Positions 1-64,000 of a DNA stretch of 64,000 nucleotides are shown here, one piece after another. Position 1 is the stretch's first letter. Every line of letters begins with the position of its first letter. The position numbers and the translations under genes were made by a program. Source of the DNA: Thainema sp. (GTDB lineage: Bacteria > Cyanobacteriota > Cyanobacteriia > Phormidesmidales > Phormidesmidaceae). Below the pieces are notes generated by a model, which worked only from the letters and a program-made list of their open reading frames with translations, searched no databases and had not been told where the DNA came from. The stretch is taken from assembly GCA_052168235.1 (NCBI GenBank), contig JBQLZK010000001.1, forward strand, positions 64,001 through 128,000, given 5' to 3'.

Positions 1-2
1 TG

Positions 3-1271
3 AAGCACATCAGTGGCCTCAATATTCAGGCCATTTTTTGGCTGAAGGATTTTGGTAAGCATCTAGATGAGGCAGCGGTCGCACGACAACTGCGCGAGGT
101 AGCACAGGACTTTTCTCTCAACCGCAGCGCCATTGTGATTACAGGTGAAAATGTCTCGCTACCGCCTGAAATTGCCCATGATGCCGTGTTCTATGACCTG
201 AAGCTGCCGGAGCGAGATGAACTGTATAAGGCTGTCTCTCAAACGGTGAAATCGCTGCAAAACCGCAACCGAATCTCAATTGAGCTACAGGAAGACGATG
301 TGCGATCGCTGGTGCAGGCGCTTAGCGGCATGACACTTAAACAGGCTCGTCAGGTCGTCGCCTATGCAGCTCTGGAAGATGGTAAACTCTGCACCCACGA
401 CATCAGCCGCATTTTGCATCGCAAGGCTCAGCTAATCCATGAAGGAGGACTGCTAGATTATCTGCCGATGGATCACGAAACGATTGATATCGGTGGCTTT
501 GGTGGTCTCAAGCGGTGGCTAGCCGAAGCAAAAGTTGGATTCAGTTCCCAAGCCCAGGCACTCAATCTGCCTGCGCCCAAAGGTATTCTGATTGTGGGTA
601 TCCAAGGCTGCGGCAAATCGCTAGCCGCTAAAAGTATTGCTCGCGGTTGGCGGATGCCTTTGCTCAAGCTGGATGCGGGGCGACTCTACGATAAGTACAT
701 TGGTGAGTCGGAGAAAAACTTTCGGCAAGCAATTACCCTGGCAGAGTCAATGGCTCCTACCGTTTTATGGATTGATGAAATTGAAAAAAGCTTCAACGGC
801 GGTAGCGGCGGCGATACGGATGGCGGGCTCAGCCAGCGCATGTTCGGCTCCTTTTTAACCTGGATGCAGGAGAAATCCCATGAGGTCTTTGTTGTCGCAA
901 CGGCTAACGACATTTCTAAGATTCCACCGGAACTGCTGCGCAAAGGGCGGTTTGACGAAATCTTTTTTGTCGATTTGCCCAATGCTCAGGAACGAGCTGA
1001 TATCGTAGGCATTCACCTGACGCGGCGGCGACAAGACCCAATGCAGTTTGACATGCCAGCGTTGGTAGCGGCCACGGATGGCTTCAGCGGGGCCGAAATT
1101 GAGCAGGCGGTGATTAGTTCCCTCTATCACGCGCTGTATCTTAAGAAGCAGCCTTCAACTGAGCTAATGTTGGAAAAAATCAAAACCATGATTCCGCTTT
1201 CGGTGGCTCGCCGAGAAGACCTACAGCGGCTACGTGCGATCGCACAAGAGCGCTTTGTTAGCGTCCGTTAA
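3..1271 (+). CDS. Ycf46-like AAA+ ATPase (5'-truncated by window edge)
   Basis: Frame is open from nt 3 ([17 protein letters not shown]...). Walker A GIQGCGKS, Walker [42 protein letters not shown]. Confidence 0.85.
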
Positions 1272-2857
1272 TCATCAGAATCGTAATCTCCACCCGAACC
1301 ATATTGCCAAGCATCCTGACGGCGATGCCAACGGTAGCGCTGTTCGGGCGGCAACTGTTCTATCCAGTTTCCGAGCGGTCTATCCAGCGAATTCAATACA
1401 CTGTACAGTGATAGTCCACCATAATGCCGCAGCCAGTCTACCAAGCTGCCAATCCCCACCTGTGGCAAAATCTGCGTTACCATCAGCGGCTGTGCCGTAG
1501 TCGCTTTGAGCAGCGTTTTTGTCAATGCGGGAAACTGCACCACATCCTGCATAAACGGCTTCAGTACATCATCCCCCAGACCAGCCATCTGCTGAAAAAC
1601 GCTAGACAGCAAGTCATTGATTTGGTTCGGTTGCAACGACTGATCAACACCGACGCTCATCGAGCGCTGAAACAGCCAGGTCACCGACAAATTCGGCTGA
1701 TAGGGCTGGAGTAGCGCCAAGTCTGCCTGGCCCACTTGATCACAGCGCAGTGCCTCGTCAATGCCCTTGGTTAATCGTTTAAGGTGCCGAATCATTGCAC
1801 CAAAGCCACCAAAGCTAAGCGGCGACTGGCTCCCGCTGCTATCTCCAATGGGCAATAGCCGATCGTAGGGATAGTGTAATGGGCTTTGCCGATAGCAAGG
1901 AAAAAAGCCAAACAGCGCTCGCTGAATATCGAGCTGATCGAGTTCAATATTTTGATAAGTCGGTAAAAGCTGAAAATACTCATTAAACAGCGTTTCCAAA
2001 CTGGGTCGCTCCGGATGGGCATCTACGTAGGTAAACATGTAGGTTGTGCGCCCATCCCGTGCTGGAAATGCTTCCCAAAAATACTGACACTGATTGCGAA
2101 TTGGCGTAAACGAGGCAATCAGATCTCCTGTTTCGTTCTGCTCATAGCCCTGAGCACAGGTGCCCACCACCAAACAAACCGCATCTGGCTTTTGGCTACC
2201 GCGTACATGGCGCACAATCGGTGAGAAATGCCCCATCGCATCCAGCAGCAGGCGAGCTGTCAGCGATTCTGCTGAAGAGACAGCGTCTTGCTGACGCAGA
2301 TATTTCACCTGCACACCGTCGGCCTGGACAATGACTGACTCAAACGAAGCATTTTCAATCAGTTCACCCCCTGCTGCCAGAAACCTTTGCTTCAGCGTTT
2401 CCAGCAAATAAACCGGATCAACGCCGACATTCAGCACATCGCGTACCCAAAAGTCCGGCCCCTGATGGAAATGAATTCGGCCTGGATTGTATTCTGTTGC
2501 GATCGCAGTTTCCAGTTCAGTCTCTGTTAGCAATCCCAAATCGACTAGCTCTCGGATTTCTCGCCGGGAAATATTCCACTCTTGGTCTCGTCCCCGTAAC
2601 TGCCCCCGTTCCAAGAGCGCCACTCGCCAACCTTGTTGTGCCAGTGCCGCACCCATCATGATGCCCAGGGTGCCACCGCAGATGACAACATCCCAATCGG
2701 GCAGGCGATCCAGGCCCTCAGCGGTAGTGGTCACAATATCCGGATGGGGTTGGGGTGAGTTTCCTTGTCGATACTGCTGCCAAACCTGATCCGCGCGGCG
2801 CAAACGCTCAAGTGTTTTATCGGGAAGCGGCGAGAGATACTGCTTAGTAAGAGACAT
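1268..2857 (-). CDS. cruP: FAD-dependent oxidoreductase, CruA/CruP lycopene-cyclase-like family
   Basis: Rossmann motif DVVICGGTLG, RGRDQEWNISR, QYFWEAFP and GDSSGSQSPLSFGGFG motifs; 529 aa. Confidence 0.7.
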   Translation of the reverse strand: MSLTKQYLSPLPDKTLERLRRADQVWQQYRQGNSPQPHPDIVTTTAEGLDRLPDWDVVICGGTLGIMMGAALAQQGWRVALLERGQLRGRDQEWNISRREIRELVDLGLLTETELETAIATEYNPGRIHFHQGPDFWVRDVLNVGVDPVYLLETLKQRFLAAGGELIENASFESVIVQADGVQVKYLRQQDAVSSAESLTARLLLDAMGHFSPIVRHVRGSQKPDAVCLVVGTCAQGYEQNETGDLIASFTPIRNQCQYFWEAFPARDGRTTYMFTYVDAHPERPSLETLFNEYFQLLPTYQNIELDQLDIQRALFGFFPCYRQSPLHYPYDRLLPIGDSSGSQSPLSFGGFGAMIRHLKRLTKGIDEALRCDQVGQADLALLQPYQPNLSVTWLFQRSMSVGVDQSLQPNQINDLLSSVFQQMAGLGDDVLKPFMQDVVQFPALTKTLLKATTAQPLMVTQILPQVGIGSLVDWLRHYGGLSLYSVLNSLDRPLGNWIEQLPPEQRYRWHRRQDAWQYGSGGDYDSDD

Positions 2858-3093
2858 AGGCTCAACTACAACGGCTGCTGTTCTTTTCTATGCTATAGCC
2901 CAAAAGCTAGTGCATATGCCAGTTTTCAGTTGTTCCAAGCCAGATCAGTATAAAAATGATCATGGAAACTCAAATTTATGTCTGTGGACCAAAGGCTGAG
3001 TGCTTGGGTATGGGTATGGGTATTAGGTTTTGGGTGCTGAGCTTTGAGTCTTGCAGCTTTTACAGCCCTCTACATTCCTCACGCCTCACTTCT

Positions 3094-4239
3094 TCAACTA
3101 CCAAATGGCTGTCCAACGGCTACAACTGCATTTTGGCCACCAAAGCCAAAACTGAAGCATAGGGCAGTCTTAATTGGAGCAGAGTGAGCCTGTCGAACAA
3201 AATTCAAGGAAAAATCGGGCTGTTTCAGACCTACACAAGGAGGGGCTGTCTGGTGTCGAAGTGCCAATAAGCAAAAGCTCAGTCCTAAAGCTCCAGATGC
3301 TCCCAGGCTGTGACCTGTTGCTCCTTTAGTTGAGCTGACGAGGGGGGCATGAGGAAAAAGCTGCTGGATGAGAGTGGCCTCGTTTTGATCATTCAGCCGT
3401 GTACTGGTGCCGTGTGCGTGAATATAGTCCACCTCTGGGGTACTAAGATGACTGCGCTTTAGACAGTGCTCAATAGCTGCGATCGCAGCTTGCTGATCGG
3501 GATTGGGCGCACTGACATGATGCCCATCTGCCGTGAGTCCTACACCTAAAATTTGGCCATACACCTTCGCATCGTGCTGTACTGCCGAACGAGCCGACTC
3601 CAGTACCAACACAGCCGCTGCTTCTCCAAGTACCAGTCCTTCCCGCTGCCGATCAAAAGGATAACAGCCTGTTGCTGCCAAGGCACCCATTTTGCGGAAT
3701 CCGGCCAGTGACAGTGGCGTAATGGGCGCTTCAACTGCCCCTGCTAAAACGCGATCGCACTGTCCCGTTTTGATTAATTCATATCCTTGTGCGACTGCCC
3801 ACAGCCCAGTCGCACAAGCTGCCATTGGTGCTTGTACAACCCCCGTCGCTCCAATCTGATGAGCTGCTGCGATCGCACATTGATGAGGCAGCACATTTAA
3901 CCATCTTGACAAGCTGCTTAGGGAACGTTGCTGAGCAATATACTCAATTTGCCCTTGATAGCTGCGGCTGGAGCCCATCACCACGCCACAGTCTGACAAT
4001 GGTGGTTCTAACTGAGCATCTTGTAAAGCCTCAGCCACCGCTCGATAGCGCAACTGATTTAGATCAACCGGACTATCCTGAATTAGTGCTAGAGGGAAAG
4101 ATTCTAGTGTAGGAAAAGGCTGGTGAAGTGCGATCGCAGTCTGTCCTTTTAAAGTCCGACCCCAAGTTTCCGTTAAATTTCCTAGCGCTGAAACAATCCC
4201 AATTCCGGTTACTAATACAGCTTGATCTGATGCACTCAC
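3094..4239 (-). CDS. beta-ketoacyl-ACP synthase (FabF-like)
   Basis: Catalytic motifs MAACATG, HAHGTST, STKGATGHSLGA and C-terminal FSFGFGGQN. Confidence 0.85.
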   Translation of the reverse strand: MSASDQAVLVTGIGIVSALGNLTETWGRTLKGQTAIALHQPFPTLESFPLALIQDSPVDLNQLRYRAVAEALQDAQLEPPLSDCGVVMGSSRSYQGQIEYIAQQRSLSSLSRWLNVLPHQCAIAAAHQIGATGVVQAPMAACATGLWAVAQGYELIKTGQCDRVLAGAVEAPITPLSLAGFRKMGALAATGCYPFDRQREGLVLGEAAAVLVLESARSAVQHDAKVYGQILGVGLTADGHHVSAPNPDQQAAIAAIEHCLKRSHLSTPEVDYIHAHGTSTRLNDQNEATLIQQLFPHAPLVSSTKGATGHSLGASGALGLSFCLLALRHQTAPPCVGLKQPDFSLNFVRQAHSAPIKTALCFSFGFGGQNAVVAVGQPFGS

Positions 4240-4345
4240 CGCTCAATGTGTTGGTATGTCCGACGTTATGCTTCAGTGATGGATGGGGGATAGAAGACCA
4301 TGAAGGCTGTAGAGGGATATAAAGAGCTATGAAGGGAGCCTAGGG

Positions 4346-4496
4346 CACTGTTTATACATATCTGAATAGTTCTTCTAAATCCCGGACTAATCCCCCTTAG
4401 AAAGGAGAACTTTGAACGACTTCCCCCTTTTTTAAGGAGGGCTAGGGGGGATCTCAACGTCGGAACGAAGTCCAACAGACTTATGCATAGTAGTAG
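4346..4496. repeat. Degenerate dispersed repeat/MITE-like element with CCCCCTT..AAGGGGG-type palindromes
   Basis: Internal tcccccttttttaaggagggctaggggggatc resembles the core at 34727-34775. Terminal inverted repeats are weak. Confidence 0.5.
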
Positions 4497-4727
4497 GAGT
4501 CTGGGAGAGGTGGAAGTGGTCATTCGGGATTTTTGTGTGGCCGTTCGGCATGGTGGCGCTGAAGTAAATCATAACCCGCCGAATTGCAGACTAGAGTTGC
4601 ACGGTCAACCTCTTCTAATAACCATTGACTTGTAAGAAGGTGTATCTGAGTCTCCATGACTTCACAAGCCTCTACAGCCTCTACAACCCAATCCACCTTA
4701 CCTCCCAAAACCTAGAGCCTAATACTC

Positions 4728-4816
4728 TAGATTTTATTAGAAATAAAGTTTTTGGGGTTGAAAATTGTTTTGTAGCGCGGCGAAGCCGCGCTACAAAACA
4801 ATTTCCGATAAAGTCT
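4728..4816. mobile_element. MITE-like hairpin element, copy A
   Basis: Near reverse complement of 50466-50555. TAGA(C/T)TTTAT...ATAAAGTCT ends; central hairpin ttgttttgtagcgcggc-gaa-gccgcgctacaaaacaa. Confidence 0.75.
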
Positions 4817-4817
4817 T

Positions 4818-5600
4818 CTACTTCTCCTCCGAGTCCGCTGCCTTCTCCACGTCAGCGTTTTTCAAGTTTTCTTCACCCTCAATTACTCGCGCCGATTCAA
4901 TCACATCTCCCTGCTGAATGGAGTCGATCACATCCATCCCAGATTGCACATAGCCAAATACGGCATAGCTACCGTCTAGAAATGGGACATCTGACAACGT
5001 GACATAAAACTGGGAGGAAGCCGAATTGGGCAGTGCAGAGCGGGCCATTGCGACAGCGCCCCGCCGATGGTTAAGCACTGGAGAGGATGAAATATTCATT
5101 TCCTCAAATGTCTGACCGTAAACGGGCTGCTCCGCTCCTTCAGGCTGGATTTCTAAGGGGATGTAGCGAGGTTCTTGAGTGTTGGGGTCGATAAAACTGC
5201 CTGTCCCAAGTTGTTGAGGAGGAAAGTTGGGATCTTTACTTTGCGGATCGCCCCCCTGGACAACAAACGGCTGCGGTTCTCGTACAACCCGATGGAACAC
5301 TAAACCGTCGTAAACACCACGCTTGACCAAATCAACAAAGTTACCCGCTGTTACTGGCGCATGTCCACCATCAACTTCAATGACAATGGGTTCACCTTTA
5401 ACAATAAGTTCTACTGTTGCGGTTCCCTCCAACACAGGTAAGTTCTGAAGCTGTGGCTGAGAGGTCTGGGCAATGGCGGGAGCACCAGCAGCGGCATTAT
5501 CGGGTTGTCCAGCTTCAGTCTGAGATGACGAACAGCTCGTTAACGTTAAAGCTGTACAAACTAAACCAATCGTGAACCAGCGGGAAAAACTTAGCTGCAT
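4818..5600 (-). CDS. Cyclophilin-type peptidyl-prolyl isomerase (lipoprotein-type signal)
   Basis: APVTAGNFVDLV, FHRVV, VQGGDP, AMARS, SASSQFY, YAVFG. Start moved to ATG 5600 behind AAGGAG. Confidence 0.9.
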   Translation of the reverse strand: MQLSFSRWFTIGLVCTALTLTSCSSSQTEAGQPDNAAAGAPAIAQTSQPQLQNLPVLEGTATVELIVKGEPIVIEVDGGHAPVTAGNFVDLVKRGVYDGLVFHRVVREPQPFVVQGGDPQSKDPNFPPQQLGTGSFIDPNTQEPRYIPLEIQPEGAEQPVYGQTFEEMNISSSPVLNHRRGAVAMARSALPNSASSQFYVTLSDVPFLDGSYAVFGYVQSGMDVIDSIQQGDVIESARVIEGEENLKNADVEKAADSEEK

Positions 5601-5890
5601 GTCCAATTCAAACTCCTTGAAGATGGCAAAGATCGCCTTGCTGTGAAAGTACAGTACCGATGGATGACCAACAAGGGATCTATAGGAAAATCCAAGCAAA
5701 GGATGATTATTACATACCGACAACAGATTGCGATCGCAGATGACCGCGCTCAATCATCCGTTACTATCCATTACGTAACCCTGTTGTGTACGCTGACTTG
5801 GCGTTCTAGTTATTTAGGATGAGCCCGTTCATTGTAATCCTTAGACAGCCTAACCTAAGGCAATCTACAAATGAATCTGCACCGAACTGT

Positions 5891-6466
5891 CTACAGACCC
5901 TCAAGCGGCACTTCTAGAAAGCGGGCTAACGCTGCACCTTGGTTTTCCAATTGCGACAACGGCAAAGGCTGTCCAACTCGCGTCAAGGGAAGATCACCAC
6001 TGCCTTTTACCCGTAGATACAAGGCGCGACGAGGATTGAGACCTTCTTTGATCTCAACTCGAATAGATTGAACATCTTCCAAGCTGTGGGAAATATCAAT
6101 TTTGCGGTTTTGTCCAGGAAAGCCCCAACGAAAGACTGTTAGCTTACCGGAATTCTTATTAAATTCGTTGTAGCCACCGCCAATATCCCAGAGAATAACC
6201 AGCCACAAGTACAACGATAGCAACAAGCCAGCTACACCATAAAAGCTCATTGCAATGCCTTGGGGCACAAATACAAGCTGGGTTGGATCAGAGAACGGCA
6301 GCAGATTGACTTTGAAATAACTAGATAACCCAGCCAGCAGGAACCCGCCTGCCCCCAGTGCGATCACTGTAGCCCAGAAGTAGTTACTCAAGCGGCGAGA
6401 ACCGATAATGGTTTGCCGCAGCACTCGATCATTTTGTGTTGTCTTCGTTCTAATGGATGCAGTCAT
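5891..6466 (-). CDS. ycf4: Photosystem I assembly protein Ycf4
   Basis: GSRRLSNYFWA, FVPQGIAMSFYG, FRWGFPG, LPLTRVG, ARFLEVPLEGL. Confidence 0.97.
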   Translation of the reverse strand: MTASIRTKTTQNDRVLRQTIIGSRRLSNYFWATVIALGAGGFLLAGLSSYFKVNLLPFSDPTQLVFVPQGIAMSFYGVAGLLLSLYLWLVILWDIGGGYNEFNKNSGKLTVFRWGFPGQNRKIDISHSLEDVQSIRVEIKEGLNPRRALYLRVKGSGDLPLTRVGQPLPLSQLENQGAALARFLEVPLEGL

Positions 6467-7352
6467 AAGTAGTTGTTTGTTAATGCGTTGAATCTCTTAA
6501 TGAGTCGTCTATGGGATGAATTGGATCTGAACGGATCGGAGTGCAATTGACGAATTGCCTAACTGTAAGTCTTCGTTAAAGAATTCAGTCTGAGAAAATT
6601 CTAGCGAGATTCCTTCGATCTTTAAGGTCCTGCTGGAAACGGCCAGATCTTATACCTTACAGAACTAAAGCCCCAGTTAGGCAGATTATCACTGCTCGAT
6701 AACCACAATCCAGAGAGAAAACCAAAGATGAAAATGATACGAACTATTGAAATTGGCAATCGTTACGTCGATTCCAGAGGCAAGCCAAGCCCAAAAAAAT
6801 TGATGTCCTGCACTACGAAGATACGTGTAAATATTATCTGCCGATAGGGTGATGCAGTTTGGTAAACACATCATGTTGTATCCGTGCAGGCGGTATATGG
6901 TCAATATATAGCCGATTTTGACTAAATTTAGCGATCTGGACTCATATATCGCTTCCATTATTAAAAATGCTTTGTAAACCGCGTGATTTCTGGCTTTGGC
7001 GAGACCATCTCTGTAGAGGATTTGCGCGATCGCGCGTCCGTTCAATTCGTGCTGCACCTTCGATTAGAGCAAAAAACTGCCTGAGAAATTACGTATCGGA
7101 TTGTAAAATCCGGGATCTCTCCTTATCATATAGAAACGTTAAATCCGCGAAGGCTTGGCTCTTGAGCCAACTTTCGGTTGCTGAGACTAGAACAATGTGG
7201 CCTGATCATTCTCATAATCTGAGATGATATTTCACAACACGTTCTGTCTCCGGATGCCAGAGAAGTTTCGTCTCTAGTTGCAGTAGATTCTTACTCATGT
7301 ACTGCATAAGATAGATTTCTTTGGGTAGACGCAATATTAATGAGGATTTGAG

Positions 7353-8411
7353 ATGACCATAGCAATGGGACGGGCGCAAGCCAATCGAGGATGGTTCGAC
7401 GTCCTCGATGACTGGCTCAAGCGCGACCGATTCGTCTTTATTGGCTGGTCTGGTCTTTTGCTATTCCCCTGCGCCTACATGGCGATTGGTGGATGGCTGA
7501 CCGGCACCACCTTCGTTACCTCCTGGTATACCCACGGTCTAGCCTCTTCCTACCTGGAAGGCTGTAACTTCTTGACCGTCGCGGTATCCACACCCGCTGA
7601 CAGCATGGGACACTCCCTGCTGTTCCTGTGGGGTCCTGAAGCTCAAGGTGACTTCGTACGCTGGTGTCAAATCGGCGGCTTGTGGAGCTTTGTAGCGCTG
7701 CACGGTGCCTTCGGTCTGATTGGCTTCATGCTGCGACAGTTCGAGATTGCTCGACTGGTGGGCGTACGTCCGTACAACGCGATCGCATTTTCTGCGCCGA
7801 TTGCCGTTTTCGTATCCGTCTTCTTGATGTACCCCTTGGGCCAATCGAGCTGGTTCTTTGCACCCAGCTTCGGTGTGGCGGCAATCTTCCGCTTCCTGCT
7901 GTTCCTACAGGGCTTCCACAACTGGACATTGAATCCCTTCCACATGATGGGAGTAGCTGGTGTCCTGGGCGGCGCACTGCTGTGTGCAATTCACGGTGCG
8001 ACGGTTGAGAACACGCTGTTTGAAGATGGCGACTCGTCGAACACCTTCCGAGCGTTCAACCCGACCCAGTCGGAAGAGACCTACTCGATGGTGACCGCGA
8101 ACCGATTCTGGTCGCAGATTTTCGGTATTGCCTTCTCCAACAAGCGCTGGCTGCACTTCTTCATGCTGTTTGTGCCCGTGACGGGTCTGTGGATGAGTGC
8201 GGTTGGCATTGTAGGTCTAGCATTGAACCTGCGGGCCTATGACTTCATCAGTCAGGAAGTTCGAGCTGCAGAAGACCCTGAGTTTGAGACCTTCTACACC
8301 AAGAACATCCTGCTCAACGAGGGTATCCGTGCCTGGATGGCCCCGCAAGACCAACCCCACGAAAGCTTTGTATTCCCTGAGGAGGTTCTGCCCCGTGGTA
8401 ACGCTCTCTAA
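7353..8411 (+). CDS. psbD: Photosystem II D2 protein
   Basis: 352 aa, from [28 protein letters not shown] to [10 protein letters not shown]. Confidence 0.99.
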
Positions 8412-9774
8412 TACGATTGTGGGCGGACGCGACCAAGCAACTTCAGGTTTTGCCTGGTGGGCAGGTAATGCTCGTCTGATCAACCTGTCCGGTAAACTGC
8501 TTGGTGCTCACGTTGCTCACGCTGGTTTGATTGTTTTCTGGGCTGGTGCAATGACCCTGTTTGAGGTCGCTCACTTTGTACCCGAAAAGCCCATGTATGA
8601 GCAGGGTTTAATCCTGCTGCCTCACCTCGCGACCCTTGGCTGGGGTGTTGGCCCTGGTGGTGAAGTATTTGATACTTTCCCCTATTTCGTTGTTGGTGTT
8701 TTACACCTTATTTCCTCTGCTGTTCTTGGCTTGGGTGGTATTTACCACGCGGTGCGTGGCCCTGAAACGCTAGAAGATTACTCTGCGTTCTTTGGCTACG
8801 ACTGGAAAGACAAGAACAAGATGACCACTATCATCGGTATTCACCTGATCCTGTTGGGATGTGGTGCATTCCTGCTCGTGCTGAAGGCGATGTTCTTCGG
8901 TGGTGTTTATGACACCTGGGCACCGGGTGGTGGTGACGTGCGGTTAATTACGAACCCCACACTCAACCCAGCTATTATTTTTGGCTATCTGGCTGGCTCC
9001 CCCTTTGGTGGCGACGGCTGGATCGTTGGTGTCGACAACATGGAAGACATCATTGGTGGTCATATCTGGGTTGGACTGATCTGCATCGCAGGTGGTGTTT
9101 GGCACATTCTGACCAAGCCATTTGCTTGGGCACGCCGCGCATTCATCTGGTCGGGTGAAGCTTACCTCTCCTACAGCCTCGGTGCTTTGTCCCTGATGGG
9201 CTTCATTGCTGCTTGTATGGTTTGGTTTAACAACACTGCTTATCCCAGTGAGTTTTACGGCCCTACCAATGCTGAAGCATCTCAGGCTCAGGCTATGACC
9301 TTCTTGGTTCGTGACCAGCGTCTGGGGGCCAATATTGGTGCAGCTCAAGGTCCAACTGGTTTGGGTAAGTATCTGATGCGTTCTCCCACTGGTGAGATTA
9401 TCTTCGGTGGTGAAACCATGCGTTTTTGGGACTTCCGTGGTCCTTGGCTGGAGCCTCTACGTGGACCTAATGGTCTGGACTTAGACAAGCTCCGCAATGA
9501 TATTCAGCCTTGGCAAGTTCGTCGTGCGGCTGAATATATGACCCACGCACCCAACGCATCCATCAACTCGGTAGGTGGCATTATTACCGAGATCAACTCT
9601 GTGAACTTTGTGAACCCTCGTCAGTGGCTGGCAACGTCTCACTTTGTACTGGCGTTCTTCTTCCTGGTTGGTCACCTGTGGCATGCTGGTCGTGCTCGGG
9701 CGGCTGCGGCTGGATTCGAGCGCGGTATCAACCGTTCGACTGAGCCTGTATTGTCAATGCCTGACCTTGACTAG
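8395..9774 (+). CDS. psbC: Photosystem II CP43 protein
   Basis: GTG start at 8395 overlapping the psbD end by 17 nt, GGAGG upstream. [33 protein letters not shown]. Confidence 0.98.
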
Positions 9775-9815
9775 TTTTCAAGAAACTGGATTCTCTAAGG
9801 AGAGTCTTGAAGTTT

Positions 9816-9848
9816 GAAAAGGGCGACCTCATTGAGGTCGCCCTTTTC
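9816..9848. terminator. Bidirectional intrinsic terminator after psbC
   Basis: gaaaagggcgacctc-att-gaggtcgcccttttc between convergent genes. Confidence 0.85.
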
Positions 9849-9878
9849 GTTTGCTGAGTTTATCGAACTTACGTTGAA

Positions 9879-10565
9879 CTATTCGCGGACAAAGTCAGAT
9901 TCAAGCGTTAAATCCAGGTCGGTTTCAGGTTCGATAATAATCACCTCAACTTCGTCTTCATTGCCCTGATTGATCAGTATTTCTGCCAGAACGCCAACGC
10001 CTGCTCCGCCTAATACTTCCAAAATATCAATGCTGCCAAAAATTTCGGATAAGACAGCAGCAGCGGCACCGCCGACTATCGCACCACGCAGGATATCAGG
10101 ATCGGAGTCTTCGGTGATGATCTGAGTATCCGTAATCTCATCCGAAGTGGCATTGATTGTCAAAGCCTCTTCGTCATTGTCAATACTTGTGTCTGGGAAG
10201 ACAATGCTTTCGGAGACAAACTGTGTGCCATTATCGGTGGGGCGCAGTTCTCCGGTGATGACGCTATTTTCTGGAATGACGACCCGATTGGTGGAGGGCG
10301 ATCGCACATCGTCAGCAACGATCAAGTTGACTTCTGCTGTTTCGTCCGGCTTGATGATGATTCGTTCGGCCTCGTTATACTGCACGGGAATTTGCGTACC
10401 TGTGGGTAACCTGTACTCTAGCCGCTGTTCTAAAAGCTGAGCGATAGAATAGGGTTTGGGTTGAGTCTGAGCCGCGACTGCGACAGATGGCAGCGTTGTG
10501 GCAGTTGCCATGCCCAAGACTACTGTGAATGCTGTTCCGGTATGCCACCCTTTAAACCGTGTCAT
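9879..10565 (-). CDS. Secreted hypothetical protein with glycine-zipper-like C-terminal segment
   Basis: Signal-peptide-like N-terminus; LPTGTQIPV beta domain; GAIVGGAAAAVL..GGAGVGVL. Confidence 0.7.
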   Translation of the reverse strand: MTRFKGWHTGTAFTVVLGMATATTLPSVAVAAQTQPKPYSIAQLLEQRLEYRLPTGTQIPVQYNEAERIIIKPDETAEVNLIVADDVRSPSTNRVVIPENSVITGELRPTDNGTQFVSESIVFPDTSIDNDEEALTINATSDEITDTQIITEDSDPDILRGAIVGGAAAAVLSEIFGSIDILEVLGGAGVGVLAEILINQGNEDEVEVIIIEPETDLDLTLESDFVRE

Positions 10566-10692
10566 TGTACCCTCAGTGCTAAAAGCCTTGCGTTATGTGT
10601 GGCCGTGACCGATAGATGGCGCGAAAAGTTCCAGATTGAATATCTTTGTAATAATTTTTAGAGCGTTTGTTCACCAGAGAGGTGTGCCCAAG

Positions 10693-11868
10693 ATGAAAAT
10701 GCGAGCAATCCGTCATCAAGCTATTCATTTAGGGCTTGCGATCGCAGTGGGTGGTTCGGCTCTAGTCGGGAGTGGCTGTGCAACACAGCCAAATTCATCA
10801 GATTCTGAAGCATTTTCCGACACTTCATCTGAATCGTTTCCTCAAACCTCTGAATTCATCACCACGGATCCAGAGGCGGCGGCTGATGCTGCATCGGCAC
10901 CAGCAACGGAAGAGAAAGAGTTTAGTGATGTTCGTGATCTTTATCAAGAAGCGTTGAAAGATGGTGATAGTGCCATTTCGCTTTCGCAATCAGCTTTCAC
11001 GTCTCAAGATTGGCAGTTGGTAGTGAGTCGCTGGCAGCGTGCGATCGCACTTTTGCAGCGAATACCTGCTTCTCACGCCAACTATGGGGATGCGCAGCAA
11101 AAGCTTCAAGAGTTTCAGACTCAACTCAGCACTGCTCAGCAGAAGGTGGATCAGCCTAGCCCCAACCGTACGCTTGAACTCGATGCTGAAGCACTAGCGG
11201 CGGCTCAGCAGGCGGCTCAACAAACTAATCAAGCCGCCAGTGCGGCTACCGGCAGCGCCGCCGCCAGTAGCTTTATCGAATTATGTGATGGTCAATCATC
11301 CCTCACAGATGATGCTCAACATACGGTGCAGGCGCTGTTGGAACTGGCTGGCACTGAAAACTGTAGTGAAGCTGCAACCGCTTTGGCGACCCAAACAGTG
11401 ATTGATTTAGGTGGCAAAGAAATTGTGGACGTGCAGCCGCTGACCAGTTTGCCCCAGATGACTGAGCTACGACTGGGTTCAAATGCGATCGCAGATTTGA
11501 CGCCACTATCTTCTTTGACCCAACTTGAAACTCTACTGCTCAACAATAATCAAATTGCTGATGTTGCGCCGTTGGGGTCGTTAACGAAACTGAAAACCCT
11601 GATTTTGAACAATAATCAGATCGCCAATATTGCACCATTAGCCGCTCTTACAGCCCTAGAGCAGCTTGAACTGCGTAACAATGCGATTGACCAAGTTACT
11701 GCCCTAGCTTCGCTGACCCGTTTGCAGCAGTTAAGCCTCAGCGATAACCAAATTGAAACTGTGAAAGCGCTATCTCCTCTAACTCAGCTCAAAAATTTGA
11801 GTTTAGACGGCAATCCTCTAGCGAGTAAAAGCTGTCCGGTTGAAGATGAAGCTGTTTGCCGTTTTTAA
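10693..11868 (+). CDS. Internalin-like leucine-rich-repeat lipoprotein
   Basis: Lipobox-like GSGC and about six 22-aa LRRs (LxxLxLxxNxIxDxxPL). Start at ATG 10693 after AGAGAGG. Confidence 0.85.
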   Translation: MKMRAIRHQAIHLGLAIAVGGSALVGSGCATQPNSSDSEAFSDTSSESFPQTSEFITTDPEAAADAASAPATEEKEFSDVRDLYQEALKDGDSAISLSQSAFTSQDWQLVVSRWQRAIALLQRIPASHANYGDAQQKLQEFQTQLSTAQQKVDQPSPNRTLELDAEALAAAQQAAQQTNQAASAATGSAAASSFIELCDGQSSLTDDAQHTVQALLELAGTENCSEAATALATQTVIDLGGKEIVDVQPLTSLPQMTELRLGSNAIADLTPLSSLTQLETLLLNNNQIADVAPLGSLTKLKTLILNNNQIANIAPLAALTALEQLELRNNAIDQVTALASLTRLQQLSLSDNQIETVKALSPLTQLKNLSLDGNPLASKSCPVEDEAVCRF

Positions 11869-12126
11869 ATCCCCGGAGGTGATTGCGCGACTGCCTAATT
11901 CGGCTGGATTAAATGGACGCTTTAAAGCTGACTCGTAAACGCCTTGCTTGGATAGAGATGCTACGTCTTCTCAGGATTAGCCGATCTCAAACGCTGCTCT
12001 TTCGTGCTACGCTCAGCGTTGTCATTATGGGATAAAGCTGTGTCACTAAAGTCCAAGCATTTTCTTGGGAAACACTAGCAGCACCAGCCATCACCAAATC
12101 ATTGGGTTCTAATCCATCGATTAAAT

Positions 12127-12909
12127 ATGAGGATTCATCCTACCGCTGTAGTTGAACCGGGAGCCGAACTGGGCGAAAGAGTAACGGTTGGCCCCTTTGC
12201 CTATATTGATACTCAGGTAAAAGTCGGGGCTGGCTGTGCGATTGGCCCTCGGGCGACGCTGCTGCGCTATACAACTTTGGGTGAAAACTGCCGAGTTCAT
12301 GCGGGGGCCGTCATTGGCGATACGCCGCAGGATTTGGCTTTTGAAGATGTCGAAACGTATGTGAAAATCGGCGATCGCTGTGATTTGCGGGAGGGTTGCA
12401 CGGTACATCGTGGGACTCAGCCCGGCTCAGTCACGGTTGTCGGCGATGACTGCTTGCTGATGGCCAATAGCCATGTGGCGCATAATGCCCAAATTGGTAA
12501 TCGGGTTATTTTAGCGAACAATGCCCTGATTGCAGGGTATGCCCAGGTGGGCGATCGCGCCTTTATCAGCGGTGGCTGCCTGGTGCATCAGTTTACTCGT
12601 GTTGGCCGACTGGTGATGATGTCAGGCGGTTCGGCCGTGCAGAAAGATGTGCCGCCTTTTTTTATGACGCGGGGCGTCACGATTAACACCATCATGGGCT
12701 TAAATGTTGTCGGTTTGCGTCGGGCTGGATTAAGTAGTGATGAGCGCCAGGTGCTCAAGCGAGCAATTCAGGTGCTTTACCAGTCGGGCCTAAGTGTTCC
12801 CAGTGCCGTTGACAAGCTAGAGCAGGAACTTGATTCACCGCTGATCGATGAAATTTGTGCGTTTATTCGCACCTCAGAGCGGGGAATTTGCAAGTTTTTT
12901 CGTCGCTAA
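12127..12909 (+). CDS. lpxA: Acyl-ACP--UDP-N-acetylglucosamine O-acyltransferase
   Basis: MRIHPTAVV hexapeptide repeats, PQDLAF, HRGT, NSHVAHN, HQFTRVG, DVPPF, GLNVVGLRRAG. Confidence 0.88.
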   Translation: MRIHPTAVVEPGAELGERVTVGPFAYIDTQVKVGAGCAIGPRATLLRYTTLGENCRVHAGAVIGDTPQDLAFEDVETYVKIGDRCDLREGCTVHRGTQPGSVTVVGDDCLLMANSHVAHNAQIGNRVILANNALIAGYAQVGDRAFISGGCLVHQFTRVGRLVMMSGGSAVQKDVPPFFMTRGVTINTIMGLNVVGLRRAGLSSDERQVLKRAIQVLYQSGLSVPSAVDKLEQELDSPLIDEICAFIRTSERGICKFFRR

Positions 12910-13097
12910 TGGTTTAGTGCTTTATCCATAATTGGATCACTGAAACTAGACAAGTGACGTGGAACCGCCGAGTTGATTTACGTGTAGTTACTTAACAAAT
13001 CGTCTGTTCCGGCGCGATCGCAGCCCATGCTTTTTGGATCATGAGTCACAATAAAACGGAATCTAGTTACTGTGTTCCCCTCTGACTCTACTGAATC

Positions 13098-15911
13098 ATG
13101 AAACGACAGGGACTCTTCCTGACGATTGCGGCAGTTGTTATTCTGTTGCTGCTCTTTTCTAGCACGCTAATCCACTTACTGACGGAATCCTGGTGGTTCG
13201 ATTCCGTTGGCTTCAGCCCGGTCTTCTGGACGCGGATTCGCTGGCAGGTTGGGTTATGGCTTGCCACGTTCCTGATCTACGGTGGTTTTATCTGGTTGAA
13301 CTATCGGCTGGCGCTTCATCTCAGCCGCGATCGCAGATTTTATCTGCTAGAGCGAACAGAACTGGGCAACTATGCTGACTGGATTGTGAATGCGATCGCA
13401 CTGGCCTTTACGATTGGCATCGCCCTACTGGCGGCGTCTGCTACTGTCAGTCACTGGGAAAGCATTTTACGTTTTCTCAATCCGACCCAGTTCGAGCAGG
13501 CTGATCCAATCTACAACACCGATATCGGGTTCTATGTCTTTCAACTGCCTTTCTATCAGCAGTTTCAGTCCTGGCTACTGGCACTGCTGTTTTGGGGACT
13601 GATCATTGCTGCAGTCATCTATGTGCTGAGAGGATCGATTAATCTGGGCCGGGGCTGGACCAATCTACTCACGGGTAATGTGAAGCTGCATCTGAGCGTT
13701 TTGCTAGCTGCGATCGCGGTTGTGATTACGTTTGGCTTCTGGCTTCAGCGGTTTGAGCTGCTGTATTCACCGACCGGTGTTGTCTATGGAGCCGGGTTTA
13801 CAGATATCAATGCTCGCCTACACGCCTACTGGATTATGGGCTTTGTTACCCTAGCGCTGGGCACGCTGTTTGTGATCACCCTGTGGCGCAGTGGGTTTGT
13901 GCTGCCCACCTATGGACTAATTTTTTATATCATCGTTTTTACGGTGGTGGCAGGTCTTTACCCTTGGTTCCAGCAGCAGTTTGTTGTGGCTCCCAATGAA
14001 CTGGCTAAGGAACGGCCTTTTATCGAAAATAATATTGAATTTACGCGCAGTGCCTATCAGCTTGGTGACGTAGAGCGTGACGATTACCCAGCGGAAGACA
14101 ACCTAACGCGGGCTGACATCGAAGCGAGCAGCCCCACGATTCGCAATATTCGCCTGTGGGACTATCGCCCCCTGCTGAGTACCTACCAGCAGCTCCAGGA
14201 AATCCGCGCCTACTACCGCTTTACTGATGTAGACGTAGATCGCTACACGATTGACGGCAACTATCGTCAGGTGATGCTATCTCCCCGTGAACTGGATACG
14301 TCTCGCCTTTCTGAACAGGCGCGTAACTGGGTCAATCAGCGGCTGAAATATACTCACGGCTATGGATTCGCCATGAGTCCGGTCAACGTAGTACGTCCCG
14401 ATGGTCTGCCTCAATTTTTCGTTCAGGATATCCCCCCCCAAACCAGTGTCGATCTGGATGTGCAAGAGACGGCCATCTACTACGGTGAACTGACCGAGGA
14501 TTACATGTTCACGGGCGCAACGATTGAGGAATTTGACTATCCTCAAGGAAATACCAACGCCTCAACTCGCTATGAAGGGGCAGGTGGCGTGCCCGTCGGT
14601 AGTCTACTGCGTCAGCTTGCCTATGCCTTTGATTTTGGCGACTTCAAGCTACTCATTTCTAACTATTTGACCAGTGAGTCTAAGATTCACTACCATCGCC
14701 AAATTCGCGATCGCGTTGCTCACGTTGCCCCCTTCCTGCGCTACGACTCAGATCCTTACATTGCGATTATCGACGGGCGAGTTCAGTGGATTGTTGATGC
14801 CTATACGATTAGCGATCGCTATCCCTATTCTGAACCTGTTGCCCGTGCTTATCGTGCTTCAGCCGCTTTAGGCAATGGGGGTTCTGCTAGTGAGCTAATC
14901 CGCGATCGCACAAACTACATTCGCAACTCGGTCAAGGTGGTGGTGGATGCGTTTGACGGCACGATGCAGTTTTACGTGGTAGATGAAACTGATCCGGTGT
15001 TAGCAACCTACCGTCAGATTTTCCCTGAGTTGTTTCTAGGTGCGGATCAGGTGCCAGAGCAGGTACGTAATCACTTCCGCTATCCGCTCGATTTATTCAA
15101 AATTCAAGCGGTCATATACCTCACTTACCACATGGATACTCCAGAGGTGTTCTACAACCAAGAAGATCTCTGGCGCTTCCCAGTAGAGGTCTATGAAGGC
15201 AACCAGCAGGTGATGGAGCCGTATTACATGATCATGAGCCTGCCAGGACAGAACCAGGAAGAGTTTGTGCTGATTCTGCCGTTTACACCTGTGAATAAAG
15301 ACAACATGATTGCTTGGATGGCAGCGCGATCCGATGGTGAAGACTATGGCAAACTGCTGCTATATGAGTTTCCTAAGCAGGAACTAATTTATGGGCCGAG
15401 CCAGATCGAAGCCCGTATCGACCAAACGCCTGAGATTTCAGAACAGCTTACGCTGTGGAGCCAGCAAGGATCGCGGGTGATTCGTGGAGATTTGTTGGTG
15501 ATTCCAATTCAGGAATCGTTGCTGTATGTTGAACCGATTTATCTGCGGGCTGAACAGGGTGAACTGCCGGAACTGAAGCGAGTGATTGTGGCCTATCAGG
15601 ATGGTGTGGTCATGCGAAATACGCTCGAAGAAGCGCTGAGTGCCCTGTTCGGTGAGGGCGCTACTACATCCACACCTACGCCTGCTCCTCCGACAGCTCC
15701 GGCAGCGCCTCAGCCACCTGCTGCACCCACACCCGCTGTGCCCGATAGTGCCAACATGTCTGAGCTAATTCAATCCGCCCAAACGGCCTACGACAATGCT
15801 CAGGCTGCCCTGCAGCAGGGCAATTGGGCGGAATATGGCCGCCATCAGCAAGAGCTGGAGACAATTTTGAATCAGCTGGCTCAAGAATCAGCGGCTGAAA
15901 ACAGTGATTGA
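13098..15911 (+). CDS. UPF0182 family membrane protein
   Basis: N-terminal TM helices; NIRLWD, DVDRY, YTHGYG, NYIRNSVK, RGDLLVIPI, LYVEPIY; 937 aa. Confidence 0.92.
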   Translation: MKRQGLFLTIAAVVILLLLFSSTLIHLLTESWWFDSVGFSPVFWTRIRWQVGLWLATFLIYGGFIWLNYRLALHLSRDRRFYLLERTELGNYADWIVNAIALAFTIGIALLAASATVSHWESILRFLNPTQFEQADPIYNTDIGFYVFQLPFYQQFQSWLLALLFWGLIIAAVIYVLRGSINLGRGWTNLLTGNVKLHLSVLLAAIAVVITFGFWLQRFELLYSPTGVVYGAGFTDINARLHAYWIMGFVTLALGTLFVITLWRSGFVLPTYGLIFYIIVFTVVAGLYPWFQQQFVVAPNELAKERPFIENNIEFTRSAYQLGDVERDDYPAEDNLTRADIEASSPTIRNIRLWDYRPLLSTYQQLQEIRAYYRFTDVDVDRYTIDGNYRQVMLSPRELDTSRLSEQARNWVNQRLKYTHGYGFAMSPVNVVRPDGLPQFFVQDIPPQTSVDLDVQETAIYYGELTEDYMFTGATIEEFDYPQGNTNASTRYEGAGGVPVGSLLRQLAYAFDFGDFKLLISNYLTSESKIHYHRQIRDRVAHVAPFLRYDSDPYIAIIDGRVQWIVDAYTISDRYPYSEPVARAYRASAALGNGGSASELIRDRTNYIRNSVKVVVDAFDGTMQFYVVDETDPVLATYRQIFPELFLGADQVPEQVRNHFRYPLDLFKIQAVIYLTYHMDTPEVFYNQEDLWRFPVEVYEGNQQVMEPYYMIMSLPGQNQEEFVLILPFTPVNKDNMIAWMAARSDGEDYGKLLLYEFPKQELIYGPSQIEARIDQTPEISEQLTLWSQQGSRVIRGDLLVIPIQESLLYVEPIYLRAEQGELPELKRVIVAYQDGVVMRNTLEEALSALFGEGATTSTPTPAPPTAPAAPQPPAAPTPAVPDSANMSELIQSAQTAYDNAQAALQQGNWAEYGRHQQELETILNQLAQESAAENSD

Positions 15912-15921
15912 GGAACAACGA

Positions 15922-15956
15922 AAAGCGGAGTTTTGTTTACAGACAAACTCCGCTTT
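15922..15956. terminator. Intrinsic terminator hairpin
   Basis: aaagcggagttt...aaactccgcttt just after the UPF0182 stop. Confidence 0.65.
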
Positions 15957-16108
15957 AAAACTCAACGTATAACTGAAAGAACAAAGACTTGAAGTAGCCC
16001 AAAAAGCTGCTAAATCGGTGCGTTTTACCAGCTTTTGAGGCTGCTATATGACCTGATTAGGCTAGATAGCCAAGAAAAAATCCTAGATCAACGACTGATT
16101 TCAGATCC

Positions 16109-16264
16109 TTAGCCAAGATATTGTGCTTCCTGCTCTAGCTGACGCACTAGATTTTCATCGCCTCGAGAACGAGCGGATTCCATCCTTTGCTGGAGCCGTT
16201 GGCGTAATGCTTCACGATGAGCTTCAGCGGTTTTTGTTATGATTTCACGACGTTTTCTGTTCAT
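16109..16264 (-). CDS. pirA: PII-interacting regulator of arginine synthesis, PirA (Ssr0692)-like, 51 aa; not in ORF track
   Basis: Hand translation MNRKRREIITKTAEAHREALRQRLQQRMESARSRGDENLVRQLEQEAQYLG*; NtcA box upstream. Confidence 0.82.
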   Translation of the reverse strand: MNRKRREIITKTAEAHREALRQRLQQRMESARSRGDENLVRQLEQEAQYLG

Positions 16265-16332
16265 GGTAAACATCCAATCCTTTGTTAGTGCGGTAATGAT
16301 TCTACTGCTAATCTAGCATTTTAATTTGTTTT

Positions 16333-16348
16333 TGTAGTTAATGTTACA
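16333..16348 (-). promoter_or_regulatory. NtcA binding site upstream of pirA
   Basis: TGTAgttaatgtTACA is a perfect GTA-N8-TAC. Candidate -10 TAGATT (minus strand, 16310-16315) lies 18 nt away. Confidence 0.8.
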
Positions 16349-16358
16349 GAATCATGTT

Positions 16359-16451
16359 TATAGTGATTCTAGCTAAGAGTGAGAAAACGAGAGAGGAGAG
16401 TGCCTCAAAATGAGGCACTCTCCTCTCTCGTTCTTATCTAGAACCGCTATA
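16359..16451. mobile_element. MITE-like hairpin element (TATAG ends)
   Basis: TIR TATAGTGATTCTAG...CTAGAACCGCTATA around hairpin cgagagaggagagtgcctca-aaa-tgaggcactctcctctctcg. Confidence 0.7.
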
Positions 16452-16585
16452 TTTCGCTTCTGGCCATTATCTTGCCCTTAACTGCAACGATCATTTGCCG
16501 CCGTGTGAGACAAATGACCGTTTGGGATGGTTGATGAGCTAAGTGGAAGAAGGTTTTGTGATTTACGCTTTTGCGATCGCGCTCA

Positions 16586-18217
16586 TCACAACTCTTCGGG
16601 TTGTTGCCCAACAACGACAGGTGCAATTGAGCTGAGTTCTAGTTCCGGGTGTTCGCCTTCCACTTGCTGGCAGTTCCATTCATTTTTGAACAGGAGAACC
16701 GGACGACCCCAGGAATCTTTTACCGTAACGGTATTGAATAAACGCCCCGCTTTTTCGAGTGCCTCCCAGCCACCGCCGACCCAGCGGGCGACGCTATAAG
16801 GTAGGGGTTCTAGCAGAGTTTCGACGTTGTACTCGTTCTGCAGTCGGAACTGGACGACTTCGAACTGAAGCTGTCCGACGGCAGCCAGAATGGGATCGCG
16901 ACGGGATTCATTGGCGGAGTACATGATTTGCACTGCCCCTTCCTCACGCAGCTCATTTACCCCTTTGCGGAACTGCTTGAACTTAGAGGGATTGGGATTG
17001 CGCAGATAAGCAAATAGCTCCGGCGAAAAACAGGGGATACCCTCGTACTCCAGCGACTGTTTGCCTGTATAAATCGTGTCGCCGATCGCAAATACGCCGG
17101 GGTTATTCAAGCCAATCACGTCGCCCGGATAGGCCTCATCCAGCGACTGACGGCCTTGAGCAAACAGCTTTTGAGGGTGAGATAGGCGGACGTTTTTCCC
17201 CGTGCGGGCATGGTTCACCACCATATCTTTTTCGAACTTGCCGGAACACACGCGGATGAAGGCGATGCGATCGCGATGTTTCGGATCCATATTGGCCTGA
17301 AGCTTGAACACGAATCCGGAGAAATCTGACTGAGTTGGCTCCACGTCACCCACGGAACTGCGGCGGGGACTCGGCGGCATAGCGTACTCTAAAAACGCAT
17401 CTAGAAACAGCTTGACGCCAAAGTTGGTCATGGCGCTGCCAAAGAATACGGGTGTCAGTTGTCCGGCATGAACCGCCTCTAAATCCAGGTCTTCACCGAT
17501 TTCTTCAATGATTTCCAGTTCATCTTTGAACTGGTAGTACAAATCGGGATCAATCAGTTCCTCAATGCGGGGATCGCCAAGTGGAATAACGTCTACCTTG
17601 GCTTCTCTGCTACCGTGCGCTGTGCGCTCAAATAGGTGAAATGACTTGGTGCGACGGTCATAAACACCCCGAAACTGGTCGCCGATGCCAATGGGATAGT
17701 TCACTGCATAGGTTTTCAGCCCCAATTCCTGCTCGATTTCGTCCATCAGTTCCAGTGGTTCGCGACCTGGACGATCCATCTTGTTGAAAAAGGTGAAGAT
17801 GGGTAGCGATCGCATTCGGCAGACTTCAAACAATTTGCGCGTTTGAGGCTCCAAACCTTTGGCCGAATCTTCCAGCATGACCGCATTATCGGCAGCCGCT
17901 AGCGTGCGATAGGTGTCTTCACTGAAGTCTTGGTGTCCGGGCGTATCCAGCAGGTTGATCCAGTAGTTGCGATAGTCAAAATGCAGCACAGTTGAGGTAA
18001 TCGAAATGCCCCGCTGCTGCTCCATCTCCATCCAGTCGGAGGTGGCATGGCGCTGGGCCCGACGAGCTTTGACGGCTCCCGCTTCGTGGATGGCTCCACC
18101 GTACAGCAATAGTTTTTCAGTTAATGTTGTCTTACCTGCATCAGGGTGAGAGATAATCGCAAAGTTGCGCCGCCAATCTACAGCACTTTGGATCTCGGCA
18201 GGAGCAGCAGAAGTCAT
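16586..18217 (-). CDS. prfC: Peptide chain release factor 3
   Basis: [59 protein letters not shown] at 18217. Confidence 0.97.
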
Positions 18218-18706
18218 AGGCACCAAAACTCAACAAGATAGACGAAAACTACTTCAGGACAGACATTCAGCTTCTGCCTAAACGTAGACCTCTTCTAAGT
18301 AATTATAGAGACCTTTTCAGAAGCGACGCACAATCAGCCGTTTTGCTGAGTCCCTTTAACGCTGGAATTCTGCTAAAGTTTGCTCATAATTGGGCATCTT
18401 AAGTTAAATTAAGCGGCTATCAAAATTAATTGTGCGATCGCACTTTAATCGGCCACTAAATAATATTTCGCTAAATAAAATTGTAGGTTTTATTTATAGC
18501 TAAAACTTCCTCCTAAGTTGCGACGATGACGGCCTAGATTGAAACCGTCATCACAACCTTGATGGTGTTTCTTCTTTAATCTGATTGACTGAAGCCATAT
18601 TCAAATTTAGGTGTAATTAAATTTGGCGCGATCAAAATCAGGGGCACTCTAATGTTGGACAAATAATGTCATCGGAAACTCTGTACGTCGCGACTTGGAT
18701 CAACGA

Positions 18707-21700
18707 ATGACCAGTGACTTACCGGATCAGCCATCTAACCTGTCGTTTAAGGTGTCAAAGCTCAATCCCAACCATCAATCCATCTCACATCGCCCGATTC
18801 ATCAGCTGATTGAGCAGGTCAATCGAGCTGTTAGTGAGGCGATCGATAGTGAAGCTGCCTTTGAGGTGGTGCTGCAATTGATTTGCCAATTGATTAACGG
18901 AGCACTGGCCGAGATCTGGTTGCCAACTCCTCAGCAGGGTGGATTGTGCATTAGCCCAATATGGTACAGTCCGCAGCCGGAGCAGTTTCAAGCTTTCCGC
19001 AAGGTGAGTGAGCAATTTAGTGTCACCTTGGGCACGGGCTTGCCGGGACGGGTCGCTGTCACTCGCCAGCCAGAATGGATTGCAGCCATTGAAGCTGAGT
19101 CTGACCAGTCGCTGCTCCGTAAGAACGCTGCTCTCCAGGCCAATTTAAATGCTTGCCTGGGCGTTCCGATTAAGGTGGGAGATCGCGTTTTGGCGGTGCT
19201 AATTGTGTGGCTGGTCGATGCCAACTCGGTTGACCCAAGCCAAATTGAGCAGGTGCGCCAAATTCTGACCCAGCTGGGTGCAGTGCTGCGACTCAAGCAG
19301 AGCGAAGCTGTGCTAGCCGAGCAGCAGCAGCGGCTCAAGGCCCTGATGGATTCGCTGCCCGGTATTGTGTTTGTGTCCAATGATGATGCTGAGTGGTCGA
19401 TGCAGTTTCTTAGCCAAGGCTGTTACCCTCTGACGGGCTATTCTCCGTCTGAACTAGCGGGGCCAGTGCGATCGCAATCGTATAACGATATTACTCACCC
19501 CGAGGATCTGCCGCGGGTGTTACAGGCGATTGATGGTGCGATCGCACAGCAGCAGCCCTATGTCGTTGAGTACCGGATTCGAACTAAGCAGGGTGAAGAG
19601 AAATGGCTCTGGGAAAAGGGCTACGGCGTAACCAATGCCCAAGGTAAGGTGATTGGTCTTGAAGGCTTTATCACTGACATTACTGAGCGCAAGCAGACGG
19701 AGCGGACGCTGCAGGAAAAAGAGGCGTTCTTGAAGCTGATCTTGGACAATATTCCCCAGCATATTTTTTGGAAAGATCGCAACTTGACCTACCAGGGCGG
19801 CAACCAAGTTTGGTTGAACTCGATTGGCTTAACCTCGCTGGAGGACGTAATTGGCAAAACTGACTACGATCTTTGGTCCTTAGCTCAAGCCGATAATTTT
19901 CGGGATGCCGATTTAGATGTGCTGGAGCGCCACAAGCGGCGGATCCATGTTATTCGTCGCAAAATTCAGCAGAATGGGGACGAAATTTGGCAAGACGTGA
20001 GCAAAGTGCCGATTTATGATGCCGATAACAACACAATCGGCATTCTAGGCATGTTCGAAGACATCACGGAATGGCGCAAAGCAGAGGAAGCTATTGCCCG
20101 TCGTGAACAGTATTTGGCCGCACTTGTCGATCTGCAGTATCGGTTGCTCAACTTGGAATGGGATGTAAGTGCCGATCTGTATGCTGAAATTTTGCCCATC
20201 TTGGGACAGGCCGCCCAGGCGAGTCGGGCTGGGGTATTCGAAGTGGCAGTCACCAAATTGGATCAAATCCTGCCGCAATCGGATAAACCGATCACGGGCT
20301 CAACCGCGAGACCGAAAATCACCTGCTGGCAACAGTCGATGTGGGCCGATCCGGATTTTGTGTTAGAGCCGGAGCAGTGGCAACTTCAGCTCGAGCTCTA
20401 TCACCATCAGTTAAGTCACTGGTTCGAGCAGTTGCTGGCTGGAGAAGAATTGGTCTGTTTAGCTACGGCTCAGCTAGAGACCGAACTACAGGCCGTATTA
20501 GCGCCCCTTTCTATTCAGGGAGTGCTGATGCTGCCCCTAAAGCAGGGCAAGGATATTTTTGGATTTATCGTTTTAGAAAACTGTACCTACGAACTGTACT
20601 GGGAGGATTCTGAGATTGATTTGCTCAAGGCAGCGGCGGCAGCGATCTCGTTGGCCTACGAGCATCAGCAAACCAAGAGTTCTCTCAAGCAGGCCGAAGT
20701 GAAGTACCGCAGCATTTTTGAAAATGCGGTGGAGGGCATTTTTCAAACTACACCGACAGGTCAGTACCTGACGGCTAATCCGATGCTGGCCCAAATTTAT
20801 GGTTATGACTCACCGGAAGAGTTAATTCAGTCCATCACCAATATCCAAAGTCAGCTCTATGTCGATCCGCAGCGACGTCTGGAGTTTGAGCAGTTAATGG
20901 CGGCACAGGGCTCGGTGTTTAACTTTGAGTCCCAAATCTTTCGCAAAGACGGCAGCATTATCTGGATTTCGGAATCGGCGCGGACGCTCTATGACGAAAC
21001 GGGTGCGATCGCAGGTTATGAGGGCACGGTGGAGAACATCACCCCGCGTAAGCATGACGAGGCAGAACTGCTAAAGCGGGATCACCTGCTGGAGGGCGTG
21101 GCGGCGGCGGCCACCTGCCTGTTGACCCAGCCGGATTTCGCTACGGCCATTCCGAGCGTCCTGTCCATCCTGGGTGAGGCCGCTCAAGCCGATCGGGTTT
21201 ATATCTACGAGAACCATCCCCATTCTCAAACAGGGGAAATGGCGATGAGCATGCGGTTTGAGTGGACTCATGCCGACATTGTGCCCAGCATCAATCAGCC
21301 CCACTGGCAAAATCAGCCCTATCGAGAATTTGGCCTGGATCGCTGGTACCAGAATTTTCAGAAAGGTCAGCCTGTGCGCGGTTTAACGTGCGAGTTTCCC
21401 GCCAGCGAACAGCAAATTCTACTGCGCGACCAGATTCAGTCGATTTTGATGGTGCCGATTTTCATCGATCAGGTGCTGTGGGGCTATATCGGTTTCGATG
21501 CCTGTCAAGAGGCACGGGAATGGACGGCCAGCGAAGAATCGATTCTAGTTGCGATCGCAGCTAGTCTGGGCGGAGCGATCAAGCGCCAGCAAACCGAAGC
21601 CCAAATGCGCCATCAGGCCTTTCACGACAGTTTAACTGGCCTGCCCAATCGCACGTTATTCAATGAGCATTTGCCGCTGGAGATTGCCCATGCTCGCCGC

Positions 21701-22921
21701 TCAGGTGAAATGTTGGGAGTCATGTTTCTCGATCTGGATCGGTTCAAAAATATCAACGATACCCTGGGGCACGCCGTGGGCGATGAGCTGCTCCGACAGG
21801 CGACTCAGCGCCTGCAGCAGAGTTTACGCGAAGCGGACTTGATTGCCCGCTGGGGTGGCGATGAATTCACCCTGGTTTTACCCCATTTGTCCAGCCCAGA
21901 CGATGCCGCCAAAATTGCCCGTCGCATTCGGGACAGTCTCGCCACGGCTTTTCATGTTGGGGAGCATGAGCTTTACATCACGAGCAGCATGGGGCTGGCG
22001 ATCTATCCACAGGATGGAGAAGACTTAAACACGCTCCTCCAAAACGCCGATACCGCCTTGTACCGAGCCAAAGACGAAGGCCGCAACAACTACCAGTTCT
22101 ATCGGGCTACGCTCAACTCCCAGGCTTCCAGACTGCTCCAGTTGGAAAATCACCTGCATCATGCGCTGCCGCTCAATGAACTGGAACTGTACTATCAGCC
22201 CCAAGTGAATATCCAAACAGGACAAGTGATTAAAATGGAAGCGCTGTTGCGCTGGCATCACTCGCACTGGGGCAGCATTTCACCCGGCACATTCATTCCC
22301 TTAGCAGAGGAATCAGGCTTAATTGTGCCGATTGGGGAATGGGCCATCAAGACGGCCTGTGCCCAAAATCGCGCTTGGCAACTGGCAGGCATTCCGCCGT
22401 TGAAAGTTGCGGTAAATTTGTCGGCGCGCCAGTTTCAGCAACCTTCTCTGCTGGAACGGATTACGCAAATCCTGCAGACCGTTGAGCTGGCTCCAGAATT
22501 TTTGGAACTGGAAATTACTGAAACGGCGGCCATGCAGAATTTGGAACATACATCTAATGTGCTGGAGCAAATTCGGGCAATGGGCATCAGCATTTCGATG
22601 GACGACTTCGGTACAGGCTACTCCTCCCTGTCCTATTTGAAGCGATTTCCGTTGCACACAATTAAAATTGACCAGTCGTTTATCCGCGACCTGATTCATC
22701 GTCCCGCCGATAAAGCGATTGTCTCAGCGATTATTACTCTCAGCCGAGGACTCGGTTTAAGCGTTGTGGCAGAAGGGGTTGAGACTCAAGCCCACATGGA
22801 ATGTTTGCGATCGCTAAAGTGCAAGGAGATGCAGGGCTACTGGTTTAGTCGTCCCCTCACTGCAGAGCAAGCGACCCAGTTTCTGTTGGAGCATCAGCAG
22901 GATGGCAAGCTATGCGTTTAG
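18707..22921 (+). CDS. GAF-PAS-PAS-GAF-PAS-GAF-GGDEF-EAL c-di-GMP signalling protein
   Basis: HDSLTGLPNR, DLDRFK, RxxD I-site (READ) before RWGGDEF, EALLRW, DDFGTGYSSL, and PAC motifs (DITERK). Start may be TTG 18695. Confidence 0.93.
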   Translation: MTSDLPDQPSNLSFKVSKLNPNHQSISHRPIHQLIEQVNRAVSEAIDSEAAFEVVLQLICQLINGALAEIWLPTPQQGGLCISPIWYSPQPEQFQAFRKVSEQFSVTLGTGLPGRVAVTRQPEWIAAIEAESDQSLLRKNAALQANLNACLGVPIKVGDRVLAVLIVWLVDANSVDPSQIEQVRQILTQLGAVLRLKQSEAVLAEQQQRLKALMDSLPGIVFVSNDDAEWSMQFLSQGCYPLTGYSPSELAGPVRSQSYNDITHPEDLPRVLQAIDGAIAQQQPYVVEYRIRTKQGEEKWLWEKGYGVTNAQGKVIGLEGFITDITERKQTERTLQEKEAFLKLILDNIPQHIFWKDRNLTYQGGNQVWLNSIGLTSLEDVIGKTDYDLWSLAQADNFRDADLDVLERHKRRIHVIRRKIQQNGDEIWQDVSKVPIYDADNNTIGILGMFEDITEWRKAEEAIARREQYLAALVDLQYRLLNLEWDVSADLYAEILPILGQAAQASRAGVFEVAVTKLDQILPQSDKPITGSTARPKITCWQQSMWADPDFVLEPEQWQLQLELYHHQLSHWFEQLLAGEELVCLATAQLETELQAVLAPLSIQGVLMLPLKQGKDIFGFIVLENCTYELYWEDSEIDLLKAAAAAISLAYEHQQTKSSLKQAEVKYRSIFENAVEGIFQTTPTGQYLTANPMLAQIYGYDSPEELIQSITNIQSQLYVDPQRRLEFEQLMAAQGSVFNFESQIFRKDGSIIWISESARTLYDETGAIAGYEGTVENITPRKHDEAELLKRDHLLEGVAAAATCLLTQPDFATAIPSVLSILGEAAQADRVYIYENHPHSQTGEMAMSMRFEWTHADIVPSINQPHWQNQPYREFGLDRWYQNFQKGQPVRGLTCEFPASEQQILLRDQIQSILMVPIFIDQVLWGYIGFDACQEAREWTASEESILVAIAASLGGAIKRQQTEAQMRHQAFHDSLTGLPNRTLFNEHLPLEIAHARRSGEMLGVMFLDLDRFKNINDTLGHAVGDELLRQATQRLQQSLREADLIARWGGDEFTLVLPHLSSPDDAAKIARRIRDSLATAFHVGEHELYITSSMGLAIYPQDGEDLNTLLQNADTALYRAKDEGRNNYQFYRATLNSQASRLLQLENHLHHALPLNELELYYQPQVNIQTGQVIKMEALLRWHHSHWGSISPGTFIPLAEESGLIVPIGEWAIKTACAQNRAWQLAGIPPLKVAVNLSARQFQQPSLLERITQILQTVELAPEFLELEITETAAMQNLEHTSNVLEQIRAMGISISMDDFGTGYSSLSYLKRFPLHTIKIDQSFIRDLIHRPADKAIVSAIITLSRGLGLSVVAEGVETQAHMECLRSLKCKEMQGYWFSRPLTAEQATQFLLEHQQDGKLCV

Positions 22922-22955
22922 GGTACTGTCTTAGCCTGAATAGTAGCTTGAAATC

Positions 22956-23002
22956 AGCTTGGGAATGAACAGTACGCGGTGCACACAGCTCATTCCCAAG
23001 CT
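22956..23002. terminator. Hairpin between convergent genes
   Basis: agcttgggaatga...tcattcccaagct. Confidence 0.6.
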
Positions 23003-23017
23003 CAAGATAGTTTGTTT

Positions 23018-23926
23018 CTATTCGCAGTAGCTCAGAGTCCCTTGATCTCCGTCCAGGCAAACTCGTCGTCCCACAACTAGGGCAGCATTCTCGCCATCGT
23101 GACCAAAGGGTAGGTTAACCACGACTGGAATATTGAGATCACAAGTGCGATCGCGCAGTACTTCCTCCACACTAAAGCTTGGAATATCCTTGGGTGGATC
23201 ACACTGACTAAAGCGGCCCAATGCAATTCCCTTAATGCCATTCAGCGCCCCACTCATGCGCCACTGAGTCAGCATCCGATCAATTCGATACGGCGCTTCT
23301 CCCACATCTTCAAACGCCAAGATCACATCATTTAAGTGGGGTTGGGCTACGGTACCCAGCAAATGAGTCGCTACGGTCAAATTTGCGGGTAATAGATGTC
23401 CCGTCGCCTGACCACCAACCCAGCCATCACCCTGCAATGGTGCCAGTTCTGCCCGTCCAGTCACAAACTGAAACAGCCGCTCTAGAGAATGGGGCGGTTC
23501 CGCTGCAATGGTTGTTAGTAACGGACCGTGCATCCCCGCGACTCCCTGCGTCGCTAAACTCCACAGCAAACTTGTCACATCCGAAAAGCCAATCAGCCAC
23601 TTGGGAGCAAGTTGAAAATCATCCGGCCATGTCCAATTTTCCAGTAACCGCGCTCCGCCCCAGCCGCCGCGAGCGCAGAGAATGCCGCGACAATCTGGAT
23701 CACTCAATGCCTGCTGGAGCTGTTGCCGCCGCTGCTCGTCCGTTCCAGCCAAGTAGCCACTGCGGTCGTCGTATCCCGGACAAAACTCAATCTGATAACC
23801 TTGCGATCGCCAAATTTCAACGCCTTGCTCAAATGCCTGTCGCTCCCGCAGCGTCCCACTCGGCGCAATCACCCGCAGCAAGTCTCCTGGCTCTAGTGGT
23901 GGCGGCAGTTGGCAAGGCTTAAACAT
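23018..23926 (-). CDS. S66 family LD-carboxypeptidase
   Basis: IAPSG, YLAGTD..R, ARGGWG, GFSDVT (Ser), FEDVGE, PFGH. Confidence 0.9.
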   Translation of the reverse strand: MFKPCQLPPPLEPGDLLRVIAPSGTLRERQAFEQGVEIWRSQGYQIEFCPGYDDRSGYLAGTDEQRRQQLQQALSDPDCRGILCARGGWGGARLLENWTWPDDFQLAPKWLIGFSDVTSLLWSLATQGVAGMHGPLLTTIAAEPPHSLERLFQFVTGRAELAPLQGDGWVGGQATGHLLPANLTVATHLLGTVAQPHLNDVILAFEDVGEAPYRIDRMLTQWRMSGALNGIKGIALGRFSQCDPPKDIPSFSVEEVLRDRTCDLNIPVVVNLPFGHDGENAALVVGRRVCLDGDQGTLSYCE

Positions 23927-24111
23927 CTCAGTACATTTCTCCTTCTCTAACGTCGTTTTTATTAAGGGAGCAAGGGGAAAGGGGGAAAAGGAGCTTTCAT
24001 ATCTAGCATTATTTGAAACATGAAGCTTAAGTTACGGCTACCAACAGAACTCTCTGCTCCCCCGCTCCACTACTCCCCTGCCCCCCTCACGTCCTCTCCA
24101 TCAACTCTGAA

Positions 24112-25485
24112 TTATTGATCACTGCCCAAAATCAACTCCAGCCTCCGCTGTGCCGCTGTCAAGGCTTCCGCAGGTGGTTCACCCAACAGGGACGCTTCAA
24201 TCGCCCGACCGAAGTTTTCTGATAAATAGCGATAACCAGGGATCAAGGGTCGCGATCGCGCCCACTCCATCTGCTGCAAAAACATTTGGAGGGCCGGATT
24301 TTCAGCTACAAATGCCTGATAGTCAGGACTATTCAACACATTGGGATTGATCGGTAAGTAACCTGTTTTCAGCGCCCACTCGGTTTGAAACGATTCACTA
24401 ATCACAAAATCAAGAAACTCTAGTGCTGCTTGCTCTCGTTCTGACGTTGTTTTCATCACAAAAAAATTCTCACCGCCCACCACCGCCGCAGGCTGATCTC
24501 GCATTGGTAGTGGAAAAACATCATAGTCCACACCTGACTCCTCAAACTGCCCAATATTCCACGGCCCCGTGAACTGCATCGCCACCTGACCGCTCATAAA
24601 GCTATCGGTTTCATAACCGCGCTCTGGCGGAGAAAGCTGCACCACACCGTCTTGAACCAGGGATGATGCAAACTCCAAAGCTGCGATCGCACCTTCATTG
24701 GTTAAATCCGGCTGCCCATTTTGGACAATTTCACCGCTCGCACTATAAACAAACGGTAAATAGACAAACACATTCCATTCGCCTTTGCCCAGAGATAGCC
24801 AGAGGCCATACTGATCGGTAAAGCCATCCCCGTTGCGATCGCGAGTTAACTGGGCGACCACCTGCGCAAATTCTGACCAAGTACGGGGCAACCGTGTGAT
24901 CCCTGCTTCTTCGAACAGTGACGGACGGTAGAACACACCGACATTATTCGTGCCAAACGGCACCGACCAATAGTGATCTTCCAGCAGCATGGACTCGTGC
25001 AACGCCGGAATGATCCGCTCCAGCCGTTGGTTTTCCTGCAACCAATTATCAAGTGGCAGAATCGCCTCCAGTTCAACTAGCTGCCCTGTAAAGGTCGGAA
25101 TATACCACAAAATATCCGGCGAAGCGCCACCGACCACGCCCGTCAAAATCTTAGGAATCTGCTGATCCGGCTGACCAATATACAGCGATTCCACTTCAAT
25201 ATAGGGATGAGCCTGATTAAATTGCTCAACTAAAGACTGAAAAACATCACGATTACTAGGCGGACTGATCCCCTGCCAGAGCGTGAGGTGAACGACCTCG
25301 CTGTCCCCATTGGGGCTACCGATCCGCGCGGTATCCGTTGGGCCACTCTGACACCCCAGCAGGCCCACCGCCAAGACCAACATGCCGAATCCCAGCCCCA
25401 AGTGTGTCCACAATCGTGGCCAAATAACCTGCCAGACAACTTGCCAGAAGCGTTGCGATCGCAACCAAAACAAACAGCATCTCAT
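24112..25485 (-). CDS. Carbohydrate ABC transporter substrate-binding lipoprotein
   Basis: Lipobox LLGC, PDILW, LPRTWSEF, AMQFTGPW, TGYLP. True start uncertain. Confidence 0.85.
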   Translation of the reverse strand: MRCCLFWLRSQRFWQVVWQVIWPRLWTHLGLGFGMLVLAVGLLGCQSGPTDTARIGSPNGDSEVVHLTLWQGISPPSNRDVFQSLVEQFNQAHPYIEVESLYIGQPDQQIPKILTGVVGGASPDILWYIPTFTGQLVELEAILPLDNWLQENQRLERIIPALHESMLLEDHYWSVPFGTNNVGVFYRPSLFEEAGITRLPRTWSEFAQVVAQLTRDRNGDGFTDQYGLWLSLGKGEWNVFVYLPFVYSASGEIVQNGQPDLTNEGAIAALEFASSLVQDGVVQLSPPERGYETDSFMSGQVAMQFTGPWNIGQFEESGVDYDVFPLPMRDQPAAVVGGENFFVMKTTSEREQAALEFLDFVISESFQTEWALKTGYLPINPNVLNSPDYQAFVAENPALQMFLQQMEWARSRPLIPGYRYLSENFGRAIEASLLGEPPAEALTAAQRRLELILGSDQ

Positions 25486-25658
25486 CGTAAAGTCCTAAAG
25501 TATTAGCCCAGCGCAACCGACATTCTAATTAAGTTACTGGCAAATCGAGCGCACAATCCGGCCAGCACAATGAAGCAGCCTGGATCAGAATTGATATCAT
25601 TAAGAAATGAAACAAAGATTAACGGTCTGCTCCTGCCCACTTAGTACACCTTGTAACA

Positions 25659-26219
25659 ATGGCACGTCGCTCCTATCAGGCGGTTCTACTCGTCGATGGC
25701 TATAACATTATTGGCGCTTGGCCCCGGCTAGAGCGCGTTCGAGATCAGCATGGCTTAGAAGATGCCCGTCGTGATCTAGTAGAAGCGCTCACCGGATACA
25801 GCACATTCAAGGGATTTGATACGCGGATTGTCTTTGATGCCTATGGGCAGATTGATCCTTCAGTGCCAGAAGCCGTGACCGAGCATGTTTCCATTCACTA
25901 CACGGATTTTGGTCAAACCGCAGATTCCTATATTGAAAAAGCTTGTGCCATGTTTCGACATGATGTGCGCAAGTTTTCTCAACGGCTGATTGTCGCTACG
26001 TCTGACCGCGCCCAGCAGCTCACGGTCGTAGGCTATGGCGCAGAATGGATGTCAGCCCATCGCTTAATTAGCGATGTCGATCTGGCGCACCATCAGGTGC
26101 GTCGCCGCCAGAAGCCTGCCCGTTCCTCCAGCAAACGGTTCCTATTCAGCTCGCTCGATCCCAAGGCTCAAGCTCGTTTAGCAGAAATGCGATTGGGTTT
26201 GACAGAGCGAGAATCGTGA
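25659..26219 (+). CDS. NYN (YacP/Rae1-like) ribonuclease domain protein
   Basis: LLVDGYNIIGAW, IVFDA, TADSYIEK, VATSD. Confidence 0.88.
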   Translation: MARRSYQAVLLVDGYNIIGAWPRLERVRDQHGLEDARRDLVEALTGYSTFKGFDTRIVFDAYGQIDPSVPEAVTEHVSIHYTDFGQTADSYIEKACAMFRHDVRKFSQRLIVATSDRAQQLTVVGYGAEWMSAHRLISDVDLAHHQVRRRQKPARSSSKRFLFSSLDPKAQARLAEMRLGLTERES

Positions 26220-26300
26220 ACCTGGTAAAAAGTTCAAAAAAAATTGGCTTTACCCCTTGTCAAACTGTCCCCTGAGTCAGTAATATGAAATTCGCGTCGT

Positions 26301-26372
26301 TCCTCAGTAGCTCAGCGGTAGAGCGGTCGGCTGTTAACCGATTGGTCGCAAGTTCGAATCTTGCCTGGGGAG
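26301..26372 (+). tRNA. trnN: tRNA-Asn(GTT), copy 1
   Basis: TCCTCAGTAGCTCAGCGGTAGAGCGGTCGGCTGTTAACCGATTGGTCGCAAGTTCGAATCTTGCCTGGGGAG folds as a cloverleaf with GTT anticodon; no encoded CCA. Confidence 0.97.
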
Positions 26373-26482
26373 TTTAATCTATTCAGCATAAGTAAGCTTG
26401 TAAGCAGGCGTAAGTTCTGCGATCAATATGCCGCTAATAGGTTTACAATTTGTCCTGTTTTCAAGTAGGATGAAATCCGCCT

Positions 26483-26554
26483 TCCTCAGTAGCTCAGCGG
26501 TAGAGCGGTCGGCTGTTAACCGATTGGTCGCAAGTTCGAATCTTGCCTGGGGAG
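26483..26554 (+). tRNA. trnN: tRNA-Asn(GTT), copy 2 (identical)
   Basis: Same 72 nt as copy 1. Confidence 0.97.
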
Positions 26555-26970
26555 TTTAGTCAACTAGACTGCAACACATAGACTGCAACGTAGATTGAAG
26601 GCTCAGGTTGTGGTATGCTCGCTTAGTTTTGATTAGATCTCTGTTTTCTAAATGCAGCGTCGCCAAAGGGCTTGATCTGCTATCTCATCCGCACATGTGG
26701 TGTATACACAGCAAATTGAGGCAGGTGCGATCGCAGATTTTGTTTTGCTGGTTGTTTGGCCTGAATGGCTCAACATCGGCGAATTAATCCGCTGCTTTGG
26801 CCCGATTTTAGTATCGATCAATGCAACGAATCAGGGATTCGCCTGAAAAGATTAGGCAGACGTGCTTATAATCGGTACAGAGTTCTATATAAATCTTCGA
26901 AGTCTAAAGTATTTCGGCAATAATCGTTACAAGACGTAAGACCCTGTAGAAAAAGATATAGATTCGGAAC

Positions 26971-27717
26971 ATGCCACGAATTCTCGTTATTGATGATGAT
27001 CCTGCGATCGCAGAACTAGTCAGTGTCAACCTAGAGATGGCTGGCTATGATGTTAGCCAAGCTGCTGACGGCATCAAAGGGCAAGCCTTAGCCGTACAGT
27101 TGATGCCTGATCTGATTGTCCTGGACCTGATGCTACCGAAGGTAGACGGTTTTACAATTTGTCAGCGGCTACGGCGCGATGAGCGGACGGCAGATGTTCC
27201 AGTCTTGATGCTAACCGCATTGGGACAAACCCAAGATAAAGTAGAAGGCTTCAATGCTGGAGCTGATGACTATCTCACCAAGCCATTTGAGGTGGATGAA
27301 ATGCTGGCGCGAGTGCGGGCACTGCTCCGGCGCACCGATCGAATCCCCCAAGCGGCCAAGCATAGCGAGATTCTCAACTATGGTCCGTTAACGCTGGTGC
27401 CTGAACGCTTTGAAGCGATTTGGTTTGACAAAACCGTCAAGCTAACTCATCTTGAATTTGAGCTGCTGCACTGTCTTCTACAGCGTCACGGTCAAACCGT
27501 TTCGCCCAGTGAAATTCTCAAGGAAGTGTGGGGCTATGACCCGAACGACGATATCGAAACCATTCGAGTTCATGTTCGCCACTTACGGACAAAGCTTGAA
27601 CCCGATCCACGCCATCCGCAATACATTAAAACAGTCTATGGTGCTGGATACTGTTTGGAACTCCCGACTAGCGGAGCGGTTCCGGCAGATCTAGGGTTGT
27701 CATCAGCAGAATCTTGA
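26971..27717 (+). CDS. rpaA: Circadian output response regulator RpaA
   Basis: [60 protein letters not shown]. Confidence 0.95.
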
Positions 27718-27957
27718 ATGGAAATAAGCCGTCTATTGAATAAGTATTACTTATCCAATAGACGATAGTCTGTGTGTCTTTCATAACGAGCCTAAAGAAA
27801 ACCTTTGGGCAGATGAACCTTGCTAAAAATGTTGTCTACCCTGAAAGCAACCGCCGATGGGGTTAGGTGAGGCATTTAGGTATAGTTTACGTTATACGTA
27901 ATGTCTCACACCCCCTGTCGCAACGATTTGCGTTGTCCAGAGTAGACAGAAACCCAT

Positions 27958-29397
27958 ATGACACAGCAGAGCTTTGGCGTTATTGGTCTCGCCGTCATGG
28001 GCGAGAACCTAGCCCTAAACGTTGAACGCAATGGATTTCCCGTTGCCGTTTATAACCGTACCCGCTCCAAGACCGATGACTTTATGAAAGAGCGGGCAGA
28101 AGGTAAGAATATCAAGCCAACCTATAGCCTAGAAGAGTTTGTAGCCTCGCTTGAGCGTCCTCGTCGCATTCTGGTCATGGTCAAGGCGGGCAAACCCGTA
28201 GACTTGGTGATTGAGCAGCTCAAGCCGCTGCTCGATCCAGATGACATGATCATCGACGGTGGTAATTCCCTCTATCAAGACACCGAGCGTCGTGTCCAAG
28301 ATCTAGAATCCACGGGTCTACGCTTCATTGGTATGGGCGTCAGCGGTGGTGAAGAAGGAGCCTTAAACGGCCCAAGCATGATGCCGGGTGGCACAAAAGC
28401 TGCTTACGATTCGATTGAGCCAATCGTGACCAAAATCGCGGCTCAGGTTGATGACGGAGCTTGTGTGACCTACATTGGCCCTGGCGGCGCTGGACACTAC
28501 GTCAAAACCATACATAACGGTATTGAGTACGGCGACATGCAGCTGATTGCCGAAGCCTACGATCTGCTCAAGAATACGTTGGGCTTAGATCATACACAGC
28601 TTCATCAAGTGTTTGCCGAGTGGAATGAAACTGAAGAGCTGAACTCGTTCCTGATTGAAATTACGCGGGATGTGTTCAAGCAGATGGATGCCGACACTGG
28701 AATGCCGCTGGTTGAGGTGATTCTCGATTCTGCAGGACAGAAAGGAACCGGACGCTGGACGGTTGTTAGTGCCCTAGAAATGGGGGTTAGCATTCCAACC
28801 ATTTTTGCCGCAGTGAATGCCCGCATCATGTCGTCCATTAAAGATGAGCGAGTAGCGGCGTCGAAGGAACTATCTGGGCCATCGGGTAAGTACGATGGCG
28901 ACACACAAGCCTTCGTCAACAAAATCCGGGACGCACTCTACTGTTCTAAGATTTGCTCCTACGCTCAGGGTATGGCCCTGCTGAGTACAGCATCCGACAC
29001 CTTTAACTACGATCTGAATCTGAGCGAAATTGCCCGCATTTGGAAAGGTGGCTGCATCATCCGGGCCGGCTTCCTCGGTAAGATTCAAAACGCATTTCAG
29101 CAAAATCCGAAACTGCCGAATCTACTGCTGGCTCCAGAGTTTAAGCAAACAATCCTGGATCGCCAAGAGGCATGGCGTGAGGTCATTCAGGTGGCCGCTA
29201 AGCTGGGTATAGCCGTACCCGCATTTAGTGCATCGCTGGATTACTTTGATAGCTATCGCACGGCAAAACTGCCCCAAAATCTCACCCAGGCCCAGCGCGA
29301 CTTCTTTGGTGCCCACACCTACAAGCGAGTCGATAAGTCCGGTGTGTATCACACTGACTGGCTGGGAGATGGCAGCACGGAGCAAATGGAAGAGTAG
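27958..29397 (+). CDS. gnd: 6-phosphogluconate dehydrogenase (decarboxylating)
   Basis: GLAVMGENLALN, MVKAG, GVSGGEEGA, HNGIEYGDMQL, QAQRDFFGAHTY. Confidence 0.98.
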   Translation: MTQQSFGVIGLAVMGENLALNVERNGFPVAVYNRTRSKTDDFMKERAEGKNIKPTYSLEEFVASLERPRRILVMVKAGKPVDLVIEQLKPLLDPDDMIIDGGNSLYQDTERRVQDLESTGLRFIGMGVSGGEEGALNGPSMMPGGTKAAYDSIEPIVTKIAAQVDDGACVTYIGPGGAGHYVKTIHNGIEYGDMQLIAEAYDLLKNTLGLDHTQLHQVFAEWNETEELNSFLIEITRDVFKQMDADTGMPLVEVILDSAGQKGTGRWTVVSALEMGVSIPTIFAAVNARIMSSIKDERVAASKELSGPSGKYDGDTQAFVNKIRDALYCSKICSYAQGMALLSTASDTFNYDLNLSEIARIWKGGCIIRAGFLGKIQNAFQQNPKLPNLLLAPEFKQTILDRQEAWREVIQVAAKLGIAVPAFSASLDYFDSYRTAKLPQNLTQAQRDFFGAHTYKRVDKSGVYHTDWLGDGSTEQMEE

Positions 29398-29455
29398 GTT
29401 CTCAAACCGCCACTCTCGCGTTTGACACCACAACCTAGAAGATCCATCTAAACCT

Positions 29456-29502
29456 AAAAAGGTCACTTTGCTGTTGCGCGGCGGCAGCAAAGTGACCTTT
29501 TT
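29456..29502. terminator. Long hairpin terminator after gnd
   Basis: aaaaaggtcactttgctg...cagcaaagtgaccttttt. Confidence 0.7.
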
Positions 29503-29695
29503 GAGTTTCTGTGCGATCGCAATCCAGATATCACACTATACTTGCGGTACGTTCTGAGCTTGATCTAGCGCGTCTAATATCGCTCTATGTATTAATTCTG
29601 TTAAATCCTTCTACGGTTCGGTTCAAGAGCGGCGCTTCCAAAGTTAACTGTGTTAGATTGAGCATACCGTTCCTTGCAGTGTTTTCAATATCAAT

Positions 29696-30991
29696 ATGGC
29701 AATTACAAAGCGTGGCCTTGTATTAGGCATGACCGCCGTCGCCGTAACCGCTGTAACGATTACAGGGGCTGGCTTACATTTTTCAGAGAGCCAAGCTTTT
29801 TTTCGTGACAGTCCGAAAGAACTAATTGACGAAGTTTGGCAGCTCATCGACCGGAACTACGTTGATGCGACGTTCAATCAGGTTGACTGGCGGGCGCTAC
29901 GCACGGAATATTTAGAGCGCGAATACAGCGATCGCGAAGAGGCTTACGTTGCTATTCAAGAGATGCTGGAAACCTTGAATGATCCATATACTCGCTTCAT
30001 GGATCCGCAAGAGTTCCGCAACATGCAGATCGATACCTCTGGTGAACTCACAGGTGTGGGGATTCAGCTCGCCCAGGACGAAGAGACCAATGATTTGCTG
30101 GTCGTTGCCCCCATTGAAGACACACCCGCCTTTAAAGCTGGGGTTTTGGCAAAAGACGTTATCACTGCCATCGACGGTCAATCCACTGAGGGAATGGATT
30201 TAAATGATGCCGTTAATCTAATCCGTGGCCCAGTTGGTTCCCAAGTCACGCTAACCATCCGGCGCGAAAGCGAAATTATGGACTTCCAGCTAGATCGGGA
30301 GTTAATTGAAATTCACCCGGTTCGTTATAGTCAGCAGCAAAGTCCGGCTGGAACCATCGGCTATATTCGCCTAACTCAGTTTAGTGCTAACGCAGCACAA
30401 GAAATGCAGGACGCAATCAGCACGCTGGAAGAAGAGAATGTAAACGGCTATATCTTAGATTTGCGCTCTAATCCAGGTGGTCTGCTCTATTCCAGCATTG
30501 ACATCGCGCGCATGTGGCTCGAAGACGGCACTATTGTTTCAACCGTTGATCGGCAAGGTGAATCGGATCGGCAGGTAGCCAACCATCGGGCACTAACCGA
30601 TAAGCCGCTCGTTGTCCTAGTAGATGGTGGTTCTGCCAGTGCCAGTGAAATTCTATCTGGCGCACTTCAAGACAATGAACGTGCAGTGCTTGTCGGCACT
30701 CAAACCTTTGGTAAAGGTCTAGTGCAGTCAGTTCGAGGTTTAGGAGATGGTTCTGGCATTGCCATCACGGTTGCAAAGTACCTGACGCCAAGTGGCCGAG
30801 ACATCAACAAACAGGGCATCGCGCCAGATATTGAACTTGATTTGACGGACGAGCAGCGAGAAGCACTCTCGCAAGATCGGACGCAAATTGGTACCTCGGC
30901 TGATCCACAGTTTGCCAAGGCACTGGAAATTCTGACGCAGCGAGTCATGGCTGAATCGTCAGAGCCTACGGCTGCAGTTTCTCAACCTTAG
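29696..30991 (+). CDS. ctpC: S41A carboxyl-terminal processing protease (CtpC-like)
   Basis: DPYTRF, PDZ (GVGI), DLRSNPGGLL, SASASEIL, TFGKGLVQ. Paralog assignment rests on the N-terminus only. Confidence 0.8.
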   Translation: MAITKRGLVLGMTAVAVTAVTITGAGLHFSESQAFFRDSPKELIDEVWQLIDRNYVDATFNQVDWRALRTEYLEREYSDREEAYVAIQEMLETLNDPYTRFMDPQEFRNMQIDTSGELTGVGIQLAQDEETNDLLVVAPIEDTPAFKAGVLAKDVITAIDGQSTEGMDLNDAVNLIRGPVGSQVTLTIRRESEIMDFQLDRELIEIHPVRYSQQQSPAGTIGYIRLTQFSANAAQEMQDAISTLEEENVNGYILDLRSNPGGLLYSSIDIARMWLEDGTIVSTVDRQGESDRQVANHRALTDKPLVVLVDGGSASASEILSGALQDNERAVLVGTQTFGKGLVQSVRGLGDGSGIAITVAKYLTPSGRDINKQGIAPDIELDLTDEQREALSQDRTQIGTSADPQFAKALEILTQRVMAESSEPTAAVSQP

Positions 30992-31010
30992 AAATACGCG
31001 CTCTCTCTTA

Positions 31011-31044
31011 CAAAAGGACGGTTGGCACACCAACCGTCCTTTTG
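31011..31044. terminator. Intrinsic terminator
   Basis: caaaaggacggttgg-caca-ccaaccgtccttttg. Confidence 0.8.
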
Positions 31045-31153
31045 TGTTTTATAGCTGTAACCAGCTCAGTTAAACGGACGTTTTAATAGCGCGGCAAGGC
31101 CGCGCTTGTAACACCAAATCCGACTTGGCATTACTTTGCAATACCCAATGGTG

Positions 31154-33349
31154 TTAACGTGGCTGACGACTGAGCAGATCAATAATCGCCGCATAATCTT
31201 TATCAGGATGATGTCCTTCGGCTTGTCCGCGTCGCGCGTAGTCGAGGGCATCATCAAACTCGTCATCGTGAGTCCGCTGAAAGGGATTGGCCCCAGCACT
31301 AAGCAATCGCTCTACGATATCCAGATCGCCTCTATAGGCTGCTTCTGCAATTGGCGTAAACCCAGTTCGCCATCCCAGGTTGACATCTGCACCGGCCTGA
31401 ATCAAACGATCAACAACAGCTACATTCCCGCAACCTGCTGCCGCAACCAAGGCACTGCCATCGCTGTAATTCAGGTTTGCACCTGCTTGCAATAGTTCTT
31501 CTACTTTTGCCAGATTACCGTGACTGGCGGCCTCAACCAAGGCCACATCATTGAGACCCTCTTCAGATGCACCTGCCTGACGAAGTAACTGTTGGACAGC
31601 CCAAGTCCCCATCATCAAGGCTGTATTGCCTTCATTATCTCGCAGATTAACATCCGTACCCGCATCAATCAGTGCTTTGACGGCATCGACGTTTTCTCCT
31701 GCAATGATCAGCGCAGTTTGGCCCTTATCATTTTGGGCATTCACATCGGCTCCATGCTCAACCAGCAGCCGAATCACTGCAGCTCGGTTAGAAGCAAAGA
31801 AACTGCTGGCAATATACATCAAGGCCGTTTGGCCTTCATCAAACTCTTCATCACCACGCAAGTTTGGATCGGCTCCAGCATCCAGAAGTGTAGTCATCAC
31901 CTCTTTGTGGCCGTACATCGCGGCCAGCATCAGCGGACTTTTACCGGATTTGGTAATGACATTGGGATCGGCTCCGTCTGCCAGCAGTTGCTGCACCTTG
32001 GCCAGTTTCCCGAACAGCGCCGCATCGCCGAGCTGTTCTGCCTGCTTGTTAGCTTCACGGGCTTTCCGCTTGATGGCGTTAGCCATCTCCTTTTGACCAT
32101 GCTTATCGGCATAGCGACGAGTCTCTTCATCAACAAGATGATAGAGATAATCGTAAACCGCTTGGTGTGCGCCCCGAGCAGCACTCATGATGGCCGTTTC
32201 TCCTTGGCTCCAGGCATTGATATCAGCACCATGCTCTACTAAGGCTGTCACCATGTCCAAGCGACCGTACAGGGCCGCCTGCATAATCGCCCGATAGTCA
32301 TCTTCCATACCGGCGTCTGGATTTGCGCCTGCCTCCAGCAACAGTTGCAAAATGGGTAGATTATCTTTGATGATTGCGACTGCCAAGCCAGTTTCTTCGA
32401 GCGTGCCTCCTTCTGGAGAAGCTCCAGCATCCAACAGCAGTTTGACCAGATCTGAGCGATTTTGCTGAATTGCCATGCCTAAAGGCCGAGCATTAACCGA
32501 CCAGTCCAGTAAATCTAGATTGGCTCCGGCAGTAATCAGGGTTTGAATGATCTCCGGCTGGCCTCGGTAAACGGCTGCCACTAGAGGAACTGCTGTATCC
32601 CAACCGCTAGGATTCAGCTCTGTACCTGCTTCTATAAAATGTTTAACCTGAGCTAAATCATCTTGAAGAATGGCTCGAATCAAGGGTGATGCATTTTCTT
32701 CATCGTATTCAACGGCATCCTCGTCATATTCATCGGATTCATCATCCTCGTCTTCGAAATAGTCAGAATCATCGCCCATCATCTGAGCCACACCAGCCTG
32801 GGCCACTGCACCTGCAAACTGTAGCCAACCATGTCCTGCATTTGATTCCTGACGGAGAGTGTACTCATCGACCATTTGAGCCACTGTCAACAGGTCTGCA
32901 AAGATGACCTGTGCCGCGCCATGCTGTTGCTCGAAATCTTGCACAGTTGTCAGATGCTGCTCCAAAAGCGTAACCGCACTGAGTCCGGGAAACGACATGC
33001 GAAAGAGCTGCTGTTCGTCGTAGACATTCTGGACAATTTGTGTGGTGGTCGTTGTCAAAAAGCTGTCGTCTGCGAATTTAGCAACACAATCAATCCCGCT
33101 CAAACCGGATTCTGTCGCCATCACTGAAACAACAATGCAATGATCCGATGTGGCATAGGCGTAAATCTCGATCCGGTCAAATTGAGAGCAGGTTAATTTT
33201 CCTAAATACGTTAGACCTTGATCAAGGAGAAGTTGCCCAACCTGGCGAACGCTGGCATGTGCGGATGCCGGTAACGCTTCGTATTCAGTACCAAAATAGT
33301 TTCCGGCTTGACCGCTGTAGAGTAGGGGAATCGGCTGGTCTGCACTCAT
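31154..33349 (-). CDS. Ankyrin-repeat protein with unknown N-terminal domain and acidic linker
   Basis: More than 12 ankyrin-like repeats (G.TAL..A...G....V..LL..GADVN); DDSDYFEDEDDESDEYDED tract. Confidence 0.9.
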   Translation of the reverse strand: MSADQPIPLLYSGQAGNYFGTEYEALPASAHASVRQVGQLLLDQGLTYLGKLTCSQFDRIEIYAYATSDHCIVVSVMATESGLSGIDCVAKFADDSFLTTTTTQIVQNVYDEQQLFRMSFPGLSAVTLLEQHLTTVQDFEQQHGAAQVIFADLLTVAQMVDEYTLRQESNAGHGWLQFAGAVAQAGVAQMMGDDSDYFEDEDDESDEYDEDAVEYDEENASPLIRAILQDDLAQVKHFIEAGTELNPSGWDTAVPLVAAVYRGQPEIIQTLITAGANLDLLDWSVNARPLGMAIQQNRSDLVKLLLDAGASPEGGTLEETGLAVAIIKDNLPILQLLLEAGANPDAGMEDDYRAIMQAALYGRLDMVTALVEHGADINAWSQGETAIMSAARGAHQAVYDYLYHLVDEETRRYADKHGQKEMANAIKRKAREANKQAEQLGDAALFGKLAKVQQLLADGADPNVITKSGKSPLMLAAMYGHKEVMTTLLDAGADPNLRGDEEFDEGQTALMYIASSFFASNRAAVIRLLVEHGADVNAQNDKGQTALIIAGENVDAVKALIDAGTDVNLRDNEGNTALMMGTWAVQQLLRQAGASEEGLNDVALVEAASHGNLAKVEELLQAGANLNYSDGSALVAAAGCGNVAVVDRLIQAGADVNLGWRTGFTPIAEAAYRGDLDIVERLLSAGANPFQRTHDDEFDDALDYARRGQAEGHHPDKDYAAIIDLLSRQPR

Positions 33350-33796
33350 GAAAAACCTTTGAACGACAACTGGAACAAATTGTTTGTCCTAGAGTGCCCG
33401 AAATCGTCTATGGACTCATACCAGCTTTATGAAGTAGTGCTATGGTTCAGGAATACAGTAGACAACTAGACAACGACAGTAAATAGCGGCAGTAGACAAC
33501 TACAATAGACAATGCCGCAATAGAGCAGCAATTAGCTCAGCATGCTTATCATGTCCTGCAATTTAGGATAGACTTCGTTGCTACGAAATATTTTTGGCTG
33601 AACGATTACAATGGCGGCGGATTAATCCAGCAAAGCAGTTTATATCAGTCTCTCCATTCAGTTGTTTCTGTTAAGAAAGTTGACACAAATAGACTCCAAA
33701 TCTGAAAAAGCGGAAGAGGTCTTCTAGGCATCTTTCTATTTTGGGATTGAGTTTTATTGGTTCGTTATTGATGACAAACATTTACATATTGATCAA

Positions 33797-34642
33797 ATGG
33801 CTATGATTGACTCGACGCGATTAACGCGATCGCGCTTTTTGCGACAAACATGTTTAGGATTGAGTGCCCTGCTGTTGGTCACGGCCTGCGGTGGTGGCGG
33901 CACTGATACGGCGAGTGGAGACGGCGCAGCCTCAGCCGACGGTGCCCAAACACTGACCGTTGCCACTGAACCTGCGTTTCCACCGTTTGAAGCTCAGGCC
34001 GCAGATGGTAGCCTAGAGGGTTTTGATATTGACCTGATGACGGCGATTGGCGAACAAGCGGGTTATGAAGTCGAATTTGAGAGCTTGCCCTTTGACGGCA
34101 TTATTCCGGCACTGCAAGCGGGTACGGTAGATGCAGCGATTAGCGGCATGACGATCACTGCTGAACGGGAAGAAAATGTTGATTTTACCGATCCGTACTT
34201 TCAGGCTGGACTTGCGATCGCAACTCGCAAGGATGAAGGTACGGTGCAGTCGTTTGAAGATCTAGAAAACAAGCGCATCGCCGTTCAAATTGGTACCACA
34301 GGCGCAGAAAAGGCGAATGAAGTATCGGGTGCAGAAGTCAGCACCTTTGATTCGGCTCCACTGGCCCTCCAGGAACTCCGAAACGGCAATGTTGATGCCG
34401 TGATCAACGATGCCCCGGTAACGCTCTATGCCATCAAAGAGGGCAACTTGGATGATCTGGAAGTGGTGGGTGAACAACTGACATCGGAGTATTACGGCAT
34501 CGCCTTGCCGACAGGTTCCGAGGATCTAGAGGCGATTAATCAGGCTTTAGATGAGATCATCGCCAACGGCACGTACGCGGAGATCTATCAAAAGTGGTTT
34601 GGCACTGAACCGCCTGAGCTACCGGAAAACTACACGCCATAG
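33797..34642 (+). CDS. Polar/basic amino-acid ABC transporter substrate-binding lipoprotein
   Basis: VTAC lipobox, EPAFPPFE, GFDIDL, SGMTITAER, VQIGTTG. Confidence 0.92.
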   Translation: MAMIDSTRLTRSRFLRQTCLGLSALLLVTACGGGGTDTASGDGAASADGAQTLTVATEPAFPPFEAQAADGSLEGFDIDLMTAIGEQAGYEVEFESLPFDGIIPALQAGTVDAAISGMTITAEREENVDFTDPYFQAGLAIATRKDEGTVQSFEDLENKRIAVQIGTTGAEKANEVSGAEVSTFDSAPLALQELRNGNVDAVINDAPVTLYAIKEGNLDDLEVVGEQLTSEYYGIALPTGSEDLEAINQALDEIIANGTYAEIYQKWFGTEPPELPENYTP

Positions 34643-34680
34643 GTTGTGTTCAGAATGCTCGGTTCTTAACTCGATTTGAT

Positions 34681-34813
34681 TAGGAGTTATGCAATTTAGC
34701 CTAGCCAACGCTACTGATAGAGTTATGATCCCCCCTGCCCCCCTTAATAAGGGGGGTGGCGATAGCCGGGGGGAGCCTGCAAGCTGTAAAACTTGTCAAG
34801 TGCGTAAGTCCTA
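34681..34813. mobile_element. MITE-like element (TAGGA.TTA.GCA ends) with CCCCCTTAATAAGGGGG core
   Basis: TIR TAGGAGTTATGCA...TGCGTAAGTCCTA (11/13 match), lying between the binding-protein and permease genes. Confidence 0.75.
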
Positions 34814-34845
34814 CTGATGTCATTCACTTAAATGGAGCCTGTATT

Positions 34846-35598
34846 GTGCTGATTCTTGGAGCAATTGATCTAGCACGGTCAATGGAGATTATCGCCGCTG
34901 CTCTTCCCAACCTGCTGCGCGGGGCGCTGATCACGGTTGAGCTAACGGCCCTAGCCGTTCTATTCGGTCTCGTTTTTGGATCGCTGATTGGTGTTGCTCG
35001 CCTGTCACCGATTCTGCCCCTGCGCTGGTTGACACGGGTTTATGTTGACTTCTTTCGCGGAACGCCACTGCTGGTGCAGATTTTCATGATTTACTTTGGC
35101 ATCCCGTCCCTGGCTGGGGGATTGGATCTAGAGTTTCGCTATCCCAATCGGCTGCTGCCTGCCGTTCTCGCCCTGTCGCTCAATGCCGCAGCCTACATTG
35201 CCGAAATTGTGCGGGGTGGTATTCAGTCGATTGAACTGGGGCAACAAGAAGCTTCTCAGTCGCTGGGTCTGGGTTCGGCGCAAACCATGTGGTACATCAT
35301 TTTCCCGCAAGCCTTTCGCCGCATGATTCCGCCGCTGGGTAATGAGTTTATTACCCTGATGAAAGATACGAGTCTGGTTGCTGTGATCGGCGTCGAAGAA
35401 TTGTTCCGTCGAGGTCAGCTCATCTATGCCAATAACTATGCCGTGTTCCAGATTTTGATTGCGGTTGCCGCGATGTATTTGGTGCTGACGCTGTTGTCGT
35501 CTCAGCTCTTTAGCTTCTTAGAACGCTGGATGGACCCGGTGAATAAGGCCAAACGTCGATCTTCAACGGCTGAATTGGCTCAAGAACCTACCGTTTAG
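34846..35598 (+). CDS. Amino-acid ABC transporter permease
   Basis: FRGTPLLVQIF, AAYIAEIVRGGI, GQQEASQSLG, IIFPQAFRR, KDTSL. Start moved to GTG 34846 after GGAG. Confidence 0.9.
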   Translation: MLILGAIDLARSMEIIAAALPNLLRGALITVELTALAVLFGLVFGSLIGVARLSPILPLRWLTRVYVDFFRGTPLLVQIFMIYFGIPSLAGGLDLEFRYPNRLLPAVLALSLNAAAYIAEIVRGGIQSIELGQQEASQSLGLGSAQTMWYIIFPQAFRRMIPPLGNEFITLMKDTSLVAVIGVEELFRRGQLIYANNYAVFQILIAVAAMYLVLTLLSSQLFSFLERWMDPVNKAKRRSSTAELAQEPTV

Positions 35599-35651
35599 GA
35601 ATTCACAATTGCATTTCTAGACAGAGCATCCTATAGGGGCCCAAACATCCC

Positions 35652-35679
35652 GTAGGGGCGAATGGCCATTCGCCCCTAC
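35652..35679. repeat. GTAG-type REP palindrome
   Basis: GTAGGGGCGAATGGCCATTCGCCCCTAC, a perfect palindrome between convergent genes. Confidence 0.85.
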
Positions 35680-35706
35680 AAAGGTTTAAACGCCTCTACC
35701 ACATTT

Positions 35707-37815
35707 TTAGGATGTTAGCGCTGTGTCAACCCACTGTTTAATCAGCGAGACGACTTCTTCAACGGGTACATCCTGCGATTCGTGATCGGCGCGCTTCACG
35801 ACTTCTACCTTGCCGTCTTTCAGTGAACGACCTGTGACAATCCGGAAGGGAATGCCCACCAGATCGGCATCTTTGAACTTGACTCCGGCTCGCTCATCCC
35901 GATCATCCAGCAGTGTTTCTACACCCGCCGCATTTAGCTCATTGTAGATTTGCTCGGCAGTCTTCATTTGATTTTCGTCGCTGATGTTGGGGACGACAAC
36001 AACGGCATGATAAGGCGCGATCGCAACTGGCCAAATAATCCCATCTTTATCGTAGGATTGCTCGACAGCGGCCTGTGCGAGACGGGATACACCAACACCG
36101 TAGCAGCCCATGACCAGCGGCTTCTCTTCACCCTGCTCATTGGTGTAAGTTGCGCCCATTGCCTCAGAGTATTTGGTGCCCAACTGGAAGATGTGACCGA
36201 TCTCGATGCCCCGTGCGGTTTGCAACGTTTGGCTTTGGTCATGCACCGCGCGATCGCCTGCTGCGGCTTTCCGCACGTCTACTACGTTGTCAGGCAGTGT
36301 AAACTGAGCGCCCCAGTTGGCCCCAACCACGTGACTATCCGTTTCGTTTGATCCAGTGGCAAAATCCTTCAGGTCAACAGCGGTTTCGTCCACTAAGCGA
36401 AGAAATTTTATTTGTGCTTCTCCCCTATTATTCAGCGTTTGCAGTTGCGCAAGCTGTCTCAACAGACCCTTCTCTCCGGTCAGTACTGAATCTTTAGTTA
36501 ATTCTTCTTCTGAGTTTGGTAGATTTCGAGATCGCTGTATGGCTGTTCCCCAAGCTTCGATAGCAGTATTAAGGTTTGAAAGGTCTTTGTCTTCCGGGAT
36601 GAATTTTCTCAAACTGTTGGCTTTGCCTTGTTCTTCCAAGTCAAAAACCTTTTTCAAGTCTTCCGCAGTCTCTAACTTTATCTTGGGATCAAAGTACAAA
36701 GTCCAATCCAACTCAGGCGACAAATATCCATTTGGTAAAGGCTCTAGATCCTCTGACTGTTGAGCATCCCAATGCTGAGCATCCACACTCAAAGCTTCTG
36801 TTTTTAAAACGGTGACACTACCTTCTATACCTGGATGCTGCAAAGCAGAAATCAGTTTATTCTGAAGTTTGACTTCGTTTACCTCTTGATCACCACGAAT
36901 ACTGACTAGAACAATTGCTCGAAGCTTTATATAAAAAGGACTTTGAAGATATTGAATATCATACAGAACGTTTTTGACAACGTTGGTCGGCGAACAGTTC
37001 AGATGCTCACAAAGGGTTGCGATCGTCGGTGTATTCGGCGTGTCTAGCTTTTCGTACTTCTTAAACGGCGAGGATTCAGCATCGGCAGGTAGCGATACAG
37101 CACGCTCAACGTTGGCAGCGTACTGGCCATCTTCGGTGTAGAGCACCTCGTCTTCACCCGCTTCTGCCAGCACCATAAACTCCTGGGATTTGGCACCTCC
37201 GATCGCACCGGAATCGGCTTCTACTGCGCGAAACGCCAAGCCCGTTCGCCGCAAAATGTTGCAGTAGGCTGTATACATCTTCTGATACGACTCTTCCAGC
37301 CCTGCCTCATCGGCATCAAACGAGTAGGCATCCTTCATGATGAACTCGCGTCCCCGCATCAGACCAAAGCGAGGCCGAATTTCGTCGCGGAACTTGGTTT
37401 GAATTTGGTAGAGATTCTGCGGCAACTGACGATAGGAGCGAATCATCTCCTTGGCAATCGTCGTAATTACCTCTTCATGGGTCGGCCCCAAACCCAGCTC
37501 TCGCTGCTGACGGTCGGTGATGGCAAACATAATGCCTTCGGCTTGGGTGTAGGTATCCCAGCGACCGGACTCGCGCCACAGCTCGGCAGGCTGAATTTGC
37601 GGCAGCAGACACTCCTGCGCTCCGGCTGCGTCCATTTCTTCTCGGACAATCTTTGATACTTTTTTGAGCACGCGCCACATCAGCGGCAGATAGGAATACA
37701 CCCCGCTACCAATCCGCCGAATATAGCCTGCCCGTACCAGCAGCTTATGACTCGGAATCTCCGCCTCGGCTGGATCTTCCCGCAATGTGACAAAAAGCAT
37801 CTGAGACAATCGCAT
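35707..37815 (-). CDS. proS: Prolyl-tRNA synthetase (bacterial type) with extra insertion in editing domain
   Basis: MRLSQMLF start, [55 protein letters not shown]; 702 aa. Confidence 0.97.
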
Positions 37816-37981
37816 GGGCGCGTTTCCCTCTCTCAACCCTACTGAATAGTTACACACCAGTTAAGTCTACATGTTCCAGCGCGATGCAACATAGATACGG
37901 ATTGGCTAACAGGTTACAAATGAGATCATCGCCAGCGTATCTTGGATGGTGTGCGTAAAAAGTGCGATCGCACATCAGAAG

Positions 37982-40147
37982 TCAGGGTTTTACATCCCGT
38001 ATTCTCCATTCTGACCTGCCAACCACCGCAAATTGCCGCCAGTGGATGCCGGCCAGTATCGTTGTGAGGCCACCCATCAAACTCAGAGGAATGACAAACA
38101 TCGCCACTTCAGGGGGCAGTCCTAAAATATTGACATCGCTTAATGACGCAGGTACCAACCCGATACCAATCGCCAGCGATAAGCAGGGAAACAGCAGGCA
38201 ACTGACGCTGCCAATGGAACCAAACCAAAACCGGCTTTTTTGCCGCTTGGCGAGCAACAACACCTGGCTTGCCATTGCAGCAAAGAAAACGGAACCTATG
38301 AACATTAAAGTACTGCCCACCAGTCCGAAAAGGTCGAGTTTGTCATTTAGAAAATGCCGATAACAGAGCATAAACCAAGCGGCGAAGAGGGTTGCCATCA
38401 GTAACAGATTGAGGCCTATACCTATGATTGGGGAGCTGGTATCGCCGACGAGTAAATCTCGCCACAGCGGTAGCCGACCTTCGTGGGTCATGCGGGCGGT
38501 GCGAAATCTGGCCCAGTCTTGCAAAGTCTGGCGATCGCAGCTAAGGCTCGGCACTAATAGCAAGCTATAGAGCAAACACAAGATGGCAATCAATGACAGC
38601 AGCGGCAACAAGTCATACCCCTCAACTTGGGTCTCCGACAACCCTAAGACGATGAACATAAACAGAGCAGTCAGCCAATAGCTATATCGTCGAGCCAGTA
38701 AAGACTTTGTAGGGTGTTCAAACCGCCGCTGTAGAGCATGACCTAGCAACACACACCAGCCACAGGCATGCAACACCGTCAATAGGGTGTATTCCACAAA
38801 ATTGACCCGAAAGATGCTCAGGGGCAGGTTAAGACCATTCGAATGGATCAGACTGTCTACATCAATGAAATAGCATGCACTTCCCAGAGGCGAGAACAAA
38901 ACAGCCCAGTCCAGCGGTGTGGACGGCATAGGTATATTGCTATCCCACCTTGCTAGCGAAAAAACTCCTACCAGAAACTGAAAACTCAAGCCCCCAGCCG
39001 CTGCTAGCCAAGGTATTAGGGACATTAACATCGGTGCTCTGGTGGCCAACCCCAACAGCAACGCTGCTACATACAGAATAATCGTTTGGCTCAGCAAGGC
39101 AATGTTAAAGCCAATCAAGTAAAATCCATTGAACCCTGCAGAGAGTCCCGCATAGATTTGAAATGGCACCATAGCCGCGATCGCAAGATACAGACAAATC
39201 GGTACGCCTGCTAGTTTGCCACCCAAAATAGTCAGGGCCGAACGGGGACTCATACGCAAGAAATTCAGCGTACCCCGCCGTTGTTCTTCCACCAAGTTGT
39301 TAGTCAATAGAAAGATGCCAAAGCCCATCAAGCACAAGGTCATCAATCCCGACAGGGTAATGAAGATGTTTTGGTACCACTGAGGCCAGTCAATTTGATA
39401 AGACAATTTATCTGTCGACAATTGACACCGTTGCTCGTCAGTATCGCCTATTAAACAGTAGTCAACCCGTTTATTTGATATGGCGATGCGGGATACTTGC
39501 ACCGTAAACTGTCCTCGATCAGGACGATAGAGTGTCAGCTCAACAGTGGAGTGAATCAGCGGCAGGGTTTCTGTTGATAACTGTTGGTGCTCAGTCCCCC
39601 GAATTAGGTTCGCTACATTTTCTTCGTGAACCGGACGGTAATCCCCTTGCCAATCAGAGGCTGGGTTTCCAGTGATCTCGGCTATGGTTGCTTTTTCCAA
39701 TTGTTCTATGGGCACACCATTTAAGGCTACCAAGCGATCCCCGACCTGTAACTGCTGCAAAGCAAACTGCCCTGCCTCATAATCGCCCCGTGCCACTGCT
39801 GGAGCCGCAATATTCTCGATGAAAAGTCCTCTTTGCCTACTAACCGTTCGCTCTGACCAGTTAGTAGGCATCACTTTCTCGTACACCTCATCAGGTAAAC
39901 GCACTGCTGGAGACAAATTAATCTGTGGATAGGTGGTCAACTCTAAATCCGCTGGATCGACTCCGGGCAGCGCATTAATGAAGCAAAACAGCACAATGAC
40001 CTGTACCAGCAATGACAACCCGATCGCTGTCAAAACTGAAAATCTTCTTAAGCGGCCTTTGAGTTCTCGGAGTAGTTGCGGATTCCAGTCTCCTAGGCGA
40101 TCAAGGACAGACGTTGTGAGGGTACCGATGGATCTAAACGTCAGCAT
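37982..40147 (-). CDS. ABC-2-type permease with PDZ-like extracytoplasmic insert
   Basis: DWNPQLLRELKGR, EEQRRGTLNFLRMSP...GKLAGVP and multiple TM segments; insert contains LQVGDRLVALNG. Confidence 0.8.
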   Translation of the reverse strand: MLTFRSIGTLTTSVLDRLGDWNPQLLRELKGRLRRFSVLTAIGLSLLVQVIVLFCFINALPGVDPADLELTTYPQINLSPAVRLPDEVYEKVMPTNWSERTVSRQRGLFIENIAAPAVARGDYEAGQFALQQLQVGDRLVALNGVPIEQLEKATIAEITGNPASDWQGDYRPVHEENVANLIRGTEHQQLSTETLPLIHSTVELTLYRPDRGQFTVQVSRIAISNKRVDYCLIGDTDEQRCQLSTDKLSYQIDWPQWYQNIFITLSGLMTLCLMGFGIFLLTNNLVEEQRRGTLNFLRMSPRSALTILGGKLAGVPICLYLAIAAMVPFQIYAGLSAGFNGFYLIGFNIALLSQTIILYVAALLLGLATRAPMLMSLIPWLAAAGGLSFQFLVGVFSLARWDSNIPMPSTPLDWAVLFSPLGSACYFIDVDSLIHSNGLNLPLSIFRVNFVEYTLLTVLHACGWCVLLGHALQRRFEHPTKSLLARRYSYWLTALFMFIVLGLSETQVEGYDLLPLLSLIAILCLLYSLLLVPSLSCDRQTLQDWARFRTARMTHEGRLPLWRDLLVGDTSSPIIGIGLNLLLMATLFAAWFMLCYRHFLNDKLDLFGLVGSTLMFIGSVFFAAMASQVLLLAKRQKSRFWFGSIGSVSCLLFPCLSLAIGIGLVPASLSDVNILGLPPEVAMFVIPLSLMGGLTTILAGIHWRQFAVVGRSEWRIRDVKP

Positions 40148-40160
40148 AACTATCTCCAAG

Positions 40161-40236
40161 ATGGATGGGTGACAGTGGAAGAGATGGGTGGATGGGTAGT
40201 GGGTAGATGGGTAGACGGGTAGATGAGTAGGTAGGG
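40161..40236. repeat. Short tandem repeats (GGGTAGAT-type octamer)
   Basis: gatgggtg gatgggta gtgggta gatgggta gacgggta gatgagta. Confidence 0.75.
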
Positions 40237-40320
40237 CAGTTTCGAGTTAGGGGATGGATACTTTTATTTCAAACATACCCCTAACCAGAATGCTGGGACA
40301 GCAGGCAATTTCGCATCTGA

Positions 40321-41271
40321 TTAAGTTGCTTGGGTATGACCAATTTTGCAGAAAATATCCTCCAGGCTTTCCCGAAATTGATGGAATTCATAAAGGGGAA
40401 TGTTGGCATTAATCAGCGATCGCAACAGGTCGGCGGCATCATCAGAATTTCCTACAAACTGAATTGTGATCTGATTAGCTACAGGATCAGCCGCAATTTC
40501 TGAAACCAGTGAGCAGTGAGCTAATTCAGCGCGTAAATCCTGTAGACTGCCGCGAGTACCGATAATGATTTTTGACTGGCTGAGCCGCTGATAGAGTGTT
40601 TCTAACGGAGCGCATTCCACCAAGTAGCCAAATTCTAGAATGCCGATCGCGGTACAGAGTTCTGCCAAATCGCTGAGCACATGGGAGGAAATCAAAATGG
40701 TCATGCCTAGACTATGAAGATTGCGCATGACCTGGCGAAATGTTTGCCGGGCAATGGGATCAAGCCCCGATACTGGCTCATCCAGCAGCAAAATCGACGG
40801 CATGTGAATTACCGTTCTGGCCAGTCCGAGTCGCTGCTTCATGCCCCGCGAAAGCGTTGTAATCAAACTCTCGCGTTTGTGCCCAAGATCGACCAACTCC
40901 AAAACCTGCTGAATGCTACGCACTCGCCGTTGCCCTTTCAGGTGATACAGCCGTGCAAAGTAATCTAAATAGTCCCAAACGGTCAGGTCTTCGTATAGCG
41001 GAAAATCATCGGGTAAGTAGCCGATTTGTCGCTTTAAGTCTGCCTGCGGACGACTGGGATCTAATCGCTCGCCCTGGAGTAGGATATCGCCAATAGTAGG
41101 GGATTCGGCGATCGCTAATAGGCGAATGAGGGTCGTTTTGCCAGCGCCGTTTGGCCCGATCAGACCAAATACAGCACCAGACTCAATTTCCAGGTCAATG
41201 TCTCGCAAAACAATTTGGTGATCAAATCGCTTGGTTAGCCGCTGTGTCTGAATAGCAAGGGAAGTATTCAT
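40321..41271 (-). CDS. ABC transporter ATP-binding protein
   Basis: GPNGAGKTT, LSRGMKQR, LLLDEP, SSHVL. Start at ATG 41271; the longer ORF runs through a repeat element. Confidence 0.93.
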   Translation of the reverse strand: MNTSLAIQTQRLTKRFDHQIVLRDIDLEIESGAVFGLIGPNGAGKTTLIRLLAIAESPTIGDILLQGERLDPSRPQADLKRQIGYLPDDFPLYEDLTVWDYLDYFARLYHLKGQRRVRSIQQVLELVDLGHKRESLITTLSRGMKQRLGLARTVIHMPSILLLDEPVSGLDPIARQTFRQVMRNLHSLGMTILISSHVLSDLAELCTAIGILEFGYLVECAPLETLYQRLSQSKIIIGTRGSLQDLRAELAHCSLVSEIAADPVANQITIQFVGNSDDAADLLRSLINANIPLYEFHQFRESLEDIFCKIGHTQAT

Positions 41272-41335
41272 AGTATGAGTAGTATTTATACACAGTAGGC
41301 ACGGACGAATGCAGCCTCTTGAGCCTGGCCTGCAA

Positions 41336-41446
41336 CTCATATCAAGTCCGTGTGTGAGAACCCATTGTTTATTTTTTATGAAATGCTGGCTAAGCCAGCA
41401 TTTCATAAAAAATAAACAATGGGTTTTTAACCGGATTTCATATCAG
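41336..41446. mobile_element. MITE-like hairpin element
   Basis: TIR CTCATATCAAGTCCG...CGGATTTCATATCAG; perfect 32-bp stem (41359-41390/41394-41425) with TAA loop. Confidence 0.75.
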
Positions 41447-41881
41447 TCACTGATTCGCTAATTGACAGAAAAAACTCGTGTTAATCAAGGTGCGCTCTCT
41501 GAATATCAACTTGAGTTGCCATTAATCCAGCTTGCTCGCCTGATCAACATCCTTGATCCGTGAAACGACTAGTAGAGTACCCAAAATGATTCCATTAATT
41601 ATATCCGCGATCAACCGTTGTCTGGGTTGGTAGGTCTGCTGGGTGAAACGTCATCTCTTAAGGCTTTAGGAAAAGCAGCCAAAAGAAATTAGCTTGACGG
41701 TTATGCTCAAAGCCGCTGCCGCTGCAACCCATTAGGCCGAAGTCGAATTTCATCACAGAGTAATGGCTATGAAAGATTGCGTGCGTGGACAATTTGGCAT
41801 CAACAGTGACAAAGTCCAAGCCGTTGGCTACCAGAAAAAAGATGCGATCGCACTTTTCTTTGATGCAATCCCACCACTCAT

Positions 41882-42757
41882 TCAATTAATCTTCAGCAAA
41901 TCAGTTGCCGCCGCGTATTCCGCTGCCGTTAGTGGTTCTTCCCGTAGTTCAATACCAAACTCGGCTTGAGCAGCAGTCGCCAATGATTCGATTAATTCTG
42001 AAATAGAAACTCCAAACCGCTCAACACCCAAACATTGTCCTGAACTTAGCGATGATTCTTCGAGCCTCTCGCCTCTCGCCTCTCGCCTCACCATCAATTC
42101 GGTGCGTTGCGCTTCGCTTAACGGCACCCTACGATCTTCTTCGTCAAAGCCTTTACCGTCCTCTACAGCCCTCTCCCCCTCACTCATCATTGAGAATACC
42201 TCTTCCAACAGCCCCACATCTTGCTGCACCCGAATCGAGCCATGCTGTAGAATGCCCTGTCGTCGTCGGAGTTGAGCGCTGCCAATTAGTTTTTCTCCAG
42301 TCGGTAAGACTAAATCCGCTGCGGTTGCCGTGCCGAAACAGTCAGGATTGTGAATATAGCCCCGTCCGGCTTCGCCAAATTGGAGAGAGAGATTGTGCGA
42401 TCGCAATCCTGTAATCAAAAATTGACAGAGATAGCGGTAAACCTCCATCCGCGATCCAAGCAAGTTAGAGGTAATTACCGCATAGGTTAAATCGCCTTGA
42501 TGCAGAACCGCTCGTCCGCCAGTCGGTCGTCGCACCAAGTCAATTAGCTGGCCTTGCCAGGTGAGATGCTGCCAGTGTTCTGGCCATGACCGTTGATGAT
42601 AACCCAGTGAAATTGCCGCAGGTGACCAGGTATAGAACCGCAGCACGCTCGGCATTTTGCCCGCCAAATGCTGCTCCAAAAGCCACGCATCAATTGCCAT
42701 CTGTACCGCACCCGGAGCGTCGATCAGCGGTATCAAACGCCAAATATTCGCCATCAA
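41882..42757 (-). CDS. Lipoate-protein ligase A family protein
   Basis: QMAIDAWL, LRFYTWSP.ISLG, RRPTGGRAVLH, KLIGSAQ, LQHGSI; repeat-derived segment near the C-terminus. Confidence 0.9.
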   Translation of the reverse strand: MMANIWRLIPLIDAPGAVQMAIDAWLLEQHLAGKMPSVLRFYTWSPAAISLGYHQRSWPEHWQHLTWQGQLIDLVRRPTGGRAVLHQGDLTYAVITSNLLGSRMEVYRYLCQFLITGLRSHNLSLQFGEAGRGYIHNPDCFGTATAADLVLPTGEKLIGSAQLRRRQGILQHGSIRVQQDVGLLEEVFSMMSEGERAVEDGKGFDEEDRRVPLSEAQRTELMVRREARGERLEESSLSSGQCLGVERFGVSISELIESLATAAQAEFGIELREEPLTAAEYAAATDLLKIN

Positions 42758-42773
42758 TCACCCCAAACACACC

Positions 42774-42827
42774 GTAGGGGCGTTAGCGTAGCCATACCCG
42801 AAGGGTTATATGGCCATTCGCCCCTAC
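42774..42827. repeat. GTAG REP carrying a 26-nt internal insertion
   Basis: GTAGGGGCG[TTAGCGTAGCCATACCCGAAGGGTTA]TATGGCCATTCGCCCCTAC; compare 35652-35679. Confidence 0.75.
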
Positions 42828-42901
42828 GTAAAATTGAAAGACACCAAACTAAATTTATTCCTATGAATTGTGGATTGAATAGCCTATAAATCGTTCCATC
42901 C

Positions 42902-42930
42902 GTAGGGACACGGCATTGCCGTATCCCTAC
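42902..42930. repeat. GTAG-type REP palindrome
   Basis: GTAGGGACACGGCATTGCCGTATCCCTAC; related copy at 56315-56337. Confidence 0.8.
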
Positions 42931-42961
42931 CCAAGGATTCCAACTTATTAAATCTGCGTTT

Positions 42962-43435
42962 CTATACGTTGCCGTATTCCTGCTGGAGCGGTTCATCGAC
43001 ATCATCGGCAATGGTAGCCACGATAGTCATAATCCGCGAGGTTTCAGCCGGAGTCAGTTCCTCCAGCGTCCGGCTCGATACCACCACAACTTCATTACCA
43101 ATGATGGCAAACCGAGCTTCAAACGTCTCCGACCAGTTCATCTTGAGTAGCTTTTGCATGAGCTGCGCTTCGTTCTTTGCGGGCAAATTTAGCACAGGTG
43201 CCCAAACGGTTAACGTATCCTCGTCCTCGGTGCCGGAAAGCTGCACCATCACCTCAACCGTGCCGTACTTGAACTTCCATAGATACTGATCGTTGGCATG
43301 GCTGACCATTGCCGTTTGGTCAGTTTCCAGGCTGGAGATCACCGTTTCAATCACTTCAATGTGATTGGCGGCGGTATCCTCTTCAAACTCTTCAGTCATC
43401 GTGGGCACCGATTCAAGACTAGATTGGTAAGTCAT
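42962..43435 (-). CDS. YbjN/CesT-like chaperone-fold protein
   Basis: WKFKYGTVEV.V, LLKMNW..TFEARFAI, IVATIADD.DE. Confidence 0.8.
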   Translation of the reverse strand: MTYQSSLESVPTMTEEFEEDTAANHIEVIETVISSLETDQTAMVSHANDQYLWKFKYGTVEVMVQLSGTEDEDTLTVWAPVLNLPAKNEAQLMQKLLKMNWSETFEARFAIIGNEVVVVSSRTLEELTPAETSRIMTIVATIADDVDEPLQQEYGNV

Positions 43436-43529
43436 AAGGAATGAACAAGAGACGTACGCTATCTCAACTCTACAATCTAAAAAAAGCGATTACCGGATCT
43501 AGAACGCAGTTCTTTATAAATCCTTTTCT

Positions 43530-43624
43530 CTTACATCTTGCACGTTGAGAGCCTGAAGAGGTTATTTTGCCGCCGCGATGCGGCGGCAAAATAACCTCTT
43601 CAGGGTTTTGGTGCAAAATATGAG
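43530..43624. mobile_element. MITE-like hairpin element
   Basis: TIR CTTACATCTTGCAC...GTGCAAAATATGAG; perfect 25-bp stem (43552-43576/43580-43604) with GAT loop. Confidence 0.75.
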
Positions 43625-43731
43625 TTTCTTCGATATTTGCCTAAATCCTACTTGGTTCGGTATTTTCGCTTTGAGTGCTGCCCATTATCAGACACAATTA
43701 AACACGAGAGTTAAATCCGTTAGGAAAGATC

Positions 43732-45447
43732 ATGCCGCCGTTTAACTGGTTTCGTCGCGAGTTTGATGAAAAGGCCCAATCTGAGCAGTCTGCTGAATCG
43801 CAAGACCAGCAGACTGCTCAACCCGATGTTGCTGAGTCCAAATCGGATTCTGAATTAGCTGAATCAGCTGCTCCATCGGACTCGCAGCAACAGGCACTTG
43901 ATTATCTGGAGTGGGCGAAAGCAGCGTATCAAAATATTCAAAAGCAGCAGACTGCAACATCGGCGACTCCTACGGATGCCTCGACTGCAGATCCACCATC
44001 ATCTGCATCCAGTTCTGAACCAGCAGTTGCAGAACCGGGCGTTGCTGAAGCAGAAGTCACGGAACCAGAAGCCGAAGAAGCAAAAGTAGATGTGCAGGCT
44101 GCTCCAGAACCGACGCCAGAGCTAGAATCAGACACGGCGGCTGAAACAACTGAAGCGCCATCCGACGCTGAACCTGCTACGACTTCAGCATCTGTATCCT
44201 CTGCCTATGCGGCGGTGGAAGAACCGCTAGAAACACCTGTAGAGGAAGCAGTTGAAGCAGCGTCCACAGAACAGCCGGCTGCCGCCACGCCATTTTGGAT
44301 GCAGGCCAACGCAGAACGTCAAGAGCGCTTAGAACGGCTGAAAGCCACTGCTGAGGAAGAACCAGAGCTAGAGCCGACACCTCAACCCGCTGCTGCAACC
44401 ACAAAAACAGCACCACCTAAAATTCCGCCAGAACTGGTTGATTTTGACGAAGGCTTTATGTGGTCAGCGGAAATTTTGGCGGCTCAGGGACGGCGACCTG
44501 AAGAGATCTCAGTTGAAGAGATTACTTGGCTGAAGCGGCTGCGACAGGGACTTGGCAAAACTCGACGGGGCTTAGTGAATCAGCTCAAGGCCGTTGTCGG
44601 TCAGGGGCCACTGAACGAAGATGCTGTCATGGAGATTGAGGCACTGCTGCTCCAAGCTGATGTGGGTATTGAAGCCACCGATGAGATTATCAGTGGCCTG
44701 CAAAAGCGCTTACGGCAAGAGTCACTCCCCCCGGACGCTGCGATCGCATATTTAAAAGAGCTTCTGCGCAATATGTTGGATCAGCCGCTCCAGGGTAAGT
44801 ACAACGCTACGTTCGCGCCAGAAAAGGACACGTTTAATATCTGGCTGATCACGGGCGTTAACGGTGCCGGTAAAACGACTACGATTGGCAAAATCGCTCA
44901 TTTGGCCAAGAAGTCAGACTATCGCTGTCTGATTGCAGCAGCAGACACCTTTCGAGCGGCAGCGGTGGAGCAGGTCAAAGTCTGGGGCCAGCGCAGTGAT
45001 GTGGAGGTGATTGCCAACCCTGGCAAGAATACCGATCCAGCGGCAGTAGTTTACGATGCGATCAGCGCCGCTCAGTCCCGTGAAACGGAACTCTTGCTGG
45101 TGGATACGGCAGGGCGACTCCAGAATAAAAAGAATCTGATGGAAGAGTTGAGCAAAATCCGCCGCATCATTGATAAACGCGCCGACAATGCCAAGATAGA
45201 GTCGCTGCTGGTGCTAGATGCCACGCTGGGCCAGAACGGTCTGCGACAGGCGGAAGTGTTTGCCGAAGCAGCCCAACTCAGCGGTGTTGTCCTGACCAAG
45301 CTGGACGGTACGGCCAAGGGTGGTATCGCTCTAGCCGTGGTGCAGCAGTTGGGTTTACCGATCCGCTTTATTGGAGCGGGTGAGGGCATTGAAGACCTGC
45401 GCCCGTTTTCCAGCTATGAGTTTGTTGAAGCGCTACTCAGCGGTTAG
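43732..45447 (+). CDS. ftsY: SRP receptor FtsY
   Basis: Acidic A domain; GVNGAGKTTT, DTFRAAA, DTAGR, TKLDGTAKGG. Confidence 0.97.
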   Translation: MPPFNWFRREFDEKAQSEQSAESQDQQTAQPDVAESKSDSELAESAAPSDSQQQALDYLEWAKAAYQNIQKQQTATSATPTDASTADPPSSASSSEPAVAEPGVAEAEVTEPEAEEAKVDVQAAPEPTPELESDTAAETTEAPSDAEPATTSASVSSAYAAVEEPLETPVEEAVEAASTEQPAAATPFWMQANAERQERLERLKATAEEEPELEPTPQPAAATTKTAPPKIPPELVDFDEGFMWSAEILAAQGRRPEEISVEEITWLKRLRQGLGKTRRGLVNQLKAVVGQGPLNEDAVMEIEALLLQADVGIEATDEIISGLQKRLRQESLPPDAAIAYLKELLRNMLDQPLQGKYNATFAPEKDTFNIWLITGVNGAGKTTTIGKIAHLAKKSDYRCLIAAADTFRAAAVEQVKVWGQRSDVEVIANPGKNTDPAAVVYDAISAAQSRETELLLVDTAGRLQNKKNLMEELSKIRRIIDKRADNAKIESLLVLDATLGQNGLRQAEVFAEAAQLSGVVLTKLDGTAKGGIALAVVQQLGLPIRFIGAGEGIEDLRPFSSYEFVEALLSG

Positions 45448-45452
45448 TCTTT

Positions 45453-45495
45453 AATCAAAAAAGCGGGATGGCAGCGCCACCCCGCTTTTTTGATT
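45453..45495. terminator. Bidirectional terminator between ftsY and aspC-like gene
   Basis: aatcaaaaaagcggg...cccgcttttttgatt. Confidence 0.85.
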
Positions 45496-46660
45496 AAACC
45501 AGCGATTTAGTAAAGCGATCTAGGCGCTCCATACCCTTTTTAATCGTTTCCATATCGGTCGCGTAGGAAAGGCGAATATTGTCATCAGCGCCAAAGGCCA
45601 CGCCGGGAATCGCAGCCACATGCTCAGTTTCGAGCAGCTTCGTGCAGAAATCCATCGACTTGATGCCTAGTTTAGAGATATTGGGGAACATGTAGAATGC
45701 GCCCTGCGGTTCTGGGCAGACAAACCCTGGAATTGAATTTAGCGCTTCATAGATATAGTTGCGACGTTCCGCAAAGGCAAGACGCATTTCTTCCACACAG
45801 TCTTGTGACCCTTCTAAAGCTGCGATCGCACCATACTGGGCAAAGGTACACACATTCGACGTGCTGTGGCCTTGAATTTTGGTTGTTGCCTGAATCAGTT
45901 CTTCTGGCCCCGCTAGATAGCCAACCCGCCAGCCCGTCATCGAGTAGGCTTTGGCAAACCCGTTGCTGGTAATCGTGCGGGCAAAGGCGTCTGGACTGGC
46001 TGCACCGATGCTGAAGTGAGTTGCACCATCGTAGAGAATCCGCTCATAGATTTCGTCTGCCACCACCCAAATGCCTGCATCGACAACCACCTGTGCGATC
46101 GCACGCACCTCATCGGGTGAGTACACCATGCCCGTCGGGTTAGACGGTGAGTTGAAAACAAATAGCTTCGTCTGAGGCGTAATCGCCTGCTTCAACTGCT
46201 CCGGCGTAATCTTGTAGCCTTGATCTACGGTGGTTTCGACAATGACCGACTTGCCACCCGCCAGCTTCACCATTTCGGGGTAGCTGACCCAGTAAGGAGC
46301 CGGAATAATTACCTCGTCGCCTTCCTCAATCAGCGCCTGAGTCAGATTGTAAAGGGACTGCTTGCCGCCATTGGTCACAGCAATATTTTTCACTTCGTAG
46401 GGAAGCTGATTCTCGGTTTGCAGCTTATGTGCGATCGCAGATCGCAAAGCGGGTTCACCTGCGGCTGGCCCATAGCGAGTTTTGCCATCATCTAATGCCT
46501 GCTTAGCGGCAGCTTTAATATGTTCCGGTGTATCAAAGTCCGGTTCTCCAGCGCTAAAGCTACAAACATCTAACCCATCGGCTTTCATGGCTTTGGCTTT
46601 TGCAGAGATGGCCAAAGTTAATGAAGCTTCTACCCGATTGACCCGTGCGGCTAATTTCAT
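45494..46660 (-). CDS. aspC: PLP-dependent aspartate aminotransferase (class I)
   Basis: [43 protein letters not shown] at 46660. Confidence 0.88.
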
Positions 46661-46986
46661 CCCGTTCTTCCTGCGCACTCACCTACGCACTCACATTCAG
46701 CTCTATTTGAATCAATCCACCAGTCAAATTACTGATGAAATCAGCAGGTTGACGGCACATGTTAACGACACATAGTGCTGTCAGCAATCTGACTAACGCC
46801 ATAATTCAACCAACCTAGTCTACTTCAGAGAATAAAATCTGACCGTTAACGGTCAAGATTCGATCACATCTCGATCCACGACCCCATTTAATCAGCCTGT
46901 CGTAAATCAGCCTGTTATGGACTGTTGTAAAGTGGGCATCACCCACCAGCCCCAATCTTTGGTCAGCCAAAGTCAGGCCAACCCTG

Positions 46987-47304
46987 TTAAGAGACCGTTT
47001 CTAAAACCGCCTGTAGCCGACTCCGAAATTCACCTTTCGGATGTCCCCCTTTTACTTCACCCAAAATCTGAAACTCATCGCTTTCGGGTTCCTCACAGAC
47101 TAAATAGGTCGGCCATCCCATTGCTGATTTATCAGGATACTGAGCCAGCAGAATCTGGCGGTACTTCCGATAGGTAGCCGTATCCTGCATTTTGACGTTG
47201 ATGAAGTCCATCCCTAGTTCGGCGGCAACTTTCTCGTCATAAAAGGACATTTTGTGGCAGATGCCACAGTCTTCAGACGAAAACTTAATGACAGCACGAC
47301 TCAT
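46987..47304 (-). CDS. Small thioredoxin-fold protein (CGIC)
   Basis: KFSSEDCGICHKM and cis-Pro motif GWPTY; 105 aa from ATG 47304. Confidence 0.8.
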   Translation of the reverse strand: MSRAVIKFSSEDCGICHKMSFYDEKVAAELGMDFINVKMQDTATYRKYRQILLAQYPDKSAMGWPTYLVCEEPESDEFQILGEVKGGHPKGEFRSRLQAVLETVS

Positions 47305-47686
47305 GAGCGTTTCAATCTCTTTCGGTACATTGCAATTCCCCATTTTCCCAGAGATACTCTGAACTCGTGCCGAAACCGATGTAAATCGTCAAGAAAAATC
47401 CCCAGACTCTCCGAAGAGAGGCCAGGGATGAATCAGGGTGCATCTACTAATCACTCTTTTCCAAAGGCTATGAAGGCGATCCGGACAGTTTTACTAAATT
47501 ATCGGGTTTTACCGAACTTTGTATGAGACCCAAAGCGATGTGGGATTACCACGACACCAGGGGGTCATGATAGTCAATCACTCCACTACCATCTCGTTTA
47601 CTGCGATTGGGATGCGATCGCATCCCAATTACATGAGTGGGAAAACCGTTTAGAGAACGATTCAGAAAACAGTTGAAAAATCTCAA

Positions 47687-47712
47687 ATCATCTGAATAGA
47701 TATTCAAATGGA
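47687..47712. promoter_or_regulatory. SmtB/ZiaR-type operator upstream of the repressor gene
   Basis: catcTGAAtagataTTCAaatg inverted repeat. Confidence 0.65.
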
Positions 47713-47787
47713 AATGATTCTCAGTATCATAGATCTGAAAGATATTTCTCAACTGTCTTTCAAATCAAGACGTTATTAATTTTGCTC

Positions 47788-48180
47788 ATGGCTGATTCTC
47801 GCTCTACAAAGAACTCCAACAATCAGAATGCTGATGCCCCTAGCTGTGAAAAGTCCCTCGTGCATTTGGACAATGTACGCCAGGTGCAGCCTGAGGTCTT
47901 GGAAACAGAAAAAGCTCAGCGGATGGCGGAGTTTTTTAGCGCCTTGGCCGACCCCCATCGGCTGAAGCTCTTGTCAGCGCTGGCGCGGCAGGAACTCTGC
48001 GTCTGTGACTTAGCGGCAGCGGTCAAAATGGGGGAATCAGCGGTATCCCATCAACTCCGAGTATTGCGATCTCAGCGTCTGGTTAAGTACCGTCGCCAGG
48101 GCCGCAACGTTTACTACGGACTAGCAGACGACCATATCATGGCTCTTTATCGCGAAGTGGCTGAACATCTGGATGAGTAA
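47788..48180 (+). CDS. ArsR/SmtB family metal-sensing repressor (SmtB/ZiaR-like)
   Basis: [30 protein letters not shown], alpha5 site DDH....EHLDE. Confidence 0.92.
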
Positions 48181-48216
48181 ACCCTGCCACCATTGCCGCT
48201 ATCGCGAATTCGGTGT

Positions 48217-48242
48217 AACATCTGAATAACCTTTCAGATATT
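48217..48242. promoter_or_regulatory. SmtB/ZiaR 12-2-12 operator upstream of the ATPase
   Basis: AACATCTGAAtaacctTTCAGATATT. Confidence 0.82.
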
Positions 48243-48264
48243 CATAAAGTTTCCAGGTGGCCCT

Positions 48265-50280
48265 ATGGTCGAGTCTCATTCCCCTCACGCTGGCGGTTGC
48301 TGTGGTGCCGAATCAGCCTGTAGCCAGGAAACGGCGACCCCCCATCCCGTCGAGGAGCAGAGCGGGTGCTGTGGCCATGACCACGGACATGCCCATGATC
48401 GCAACGCCTTTGATCTCCGGCAGGAGCTAACTCCGATTGCGATCGCAGCCGTCCTTTTCCTGATCGGCCTGATCTTCAATCAAGCGCTGCACAATACCCC
48501 ATTCGCCATTGCCGAATACGCCGTTCTAATTCCGGCCTACCTAATCAGTGGTTGGAGCGTCCTCACCACAGCCGGACGCAACATTCTGCGGGGGCGGATT
48601 TTTGATGAGAATTTTCTGATGACGATTGCTACGCTGGGTGCGATCGCGATTCATGAAATTCCTGAAGCAGTGGCGGTGATGCTGTTTTTTCAGGTGGGAG
48701 AACTGTTTCAAGGCTATTCCGTGATGCGATCGCGCCGCTCCATCAAAGCGCTACTAGAGGTGCGACCTGATACAGCCAATCTGAGGGTGCAAGATGACGT
48801 GCGAGTCGTCTCTCCAGAATCAGTCAAAGTTGGAGACACAATCCTGGTGCGTCCCGGTGAAAAAGTACCCCTAGATGGCGAAATCCTAGAGGGTAAGTCG
48901 CTAGTGGATACCTCGGCCCTCACAGGAGAATCCGTCCCGCGCACTGTTGCAACTGGTGACACTGTACTGGCGGGCATGATCAACCAGTCAGGAGTGCTCA
49001 CTGTGCAAGTCACCAAGCCCTTCAGTGAATCGTCCATCTCCAGAATTTTGGAACTGGTCGAAAATGCCAGCAGTAAAAAAGCTGACACTGAAAAGTTCAT
49101 CACCCGTTTTGCTCGCTATTACACCCCGGTTGTCGTGTTTCTCTCGCTCGCGGTGGCTATTCTGCCACCTCTATTTCTAACGGGAGCAACTCCGGCTGAG
49201 TGGACTTACCGAGCCCTAGTCCTGCTAGTTATTTCCTGCCCCTGCGGTCTGGTCATCAGCATTCCCCTGGGCTACTTTGGCGGCGTAGGTGGAGCAGCTA
49301 AGCGCGGCATTCTGGTAAAAGGCTCCACCTTTTTGGATGCCCTGACCCAGGTAAAAATGGTGGTCTTTGATAAAACCGGCACCTTGACCCAGGGCAGCTT
49401 TCGCGTCACCGATGTGATTACTCACAACGGTTTGAGTCAGCATCAACTGTTAGAGCTAGCAGCCCAAGCCGAGTCTCAGTCTAATCATCCTGTCGCCCAA
49501 TCAATTCGACAGGCCTACGGACAGGTCATTGATCCCGCAGCGGTGCAGGATTATGAAGAGATTTCAGGCCACGGCATTCGCGCCCGAGTCAATGGACGAG
49601 CGGTGCTGGCAGGCAATGACAAACTCCTGCATCGCGAAGCGATTCCCCATGATGTTTGTGTCGTGGACGGCACTGTCGCGCATCTAGCCGTTGATGGTCA
49701 GTACAGCGGACGCATCATCATTGCCGATAAACTGAAGGAGGACGCTGTCGAGGCCATTCGCGCCCTTCATGCGCAGGGTATCCAAACCGCCATGCTTACG
49801 GGCGACAGCCAATCTGTGGCCGACAGGATTGCCCAAAAGCTGGGGCTTGACCAGTATCGAGCTGAACTGCTGCCCGAAGATAAGGTCGAAGTGCTGGAGG
49901 AATGGCTGCATCGAGTCCATCAAACTAAAGGCAAAGTCGCTTTTGTTGGGGATGGAATTAACGACGCACCGGTAATCGCCCGAGCCGATGTGGGTCTTGC
50001 AATGGGTGGACTCGGTTCAGATGCCGCCATTGAAACTGCTGATGTGGTGATCATGACTGATGCACCCTCTAAGGTTGCTGAAGCGATCCAGATTGCTCAC
50101 AAAACGCTGCGCGTTGTTTGGCAAAATATCATTTTCGCGATGGCAATTAAGGGGATTTTCATCGCCCTGGGCGCGATCGGGTTTGCTAGTCTCTGGGAAG
50201 CGGTGTTTGCCGATGTCGGTGTAGCACTGCTGGCCATTCTCAATGCGAGCCGGATTATTCGGAACCCTCAATCACATTAG
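48265..50280 (+). CDS. Zn/Cd-exporting P1B-type ATPase (ZiaA/CadA-like)
   Basis: TGES, SCPC, DKTGTLT, HP, GDGINDAP; N-terminal CC...CC and His-rich metal-binding tail. Confidence 0.93.
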   Translation: MVESHSPHAGGCCGAESACSQETATPHPVEEQSGCCGHDHGHAHDRNAFDLRQELTPIAIAAVLFLIGLIFNQALHNTPFAIAEYAVLIPAYLISGWSVLTTAGRNILRGRIFDENFLMTIATLGAIAIHEIPEAVAVMLFFQVGELFQGYSVMRSRRSIKALLEVRPDTANLRVQDDVRVVSPESVKVGDTILVRPGEKVPLDGEILEGKSLVDTSALTGESVPRTVATGDTVLAGMINQSGVLTVQVTKPFSESSISRILELVENASSKKADTEKFITRFARYYTPVVVFLSLAVAILPPLFLTGATPAEWTYRALVLLVISCPCGLVISIPLGYFGGVGGAAKRGILVKGSTFLDALTQVKMVVFDKTGTLTQGSFRVTDVITHNGLSQHQLLELAAQAESQSNHPVAQSIRQAYGQVIDPAAVQDYEEISGHGIRARVNGRAVLAGNDKLLHREAIPHDVCVVDGTVAHLAVDGQYSGRIIIADKLKEDAVEAIRALHAQGIQTAMLTGDSQSVADRIAQKLGLDQYRAELLPEDKVEVLEEWLHRVHQTKGKVAFVGDGINDAPVIARADVGLAMGGLGSDAAIETADVVIMTDAPSKVAEAIQIAHKTLRVVWQNIIFAMAIKGIFIALGAIGFASLWEAVFADVGVALLAILNASRIIRNPQSH

Positions 50281-50465
50281 GTATTCAGCTTGCCACTGGG
50301 AGGATATCGCTGTCTCAGTTCGTAGCGTGCCAATAGCCCTGAGCTAAGTAATATGGGTGCAGTGCGCGCGAGCGGCTTGTAGAGGAAAGTTGCTGTTAGC
50401 AAGACGGTTGCCCAACCCCTCATTTTCACTAGTTTAGGCAAATCCCTGGACGATTGCTGTTTCAA

Positions 50466-50555
50466 TAGACTTTATCGGAAATTGTTTTGTAGCGCGGCGA
50501 AGCCGCGCTACAAAACAATTTCCAACCCCAAAAATTTTATTTCCAATAAAGTCTA
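50466..50555. mobile_element. MITE-like hairpin element, copy B
   Basis: TIR TAGACTTTAT...ATAAAGTCTA; same hairpin as 4728-4816. Confidence 0.8.
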
Positions 50556-50634
50556 ATACCTTTCCCTCAATCACCCAAAATCCTGATCCAGTCTAGCTAA
50601 TCCATTTTGCTGACCTATCCGCCAAAAACACCAT

Positions 50635-50675
50635 GAAAATAGGGTGGAATTGTTGAACAATTCCACCCTATTTTC
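50635..50675. terminator. Hairpin terminator downstream of sigF
   Basis: gaaaatagggtggaattgtt-g-aacaattccaccctattttc. Confidence 0.7.
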
Positions 50676-50732
50676 AAACTGACGACACTCCGCTGACTTG
50701 GCTTTGATGTAGCGTTGGTTTCGCGTTATAAA

Positions 50733-51521
50733 CTAAGGTTCGGTTCTGAACTGCTCAGTGGGCTGAAGATACTCAACCATTTGCTCAATACCGCGCTGGA
50801 TACGGCGGGTAACGGTCATGGGGCTGACCCCGATTTTCTCAGCCACTTCTTTACGAGATAGACCTTTTAGAAACACATAGTCAATGGCACAACGGGTCTT
50901 TTCTTCCAGTTGACTCATCGCCCGATGGAGCTGTTGGCGATCTTCCTCTAGCTGTTGTAATACCTGGTAGTGAGCGTCGGGAATCGTGTCGCCCAGAGTT
51001 AATGAGGAATCAGACTGATAGCTAACGGTGGCATCTAGACTGAGCAGGGAACGATTTTTAGAGGCCATCTTCACTTCGCGCCACTCATTCACTGCAACAC
51101 CCATCCGTTCAGCAATTTCGATATCGTTGGGTTGGTGGCCAAGCTCGCGGGTGAGGGCTAGGCGGGCTCTTTGACCTTCTTTTTGTAGATCTTGCCAGCG
51201 ACGGGGAATTCTAACTGTATTGCCGCGATCGCGCAGGAAGTGCAGCATCTCACCGCGAATGTAGGGAACCGCAAAGGAGCTGAATGCACAACCTTGGGTA
51301 GGGTCAAACCGCTCAATGGCACGGATCAGGCCGAGGTAGCCAATTTGCTCTAGATCTTCATAGGGTTCAGAGCACTGATGGCAAACCCGGTGAGCAATCT
51401 TACGGACGAGACCAGCATTTAAGCGAACCAGTTGGTTCCGGAGTCTTACAGAGGGATTCTGCTTGTAAGCAATGAGCAGTTCCATACCACGGGTGCGAAG
51501 TGAGGTTGTTTGAGTAGCCAT
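50733..51521 (-). CDS. sigF: Group 3 RNA polymerase sigma factor SigF
   Basis: RNQLVRLNAGLVRKIAHR, EPYEDLEQIGYLGLIRAIERFDP, PYIRGEMLHFLRD. ATG at 51521. Confidence 0.9.
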   Translation of the reverse strand: MATQTTSLRTRGMELLIAYKQNPSVRLRNQLVRLNAGLVRKIAHRVCHQCSEPYEDLEQIGYLGLIRAIERFDPTQGCAFSSFAVPYIRGEMLHFLRDRGNTVRIPRRWQDLQKEGQRARLALTRELGHQPNDIEIAERMGVAVNEWREVKMASKNRSLLSLDATVSYQSDSSLTLGDTIPDAHYQVLQQLEEDRQQLHRAMSQLEEKTRCAIDYVFLKGLSRKEVAEKIGVSPMTVTRRIQRGIEQMVEYLQPTEQFRTEP

Positions 51522-52198
51522 GTCTGCGGAGTACCTTAGTGTTTTGGAGTTCAATCATCGTTGAATTTATTCTCGGCAGAATGACCAATCGAAACCATCG
51601 TTGTTTTACGGGACTCTCACCCCTCATTTCGGCCTGATTCAGAGGAAACACGTATAATTTCGGAAAACCGCACTCAAACTGCTTAACATTTCGCAACAAT
51701 TGAAGTAGCAAAAGCATAATATCGTTAAGCAAATAGCTGCTAGTTATTGCTTACAATCCTTATTTCGCAAGGCTTTCACGCATCATCCATCGGATTTGAG
51801 TCGAAGCGCTAAAGACGAGCCGACCTTTTCCTTTTGCTTTGGGAAATTTGGGAAAGCGACTTGTGCTAGTTGGGTGACCTGTCTGGATAACCCTATAGTG
51901 CCCGCATAAACTGTTAAAATCGCGACCAAAATTGCGATTGTGTCGTGCCGCAGCTTCTAAGGTTAAGCCAGATCTTAGACGTAGCTCTCAATAGGGTTGT
52001 TCGTTCTCCTAGCGGCTTAGATGGTGACGCAGGATTAAAAAACGAATTAGACGGATTTAAGCTTGATGAGGAGAAGGTTATGTTTTGTTTAGGCGTAACC
52101 TAGTGGTCTTAAAGATTAACGTTCTGATCAAGTGTTGTTGAACAGAAAATAGCAAGTCCTTAATATTTCCATGAAAACCTAACAGGTGTTGTCTAAGA

Positions 52199-55100
52199 GT
52201 GCATAGCACAAACACCTCAGTTATGGCCACTTTAAACGGATTTGCGTCATTGCCCGCCGATACATTTGCCGATGGGCCACCGTCGGGTACCGATAATGGA
52301 GCAATCGATGCGATCGCACGTATCCAGCCTGTGTCGGGTAACGGTCGCACTGGCCCCTTTGACGGTCAGCCCGTGCAGGGATTTAGCGGTGTGCAGTTTG
52401 CCCCCAGCGGTACGGGCGATACGTTCTGGTTCCTGTCGGATAACGGTTTTGGCAATGAAGCTAACAGCACCGACTACCTGCTGCGGATTTATCAGGCTGC
52501 TCCCAGCTTCAGCGGTAACGGTGGGGACGGCAGCGTTGAAATTGAGGGCTTCGTCCAGCTCAGCGATCCAAACGGCCTGATTCCGTTTGAGATTCAAAAC
52601 GGCGATACCTCCGAGCGGCTGCTCACGGGTACGGATTTCGATATTGAATCGTTTGTGATTGATGGCAACGGCGATATTTGGGTCGGTGACGAGTTCGGCC
52701 CCTTCATCCTGCACTTCAACAGCAGCGGTGAACTACTGGCAGCACCAATTCCCACGCCCAATCCGGTTGAGTTGAATACCCTGAATAGCCAAGATCCGCT
52801 CGTCATCGGCCACCGGGGGGCCAGCGGTGATTTTCCAGAGCATACGTTAGAGGCATACCGAGCCGCGATCGCAGCTGGGGCTGATTTTGTTGAACCTGAC
52901 TTGGTGATCACCAGTGATGGAGTGCTAATTGCCCGCCACGAGCCGCTCCTGGACGACACCACCAACGTTGCCGAGGTGTTTGGCCCGGAGCGGATGTCCA
53001 CTAAAATGCTGGACGGAGTAGAAGTCACGGCCTACTTTGCCGAAGATTTTACTCTAGAGGAAATCAAGAAGCTACGAGCCGTACAGTCCCGCGATGGCCG
53101 CGATCCAGCCTTTGACGGGCTGTTTGAGATTCCGACGTTCCAAGAAGTAATTGAGCTGGTGCAGCAGGTGGAAGCTGAAACGGGCGTCCAGGTTGGTATC
53201 TACCCGGAAACCAAGCACCCCACCTTCTTTGATCAGCAGGGGCTGTCGCTGGAAGAGCCGCTGATTGAAACGCTACAGGCAACGAGCTTCACTGACCCCA
53301 ACCGCATCTTCATTCAGTCCTTTGAGTTCCAAAACCTGATTGAGCTACAGGGCATGCTGGATGCAGAGGGTTTGGGCGATATTCCGCTGGTGCAGCTCTA
53401 TGGCAGCACGCTACCGGATGCGCCCGTGGATGATGGGTTCTCGGCTCCCTACGACATTCGCTTCAACGTTGAGCAAGGTAACGACCTGGAGGCCATCTAC
53501 AGCGCGGATTTCCTGGCAGCAGCGAAAAATCCACTATCGACCACAACGGTTTACAGCGATCTCGATAGCCCAGAATTCCTGCAGGTGATCAGCGATCTCT
53601 ATGCCGAAGGTGCTGGCCCCTGGAAAAACAACATTTTGCTGCGCGAGAGCCTGGATACGCCTGTCGATGGCAATGGCGATGGCGTGGCTGAAATCACGAC
53701 GCAGCTGACGGGCGAGATTACCTCATTCATTGACGATGCCCATGCCGCTGGGCTGCAGGTGCATCCCTACACGCTGCGGGATGAAGAGCCGTTCCTGACG
53801 CTGAATCCGGACGGCACGCCGCAAACCCCAGAACAGGAGTTTGAGCAGCTGATCGAGATTGGGGCGGACGGCTTCTTTACCGACTTTCCTCGCACGGGTG
53901 ATCCGGTGCGCGATCGCATTGTTGCCGATGAAGTCCGCTCTCCCCAAAATCCGGACTTTGACTTCAATACGCTCAACGGTCAAACGCCGCTGGTCATTGC
54001 CCACCGGGGTGCCAGCGGTGACTTTCCAGAGCACACCCTGGAAGCCTATCGCCTGGCGATTTACCAGGGAGCCGACTTCGTTGAGCCAGATTTAGTGATC
54101 ACAAAGGATGGGGTGCTAATTGCCCGCCACGAGCCGCTCCTGGACGACACCACCAACGTTGCCGAGGTGTTCGGCCCGGAGCGGATGTCCACCAAGATTC
54201 TAGACGGTGAAGCAGTTACCGCTTACTTTGCCGAAGACTTCACGCTGGCTGAAATCAAGCAGTTGCGAGCTGTGCAGCCTCGTTCCAATCGGAATCAGGA
54301 GTTCAATGGTGAGTTCGAAATTCCCACCTTTGCCGAAGTCATCCAACTGGTGCAAGAGGTCAGCGCGGCAGTGGGTCGCAACATCGGCATCTACCCCGAA
54401 ACCAAGCATCCCACCTTCTTTGATGAGCAGGGGCTATCGCTGGAAGAGCCGCTGGTGCAAACGCTGCTTGATACCGGATTCACTAATCGCGATCGCATTT
54501 TTATCCAGTCGTTTGAAGTCGCTAATCTGATTGAGTTACGCAATGAGCTTCTGCCTGCGGCGGGACTGGATGATCTGCAACTGGTGCAGCTTTTCGGCGA
54601 TATCGAAGATACGTCGATTAACGCAGGTGGCGGCGGGTTTTCAGTTCCGTATGACTTTGTCGCCAATGCGGGCAAGTCTGAAACCGAACTGCGCCAGATC
54701 TACGGTGACTTAGTAGATCTGATTGATTTCTCCGCCGCTCCTACCTATCAGGATCTGGCTAATCAAGCAGTCATTGACTTTATTAGTTCCTACGCCGAAG
54801 GTCTTGGCCCCTGGAAAAACAGCATCCTGCTGCGGGAACCGTTGGCGACTCCAGTGGACGGCGACGGCGATGGCGTCGCTGAGATCACCACGCAGCTCAC
54901 GGGTGAAATCTTTCCGCTGATTGACTTTGCCCACAATGCCGGATTACAGGTGCATCCCTACACGCTGCGGGATGAAGAGCAGTTTCTGACACTGGATGCA
55001 GACGGCAATCCCCAAACCACAGGCGATGAGTTCCGACAGCTCATTGAAATTGGCGCAGACGGCTTCTTTACCGATTTTCCAGAAACCGGACGAATCGTTC

Positions 55101-56248
55101 TAGAACAGTACGAGACGGCAGAAGAGTTTGCCAACCTCGGCGGTTCGCGCGGCTACGAAGGCATGGCGTTTAGCCCCGATCGGCTGACGCTCTACCCCAT
55201 GCTGGAAGGTACCGTCTTTGGCGATCCAGTCGGCTCATTACGGATCTATGAGTTTGATGTCACCACCCGTTCATTCGTTGACATCGTCGGTCTCTACCAG
55301 ATGGAGGCCACAAACCACGCCATTGGAGACTTTACGCCGATCAACGAGAATGAATATCTGGTGATTGAGCGGGATAATAATCAGGGTGCAGGCGCGGAGT
55401 TCAAGAAAATCTTCAAGGTCGATCTGTCTCAGGTGGATGAAGACGGGTTCGTCGAGAAAACCGAAGTGGTTGATCTGCTCAGCATTGCTGACCCCAATGA
55501 CCTGAATGGCGATGGTGACACCACGTTTACCTTCCCCTTCGTCACGATTGAAGACGTGCTGGTAATTGACGAAAGCACCATTTTGGTGGCGAACGATAAT
55601 AACTATCCGTTTTCTATCGGTCGCGATTTCTCTGGTCAGGAAATTGACAACAACGAGATTATTCTAATTGGTCTCGATAACCCGCTGGATCTGGATTTGC
55701 GGCTGGGATCAGCATCCCTCACGCGGGACATCACTCAGGGATCGCGCGAGGCCGATATCCTAGCAGGCGGCACTGATGGCGATGACGTCATGTTTGGCAG
55801 CGATGGCGACGATATCCTGCGCGGTGACCTCAATTCATCGAACTCTCAAAATGGCATTGGCGACAATGACACCATCTTTGGCGAAGGCGGCAACGACAGG
55901 ATCGGCGGCAAAGGCGGTAACGACTCGCTGTTTGGCGGTGAAGGCAATGACAAGATCTGGGGCGATGATGGCGATGACCTACTGCACGGTGGTCTCGGCA
56001 GCGATCGCTTAATGGGTGATTCTGCCGGAGGCCACGGTAGCGACACCTTCGTCCTCGCCTTAGGTGAAGGCACAGACCGAATTGTAGACTTTGAAGTGGG
56101 CACGGACTTCATCGGTTTGGCGGATGGTCTAGAGTTTGGCGTACTGTCCTTTGCTGGAAACGCCATTTTAGCGGGTAGCGAAACGCTAGCTATCCTGAAT
56201 GGCGTAAATACCACAACCCTGAGTGAACTATCATTCGTGGTGGTTTAG
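52199..56248 (+). CDS. Secreted multidomain phosphoesterase: split phytase-like domain, two glycerophosphodiester phosphodiesterase domains, RTX tail
   Basis: QPVQGFSG, LSDNGFG, GDEFGP, GYEGMA, NDNNYP (phytase-like); two HRGASG..PEHTL..EPDLV..YPETKHP..DGFFTDFP domains; GGxGxD repeats. Confidence 0.88.
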   Translation: MHSTNTSVMATLNGFASLPADTFADGPPSGTDNGAIDAIARIQPVSGNGRTGPFDGQPVQGFSGVQFAPSGTGDTFWFLSDNGFGNEANSTDYLLRIYQAAPSFSGNGGDGSVEIEGFVQLSDPNGLIPFEIQNGDTSERLLTGTDFDIESFVIDGNGDIWVGDEFGPFILHFNSSGELLAAPIPTPNPVELNTLNSQDPLVIGHRGASGDFPEHTLEAYRAAIAAGADFVEPDLVITSDGVLIARHEPLLDDTTNVAEVFGPERMSTKMLDGVEVTAYFAEDFTLEEIKKLRAVQSRDGRDPAFDGLFEIPTFQEVIELVQQVEAETGVQVGIYPETKHPTFFDQQGLSLEEPLIETLQATSFTDPNRIFIQSFEFQNLIELQGMLDAEGLGDIPLVQLYGSTLPDAPVDDGFSAPYDIRFNVEQGNDLEAIYSADFLAAAKNPLSTTTVYSDLDSPEFLQVISDLYAEGAGPWKNNILLRESLDTPVDGNGDGVAEITTQLTGEITSFIDDAHAAGLQVHPYTLRDEEPFLTLNPDGTPQTPEQEFEQLIEIGADGFFTDFPRTGDPVRDRIVADEVRSPQNPDFDFNTLNGQTPLVIAHRGASGDFPEHTLEAYRLAIYQGADFVEPDLVITKDGVLIARHEPLLDDTTNVAEVFGPERMSTKILDGEAVTAYFAEDFTLAEIKQLRAVQPRSNRNQEFNGEFEIPTFAEVIQLVQEVSAAVGRNIGIYPETKHPTFFDEQGLSLEEPLVQTLLDTGFTNRDRIFIQSFEVANLIELRNELLPAAGLDDLQLVQLFGDIEDTSINAGGGGFSVPYDFVANAGKSETELRQIYGDLVDLIDFSAAPTYQDLANQAVIDFISSYAEGLGPWKNSILLREPLATPVDGDGDGVAEITTQLTGEIFPLIDFAHNAGLQVHPYTLRDEEQFLTLDADGNPQTTGDEFRQLIEIGADGFFTDFPETGRIVLEQYETAEEFANLGGSRGYEGMAFSPDRLTLYPMLEGTVFGDPVGSLRIYEFDVTTRSFVDIVGLYQMEATNHAIGDFTPINENEYLVIERDNNQGAGAEFKKIFKVDLSQVDEDGFVEKTEVVDLLSIADPNDLNGDGDTTFTFPFVTIEDVLVIDESTILVANDNNYPFSIGRDFSGQEIDNNEIILIGLDNPLDLDLRLGSASLTRDITQGSREADILAGGTDGDDVMFGSDGDDILRGDLNSSNSQNGIGDNDTIFGEGGNDRIGGKGGNDSLFGGEGNDKIWGDDGDDLLHGGLGSDRLMGDSAGGHGSDTFVLALGEGTDRIVDFEVGTDFIGLADGLEFGVLSFAGNAILAGSETLAILNGVNTTTLSELSFVVV

Positions 56249-56347
56249 GATTTGCCTAAACTGCTGAGATCAAGACGTTGATCACCAATTCATAAACTCG
56301 CAATACGATTCTGGGGGGCACGGCGACGCCGTGCCCCTGTACTTTAT

Positions 56348-56457
56348 CTCATACCGAACTCGACTAGAAAAAAGCCGAATTATTTTTTGTGAAAGTCAGG
56401 TTATGCCTGACTTTCACAAAAAATAAAGGCTGGATTTATGAGCAAATTTTGTATCAG
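56348..56457. mobile_element. MITE-like hairpin element
   Basis: Ends CTCATACC...GTATCAG; perfect 21-bp stem (56380-56400/56406-56426). Confidence 0.6.
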
Positions 56458-56492
56458 TCGTTCAATTCTAAAATTCAAGACATAATGTCTGA

Positions 56493-56533
56493 ATAAACCA
56501 GCCTTTAACTTCAACGACTCTAGTCTTTAACTT
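56493..56533 (+). promoter_or_regulatory. Putative SphR (Pho) box
   Basis: ATAAACCA (56493), TTTAACTT (56504) and TTTAACTT (56526) on an 11-bp register; consensus PyTTAAPyPy(T/A). Confidence 0.6.
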
Positions 56534-56643
56534 GAGCTGATATTGTCGTCTGCGGAGTGGAAACACCGAATCATCCAGTATTTTTCCTCACACCGAATAG
56601 GTTAAGTGTTTCTCCCTGATAAACGACATGTGAGCCCCTTCCT

Positions 56644-59600
56644 ATGACTGGTGAAATCCGTTTTGCAAGCTTCAATGCCTCTCTCAATCGTTCCAGTGCT
56701 GGCCAGTTAATTGACGACTTATCCACACCGAATAATGCTCAAGCTCAAGCCGTTGCTGAGATTATTCAACGCACTAATCCAGATGTGCTGCTGATTAACG
56801 AGTTTGACTACGACGAGAACGGCGAGGCAGCTGATTTATTTCGAAAAAATTATTTAGCAGTCAGCCAAAACGGTGTTGACCCGGTTGAATATCCTTACGT
56901 CTACATTGCACCTTCTAATACAGGCATTCCTTCGGGCTTTGATCTCAATAATGACGGCACAGTTGGTGGCCCGGATGATGCGTTTGGCTTTGGCTTTTTC
57001 CCTGGCCAGTTTGGTATGGTGGTTTACTCCAAGTACCCAATTGATGAAGCCAATGTGCGGACGTTTCAGAACTTTTTGTGGAAAGACATGCCAGGGGCGC
57101 TGCTGCCCGCCGATCCGGCAGATGTAGATGACAACGGCGATACGGCTAACTGGTATACCCCAGAGGAATTAGAAGCAGTTCGCCTCTCATCTAAAAGCCA
57201 CTGGGATATTCCAATTCAAGTCAATGGCGAAACCATTCACGTTCTGGCTAGTCATCCCACTCCGCCTGTATTCGATGGGCCAGAAGATCGCAACGGGACA
57301 CGCAACTTTGACGAGATTCGATTTTGGGCAGACTACATTGACGGAGCCAACTATATCTACGATGATGCCGGAAACTTCGGTGGTTTAGACTCCAATGCTC
57401 GCTTCGTTGTCATGGGCGATCAAAACTTCGATCCGTTTGATGGCGATAGCATTCTCGGTGCAATTCAGCAGCTTTTAGAAAATCCCCGCGTCAATACGAC
57501 GGTCACGCCGTCCAGCCTTGGTGGGCCAGATGCTACCAAGAGGCAGGGCAGCAATAACCTCAGTCATCTCAGCGATCCGGCTTACGACACGGCAGACTTT
57601 GGTGAAGCGGAGTTTGGTGGCCCTGGCAATTTGCGAGTTGACTATGTGTTGCCGTCCAATAACCTGGATATCGCTGAAGCATCGGTGTTCTGGCCAGAAG
57701 CAGGCGGTGAGAACTTTGATTTAGTAGGGGATTTCCCCTTTCCCAGTTCTGATCACCGATTGGTTTACGCTGATGTTGCGATCGCACGTCCTGGTTCTAA
57801 CCAAGATCGGGTTTCAGTAGATGGGGTTGAGTTTCTGGGTGAAGTCACCTTTGCGACGGGCACTGAGCTGAATGACACTGAAATTGGTGGACTGTCGGGG
57901 CTGACCTATGATGCAGCTCAGGGTGTGTACTATGCGCTATCGGATGACCGCAGTTCTGATGCTCGCTTCTATACGCTGGAGATTGATCTGAGTGACGGTA
58001 GCCTGGATGAGGGAGATATCGAGTTTGTAAGCGTAGCTCAACTTGCCGATGCAGCAGGCAATCCATTTGCTGATGGCACGTTAGATCCAGAAGGAATTGC
58101 GCTGACGGGAATTGGTACGCTCTACATCTCGTCTGAAGGAGATGCCAGCCAACTGATTGATCCATTTGTCAATCAGTTCTCGATTACCGGACAGCAGATC
58201 AGCGAGCTGCCCGTACCCGACACCTATTTACCGACTGCGGATCAGACCAGCGGCATTCGCAACAACCTGGCGTTTGAAAGCTTGACCATCACACCGGATC
58301 AGCGTTTCCTCTATACGGCTACTGAAAATGCGCTGTTTCAGGATGGCTCCGAGGCAACACTCGACACAGGCAGCCTCAGCCGCATTCTCAAATATGACCT
58401 CACCACTGGGGAACCTGTGGCCGAGTTTGTCTATGAAGTTGATGCCGTGCCCGATGTGCCCGTTTCGGCTGACGGCTTTACGACCAATGGCCTGGTTGAA
58501 TTACTCGCAATCGACAATAACGGCACCCTGCTAGCGCTGGAGCGCGGCTTTTCGGTTGGGGTTGGTAACACGGTCAAGCTCTATCAGGTGAACACCCAGG
58601 GGGCGCTGAATGTCCTGGATACCCCGGATCTGTTCCGGGAAGACTCTGTGGAAGACGATGGTGAAATTTTGCCGCCAGGGCCGTTTGAAGTTGATCCAGC
58701 TGTAACCAAGGTCGAACTGCTGGACATTGAAGCAGACTTAGGGATTGAGCCGGACAACATTGAGGGCATGACCTTGGGGCCTGTTTTACCCGATGGTCGC
58801 CAGTCTCTCATTTTGGTCAGCGACAACAACTTGAGTGATGCTCAAACGACCCAGTTTATTACTCTAGCTCTGGACTTGGAGACCACACCAGCGGCACAGC
58901 CAGTGGTTGAAACGCCGCTGACGGTTGACGATGAGGACGGTGCGACGCCGCTTCAAGGCGACTCCGACGATCCAGCGATTTGGGTGCATCCCACTGATCC
59001 CGCTCAAAGTGTGGTGCTGGCTACGCTGAAAGATGGTGGCTTGGTCAGCTTCGACCTAGAGAGCAATATCCTCGATACCTTTCGCCCCGATAACTATGGC
59101 GATATTCGCTATAACAATGTCGATTTGGTTTACGGCCTGGAGCGCCCGTCGATGCTGGGCGGCACAACGCCCGTTGATGTTGCTGTCATTAGCGATCGCG
59201 CCAATGATACGCTCGTTGTGCTGCAAATTGATCTGGAAACGGGAGATCTGACCGATGTTACTGCTCCCGATATGCTGGAAACCATCTTCGGCGTAGACGA
59301 TGGTGAAACGACGGCCTATGGCTTAGCGACCTATACCAGCCCAGTGACCGGAACGTCCTATGCGTTTGTCACTCAGGCCAGTGGTAACCAGGTTGCTCAG
59401 CTTGAACTGGTATCCTATCTAGGGCCAGCAGATCAGTTCTATGTCCGAGCCGAAGTAGTGCGGATGATTGATTTGCCTGTGCCAACAGGTGATCCAGTTG
59501 ATTCCCAGTCCGAAGGTTTAGTCGTTGATCAGGAAATGGGACTGCTGTACGTGGCCCTGGAAAACGAGATCGGCATCCTCAAATTTTTGGCTGAACCCGA

Positions 59601-60621
59601 TGGCGGCGATGACTACGCGGTTGTGCAATCGATTGGCGCAGACTATTTAGTACCCGACATTGAAGGACTAAACATCTACTACGGGCCTGACGGGACTGGC
59701 TATCTGATTGCTAACAGTCAGGGTGATTCGTCCTATGCCGTCTTCAGCCGCGAGGGCATGAACGAATATCTCGGCAGCTTTATCGTTGGCGGCAATGGCG
59801 ATATCGATCAGGTAAATGAATCGGATGGCCTGGACGTGAGCAACGTGCCACTCGGCCCTAACTTCCCGAATGGCTTGCTAGTGCTACAGGATGGTGCCAA
59901 CGATCCGCAGAATGTGGTCGAAGATGACACCGAGCTAGAAAACAACAGCACCAACTTCAAATTCGTTCCCTGGGAAAATGTGGCTAATACCTTCGACAAT
60001 CCGCTCTTAGTAGATCCCAGCAGTTATGACCCCCGTCATCCCCAAAGCCTGATCCGTAGCGGCACCAACGCAGATGACGAGCTAGAAGGCGATGGCAGTA
60101 ATATGACGCTGGCTGGCTACGCTGGAGACGATGCGATCGCAGGTGGCCTTGGTAACACAACTATTTTTGGTGGCGATGGGGATGATGTTTTGAGGGGCGA
60201 TCTCAACTCCCGTCAGTCCGGCGGTAGCGTTGGTGGCGACGACACTATATTTGGCGGCGACGGCGATGATCGGATCGGTGGTAAAGGCGGCAATGACTCA
60301 CTGTTTGGCGGTGCTGGCAATGACCAAATTTGGGGCGATGACGGTGATGACCTGCTGCGCGGCGGCCTTGGCAGCGATCGCTTAATAGGCGATTCCGCTG
60401 GTAGCCAGGGTAGCGATACCTTTGTCTTGGCGCTAGGTGAAGGCACAGACCGAATTGTGGACTTCGAAGTGGGCACGGACTTCATCGGTTTGGCGGATGG
60501 TCTAGAATTTGGCGCACTGACCTTTGCCGGAAATGCAGTTCTAGCTAATGGTGAAATGTTGGCCATACTGAATGGCATCAATACGGCAACATTGACTGAA
60601 TCATCATTTGTAGTGGTCTAG
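56644..60621 (+). CDS. Secreted multidomain protein: EEP nuclease/phosphatase, phytase-like domain, beta-propeller phytase, RTX tail
   Basis: ASFNASLNR, LLINEFD, SSKSHWD, SHPTPPVFDG, SSDHRLV (EEP); GGLSG, FESLT, SDNN; DDPAIWVHP, EGLVVD, NSQGDS, ESDG (phytase); GGxGxD repeats. Confidence 0.88.
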   Translation: MTGEIRFASFNASLNRSSAGQLIDDLSTPNNAQAQAVAEIIQRTNPDVLLINEFDYDENGEAADLFRKNYLAVSQNGVDPVEYPYVYIAPSNTGIPSGFDLNNDGTVGGPDDAFGFGFFPGQFGMVVYSKYPIDEANVRTFQNFLWKDMPGALLPADPADVDDNGDTANWYTPEELEAVRLSSKSHWDIPIQVNGETIHVLASHPTPPVFDGPEDRNGTRNFDEIRFWADYIDGANYIYDDAGNFGGLDSNARFVVMGDQNFDPFDGDSILGAIQQLLENPRVNTTVTPSSLGGPDATKRQGSNNLSHLSDPAYDTADFGEAEFGGPGNLRVDYVLPSNNLDIAEASVFWPEAGGENFDLVGDFPFPSSDHRLVYADVAIARPGSNQDRVSVDGVEFLGEVTFATGTELNDTEIGGLSGLTYDAAQGVYYALSDDRSSDARFYTLEIDLSDGSLDEGDIEFVSVAQLADAAGNPFADGTLDPEGIALTGIGTLYISSEGDASQLIDPFVNQFSITGQQISELPVPDTYLPTADQTSGIRNNLAFESLTITPDQRFLYTATENALFQDGSEATLDTGSLSRILKYDLTTGEPVAEFVYEVDAVPDVPVSADGFTTNGLVELLAIDNNGTLLALERGFSVGVGNTVKLYQVNTQGALNVLDTPDLFREDSVEDDGEILPPGPFEVDPAVTKVELLDIEADLGIEPDNIEGMTLGPVLPDGRQSLILVSDNNLSDAQTTQFITLALDLETTPAAQPVVETPLTVDDEDGATPLQGDSDDPAIWVHPTDPAQSVVLATLKDGGLVSFDLESNILDTFRPDNYGDIRYNNVDLVYGLERPSMLGGTTPVDVAVISDRANDTLVVLQIDLETGDLTDVTAPDMLETIFGVDDGETTAYGLATYTSPVTGTSYAFVTQASGNQVAQLELVSYLGPADQFYVRAEVVRMIDLPVPTGDPVDSQSEGLVVDQEMGLLYVALENEIGILKFLAEPDGGDDYAVVQSIGADYLVPDIEGLNIYYGPDGTGYLIANSQGDSSYAVFSREGMNEYLGSFIVGGNGDIDQVNESDGLDVSNVPLGPNFPNGLLVLQDGANDPQNVVEDDTELENNSTNFKFVPWENVANTFDNPLLVDPSSYDPRHPQSLIRSGTNADDELEGDGSNMTLAGYAGDDAIAGGLGNTTIFGGDGDDVLRGDLNSRQSGGSVGGDDTIFGGDGDDRIGGKGGNDSLFGGAGNDQIWGDDGDDLLRGGLGSDRLIGDSAGSQGSDTFVLALGEGTDRIVDFEVGTDFIGLADGLEFGALTFAGNAVLANGEMLAILNGINTATLTESSFVVV

Positions 60622-60883
60622 CCAGTTGCTCAAAATCAGCAATCCCAAAATTCCCATCAGTCAACCGAAAAATCAGCATCCATAAAAAGAAAGATACGGT
60701 TGAGAAAAACATTCCTCAATCGCACCTTTCTTTTTTATTTGTCGACATTTATATTTTCGATAGCACCTTTATTTTAACTTCATTTAACCTCAGCTTCACC
60801 TTGATCAGGCAAACTCAAATTGTTGTGAATAAGCATGACGATCTAATTACTTCTGCACTGTTCTAACTGCTACTTTCTTACCG

Positions 60884-61429
60884 ATGGCTCTAGATAGATT
60901 TCCAATTTTCTGCTTAAGTCAGATATTTTGTCGTCAAATATTGAAAGCGATCGCAACAACAATCTTGGTGTATTGTTTGGCAGGAGGATATCAGCCAGCT
61001 AGGGCGCAGACAGATAGCATCACACTTGAAATTCCGGTTGATGGACAGGTTCCATACCACGATTTAATGAACCAGGCTGAGTTTCTATCAACGAATGCAA
61101 TCAGCCGCGAGTTTAGCCGAGACAACAGTCTTATGACAATCGAGGTCGTCGTTCTCGGTAATCGGCTCGGTGAAATTATTCCAATTCTGTCAACTACGGT
61201 TTCTCGCAACCAGTGGCAAGAAACTCCACAAGCGAGTACTTGGAGTCAGTACTATAACGCTTCCTATGCGCTGTTTCAGCGCCATGATCTTGGAGTAAAT
61301 GCAACCATAGCTCAGGCACCTAGCAGATCCGATATTTCAAATATTAGCGCTGTTCAGATTGACCGTGCTCTTGATGAAAGGCGGTTAACAGGAGAACAGG
61401 CGCAGCAATATTTGGATGACTTAGATTAG
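60884..61429 (+). CDS. Secreted hypothetical protein
   Basis: Signal peptide ending ARA-Q; plausible 181-aa ORF inside the phosphate cluster. Confidence 0.7.
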   Translation: MALDRFPIFCLSQIFCRQILKAIATTILVYCLAGGYQPARAQTDSITLEIPVDGQVPYHDLMNQAEFLSTNAISREFSRDNSLMTIEVVVLGNRLGEIIPILSTTVSRNQWQETPQASTWSQYYNASYALFQRHDLGVNATIAQAPSRSDISNISAVQIDRALDERRLTGEQAQQYLDDLD

Positions 61430-61634
61430 CTAATATCAAGCCTAATCAATAATTGGGAGTGAGATATATCGTTGCTCCCAGTCACTTAAAAGCTTTTCTA
61501 GTTTAGATATGCAGATTTAGGGTTTAGTAAAACCTAAATTCTGATCGATTTTTTCAATAGTATCGAGCTAGAAAAGATGCGATTTCCGTTTGCTGTTATT
61601 TATAACCAAGGCAATATTTGAGAGGAGAACATCA

Positions 61635-63533
61635 GTGATTCATGACGACGGTATTAGTAACAAGTCGGGCAATCGTCCATTTGAGGACGTTCTGCGAGTT
61701 CGGATGTCCCGACGCAATGTATTGGTGCGCGGAGCAGCCCTATCAGCCACTGGCTTTTTAGCGGCGTTGGCCGGTAACAAAGCATTGGTTGGGCGAGCAG
61801 TTGCGGCAACCAATGCTTCTGAATCGAGTACTGTTATCGGTAGTGGGATTGGTAGTGGTACCCAAATTGCCCAGAACAGCAGCCTGATTAATTTCCCGTT
61901 TGTGCCTCCTGCTGAGAGTGCTGGTGCTGTACCGGCTATTTCGACAGATTATCAATACGAGGTGCTGATTCCCTGGGGTACCCCAATTCAGCCCGGTGGT
62001 CCGAGCTACGATGGTGAACCCAATACCCGTCCCACTGCCAATGAACAAACGGAAATGGTGGGGATTGGTCATGACGGCATGTGGTTCTTCCCGATCGACG
62101 ACAGCAACGACCACGGCATGTTAGCCATCAACCACGAATTTGGAACAAACGACCATGTTTTAGGCAAGGCAGAGCCAGATAGTTTGGCAGATGTGCGGCT
62201 TTCCCAGCATGCTCACGGCGTTGCGGTGGTGGAGATCAAGAAAGTCAACGGTAGCTGGCAAAACGTCCAGAGCAGCAATGCCCGCCGCATTCATGTCAAC
62301 ACTCCAGTCACCTTCAGTGGGCCTGCTGCTGGTAGCGATCTACTCAAGACTGCTGCAGGCAATAGTCCTCTAGGGACAGTTAACAATTGTGCTAACGGGT
62401 ACACTCCTTGGGGAACATACCTCACCTGTGAGGAGAATTTCAACGGCTACTTTGGAGCCTCCGGGGACTGGACTCCCACGCCAGCTCAAGAACGCTATGG
62501 TTTCAGCGCTGATGGGTTTGGTTACGGCTGGCATCTGTTCGACTCTCGCTTTGACCTGTCCAATCCTGATTATGTCAACGAAGAAAATCGCTTTGGCTGG
62601 GTTGTTGAGATTGATCCGATGAATGGTTCTCAAACTCCGGTGAAGCGAACCGCTCTAGGCCGATTCAAGCATGAAGGGGTCGCATTCGCTGTGGGCCGAG
62701 GTGGTCGGGCCGTCTGCTATATGGGAGACGACGAGCGCTTTGACTATATCTATAAGTTTGTGTCAGACAGCAATTGGCGCTCCATGCAGGCACGGGGTAT
62801 CAGCCCGTTGGATCGCGGCAAGCTCTATGTTGCTAAGTTTAATGACAATGGCACTGGCGACTGGCTAGAACTCACCGTTGATAATCCAGTTCTAAAAGCT
62901 CAATTCGCCGATCAGGCTGAGATACTGACCTACGCCCGACTGGCAGCAGATGCTCTGGGTGCTACGCCGATGGATCGTCCGGAGTGGACGACGCTGGCAC
63001 CGACAGGTGAAATTTACTGCACCCTGACGAATAACTCTCAACGCCAGGTCGCGGATGCCGCTAATCCTTTGGCACCCAATCCCGATGGTCACATTATCCG
63101 GTTCAAAGATAGCAATCAGCATGTCGGTACTACCTTTACCTGGGACATCTTTGTATTAGCTCAGGACACCTTTAATGATGAAGCCGGTGCCTTTGCTAGC
63201 CCTGATGGTCTCTGGGCTGACCCTGATGGCCGCCTGTTCATCGAAACCGATGGTGGGCAACCAACGGTCAACGGGGTAACGCTTAACGACCAAATGCTGG
63301 TAGCTGACACCAATACGGGTGAGATTCGGCGCATGTTTGCTGGGGTGACAGATTGCGAAATAACCGGAGTCGCAGTGACCCCCAATCGCCGCACCATGTT
63401 CATTAACATCCAGCATCCCGGTAACGGCGACCCTACAGCCACTAACTTCCCTGCGGCCCAGGGCAGTGGCCGGATTCCACGAGATTGCACCATTGTTGTC
63501 ACCAAGAAAGATGGTGGTGTGATTGGCTCCTAG
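61635..63533 (+). CDS. phoX: PhoX family alkaline phosphatase (Tat-exported)
   Basis: SRRNVL Tat motif, GHDGM, NHEF, NNCANGYTPWGTYLTCEEN, GRFKHE, MDRPE, NIQHPG. GTG 61635 after AGGAG. Confidence 0.92.
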   Translation: MIHDDGISNKSGNRPFEDVLRVRMSRRNVLVRGAALSATGFLAALAGNKALVGRAVAATNASESSTVIGSGIGSGTQIAQNSSLINFPFVPPAESAGAVPAISTDYQYEVLIPWGTPIQPGGPSYDGEPNTRPTANEQTEMVGIGHDGMWFFPIDDSNDHGMLAINHEFGTNDHVLGKAEPDSLADVRLSQHAHGVAVVEIKKVNGSWQNVQSSNARRIHVNTPVTFSGPAAGSDLLKTAAGNSPLGTVNNCANGYTPWGTYLTCEENFNGYFGASGDWTPTPAQERYGFSADGFGYGWHLFDSRFDLSNPDYVNEENRFGWVVEIDPMNGSQTPVKRTALGRFKHEGVAFAVGRGGRAVCYMGDDERFDYIYKFVSDSNWRSMQARGISPLDRGKLYVAKFNDNGTGDWLELTVDNPVLKAQFADQAEILTYARLAADALGATPMDRPEWTTLAPTGEIYCTLTNNSQRQVADAANPLAPNPDGHIIRFKDSNQHVGTTFTWDIFVLAQDTFNDEAGAFASPDGLWADPDGRLFIETDGGQPTVNGVTLNDQMLVADTNTGEIRRMFAGVTDCEITGVAVTPNRRTMFINIQHPGNGDPTATNFPAAQGSGRIPRDCTIVVTKKDGGVIGS

Positions 63534-63561
63534 TTCCTGAATCGAGATAACTAAGTTAATC

Positions 63562-63590
63562 GCTGGGGACGATCTCAGATTGTCCCCAGC
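63562..63590 (+). terminator. Hairpin after phoX
   Basis: gctggggacgatct...attgtccccagc. Confidence 0.55.
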
Positions 63591-63834
63591 TATCGGTTTA
63601 AGGCTCGTGGCATTGGACAGCATGGGGTTGAACTGCGATCGCAACTCCTGCTAAAGCCGTTCTCCTGGGTTGGAATGTCGAATATACAAGCTACGTAGAA
63701 GCTTTTTTGAGAAGAATATACATTTGGATATACACACCCATAGATAGAAGCCATCTTTTTGCTTAAGAAGTAGCTAGATCATGGGTAGCGCATGTTACGT
63801 TGCAGTCAACTGTTGTTGTGGTTGAACTGTTGAG

Positions 63835-64000
63835 ATGAAAAAGTCTATAGTTGCTGCATTCCAGCCGCTATTGGCCAAAGCTTCTAAATACGGATTGGCC
63901 TGTCTGACATTGGAGGCGGATAGCTGTCGGATTCAGCCTTGCAGTGATCTGCCAGAATGGTATCTCGTCGCTCAAGACGATCGGTGGTTGCTCGTTGTTC
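63835..64000 (+). CDS. Hypothetical protein (3'-truncated by window edge)
   Basis: Open frame MKKSIVAAFQPLLAKASKYGLACLTLEADSCRIQPCSDLPEWYLVAQDDRWLLVV to the window end. Confidence 0.5.
   Translation, partial: MKKSIVAAFQPLLAKASKYGLACLTLEADSCRIQPCSDLPEWYLVAQDDRWLLVV

Follow-up and report, generated by a model that had tools for sequence, protein, structure and literature searches.

Sequence comparisons point to a recombination mosaic in the editing domain of an essential cyanobacterial prolyl-tRNA synthetase

The proS gene described here lies on the minus strand of the window, i. e. the whole 64,000-nucleotide stretch of Thainema sp. DNA that was analysed. Its open reading frame extends over positions 35707-37857 and encodes 716 amino acids if counted from an upstream GTG; the conserved start MRLSQMLF at 37815 gives a prolyl-tRNA synthetase (ProRS) of 702 amino acids, the length stated in the original prediction. 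The following features are relevant:

35707..37815, minus strand: proS, bacterial-type prolyl-tRNA synthetase, 702 amino acids plus stop codon
36262..36966, minus strand: probable full recombination tract, residues ~284-518, about 700 bp, delimited by the mismatch and dS profile and by the point at which a metagenome contig of the canonical allele leaves the sequence of the window, just before 36962
36331..36333, minus strand: conserved INS-domain histidine H495 (in DSHVVGANW), an invariant alignment column
36409..36705, minus strand: hydrophilic, predicted helical insert, residues 371-469 (99 amino acids), which replaces most of the canonical linker of 17-18 residues
36409..36961, minus strand: core of the divergent cassette, residues ~285-469, 553 nt, unaligned by blastn to the congener
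36715..36729, minus strand: G363-Y-L-S-P367, the GXXXP loop of the editing site, which immediately precedes the insert
36913..36960, minus strand: remodelled beta-hairpin of the INS domain, five residues longer ([16 protein letters not shown] as compared to QVVYDNGMTVL in the congener)
36973..36975, minus strand: editing lysine K281 (in VVKNVLY), just outside the cassette, an invariant alignment column

Both the class II catalytic core and the HGTP anticodon-binding domain are present in the protein (PF00587, E 1.6e-34, and PF03129, E 3.7e-22, respectively), and its best match in the PDB is the ProRS of P. aeruginosa (8w8j/5ucm, E 1.2e-158). The editing-domain family PF04073 is matched above its cut-off (E 1.1e-09); this match covers profile positions 1-54 only and is equally partial in the canonical congeners. 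Apart from the cassette, the gene encodes a normal P-type ProRS with the INS domain located between motifs 2 and 3. With this ProRS as the query, the search of the genome (G000) revealed no further ProRS; the remaining matches are only class II cores with 24-28% identity. Only ABC-transporter and membrane genes make up the neighbourhood of proS. Canonical relatives have enzymes of 599-614 amino acids with a linker of 17-18 residues at the site of the insert, and the ProRS of the same-genus congener consists of 602 amino acids. The expected canonical size of about 600 amino acids is thus correct; the linker had been assumed to have about 13 residues and is longer.

When the proS locus of the window (L001) was compared to that of the same genus (L004) by blastn, exactly positions 36409-36961 could not be aligned, and the congener has 253 nt at this place. 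The original prediction had set the bounds of a cassette at 36409-36965, which is accurate almost to the base. We designate the ProRS that carry a cassette of the window's type as family A. As compared to the canonical enzymes, their cassette differs in three respects: (i) the hairpin is extended by five residues, (ii) a further eight residues are added, and (iii) a module of about 100 amino acids, helical according to the model, follows the GXXXP motif. In the window, the insert (WTLYF...GEAQI) is flanked by [12 protein letters not shown] and KFLRLVD, just as predicted, and the adjacent hairpin stretch of the editing domain is indeed divergent. The residues K281, G363, Y364, P367 and H495 are invariant across 46 aligned ProRS. 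Based on the alignment to 8w8j we take K281 to be the counterpart of E. coli K279, and H495 presumably corresponds to H369 of that organism. PMC11286415 assigns the GXXXP loop a role in the editing site. The lysine and the GXXXP motif of all INS-type editing domains as well as the conserved histidine are intact. We infer a functional enzyme that would still charge tRNAPro and would probably still clear Ala-tRNAPro.

The insert is hydrophilic with a GRAVY value of -0.76 and a net charge of -2, and 32 out of 100 residues are charged. In the AF2 model of the full-length protein, helices are predicted at residues 384-391, 396-403, 415-429, 436-439 and 448-463 with a pLDDT of 73-86 for the insert block except for residues 431-450 (60-64), and the strands of the hairpin cover residues 279-291 and 297-307. 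Taken as wholes, the predicted models are weak, with mean pLDDT values of 65 and 63. At the edge of the editing pocket, the module would form a small subdomain of helices. No relatives of the insert were detected in any of the collections searched. A profile built from the five family A inserts recovered, among longer proteins (7999 candidates scored), the same five ProRS only, and nothing among proteins of 50-179 amino acids. A single-sequence HMMER search of 1.84 billion representatives returned one match (E 7.7e-5); this was rejected because it is a multi-RRM repeat protein in which the score sums up short weak repeats, the best BLASTP piece having an E value of 0.03. For eight inserts, Pfam gave nothing beyond sub-threshold noise at E <= 1, the best score in the ESM Atlas was 0.87 and thus below the lead level of 0.9, and Foldseek with the insert model found no match at E <= 0.001. 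The best Z score in VIA-align was 5.8 among 48,161 chains, with a helical background of up to about 13 and a query model with a mean pLDDT of 63. Finally, a full-text literature search yielded no description of this insert. In view of the modelled helices and the lack of matches in Pfam, in fold and sequence searches and in the literature, the suggestion of an undescribed helical domain is plausible.

The cassette stands out by its base composition. In steps of 200 nt, the GC content is 0.37-0.43 over positions 36400-37100 as compared to 0.51-0.575 on either side. For codons 281-480, the GC content is 0.403, and GC3 is 0.340 versus 0.596 in the flanks. The minimum of GC3, 0.267, is reached in codons 281-370, i. 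e. in the divergent part of the editing domain upstream of the insert. An equally low GC3 occurs in 355 out of 8759 stretches of 200 codons taken genome-wide from open reading frames of at least 400 amino acids; with such a share (4%) the proS block is unusual but not extreme. The drop, to 0.20-0.50 over codons ~271-480, is shared by all three insert-bearing genes and absent from their canonical congeners. However, inserts of another kind at the same site are also poor in GC3 (0.23, 0.38 and 0.35 in L033-L035), and in the canonical genes L036-L038 the upstream segment of the INS domain likewise lies below the N-terminal flank, so that composition alone does not prove a foreign origin. The low GC3 might result from a stay in an unsampled AT-richer donor pool, or from the decay of a block that is unable to recombine with the surrounding canonical alleles. 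For the cassette, which had been noted as foreign-looking, a foreign origin is only one of these two readings; our searches found no low-GC donor lineage.

Several lines of evidence suggest that this part of proS has a history of its own. First, the nucleotide identity to the congener is 0.83-1.00 in residues 1-285 and falls to 0.37-0.60 in residues 285-470. There are no mismatches in codons 272-283, followed by dense mismatches from codon 284 to about codon 518; in the orientation of the gene, the tract starts abruptly at codon 284 (5' break) and fades out near codon 518 (3' break). Second, dS to the congener is 0.42 and 0.61 in the two flanks, 2.71 with a dN of 0.04 in residues 471-520, and saturated in residues 284-367. 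The insert evolves about fivefold faster than the flanks (dN of 0.65-0.75 versus 0.13-0.15), with a pN of 0.44-0.48 that is lower than the pS of 0.75-0.98; due to the saturation of dS, a dN/dS ratio cannot be given for the cassette. Third, the trees disagree. In the flank tree, L001 clusters with the canonical L004 and with P0006 (support 99*), and L002 with its congener L021. The branching of the flanks is that of the species tree, and a family A clade is strongly rejected by the flank data (delta lnL 287, p-AU 4e-42). In contrast, the tree of the conserved parts of the cassette, from which the insert columns were excluded, unites the five family A rows in one clade (97/85*). The reverse AU test did not reject the species grouping with the cassette data at the 0.05 level (p 0.059), and the branches leading to the family A rows are long (0.42-0.9), which prompted a long-branch joining warning from the tree program. 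Hence, as far as the trees are concerned, the case for a common origin of the cassettes leans on the shared insert and indels. Fourth, P0006, the flanks of which are 96% identical to those of the window, carries a different family A variant at the same site. The proposal of a swapped-in variable module is supported by this variant, by the patchy occurrence within genera (see below), by the conflict between the flank and cassette trees, by the jump in dS, and by the single ProRS found in the genome.

Taken together, these comparisons indicate that the gene of this essential synthetase is a genuine recombination mosaic, in which the history of the tract differs from that of the rest of the gene. 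The tract was swapped by homologous recombination with the highly conserved proS sequences on either side serving as homology arms. The recombinant would be either the lineage of the window, which would have gained the family A tract, or the congener, which would have regained the canonical form. The existence of three states in three near-identical backgrounds requires at least two exchanges. We regard it as likely overall that proS is a mosaic generated by the exchange of a family A tract with a remodelled centre of the INS domain and a helical module.

In a protein collection of 5.8 billion clusters, only five ProRS of family A were found, all from Leptolyngbyaceae-type cyanobacteria. Apart from the window, the cassette has an in-frame homologue at this position in four assemblies, two of them named Sphaerothrix gracilis and Trichocoleus sp. 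FACHB-591. Out of 41 genomes searched, i. e. 40 relatives and G000, 39 have a ProRS of the window's type, and a match that runs through the insert is present only in G000, G023 and G013. The insert is missing both from G001, which belongs to the genus of the window, and from G008, which belongs to the genus of G023; the distribution is thus patchy even within genera. The restriction to one family-level group may suggest that the cassette arose once in the ancestor of the family and that the patchiness results from repeated loss only. Members that are as diverged as their genera, with synonymous sites saturated in both flanks and cassette in comparisons between genera, would agree with such an old vertical feature. 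However, to return exactly to the canonical hairpin, linker and GC3, a loss would depend on the import of a canonical tract, which is recombination by itself. Moreover, P0006 represents a third state in the same background, and for the genus of the window a purely vertical history appears already at odds with the AU test of the flanks and with the flank dS of 0.42-0.61 within the genus as compared to the saturated tract. We therefore consider this explanation improbable. For the deeper nodes of family A, it is different: the pairwise identity among the cassettes is only 28-40%, which together with the saturated synonymous sites still allows old vertical descent with later replacement by canonical alleles.

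The abrupt shift in composition might also reflect an artefact of assembly or a selfish element such as an intein, an in-frame intron or a MITE-like repeat. Metagenome contigs were inspected in four runs, which may represent the source sample; all contigs are of low depth, and uncovered bins are uninformative. Short contigs agree perfectly with the window both inside the cassette and in the flanks, and another contig carries the canonical allele beside exact matches to the allele of the window: it departs at position 36962 and is identical to G001 in 28 out of 30 positions there. No contig of the four runs bridges a junction with at least 31 letters on each side, and the single RNA run contained 0.06 of the sampled words. 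Yet the homologous in-frame cassettes in four other assemblies as well as the exact short contigs make a chimera, the alternative named at the outset, unlikely. With respect to selfish elements, a repeat has entered the same site in another genus (G342). However, tblastn and blastn searches with the insert and the cassette in the 7.5-Mb genome detected their own locus only (next-best E values 0.089 and 0.029), the matches between the ends of the block are short and at chance level and not terminal repeats, and the lone Rfam match (E 0.77) lies outside of proS. An intein had been dismissed before, and rightly so: the insert begins with W371 after E-L-D and ends with Q-I469 followed by K-F, it has neither a Cys/Ser start nor a His-Asn end, and no Hint/intein family of Pfam is matched by the whole ProRS at E <= 0.01 or by eight inserts at E <= 1. 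All these explanations are very hard to believe. Likewise, the insert is not a CAAD/CURT1-type anchor, as had been argued, since it is strongly hydrophilic and rich in charged residues (see above) and has no Pfam family at E <= 1.

The loop behind the GXXXP motif has received other sequences as well. G342 has a tandem repeat of 36 nt x 6.6 at this loop, and inserts of 78-100 amino acids with predicted helices are present in G065, G225, G062, G161, Desmonostoc muscorum and Synechococcus sp. PCC 7502. Homology between these and family A could not be demonstrated (hhalign probability 0.7, P 0.08), and the net charge of the seven other-kind helical inserts ranges from -3 to +7. At least six continuous full-length matches were obtained among 401 genomes, and all five that were examined have inserts; the length of the open reading frame is an unreliable guide in such a survey, as G158 has an open frame of 685 amino acids and a canonical ProRS of 600 amino acids. 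By sequence, we thus distinguish at least three kinds of insert at exactly this loop.

What might the module do? The first possibility, to which we give somewhat less than an even chance, is that it does nothing: the surface linker after the GXXXP motif would be permissive and accept arbitrary in-frame DNA, and a module without a role of its own would ride on a recombining allele. Three or more kinds of insert at exactly the same loop, including a tandem repeat which indicates tolerance for arbitrary sequence, the high dN of the insert and its variable charge, a congener that manages without it, and the lack of any homologue, family or fold match in our searches all fit this idea. On the other hand, five diverged members have kept an open frame across about 100 AT-rich codons, eight positions within the insert do not vary (Y4, F5, L11, E12, I36, P37, L42 and A55), the N- and C-terminal blocks of the insert are conserved among the five, and pN is lower than pS. 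Moreover, the neighbouring strands of the INS domain have co-diverged with the insert in family A only, which suggests packing between them, and when the whole protein is modelled by AF2, the module receives fair confidence. If the module is a passenger, the conserved positions would do no more than maintain its solubility and stop it from interfering, an idea that deserves the same guarded weight.

The second possibility is that the module provides an extra contact surface for the acceptor arm or the CCA end of tRNAPro when it swings into the editing site, and that it alters the rate or selectivity of editing. By analogy to plant ProXp-ala (see below), this is our best guess for its action, with a chance about equal to, or slightly below, that of the first possibility. 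The charge of the insert is variable, from -5 to +1 within family A as well as in the other kinds, and this variability, together with the fast evolution, speaks against a conserved basic RNA-binding surface. Compensation by trans-editing was rejected: in five genomes with and without the cassette there is invariably one free YbaK-like gene.

A third possibility is that diversifying or balancing selection keeps a pool of cassettes, either as a contact or shield versus a phage protein, a toxin or an inhibitor, or in order to tune editing versus proline or alanine analogues. The canonical variant and those of the window and of P0006 occur in near-identical backgrounds, two alleles were found together in one metagenome, and highly divergent cassettes stand beside conserved flanks. 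However, the co-occurring alleles may simply stem from two species in one sample, no factor directed against ProRS or tRNAPro is known, nor did we find one, the neighbourhood of proS offers transport and membrane genes only, the number of free YbaK-like genes is the same with and without the cassette, and the saturation of dS precludes an estimate of dN/dS. We thus judge such selection to be unlikely. Of the functions proposed at the outset, i. e. altered editing, binding of a partner and evasion of a phage or toxin factor, none is favoured by our results. The broader idea is that the Leptolyngbyaceae maintain a pool of divergent, recombining editing-domain cassettes in their only proS and that the module is a functional, selected surface, be it a specificity device that determines which mischarged or analogue-charged tRNAPro is removed, or the contact or shield for an attacker of ProRS or tRNAPro. 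The alleles would then persist through balancing or diversifying selection and not through drift. This idea is hardly less speculative.

The genes of aminoacyl-tRNA synthetases are generally regarded as part of a stable core that is inherited vertically. The cyanobacterium studied here is free-living, and its only, essential ProRS holds a block with a history of its own that remodels the proofreading domain at an active-site loop. If the module affects editing or the handling of the tRNA, family A and its canonical counterparts would be a natural set of alleles to study substrate admission to the INS domain. If it is inert, the work would have defined a precise permissive site in ProRS that was independently entered by several kinds of insert and that would be of value to protein engineers and for telling strains apart. 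The locus is also a test case for the question whether an AT-rich gene segment reflects foreign origin or lost recombination with the surrounding population. Should the pool of cassettes indeed be under selection, a core translation enzyme would contain a polymorphic, swappable subdomain.

Penicillin-binding-protein genes are examples of mosaic genes, and most mosaics known so far bring a selectable change, for instance drug resistance. The proS block differs in that it adds a whole subdomain and that no selective agent is known. With the intragenic-recombination mosaics covered in PMC3241670, it shares a block of divergent sequence and composition in native flanks and the disagreement between the trees of block and flanks. 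In terms of protein families, the cassette lies within a domain of the INS/YbaK superfamily (PF04073) and has its conserved lysine and GXXXP motif (PMC11286415). The canonical INS domain differs by lacking the about 100 residues after GXXXP and the diverged stretch from the hairpin to GXXXP, and by its shorter hairpin; in the P. aeruginosa enzyme (8w8j), 25 residues cover the span that takes 143 in the ProRS of the window. According to PMC4893482, the CAAD domain is a lineage-sporadic domain inserted in cyanobacterial synthetases that was repeatedly acquired at recurrent insertion points, and in this it resembles the insert studied here; it derives from CURT1, anchors enzymes in thylakoid membranes, and is described there in class I enzymes on the face opposite to the tRNA. 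In contrast, the ProRS insert is hydrophilic and without homologue, and it belongs to a class II enzyme and lies beside the editing site; the passage on ProRS in that paper concerns complex formation and not an insertion. A further parallel is the plant ProXp-ala protein, in which, as reported in PMC9425024, a plant-specific alpha-helical C-terminal domain without detectable homologues is added to an editing domain of the INS family and provides dimerisation and better tRNA binding. This domain served as the model for the putative tRNA contact of the ProRS module. It differs from the module in being attached C-terminally via a coil linker, in being eukaryotic and vertically conserved in plants, and in not being part of a recombining cassette.

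The cassette, a divergent AT-rich block within the INS proofreading domain of the prolyl-tRNA synthetase (ProRS), differs both in composition and in history from the rest of proS.

Features of proS in the window
37857 to 35707, minus strand: proS open reading frame
35707-37815 including the stop, minus strand: ProRS of 702 aa, read from the MRLSQMLF start that is conserved in all relatives

Three Pfam domains are detected: PF00587 (class II core, 1.6e-34), PF03129 (anticodon binding, 3.7e-22) and PF04073 (editing, 1.1e-09), the last over profile positions 1-54 only; the same partial match (positions 1-55) is found in canonical genes, i. e. those for the ~600-aa cyanobacterial enzyme with a short linker, and is therefore no mark of a degenerate domain. 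The closest solved structure is the P. aeruginosa ProRS (8w8j/5ucm, E 1.2e-158): residues 1-323 pair with chain positions 9-321 and residues 466-694 with 346-575, and the alignment is thus broken at 323/466, with 143 residues in the window enzyme as compared to 25 in P. aeruginosa. No Rfam families were found within proS. A search of the genome with the window ProRS found no second one, and as the only ProRS the enzyme is probably active. In the neighbourhood, two putative genes (33797-35598, named from their translations) are convergent with proS, one for the substrate-binding protein of an amino-acid ABC transporter and one for a permease; no link of these genes to the cassette was seen. The permease gene downstream of proS is syntenic with that of the same-genus genome G001 (85% identity), and upstream, the similarity to G001 stops ~115-160 nt before the proS start (window ~37973 on; past 2729 in the G001 locus L004), the 725-aa membrane-protein gene (37982-40159, minus) having no blastn counterpart in the adjoining 1.3 kb of G001.

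In the alignment, the cassette differs from canonical ProRS in three ways: the INS hairpin is 5 residues longer than the canonical YQVVYDNGMTVL, there are 8 further residues, and a large insert replaces the linker (SDDYIKGDKLIAPK...) between PLGY(I/L)xP and KFLRLVD. The 99 residues of this insert pointed out in the original prediction indeed lie at 36409-36705; the canonical linker, given there as ~13 aa, has 17-18 residues. The GXXXP loop is contained in PLGYxxP, directly before the linker. According to one report, all editors of the INS superfamily hold the aminoacyl-tRNA by this loop and a conserved lysine (PMC11286415). The cassette retains the editing residues: K281, G363, Y364, P367 and H495 are invariant in 46 aligned cyanobacterial ProRS, including the insert-bearing ones. 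One free YbaK-like editing gene is present in each of five genomes compared, whether or not they carry the cassette.

The search covered 41 genomes: that of the window (G000), others of its family, and further ones sampled from its class. A ProRS of this type was found in 39 of them; G009 and G031 gave weak matches only and may use another ProRS type. In 36 of the 39, the match comes in two pieces (query ~1-370 and ~467-702) and the proteins have ~600 aa, and it runs through the insert only in G000, G023 and G013. The insert is thus not conserved across the lineage but patchy within genera: G001 has a 602-aa ProRS without it, and so does G008, from the genus of G023, lack it. Searching residues 285-475 against 5.8 billion protein clusters yielded four other proteins that carry a cassette of this kind, labelled proline--tRNA ligase in public records.

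ProRS proteins sharing the cassette with the window enzyme
Sphaerothrix gracilis (G023), 696 aa
Trichocoleus sp. FACHB-591, 692 aa
Leptolyngbyaceae MAG (G013), 698 aa
P0006, 676 aa

These five ProRS (family A) share the cassette. The flanks of P0006, i. e. the parts outside the cassette, are 96% identical to those of the window protein, whereas its insert shows only 28% identity but keeps the W-x-K-Y-F and I-P landmarks, and its cassette has no hairpin extension. Close relatives can thus carry different variants at the same junction, the question raised at the outset: with P0006, G001 and the window, three states (canonical, window variant, P0006 variant) are found in three near-identical backgrounds.

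The breaks relative to the congener G001 agree with the earlier view of a swapped-in block. In a blastn comparison of the two loci, only window 36409-36961 is unaligned (553 nt vs 253 nt in the congener). At the nucleotide level, residues 1-285 are 0.83-1.00 identical and residues 285-470 are 0.37-0.60 identical; the identity is ~0.80, with low synonymous identity, in residues 471-520, and then ~0.9. There is no codon mismatch at 272-283, mismatches are dense from 284 to ~518, and they are sparse thereafter. By Nei-Gojobori, dS is 0.42 in the N-flank and 0.61 in the C-flank, saturated in residues 284-367, and 2.71 in residues 471-520, where dN is only 0.04. The flank tree (453 columns, 42 rows) places the window gene with canonical G001 and P0006 (support 99), and pairs G023 with G008 from its own genus as well as G013 with G015. 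In the cassette tree, built on its conserved stretches without the insert (281-367 and 472-520; 123 columns), the five insert-bearing proteins group together (97/85), apart from the 37 others; the partial L006 was omitted from both trees. The flank data reject the family A grouping (delta lnL 287, p-AU 4e-42), and in the reverse test, with the cassette columns held to the species grouping, the difference is not significant (delta lnL 30, p-AU 0.059; the tool warns of long branches). The incongruence is therefore strong from the flank side and suggested from the cassette side. We infer that the cassette moves by homologous recombination via the conserved proS flanks; in the window's genus, either the family A or the canonical form may be the one gained.

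Plotted along proS, as had been proposed, the block is poor in GC and in third-codon-position GC (GC3) relative to the flanks: 200-nt windows have a GC of 0.37-0.43 across 36400-37100 and of 0.51-0.575 to either side, and GC3 is 0.340 in codons 281-480 (0.267 in the diverged editing-domain part, codons 281-370; 0.404 in the insert) vs 0.596 in the flanks. In all three insert-bearing genes of the searched genomes GC3 is 0.20-0.50 over codons ~271-480 and 0.53-0.83 elsewhere, a fall that is absent from the canonical genes of their congeners. The GC3 of the window block is unusual, yet within an existing low-GC3 minority, since 355 of the 8759 200-codon windows (4%) in the long ORFs of the genome are at or below 0.340. 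An AT-richer donor may be the source of the low GC3; more speculatively, a segment too divergent to recombine with the surrounding canonical alleles could decay, which would also account for the GC3-poor inserts of other kinds.

An assembly chimera at 36400-36970 is countered by the homologous in-frame cassettes in four other assemblies, which is stronger evidence than that from reads. Seven public runs contain part of the window, and four of them were compared with it, all as low-depth contigs; the source sample may be among these runs. Read-length contigs of the metagenome run X1 match the window without any difference at five places:

35739-35889, 36021-36331 and 37628-37860: exact matches
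36434-36584: exact match inside the insert
36707-36857: exact match inside the cassette

A further X1 contig follows the window over 36962-37042, at six differences, before it diverges; the point of divergence matches the 5' break at codon 284-285. Its loose end (reverse complement) encodes QVVYDNGMTV and is identical to canonical G001 at 28 of 30 positions; with the exact contigs, this places both alleles in one sample. None of the contigs spans a junction by 31 letters to either side, and the reads argue weakly against a chimera.

The AF2 model of the full-length protein from a 46-row alignment was poor (mean pLDDT 65) and came out best in the INS region and the insert, with block pLDDT values of 80, 77, 78, 73, 85, 86, 86, 60, 64, 85 and 80 across residues 361-470. 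Helices are predicted at 384-391, 396-403, 415-429, 436-439 and 448-463, and again when the insert is modelled alone from seven rows (mean pLDDT 63). These models suggest a small helical subdomain that would adjoin the editing pocket. The structural check suggested at the outset returned helices but no clear fold match: Foldseek found no match at E <= 0.001, and the best VIA-align Z among 48,161 chains (5.8, for a model of mean pLDDT 63) was not above background. Likewise, neither Pfam families nor ESM Atlas matches were found for the insert, and a profile of the five inserts retrieved only the same five ProRS among longer proteins and none among proteins of 50-179 aa. The sole HMMER hit among 1.84 billion representatives was spurious. 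Neither a second copy of the insert in the genome nor terminal repeats at the block ends were found.

The linker after the GXXXP loop is an insertion hot spot. At least six of 401 sampled genomes of the phylum, G000 included, give a single continuous full-length match, a lower bound as inserts that split the match go unrecognised, and all five others have extra sequence in this linker (compared with three canonical congeners). In G342, this is an in-frame tandem array in which a 36-nt unit occurs in 6.6 copies at 93% matches (L031, G342:C66, 848-1085); its unit holds a C7...G7 palindrome, it translates as about seven PPLGKGGLKDSN repeats, and with a GC3 of 0.56 vs ~0.36-0.44 in its gene it is richer, unlike the helical inserts. 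G065, G225, G062 and G161 (L032-L035) carry hydrophilic inserts of 78-86 aa, and hydrophilic linker inserts of 87-100 aa occur in Desmonostoc muscorum, a related ENA protein and Synechococcus sp. PCC 7502. This second set (L032-L035; P0038, P0082, P0069) is heterogeneous, of Nostocales type and from other cyanobacteria. Its members have the canonical DDYI before the insert, P-x-F-L-R after it and canonical INS sequence on both sides, with a loose common pattern of DDYI followed by L-T/S-x-x-E-L; insert GC3 is 0.23 in G225, 0.38 in G062 and 0.35 in G161, with flanks of ~0.5-0.6. Profile comparison did not show homology between family A and this set (probability 0.7, P 0.08). About 29 of the 401 genomes have no strong match to bacterial-type ProRS among the matches listed; these include the complete-looking G106, G205, G207 and G335 of the same class, which may use another type.

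With a GRAVY of -0.76 the insert is hydrophilic, and its net charge is close to zero (-2; -5 to +7 over all inserts). Eight of its positions are invariant across family A, the conserved parts being the first ~45 and last ~25 residues on either side of a variable middle with indels. Its pN (0.44-0.48) is lower than pS (0.75-0.98), a comparison that yields no dN/dS ratio since dS is saturated, and its dN is ~5 times that of the flanks. By analogy with plant ProXp-ala, whose helical C-terminal domain confers dimerisation and tRNA binding (PMC9425024), we tentatively propose that the insert would offer the acceptor end of tRNAPro a further surface to bind to and thereby modulate editing. That it is a tolerated passenger is about as likely, and it is improbable that it is a selected variable surface directed at a partner, a toxin or phage factor, or analogue editing; other explanations take up the rest.

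A full-text literature search found no description of the ProRS insert. The closest described cyanobacterial case is CAAD, a CURT1-derived thylakoid anchor repeatedly inserted into cyanobacterial class I synthetases (PMC4893482). Like CAAD, the ProRS module is sporadic and found at a recurrent site; unlike CAAD, it is soluble, without detected homologue, and located in a class II editing domain. In the cassette, we consider, an idiosyncratic insertion into a synthetase coincides with a mosaic produced by intragenic recombination, both of known kinds, and its polymorphism would be of more interest if it were truly selected.
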